Shown piece after piece: positions 1 to 17,898 of a stretch of DNA of 17,898 nt (position 1 is its first letter; every line of letters begins with the position of its first letter). The position numbers and the translations under genes are program-made. A model generated the notes under the pieces. That model was not told the origin of the DNA and ran no database searches. It saw nothing but the letters and a program-made list of their open reading frames with translations. The DNA comes from a virus. The stretch covers positions 1 to 17,898 of the IMG/VR virus record IMGVR_UViG_3300035498_000693. The stretch is one strand, 5' to 3'.

Positions 1-328
1 CTGTTATAGAAACATTTGAAGTTACTGTATGAGTATGTTCTTTTACAGAATATCCGCTTAAATCTACTTCTGTAGTACCTATTTTTTCCCAAGAATATGT
101 TTTAGTAGAAGTTTCAGATTCAATAGTAATATACTCATCATAGATACTTGAAGTATCACTATGAGTGTGAGCTACTAAATAAATCTTACCCATAGTATCT
201 GCACTTGCAGTAGGTAATGTATCTACTTTTTCAAGAGTAATACCTAAAGCAATTAAATCTCTTGCTCCTTTATCTACTAAATCATAAACAGTTCCATTAG
301 GTAATTTAATTTGACTAATATTTGCCAT
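1..328 (-). CDS. Phage tail-fibre / receptor-binding-like protein, N-terminal part; the gene continues past the left edge
   Basis: Reverse-strand ATG at 328-326 with an AAGGAG RBS about 10 nt upstream. Hand translation MANISQIKLPNGTVYDLVDKGARDLIALGITLEKVDTLPTASADTMGKIYLVAHTHSDTSSIYDEY... is open to position 1 with no stop. It is absent from the ORF track only because it is edge-truncated. The 'KLPNGTVYD' N-terminus resembles Firmicute phage fibre N-termini (recognised from memory, not searched). Confidence 0.55.
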   Translation of the reverse strand, partial: MANISQIKLPNGTVYDLVDKGARDLIALGITLEKVDTLPTASADTMGKIYLVAHTHSDTSSIYDEYITIESETSTKTYSWEKIGTTEVDLSGYSVKEHTHTVTSNVSIT

Positions 329-348
329 TTATGTTAATCTCCTTTATT

Positions 349-1248
349 TTAATTTTTAAAAAAGTTTAATAATCCATCTGTATTTTCATCAATAGCTACA
401 TCTAATAAAGAAGGCTTATCTAATAAATCATTATAAGAACCTGAAAAAGCTACATTTGATAAATCTTCTTTTTTAATTGTAGTATTAGTAAATTCTCCAT
501 TTTGACTAAATTCTATATAAATAGTTTTAGAATAGTCAAGTGCGGAAATGCCTAGGTTAGTTGCTGTCACTAAGCTAGTTCCCGCCCATTCAAATAAACA
601 ATTTGTTGCTTCATATATTTCAATTGAAATAGTTCGGCTATATTCTTCTTTTGTATTACTTAAATCTATGCCTAAATAATGCTTGCCTCCATTATTAAAA
701 CCATCTTGATTTAAAAGATATAAAATATTGTTGGCTATACATCTTAAACCTAAATCATAAATTGTATTCTTAGCCTCATAAGTTCCTAAGCTATCCCCAA
801 TTCCAGATAAGAATATGTCTGCATACTGAGTAGCACCTGCCGCCCCCGCAACATCAGCATAAATTCTAAATTTTAATGTCCAAGAAGAATTAAAATCAAT
901 AGGTTTAATAGAAGCATAATACATAATATTATCTTCTTTTAAAACATTATCAAATTCTCTTGACATTAAAATATTAGAACTTTTAGCAATACAAACCCAT
1001 TCATTATTAAGATAGCGCCATAAACTTGCATTATTTTTAATAAAATAGAATTTACTAGGTAATGGAGCTAATACAAAAGTCAATTCATCTTCATCATCTA
1101 ATTCAATAAAATCTGAAATTTGGATTCTATCTCCATTAAAATCAAAATAAAGATTTTTACCATCCTTCTCTAGTATAAGCTGACCATCTGATTTAGAGAC
1201 TTCCTCTAGCTTAGATTGGATGGTGTCAATCAATTTTAATTGTGCCAT
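349..1248 (-). CDS. Phage tail-fibre-associated protein (299 aa)
   Basis: Complete ORF with an AAGGAG RBS. The C-terminal 'FSGSYNDLLDKPSLL' motif is typical of Firmicute phage tail-fibre proteins. Gly/Ala-rich patch AGAAGAT. It sits in a leftward operon with the other fibre-like genes. Confidence 0.6.
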   Translation of the reverse strand: MAQLKLIDTIQSKLEEVSKSDGQLILEKDGKNLYFDFNGDRIQISDFIELDDEDELTFVLAPLPSKFYFIKNNASLWRYLNNEWVCIAKSSNILMSREFDNVLKEDNIMYYASIKPIDFNSSWTLKFRIYADVAGAAGATQYADIFLSGIGDSLGTYEAKNTIYDLGLRCIANNILYLLNQDGFNNGGKHYLGIDLSNTKEEYSRTISIEIYEATNCLFEWAGTSLVTATNLGISALDYSKTIYIEFSQNGEFTNTTIKKEDLSNVAFSGSYNDLLDKPSLLDVAIDENTDGLLNFFKN

Positions 1249-1268
1249 GAAGCCTACTCCTTTCTAAC

Positions 1269-2108
1269 TTACCAATTAATCCAATTTATTAAACTATCTG
1301 CATAAGTTTTAACTGCTTCTTCTGTTGCTAAAGTATTGCTATCTGCGGACTCTGATAATGTAGCTCCTCCAACAGAGATACCTTCAGCCTTAAGATTACC
1401 TGTTGTATCATATAAAGCAACTTCATTTTCATGATTTGCGCCAACTTTATCAGCTTTTCCGCTTATATCTGTATCAGTAACACTTACATATAAACCGTCA
1501 TCTTTAATAGTAAGATGATTTCCTTCTGTTGCACTTACTTTTACATTAACAGAAATCTCATTATCAACAATAGAAGTTGTAGTTGAATCAGTATCTTTAG
1601 AAGTGTATATATCTACTAAAGAACCAACAGGTATCTTGATTACTTCATCTTCATTTGCATATGGGTCTTCAGCACCTTTTTCTGCTATACTTAACCATAA
1701 TTCATGTTTATCATTATCAGTATCCTCAACATACTTACCAGCAGTTACAACTAAATCTCTATCACCATATTTTTCTTTTAAATAATTATCTAACGCGCGG
1801 GCGGTCGGTGTAAGAGAATCATCCCCGCCTTCCGCCAAAGCAGTTGAGATATCCTCAGTATATCCATTATTAATTACAACTAATTCTGTTCCATTATAAA
1901 TCTTAATTTTTTTTGTGTTAGGATTTATATATAAAGTATTTAATTCTGGAGACTCAGGGTCAGAAGTTGTAAAAGAAACTTTACCTCCATAAAGTTTATC
2001 TCCGGTATAGACAGTTCCATCTTCAAGCCAATATATTGTATTAGCATTTTTTGAAGATAATGCACCATAATTAGCAACTGAAATTTTCTCTAAATTTAAT
2101 TTGCCCAT
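1269..2108 (-). CDS. Phage tail-fibre protein (279 aa)
   Basis: ORF with an AAGGAGGG RBS that overlaps the stop of the upstream gene. N-terminus MGKLNLEKISVANYGALSSKNANTIYWLEDGTVYTGDKLYGG matches the conserved N-terminal module of Firmicute phage tail-fibre proteins. The Thr/Ser/Asp-rich C-terminal half is typical of fibre shafts. Confidence 0.6.
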   Translation of the reverse strand: MGKLNLEKISVANYGALSSKNANTIYWLEDGTVYTGDKLYGGKVSFTTSDPESPELNTLYINPNTKKIKIYNGTELVVINNGYTEDISTALAEGGDDSLTPTARALDNYLKEKYGDRDLVVTAGKYVEDTDNDKHELWLSIAEKGAEDPYANEDEVIKIPVGSLVDIYTSKDTDSTTTSIVDNEISVNVKVSATEGNHLTIKDDGLYVSVTDTDISGKADKVGANHENEVALYDTTGNLKAEGISVGGATLSESADSNTLATEEAVKTYADSLINWINW

Positions 2109-2124
2109 TTGTTATTTGCCCTCC

Positions 2125-2736
2125 TTAATCTTCCCAATTTTTCCATGATATTTCATCATCTAATTTAATAGGAGAGCCAACTGCTTCTCCATTTGCATAA
2201 AATTGAATTGTGTTAGTTTCCTCGTCATAGAAAAATTGTTTATCTATTTTATTCTCATTTAATTCATCTATTTGATTTTGTAAATTTGCTACAACATCAT
2301 AAGATTCATTATCTTCTAAATCTTCTGATGATACATTTGAAGAAGGTCTTATATTAATAAAACAAGAACCTGTTTTGGTTAATTTGATTTTTTCTACATC
2401 TGAAAAGTCAAAAAACATGAACCAAAGCTCTACCTGACCGGCTTCCGCAGTCAATGTAGTTGTAATAGGTAATTCTGTTTTATATAAACCATAATAAGTA
2501 TCTTCATCAAGTGTCATATATCTCATCTTTCCTGTTGTATCCCTCTCAGTTTCCGCATCGTACTGAGGTAATAAAACTTGTAAAAGAATTTTAGAATTTT
2601 CTATATTATCAGCATCTAAAAAACTAGGGTCTATTAAAAACTGAATTGTGTCAGCTCTGTTTTCTTTTTGATAAATAGTTCTAAAAGTAGTTTTTTCAAG
2701 AGTTTTATCTGAATTTACCAGAACAATATTATTCAT
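2125..2736 (-). CDS. Hypothetical phage structural protein (203 aa); first gene of the leftward fibre operon
   Basis: ORF with an AAGGAGG RBS, read from the divergent junction. No recognisable motif. Confidence 0.5.
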   Translation of the reverse strand: MNNIVLVNSDKTLEKTTFRTIYQKENRADTIQFLIDPSFLDADNIENSKILLQVLLPQYDAETERDTTGKMRYMTLDEDTYYGLYKTELPITTTLTAEAGQVELWFMFFDFSDVEKIKLTKTGSCFINIRPSSNVSSEDLEDNESYDVVANLQNQIDELNENKIDKQFFYDEETNTIQFYANGEAVGSPIKLDDEISWKNWED

Positions 2737-2816
2737 TTTTATTTAAACCTCCTTTTATAAAAATAAAAACTATAGTATGAAGATAAAAGAATTTTGCCCA
2801 CTTAAAAAAGATTTAC

Positions 2817-2845
2817 TTGACTTTTAATAAAATTTTTATTATAAT
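2817..2845 (+). promoter_or_regulatory. Sigma-A-type promoter, TTGACT-17 bp-TATAAT
   Basis: TTGACT at 2817-2822, exact 17-bp spacer, TATAAT at 2840-2845, about 38 bp upstream of the 2884 start. Confidence 0.6.
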
Positions 2846-2883
2846 AAATTATACAAAAAAGAAAACAAAGAAAGGTTAGGTTA

Positions 2884-3528
2884 ATGACAATAGAAGAAAT
2901 AAATAACTTAATAGAAGAAAAATATAATATGCTAATAAGTATATATCCAAAAGAAACTATCTTAGGGGTATTTTATACTGAAATAGTTTATAAAGAATTT
3001 GAAGAAGAAAATTTGAAACTTTATGCTATTTATTTACCATCTTTTACGGATATGTGCAAGTCAAGTTTTTTTAAGAAGAAAATTAAAGGTGTTCATTTTA
3101 TAGATATAAGATTACTTAATATAGAGAATCTTCCTTCTTATTATATAAAAGTTAATCCTATGTATGAAAACCTTTATCAAGAATATATTGCTAATGTAAA
3201 AGACGCTTCTTCTGATGAAATAAAAAATCATTTTGTTACTTTTATGTATGCTATTTTAAATCATAATAGTGTAAAAAAAGAAGAGCTTAAAAAATTTTTA
3301 GAGGGATTATCTGAAAAAGAAGAAAAGGCTTTTGACTTTATAAAAAATGAATTATCAGATGGAGCTGGAATAATATCCATTTCAAAGATGGTTGAAAAAA
3401 CGAATATTAGTAGACCTGTTTATAAAAATTTAATCTCAAAAATGGAAATTAATAAAATAGCAGAAATAACTAATATGGGTGTTAAAGGAACTAAAATAAA
3501 AATTTATAATCCCGCTTTATGGAGGTAA
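2884..3528 (+). CDS. Hypothetical protein with a C-terminal helix-turn-helix-like segment; possible transcription regulator
   Basis: 214-aa ORF with RBS AAAGGT. C-terminal 'LSEKEEKAFDFIKNELSDGAGIISISKMVEKTNISRPVYKNLISKM' resembles a sigma-70 region-4 / LuxR-type HTH. The N-terminal part is unassignable. Confidence 0.4.
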   Translation: MTIEEINNLIEEKYNMLISIYPKETILGVFYTEIVYKEFEEENLKLYAIYLPSFTDMCKSSFFKKKIKGVHFIDIRLLNIENLPSYYIKVNPMYENLYQEYIANVKDASSDEIKNHFVTFMYAILNHNSVKKEELKKFLEGLSEKEEKAFDFIKNELSDGAGIISISKMVEKTNISRPVYKNLISKMEINKIAEITNMGVKGTKIKIYNPALWR

Positions 3529-3530
3529 AT

Positions 3531-3698
3531 ATGACGAAAATATTTCCAGTATCATCAGACTGTACTCTTGATGAAATAATCAATTTAAACAAAGTGCTTG
3601 CAGAGACTCCCCCAACAATAGTTGGAAACTCTTGGAAAATAATAGATATAGAATATAAAAATGATATGACTTTATATATTTTATCAGATGAAGATTAA
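3531..3698 (+). CDS. Small hypothetical protein (55 aa), translationally coupled to the upstream gene
   Basis: ATG at 3531 with GGAGGT 5 nt upstream, overlapping the upstream stop. Hand translation MTKIFPVSSDCTLDEIINLNKVLAETPPTIVGNSWKIIDIEYKNDMTLYILSDED has protein-like composition. It is below the ORF-track size cut-off. Confidence 0.45.
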   Translation: MTKIFPVSSDCTLDEIINLNKVLAETPPTIVGNSWKIIDIEYKNDMTLYILSDED

Positions 3699-3716
3699 AA
3701 GAAAGGTGTGATAATA

Positions 3717-4424
3717 ATGGGAAGAACTTTTGCGCTATCAGATTTGCATGGTTGTTATGACTTATGGGAAAAGGTAAAAGAATATTTAAACGAAGATGAT
3801 GTGTTGTGGTATCTTGGAGATGCTATTGACAGAGGTAGTGACGGTCTTGCTATTTTACTAGAACTCTTACGAAGAAAGAACACTTTCTTTATTAAAGGTA
3901 ATCATGAAGAATTTCTTGAAAGATGTGTACCTGAATTAATTGTAGAAGGTTATAGCGATGAATACTCATTATGGGTATCTAATGGCGGAAAGGTCACTTG
4001 GGAATTATTATCTCAGGCTCCGGAGGAAACTCAGTGGGCTATTGTTAATAAAGTTAAAAATCTTCCTACTCGTTGTGATATAACTAATAAGAATGGTCAG
4101 ACTATCATTCTTACCCATGCTGGTTTTAATCCTTTTTCATTTAAACTTGATTTCTTTAATGAAGAACAGCTTAATACTTTATACCTTTGGAGTAGAAATC
4201 ATTTTGATACAAAATGGCAACTTGATAATGAAGAATATAAGAATGTTTATCTTGTTCATGGTCATACTCCTGTTCAAATTCATAATAAAAATGAAGTTGA
4301 AGTTTATGGTAATGGACATATGTTTAACATAGATATGGGAAGCATTTGGAGTAAAAAGACAGTTTTATTTAACTTAGACACTTTACAGCCTGAAAAATAC
4401 TTTACAGCAATAGAAAAGATATAA
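3717..4424 (+). CDS. PPP-family binuclear metallophosphoesterase (lambda-phosphatase / ApaH / PrpE-like)
   Basis: Signature motifs GDxHG (SDLHGC), GDxxDRG (GDAIDRGSDG) and GNHE (GNHEEF), plus downstream His motifs (THAG, HGHTP). The ATG at 3717 follows AAAGGTG; the track's GTG start at 3708 is less likely. The same phosphatase clade forms the healing domain of bacterial Pnkp. Confidence 0.8.
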   Translation: MGRTFALSDLHGCYDLWEKVKEYLNEDDVLWYLGDAIDRGSDGLAILLELLRRKNTFFIKGNHEEFLERCVPELIVEGYSDEYSLWVSNGGKVTWELLSQAPEETQWAIVNKVKNLPTRCDITNKNGQTIILTHAGFNPFSFKLDFFNEEQLNTLYLWSRNHFDTKWQLDNEEYKNVYLVHGHTPVQIHNKNEVEVYGNGHMFNIDMGSIWSKKTVLFNLDTLQPEKYFTAIEKI

Positions 4425-4444
4425 TTTAAAGTGAGGTGATTTAT

Positions 4445-4810
4445 ATGTCAAAATGCACAGAATGTGAATACAAAGATATATGCACAATGGAATCTTGCGA
4501 AGATAGTTCTTTATCAAAAAATAGAGGAAGGAAACGTGAGAGAGATTTAAAGTATAAGAATCACCTCAAAAAAATGGAAAAATATACACAAAACTGGTTT
4601 TATTCACCTATATATTATGTAGATGAGTATTATGTAGGGCGCGGGAGATGGGTAGAAAATCCTAAACCCTACTATAAAAGAATATATAGGGGAAAAAGAA
4701 GCCGTTATTATAAAAAACAATCTAATAAAAAAATTAGAAAATATAGAAATGAAATACATAAAGGAAGCTCTTATAAAAAGGTTTATGATTTTTGGTGGAA
4801 TTTATGGTAA
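4445..4810 (+). CDS. Small Cys-cluster protein with a very basic K/R/Y-rich tail (122 aa)
   Basis: ATG at 4445, 6 nt after GTGAGGTG. N-terminus CTECEYKDICTMESCED. The C-terminus is K/R/Y-rich (YYKRIYRGKRSRYYKKQSNKKIRKYRN), suggesting nucleic-acid binding. Confidence 0.5.
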   Translation: MSKCTECEYKDICTMESCEDSSLSKNRGRKRERDLKYKNHLKKMEKYTQNWFYSPIYYVDEYYVGRGRWVENPKPYYKRIYRGKRSRYYKKQSNKKIRKYRNEIHKGSSYKKVYDFWWNLW

Positions 4811-4825
4811 AGAAAAGGAATAAAA

Positions 4826-5227
4826 ATGAAGAAAAAAGATAGATATAAATTAATTACACATGCAATCAATGATTATAAAAATATATTTAATATAAATTAT
4901 GAAAGAAAAACTCTTTCAGAAAAAGATTTTCAAGAGCTACTATCTAAAAACAGACACTCTTCAATGTGTGAATGGTGTTATTGTTGTAGAGGTTTATATA
5001 ATTGCTGTTGGCAAGAATTATGGGAAGAAGGAAATTGGGATTTAACTCAAAAAGAAGTTGATAAAGTAATTTCCTCTGTCTTTTTTGACCTTAAAAAAGA
5101 TATTAAAAAAGATAAAAGAATGGCGGTTTATGCCACAGAAAAAGGAGTCTATGTAATTATTATTGCAAGAGACTTACCACCATTTGAGGCAGATTATATT
5201 ATTTATTTTACTAATAACGTTGAATAG
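4826..5227 (+). CDS. Hypothetical Cys-rich protein (133 aa)
   Basis: RBS AAAAGGAA. Dense Cys cluster CEWCYCCRGLYNCCWQELW. No recognisable family. Confidence 0.5.
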   Translation: MKKKDRYKLITHAINDYKNIFNINYERKTLSEKDFQELLSKNRHSSMCEWCYCCRGLYNCCWQELWEEGNWDLTQKEVDKVISSVFFDLKKDIKKDKRMAVYATEKGVYVIIIARDLPPFEADYIIYFTNNVE

Positions 5228-5523
5228 CGGAGGTTTCGGTTAAAGAGTATTATACCTAGAATCCCGCAGAAAGAGAGAAAAAAAATATGAGTAATGGAAG
5301 AATAACTTTATTAATGTATCTTTTCTGTTGTTTAGGAAGTTTATTTTGTGCAAAATATTCAGAAGGGAAACTTTTAAAAAGACTTTATATTATAGTAACA
5401 GTAATGTATTTTATATGTTTTATTTTAAATTTAATAGCTTTAAAAGGATAATCTCAAGGTATAACAGTATTATAACAAAAGGAAGACCTTTACATAATTA
5501 AGTTTAAGGATAAAGATAATTAA

Positions 5524-5554
5524 TTGATTTTTTATAAAAAATAATATATATAAA
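5524..5554 (+). promoter_or_regulatory. Promoter, member of the repeated TTGATTTTTTATAAAAA family
   Basis: TTGATT at 5524-5529 followed by TTTTATAAAAAATAATATATATAAAT; -10 candidates TATATA/TATAAA at 5547-5554. Same 17-mer as at 7162, 12534 and 14634. Confidence 0.5.
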
Positions 5555-5595
5555 TATATGAACATTGAAAATAAAATATTAAAGGAGAATGTCTA

Positions 5596-7119
5596 ATGGA
5601 AATTTTATCAAAAATCCCTATTGTTCCTATTGCTATTGTAATAGCAGTAATCTTGTTAGTTGTAATATTCTTTTATCTATGTTATAAGAAATGTCCACCT
5701 AATAAAGCTATGGTTATTACGGGACCAAGAGGAACTAAGACTATAATTGGTAAGGCTTGTTTTATAATTCCTTTTATTCAACGAGCAGATTATATGTCAT
5801 TAGAGAATATTCAGGTAGATTTCACATCAAGAGATGAAATCCCAACTAAAGATGCTATTAATGTATTAGTTGATGCAGTAGCAAATATGTCTATTTCTAA
5901 AGACCCAGACATATTAAAGATTGCTTCTTCAAAATTTCTAGGCTATAGTACAGAAGCTATTCAGGCTATTGTTACTCCAGTTCTTGAAGGTAATATTCGT
6001 GAAATTATTTCTCAGACTTCTTTGAAAGAATTAATTCAAGGTGATAAAAAAGTCTTTGCGGAAAGGGTTGTGGAAAATGTAGCTCCAAATCTTCGTGATA
6101 TGGGTCTTGAACTTACAACTTTTAATATCCAGAATTTTAAGGATAAGAATGGAGTTATTGATAATTTAGGTATTGAGAACACTGTTCAAATTTCAAAAGA
6201 TGCTAAGAAAGCACAGGCGGCTGCGCAGGCTGAAATCGCCATAGCTCAGGCTCAGGCAAATAAAGAAGCTAATGAAGCAGAAGTTGCATCAGAGGCAGAG
6301 ATTGCTAAGAGAAACACTGAATTAGCTATTCAGAAATCTGAATTAAAGAAACAGTCAGATATAAAGAAAGCTGAGGCGGAAGCTGCAAAGGGTATTCAGG
6401 CTGAGGAACAGAGAAAGGTACTTGAAATTTCAACAGCTAATGCAAACTTAGCAAAGCAGGAGAAAGAAATTGAATTAAAGGAAAGAGAAGTTTCTATAAA
6501 AGAGAAAGCTCTTGAAGCTGATGTAAAGAAAACTGCGGAAGCTCAGAAATATGCGGCTCAGCAGGAAGCTGATGCTAGACTTTATACTACTCAAAAGCAG
6601 TCTGAAGCAGAGTTGTTTGAAAGACAAAAGAAAGCTGAAGCTGAAAAGTTTGAAGCAGAGCAGTCCGCTGAGGCAACAAAAGCTACTTCTGAAGCACAGA
6701 AAATTGCTATGGAGAATGAGGCGGCTGGTATCCGCGCAAAGGGTGAAGCTGAAGCCGCAGCTATTCAGGCTAAAGCAATTGCTGAAGCTGAAGGTATTTC
6801 AAAGAAAGCTGAAGCTATGAAACTCTATGGGGAGTCCGCGCAGATGGATATGAAATTGGAAGCATTAAAGTTATTTTTTGAACAGCTTCCTGCTATTGCA
6901 CAGGCTACTGGAGAGGCTTATACTAATGTTGACCGAATTGTTATGCTTGGAGGAGATTCTTCTAAGTTAACCGGAGACATTATTAATAATGTAACTCAAA
7001 TTACAGAAGGTGTGTCAGAATCTCTTGGTATTGATTTAAAGGCTTTACTAAGTGGATTTTTAGGAGGTTCTCTTGTAAAAGAAAAGTCTACTGATAACAC
7101 AGAGGATGTTTTAGAATAA
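5596..7119 (+). CDS. floT: Flotillin (FloT/YuaG/YqiK-type SPFH / band-7 protein), 507 aa
   Basis: N-terminal TM helix (IPIVPIAIVIAVILLVVIFFYL), then an SPFH core (KAMVITGPRGTKTIIGKACFIIPFIQRADYMSL ... NLRDMGLELTTFNIQNFKDKNGVIDNLG). A long Glu/Ala-rich coiled coil of EA repeats follows. The C-terminal 'LPAIAQA...IVMLGGDS...SLGIDLKALLSGF' block is colinear with B. subtilis FloT (509 aa) and E. coli YqiK. Confidence 0.85.
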   Translation: MEILSKIPIVPIAIVIAVILLVVIFFYLCYKKCPPNKAMVITGPRGTKTIIGKACFIIPFIQRADYMSLENIQVDFTSRDEIPTKDAINVLVDAVANMSISKDPDILKIASSKFLGYSTEAIQAIVTPVLEGNIREIISQTSLKELIQGDKKVFAERVVENVAPNLRDMGLELTTFNIQNFKDKNGVIDNLGIENTVQISKDAKKAQAAAQAEIAIAQAQANKEANEAEVASEAEIAKRNTELAIQKSELKKQSDIKKAEAEAAKGIQAEEQRKVLEISTANANLAKQEKEIELKEREVSIKEKALEADVKKTAEAQKYAAQQEADARLYTTQKQSEAELFERQKKAEAEKFEAEQSAEATKATSEAQKIAMENEAAGIRAKGEAEAAAIQAKAIAEAEGISKKAEAMKLYGESAQMDMKLEALKLFFEQLPAIAQATGEAYTNVDRIVMLGGDSSKLTGDIINNVTQITEGVSESLGIDLKALLSGFLGGSLVKEKSTDNTEDVLE

Positions 7120-7126
7120 CGCAAAG

Positions 7127-7160
7127 AAAAGAGTGAACTATCAAGTTTACTCTTTTTTTA
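7127..7160 (+). terminator. Rho-independent terminator
   Basis: AAAAGAGTGAAC-tatcaa-GTTTACTCTTTT, a 12-bp stem with one G·U, followed by TTTTTTT, 8 nt after the flotillin stop. Confidence 0.7.
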
Positions 7161-7161
7161 T

Positions 7162-7190
7162 TTGATTTTTTATAAAAATTATATTATAAT
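7162..7190 (+). promoter_or_regulatory. Sigma-A-type promoter, TTGATT-17-TATAAT
   Basis: TTGATT at 7162-7167, 17-bp spacer, TATAAT at 7185-7190, immediately after the terminator. Confidence 0.65.
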
Positions 7191-7226
7191 ATATTTATAA
7201 TAAAAAGTTGGAAGAAGGTTATAATA

Positions 7227-7526
7227 ATGAAAAATAAAAAAACACAATTTTTAAATGCAAGTACAGCAAGAGAAATATCAGAAAAAAATTATAATAAAGC
7301 AATAGATGAATTTTTAGAAAAAACCTTATTTGATTTAGCTAAAGAGATTAAAGGAAAAGCTGAAAAAGGAAAATATAATTTAACTTTTTATTGGGATATG
7401 GATATAGTTAGATTAGATAATGATGAAGATATGACTACTTTTCTTTCAATGGTTAAAGAAACTTTAGTAGACTATGGATATAATGTTTTATATATAACTA
7501 ATTTAAGTGTTTACATTGAGTGGTAA
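7227..7526 (+). CDS. Small hypothetical protein (99 aa); paralogue of 9693..9953
   Basis: RBS GAAGAAGG. Shares 'TAREISEKN...AEKGKYNLTFY...LVDYGYNVLYI...YIEW' with the 86-aa product of 9693..9953. Confidence 0.55.
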   Translation: MKNKKTQFLNASTAREISEKNYNKAIDEFLEKTLFDLAKEIKGKAEKGKYNLTFYWDMDIVRLDNDEDMTTFLSMVKETLVDYGYNVLYITNLSVYIEW

Positions 7527-7541
7527 GGAGTTGATATTATT

Positions 7542-7874
7542 ATGAATGAAAATGATTTTGTTAAAGAATTAAATGAATTATTAGTTAAATATAAAACTTC
7601 AATGATTGAAGCTAGGCGGATATATTCAAAACATAAAAGTCGTTTAGTGCAATATCATGAATATAATGATATTGTATGGAGTTATTATCATTATCCTTTA
7701 GGAAAAAATAATATATGCGGTTGCGGAAGTAATTGTTGTCATTATGAATATGATAAATTAGAGAATAAAATTTATGGAGTTTGTGATGGCTGTGGCGCAG
7801 AAATATATGAAATAAAAAAAGAATATATAGATAAAGAATTGAAAGTTGGTAGATGGCTAAGTAAAAATGAATAG
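7542..7874 (+). CDS. Cys-rich zinc-finger-like protein (110 aa)
   Basis: RBS AAGGAG. Contains CGCGSNCCH...(18 aa)...CDGCGAEI. Confidence 0.5.
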   Translation: MNENDFVKELNELLVKYKTSMIEARRIYSKHKSRLVQYHEYNDIVWSYYHYPLGKNNICGCGSNCCHYEYDKLENKIYGVCDGCGAEIYEIKKEYIDKELKVGRWLSKNE

Positions 7875-7886
7875 GAGGTATAATAA

Positions 7887-17898: not shown

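Follow-up and report, generated by a model that had tools for sequence, protein, structure and literature searches.

Gene content of the window

The window, i.e. the whole stretch of viral DNA analysed here (17,898 nucleotides), carries on its + strand a flotillin gene at positions 5596-7119, which starts with ATG and encodes a protein of 507 amino acids of the FloT/YqiK type. A Shine-Dalgarno sequence (AAGGAG, 5582-5587, + strand) can be read 8 nt upstream of the start codon. On the same strand follow the genes for a Thg1-like tRNA-His guanylyltransferase (7887-8759; Pfam Thg1, E 9e-32; phrog_4717, E 2e-91) and for an MVP-like protein of 818 amino acids (10030-12486; MVP_shoulder PF11978, E 1e-19, 71 bits). 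Genes for an RNA ligase, a Zn-ribbon protein, a Pnk-like kinase and a metallophosphoesterase (13406-16181, + strand) form a conserved backbone of the region, with an order common to relatives. A lysis cassette at 16710-17880 (+ strand), identified by domain and PHROG matches, consists of a holin-like gene and an endolysin gene with Amidase_2 and PG_binding_1 domains. The flotillin gene is located between tail-fibre-like genes and this holin/endolysin pair, inside an RNA-repair region comprising Thg1, RNA ligase, Pnk and two phosphoesterases; PHROG matches among its neighbours were obtained for Thg1, RNA ligase, Pnk, phosphoesterase, holin and endolysin. Scans of the whole window for tRNAs and Rfam families returned nothing. 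A 54-aa two-helix ORF at 5287-5451 was considered as an NfeD-like or partner gene; since it had no homologue in 148 related loci, it was not counted as a gene.

Family assignment and architecture of the flotillin

A profile search for Band_7 and Flot, suggested in the earlier note, clearly confirmed the former (PF01145, Band_7/SPFH; residues 34-212, E 2.3e-19, 70.6 bits, above the gathering score of 23.6), while the match to the latter (PF15975; residues 385-451) stayed with 24.9 bits slightly below the cut-off of 27. The precomputed annotation of the protein includes PF15975. The NCBIfam model NF058507 (FloT), the sole NCBIfam model matched, aligned end-to-end with the protein (residues 11-488 with model positions 2-475 of 477, E 6e-68). 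With 229.9 bits, the score lies far under the equivalog cut-off of 700, and therefore the product is designated a flotillin family protein and not a demonstrated FloT orthologue. A sequence search of the PDB returned flotillin-1/2 only (9bq2, 9l3g; E 1e-47, residues 32-339 against 4-312), and in a Foldseek ranking with the AF2 model flotillin complexes came first (E 1e-10), followed by prohibitin and stomatin (E 1e-3 or worse). Stomatin, prohibitin and HflK/C are all more distant from the product of 5596-7119 than flotillins are.

Four parts can be distinguished in the protein, all encoded on the + strand. Residues 1-33 (5596-5694) are predicted by the Kyte-Doolittle profile and an AF2 helix to form an N-terminal hydrophobic membrane anchor; hydropathy exceeded 1.6 only in averaging windows starting at residues 1-17, and residues 1-35 represent the sole hydrophobic stretch. 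The SPFH/Band_7 domain (residues 34-212; 5695-6231) was delimited by PF01145 and could be superposed on the 1win Band 7 domain with an rmsd of 2.1 Å. It is followed by a long helix rich in Ala, Glu, Lys and Gln (residues 213-400; 6232-6795), recognised by composition and in the AF2 model and presumed to serve as oligomerisation wall; 66% of its residues are A, E, K or Q (24% Ala, 20% Glu), and it contains no Pro. The conserved C-terminal flotillin block and tail (residues 401-507; 6796-7119) were assigned by the Flot match and by an alignment of 21 homologues, in which the block has many invariant columns. The AF2 model, run on this shallow 21-sequence alignment and used just for secondary structure and family ranking, contains, in order, a helix (residues 9-32), an alpha/beta SPFH domain (residues 38-177), a single long helix (residues ~196-411) and further helices at the C-terminus; its overall pLDDT is weak (63), with values of 76-89 across residues 250-360. 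Thus, the anchor, the SPFH core, the ~200-aa coiled coil and the C-terminal block described previously were each recovered by sequence analysis or AF2, and the claim of a full-length FloT-type flotillin is borne out by the collinearity with NF058507, the PDB matches and the four-part architecture.

Promoters, terminator and transcription units

Upstream of the flotillin gene, a promoter-like box is present at 5524-5552 (+ strand), with the -35 motif TTGATT, a 17-nt A/T spacer and a weak -10 motif, TATATA; its function as a promoter is putative. Exact copies of the 17-mer TTGATTTTTTATAAAAA were located at 5524, 7162 and 12534, and a near-match at 14634. Allowing up to three mismatches, 16 matches to the box were found, a number reached by none of 200 shuffles. 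Five boxes of the window were aligned, and related TTGAYT-17-TATAAT promoters were found as consensus matches at 2817 and 9965. The box at 7162-7190 (+ strand; TTGATT-17-TATAAT, 10/12 matches) is the candidate promoter of the next unit, which spans 7227-9953 with six genes including that for Thg1, and the site at 9965-9993 (+ strand; TTGATT-17-TATAAT with an extended TG) is located immediately upstream of the MVP gene. Among relatives, the exact box upstream of flotillin was found under a strict pattern only in two loci (L021 and L124), while a looser blastn search indicated that the box family is widespread, at several sites, in related phage loci.

An intrinsic terminator with a 16-bp stem followed by a U-run is predicted at 7124-7159 (+ strand; -17.2 kcal/mol, z -5.9). 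No clear terminator was detected in a fold scan upstream of the flotillin promoter box and, together with the poor -10 motif, this indicates that the autonomy of the flotillin cassette is only partial. Of the own terminator and own promoter previously attributed to the gene, the former is strong, whereas the latter is a consensus match only, with a box present and a poor -10 motif. The position of the flotillin gene two units upstream of the MVP gene, also given previously, fits the units starting at P5524, P7162 and P9965.

Phage origin of the locus, bacterial relatives and gene exchange

The entire + strand block 2884-17880 was found in the same order in IMG/VR contigs of 130-150 kb, and the same arrangement is present in three independent assemblies (L103, L001, L021). 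Megablast of positions 5000-12600 against deposited phages gave no match, and metagenomes are so far the only source of this lineage. A phage flotillin was considered unusual in the earlier note, and in fact only 2 of 50,697 deposited phage records have a match spanning 80% or more of its length.

Chromosomal homologues from Lachnospiraceae/Blautia, which lie in ordinary metabolic neighbourhoods, share 63-73% identity with the phage flotillin, while the closest phage homologue (on L103) is 81% identical. The protein is probably related to flotillins of gut Firmicutes (Lachnospiraceae-like) hosts, as judged from these alignments. Comparison with the L103 copy yielded a dN/dS of ~0.13 (pN 0.13, pS 0.59), which shows purifying selection on the gene at the level of substitution patterns. 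The GC content of the gene (0.365) is above the window average, and a recent transfer was considered for this GC bump at 6-7 kb. It could be ruled out: GC3 (0.23) lies among the values of genes native to the phage, and the extra GC falls mostly on the first codon position (GC1 0.52), as fits a protein rich in Ala and Glu and not a fresh transfer.

These values also bear on the question whether the segment could derive from a host chromosome or from a chimeric assembly instead of a phage. The identity of up to 73% to chromosomal flotillins and the elevated GC content would fit such an origin, but both flanks consist of phage genes ordered as in many 130-150 kb contigs, GC3 is phage-like, a box of the phage family precedes the gene and the independent assemblies agree. 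Contradicted by all of these observations, a host or chimeric origin is highly improbable. No element boundary was found between the flotillin and the lysis genes, so that the previous assignment to a phage stands.

Phage flotillins are polyphyletic, with four groupings of phage and bacterial sequences (bootstrap 78-100), indicating repeated gene exchange between phages and bacteria. The exchange partners are gut bacteria including Lachnospiraceae, Treponema and Fibrobacter relatives. The presence of the gene is variable: In two relatives, for example, MPE1 is followed by MVP without flotillin (L106, L111), and in another the order is MPE1, flotillin, MVP (L104). Varying among syntenic relatives and having cellular homologues, the flotillin gene in these respects resembles an accessory ('moron'-like) cassette, and the best reading of the gene orders is that the cassette is located in a variable, early-type region of the phage lineage. 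The host-like identity of the flotillin and the RNA-repair character of the region are observations absent from the earlier note.

Neighbourhoods of phage flotillin genes and possible functions

Three further phage flotillins lie, judged by their neighbours, in early-type modules: that of L007, an unrelated phage context, beside GIY-YIG, NAMPT, RlaP and a CCA-adding enzyme, that of L015 among RecJ, a primase Zn-ribbon protein and UvrD, and that of csAssE-Sib among DnaB, an exonuclease and a helicase. The embedding in a region with Thg1, RNA ligase, Pnk and two phosphoesterases, the recurrence of RlaP, the CCA-adding enzyme and NAMPT near the L007 flotillin, and the variable presence and repeated acquisition, which are typical of arms-race genes, could point to counter-defence. 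The scaffold would then stabilise or repair the membrane against abortive-infection effectors, parallel to the RNA-repair genes undoing tRNA cleavage. One report describes SPFH proteins as involved in membrane stress responses (PMC8581546). However, this argument is guilt by association, and flotillin genes of other phages are placed in replication modules. A search of PADLOC-DB, although this is a library of defence and not of counter-defence genes, matched neither the flotillin nor the MVP protein to any defence-system model. No SPFH protein is known to have an anti-defence role, and we consider counter-defence rather unlikely.

The same neighbourhoods could be read in favour of lysis timing, superinfection exclusion, or the tethering of factories for replication or assembly to the membrane. 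The csAssE-Sib and L015 flotillins are located among replication genes, the SPFH gene of Vi01-like phages adjoins a superinfection-exclusion gene (PMC3220722), and in the window the flotillin gene is followed, at a distance of 9.6 kb and with unchanged orientation, by the lysis cassette. Yet the flotillin gene is neither beside the holin gene nor in its unit, and its placement relative to the lysis genes differs among relatives, which makes a role of this kind improbable. The functions in replication, assembly or lysis timing proposed in the earlier note are unsupported by the evidence obtained here.

Co-occurrence of flotillin and MVP genes

Residues 447-743 of the MVP protein matched rat/human MVP in the PDB (E 1.5e-7), covering the shoulder domain and the cap-helix region; for N-terminal vault repeats there are only faint precomputed matches, in MVP homologues. 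The best 120 matches in a search with the protein were all phage-type, at ~60% identity. The earlier remark that one element carries two SPFH-fold proteins holds because the MVP shoulder also matches Band_7 (39 bits).

Of 45 viral loci anchored on MVP, 13 have a flotillin gene at a distance of at most 10 kb, often directly upstream; no flotillin gene was found at that distance in ~30 related loci anchored on the RNA ligase, from which MVP is missing as well (Fisher p 0.001). Sampling was pattern-biased, and the loci counted are not phylogenetically independent. Members of four flotillin clades are situated 0.4-1.1 kb upstream of MVP, and in L116, L122 and L136 flotillins of a different clade have reached MVP phages by way of a second site. 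Flotillin distances are correlated with MVP distances (r 0.64, Mantel p 0.0002), as expected of any two co-inherited genes. Conversely, of 20 viral loci anchored on flotillin, only 5 have MVP within 10 kb, the remaining 32 MVP-anchored loci have no flotillin nearby, and no flotillin match was obtained in MVP-bearing huge phages. Co-occurrence, put forward in the earlier note as a check, is therefore real and recurrent, but facultative in both directions and not obligatory, which leaves cooperation a conjecture.

Such a cooperation, in which a membrane ring would nucleate or tether a vault-like shell to give a two-part SPFH-fold compartment, could draw on the biased distribution, the upstream placement in four clades, the second-site entries, the distance correlation and the Band_7 match of the MVP shoulder. 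Against it stand, besides the many MVP loci without flotillin and flotillin loci without MVP, the separate transcription units of the two genes in the window, with six genes between them. We regard it as unlikely. Less probable still is that the flotillin ring seeds or docks a closed MVP shell, giving a membrane-tethered compartment which may shelter RNA-repair enzymes or tRNA from host nucleases; if true, the repeated and independent capture of flotillin by MVP phages would reflect selection for partnership. The evidence documents linkage and not joint function, and the raft anchoring a vault shell envisaged previously, whether as physical or functional cooperation, is unsupported.

Proposed role of the phage flotillin

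The explanation we favour, with a probability of roughly 0.55, is a functional flotillin in a host-derived, self-contained accessory cassette of a gut/rumen phage lineage of ~130-150 kb, which supplements or replaces the host flotillin during infection. The gene would be transcribed after infection by the host RNA polymerase from the sigma-70-like promoter, and the protein would insert into the cytoplasmic membrane through its N-terminal helix. Oligomers formed via the long Ala/Glu helix may build a dome- or cage-like SPFH assembly. Supplementing or replacing its host counterpart, the phage flotillin could sustain membrane fluidity, microdomains and membrane-protein complexes during host takeover, up to programmed lysis. 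These steps are modelled on flotillin structures and on the biology of Bacillus FloT/FloA. MVP would not be needed for flotillin action, and the proximity of the two genes would reflect co-inheritance in one accessory hot spot. Several points speak against this model: The autonomy of the cassette is only partial, the AF2 model has low confidence, 'supplementing host flotillin' names no selected benefit, and the several independent flotillin lineages in MVP phages hint at a link beyond hitch-hiking. Literature searches retrieved no functional study of a phage flotillin and no description of the placement of flotillin, MVP and RNA-repair genes.

HflKC-FtsH and FloT/FloA-FtsH links are established, and HflK/C controls FtsH and thereby lambda CII. 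With its close similarity to host flotillins, the phage protein could engage the same partners and modulate FtsH or other raft machinery, protecting phage membrane proteins or altering cell division. In one study, overproduced flotillin is reported to alter Bacillus differentiation and shape (PMC3892786). However, the flotillin sequence has no FtsH-binding-specific feature, no other model than FloT was returned by NCBIfam and no lysogeny genes were seen across the window, so that we give this possibility little credence.

Flotillins are conserved membrane organisers whose bacterial role is still debated. A phage keeping a host-like flotillin under purifying selection represents a natural experiment on extra flotillin under stress, and the data suggest that phages may help to carry flotillin genes between bacteria. 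The recurrent adjacency of flotillin, MVP and RNA-repair genes provides a testable handle on prokaryotic flotillins as well as on prokaryotic and viral MVP, both of which are poorly understood.

Comparison with known systems

HflK and HflC are the SPFH membrane proteins with the classical phage link; they are host-encoded, periplasm-facing hetero-oligomers, whereas for the phage flotillin NCBIfam gives only FloT. With the human flotillin-1/flotillin-2 complex, a 44-mer membrane-attached dome (9bq2, 9l3g), the phage protein shares the SPFH domain, the long helix and the C-terminal block. The human complex is a hetero-oligomer, while the phage has a single flotillin gene, and its product presumably assembles with itself or, together with host flotillin, into mixed rings. 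Human flotillins bind the membrane by acylation and a hairpin and not by an N-terminal helix.

SPFH genes have been described in the Vi01-like phage PhiSH19, in Schitoviridae GIB1 and in Xanthomonas phage X1 (PMC3220722, PMC13239085, PMC13384950). These SPFH proteins and that of csAssE-Sib are either distant (at most 31% identity, in the SPFH domain only) or of short SPFH/lipoprotein types, and none of their genes is tied to MVP or RNA repair or has been shown to be nearly host-identical. The 'flotillin family protein' of csAssE-Sib resembles that of the window in being long (566 aa) and encoded among early genes. The phage MVP homologues of ctOa11 and ct2Ri15 (~810-840 aa) come from gut Caudoviricetes with presumed Firmicutes hosts, and the preprint describing them has no mention of flotillin, SPFH or RNA-repair genes by MVP (10.1101/2023.11.10.566534). 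Judged by the published description, the MVP of the window seems to belong to this type.

Like bacterial FloT/YqiK (B. subtilis FloT = YuaG; NF058507), the phage flotillin has the four-part architecture and is collinear with the whole model, and like the three bacterial flotillin loci examined, its locus contains a lone gene with no recognisable NfeD partner. Unlike the bacterial flotillins, it is phage-encoded, and both its codon composition and its promoter box are those of a phage.

The flotillin gene product

On the 17.9 kb contig (29% GC), the ORF at 5596-7119 (+ strand) starts with ATG, carries AAGGAG 8 nt ahead of this codon and encodes 507 amino acids. The protein matched Pfam Band_7/SPFH (E 2.3e-19, residues 34-212), while its Pfam Flot score fell slightly short of the cut-off (24.9 vs. 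27 bits). With the NCBIfam FloT model it was collinear end to end (residues 11-488 on model positions 2-475 of 477, E 6e-68), at 230 bits far under the 700-bit equivalog cut-off. Residues 1-35 form the sole hydrophobic segment, and residues 213-400 are free of proline and consist to 66% of Ala, Glu, Lys and Gln. An AlphaFold model, weak (pLDDT 63) and built on a shallow alignment, comprised a helix (9-32), an alpha/beta domain (38-177), a single helix (196-411) and C-terminal helices; its top fold matches were two flotillin cage structures, with prohibitin and stomatin ranking lower. The Band_7 match, FloT alignment, N-terminal segment, long Ala/Glu helix and fold matches bear out the description as a FloT-type flotillin in the earlier note. 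As a protein, this family member is ordinary; it is the carrier that is unusual.

Phage context

As had been proposed, the gene is located on phage DNA and not on a host chromosome: no boundary separates it from the lysis genes, and the gene order is common to viral contigs. Minus-strand genes (349-2736) showed weak PHROG matches to virion proteins, and plus-strand genes matched Thg1 (E 2e-91), RNA ligase, polynucleotide kinase (Pnk), phosphoesterase, holin and endolysin families. Many IMG/VR contigs of 130-150 kb share this gene content and gene order at 63-80% nucleotide similarity, and locus L120 has the complete series from tail-fibre homologues through endolysin. In the closest relative, L103 (81% identity), the order is metallophosphoesterase, two ORFs, flotillin, YqeY, MVP, HNH, metallophosphoesterase, GIY-YIG, RNA ligase, Pnk, metallophosphoesterase. 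Five flotillin-bearing contigs from GTDB genomes (L021, L030, L072, L073, L079), assigned to MAGs of Bacilli, Bacteroidales, Eubacterium and Agathobacter, also carry the phage module (MVP, Thg1, RNA ligase, Pnk) and probably represent phage DNA that was binned with bacteria by mistake.

The RNA-repair set of the window (3708-4424, 7887-8759, 13406-16181) includes a Thg1-like 3'-5' polymerase, an RNA ligase composed of PHA02142 OB and RNA_ligase, a Zn-ribbon protein, a Pnk-like kinase and two metallophosphoesterases. Across the phage lineage this set is the conserved backbone of the region, with the MVP gene embedded therein, and it resembles a counter-defence module for tRNA repair. These neighbours suggest resistance to membrane-targeting abortive infection as a candidate benefit of the flotillin.

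Further genes surround the flotillin. Two small paralogues at 7227-7526 (99 aa) and 9693-9953 (86 aa), both matching phrog_5321, a family without assigned function, are the first and last gene of the unit between flotillin and MVP. The flotillin gene is preceded by a 368-bp gap (5228-5595), in which a 54-aa two-helix hydrophobic ORF (5287-5451) had no homologue among 148 related loci. The stretch just upstream (4436-5227) encodes two small proteins rich in Cys, of 124 and 133 aa, which showed no family match and no homologues in related loci. A 214-aa protein (2884-3528) directly follows the promoter-like box at 2817 and ends in a weak HTH of the CodY type; its C-terminal ~54 aa recur at 50-67% identity upstream of flotillin or MVP in many relatives, and it may regulate the region.

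Transcription units

The 17-mer TTGATTTTTTATAAAAA occurs as exact copies at 5524, 7162 and 12534 and as a near copy at 14634. Allowing up to three mismatches, 16 matches were found in the window, and none of 200 shuffles gave as many. Related TTGAYT-17-TATAAT sites are present at 2817 and 9965 and, judged by their motifs, would belong with the TTGATTTTTTATAAAAA boxes to one promoter family; the box was found again at several sites in related phage loci. Three of the promoters adjoin hairpins that score as strong terminators (z -5.6 to -6.3), and at the junctions 7124-7190, 12504-12562 and 14607-14662 the hairpin U-run runs into the -35 of TTGATTTTTTATAAAAA...TATAAT. Therefore, the plus strand is a series of terminator-promoter-delimited units, with all promoters and units assigned by consensus matching: P5524 with flotillin as single gene, P7162 with six genes including Thg1, P9965 with MVP, and P12534 and P14634 with the remaining genes. 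This agrees with the earlier placement of flotillin two units upstream of MVP. The terminator and promoter ascribed to flotillin itself held in part. A hairpin with U-run follows the stop codon (7124-7159, + strand; 16-bp stem, -17.2 kcal/mol, z -5.9) and a box is present at 5524, but its -10 is weak (TATATA) and hairpin folding with z-scores revealed no convincing terminator ahead of it; a weak hairpin at 5227-5267 lacks a U-run. For ORF 12534-13007, the listed TTG start overlaps the -35 hexamer of P12534, and the ATG at 12594 is more likely the true start.

Relation to MVP

The MVP homologue (10030-12486, + strand) matched MVP_shoulder (E 1e-19) and rat/human MVP (E 1.5e-7), and its shoulder also matched Band_7 (39 bits). 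Flotillin was found within 10 kb in 13 of 45 MVP-anchored IMG/VR loci (and in one more at ~14 kb) and MVP within 10 kb in 5 of 20 flotillin-anchored loci, the anchor gene being present in all by design; about 30 related RNA-ligase-anchored loci had neither gene within 10 kb. For flotillin proximity (13/45 vs. 0/30) Fisher's test gave p 0.001, with loci that are phylogenetically non-independent and a pattern-biased sampling. In loci with both genes, flotillin mostly precedes MVP by 0.4-1.1 kb. L116, L122, L134 and L136 have a flotillin from a different clade, placed downstream at ~7 kb from the end of the MVP gene, and in L079 flotillin is likewise downstream. Pairwise flotillin and MVP protein distances were correlated (r 0.64, Mantel p 0.0002), with discordances such as window vs. 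L103, where flotillin differs by 21% and MVP by 39%. The uncultured huge phages LR756500.1, LR756501.1 and LR756503.1 (462-735 kb) encode homologues of MVP (42% identity, 77-78% of the protein covered), and no flotillin match was obtained in them at E <= 1e-5.

The suggested co-occurrence in related phages is thus recurrent, and the association is real yet facultative. This fits two optional genes in one accessory hot spot. The repeated entry of different flotillins into MVP phages would also allow for a functional link. A preprint devoted to phage MVPs contains no mention of flotillin (bioRxiv 10.1101/2023.11.10.566534).

Flotillins in other phages and in bacteria

Only 9 of 50,697 deposited phage records matched the flotillin protein, two of them with at least 80% coverage. 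The 566-aa 'flotillin family protein' of csAssE-Sib is placed among replication genes, and in the viral locus L015 flotillin is found next to RecJ, UvrD and a primase Zn-ribbon protein. On L007, a 46 kb viral contig (48% GC), the neighbours (16612-20948) are GIY-YIG, NAMPT, RlaP and a CCA-adding tRNA nucleotidyltransferase. Thus, phage flotillins occur in early-type, takeover, repair or replication regions, outside structural and lysis modules. RlaP belongs to an RNA-repair Pol-beta family, and L007 is another locus where a flotillin of a phage is paired with genes for RNA repair or NAD salvage. Phage SPFH genes have been mentioned only in passing, without assigned function (PMC3220722, PMC13239085, PMC13384950).

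The window flotillin shares 63-73% identity with chromosomal flotillins of Lachnospiraceae and Blautia and ~60-65% with those of Treponema. One subfamily at 60-73% identity is common to animal-gut Firmicutes (Lachnospiraceae, L022-L033) and spirochaetes (Treponema/Spirochaetaceae MAGs, L034-L078). Three bacterial loci inspected for neighbours (36-45% GC) had ordinary cellular surroundings: Rho, Na/H antiporters, GGDEF and an ABC transporter in L101; an MFS transporter, ROK and pyruvate formate-lyase in L023; rhamnosidase and an ABC permease in L031. The GC3 of the window gene (0.23) lies within the span of its phage neighbours (0.10-0.27), and its extra GC is mostly at first codon positions (GC1 0.52), consistent with the Ala/Glu-rich composition. 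Compared with L103, pN was 0.13 and pS 0.59 (dN/dS ~0.13); the gene is therefore maintained and not decaying.

In an NJ tree (200 bootstrap replicates), phage flotillins fell into several groups and were joined by other bacteria in each of them. L006/L020 clustered with two Lachnospiraceae (96%), L012 with Fibrobacter (100%), L018/L073/L116/L122 with Treponema (85%) and L001/L002/L021 with Blautia/Lachnospiraceae (78%). L046/L047 and L083/L095 were called bacterial from GC and absent phage genes only. The window paired with L103 (96%), which bacterial L028 joined at only 45%. These groupings indicate that phages and bacteria exchanged the gene several times, in one direction or the other. By the Treponema grouping, phages may have carried flotillin genes across phyla.

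Proposed role

The observation of the earlier note was confirmed and its interpretation partly supported; new are the near-host identity of the flotillin, the repeated phage-bacteria exchange and the recurrent but optional nearness to phage MVP and RNA-repair genes. Most likely, the phage carries a host-derived flotillin that would supplement or replace the host protein during takeover. It would be transcribed from the sigma-70-like promoter and anchored in the membrane by its N-terminal helix. Besides resistance to abortive infection, candidate benefits are membrane stability until lysis, FtsH control and replication anchoring. The long helix would drive assembly into a dome of SPFH type at the membrane's inner face, as proposed by analogy with flotillin cage structures (PMC11260169, PMC13000311).
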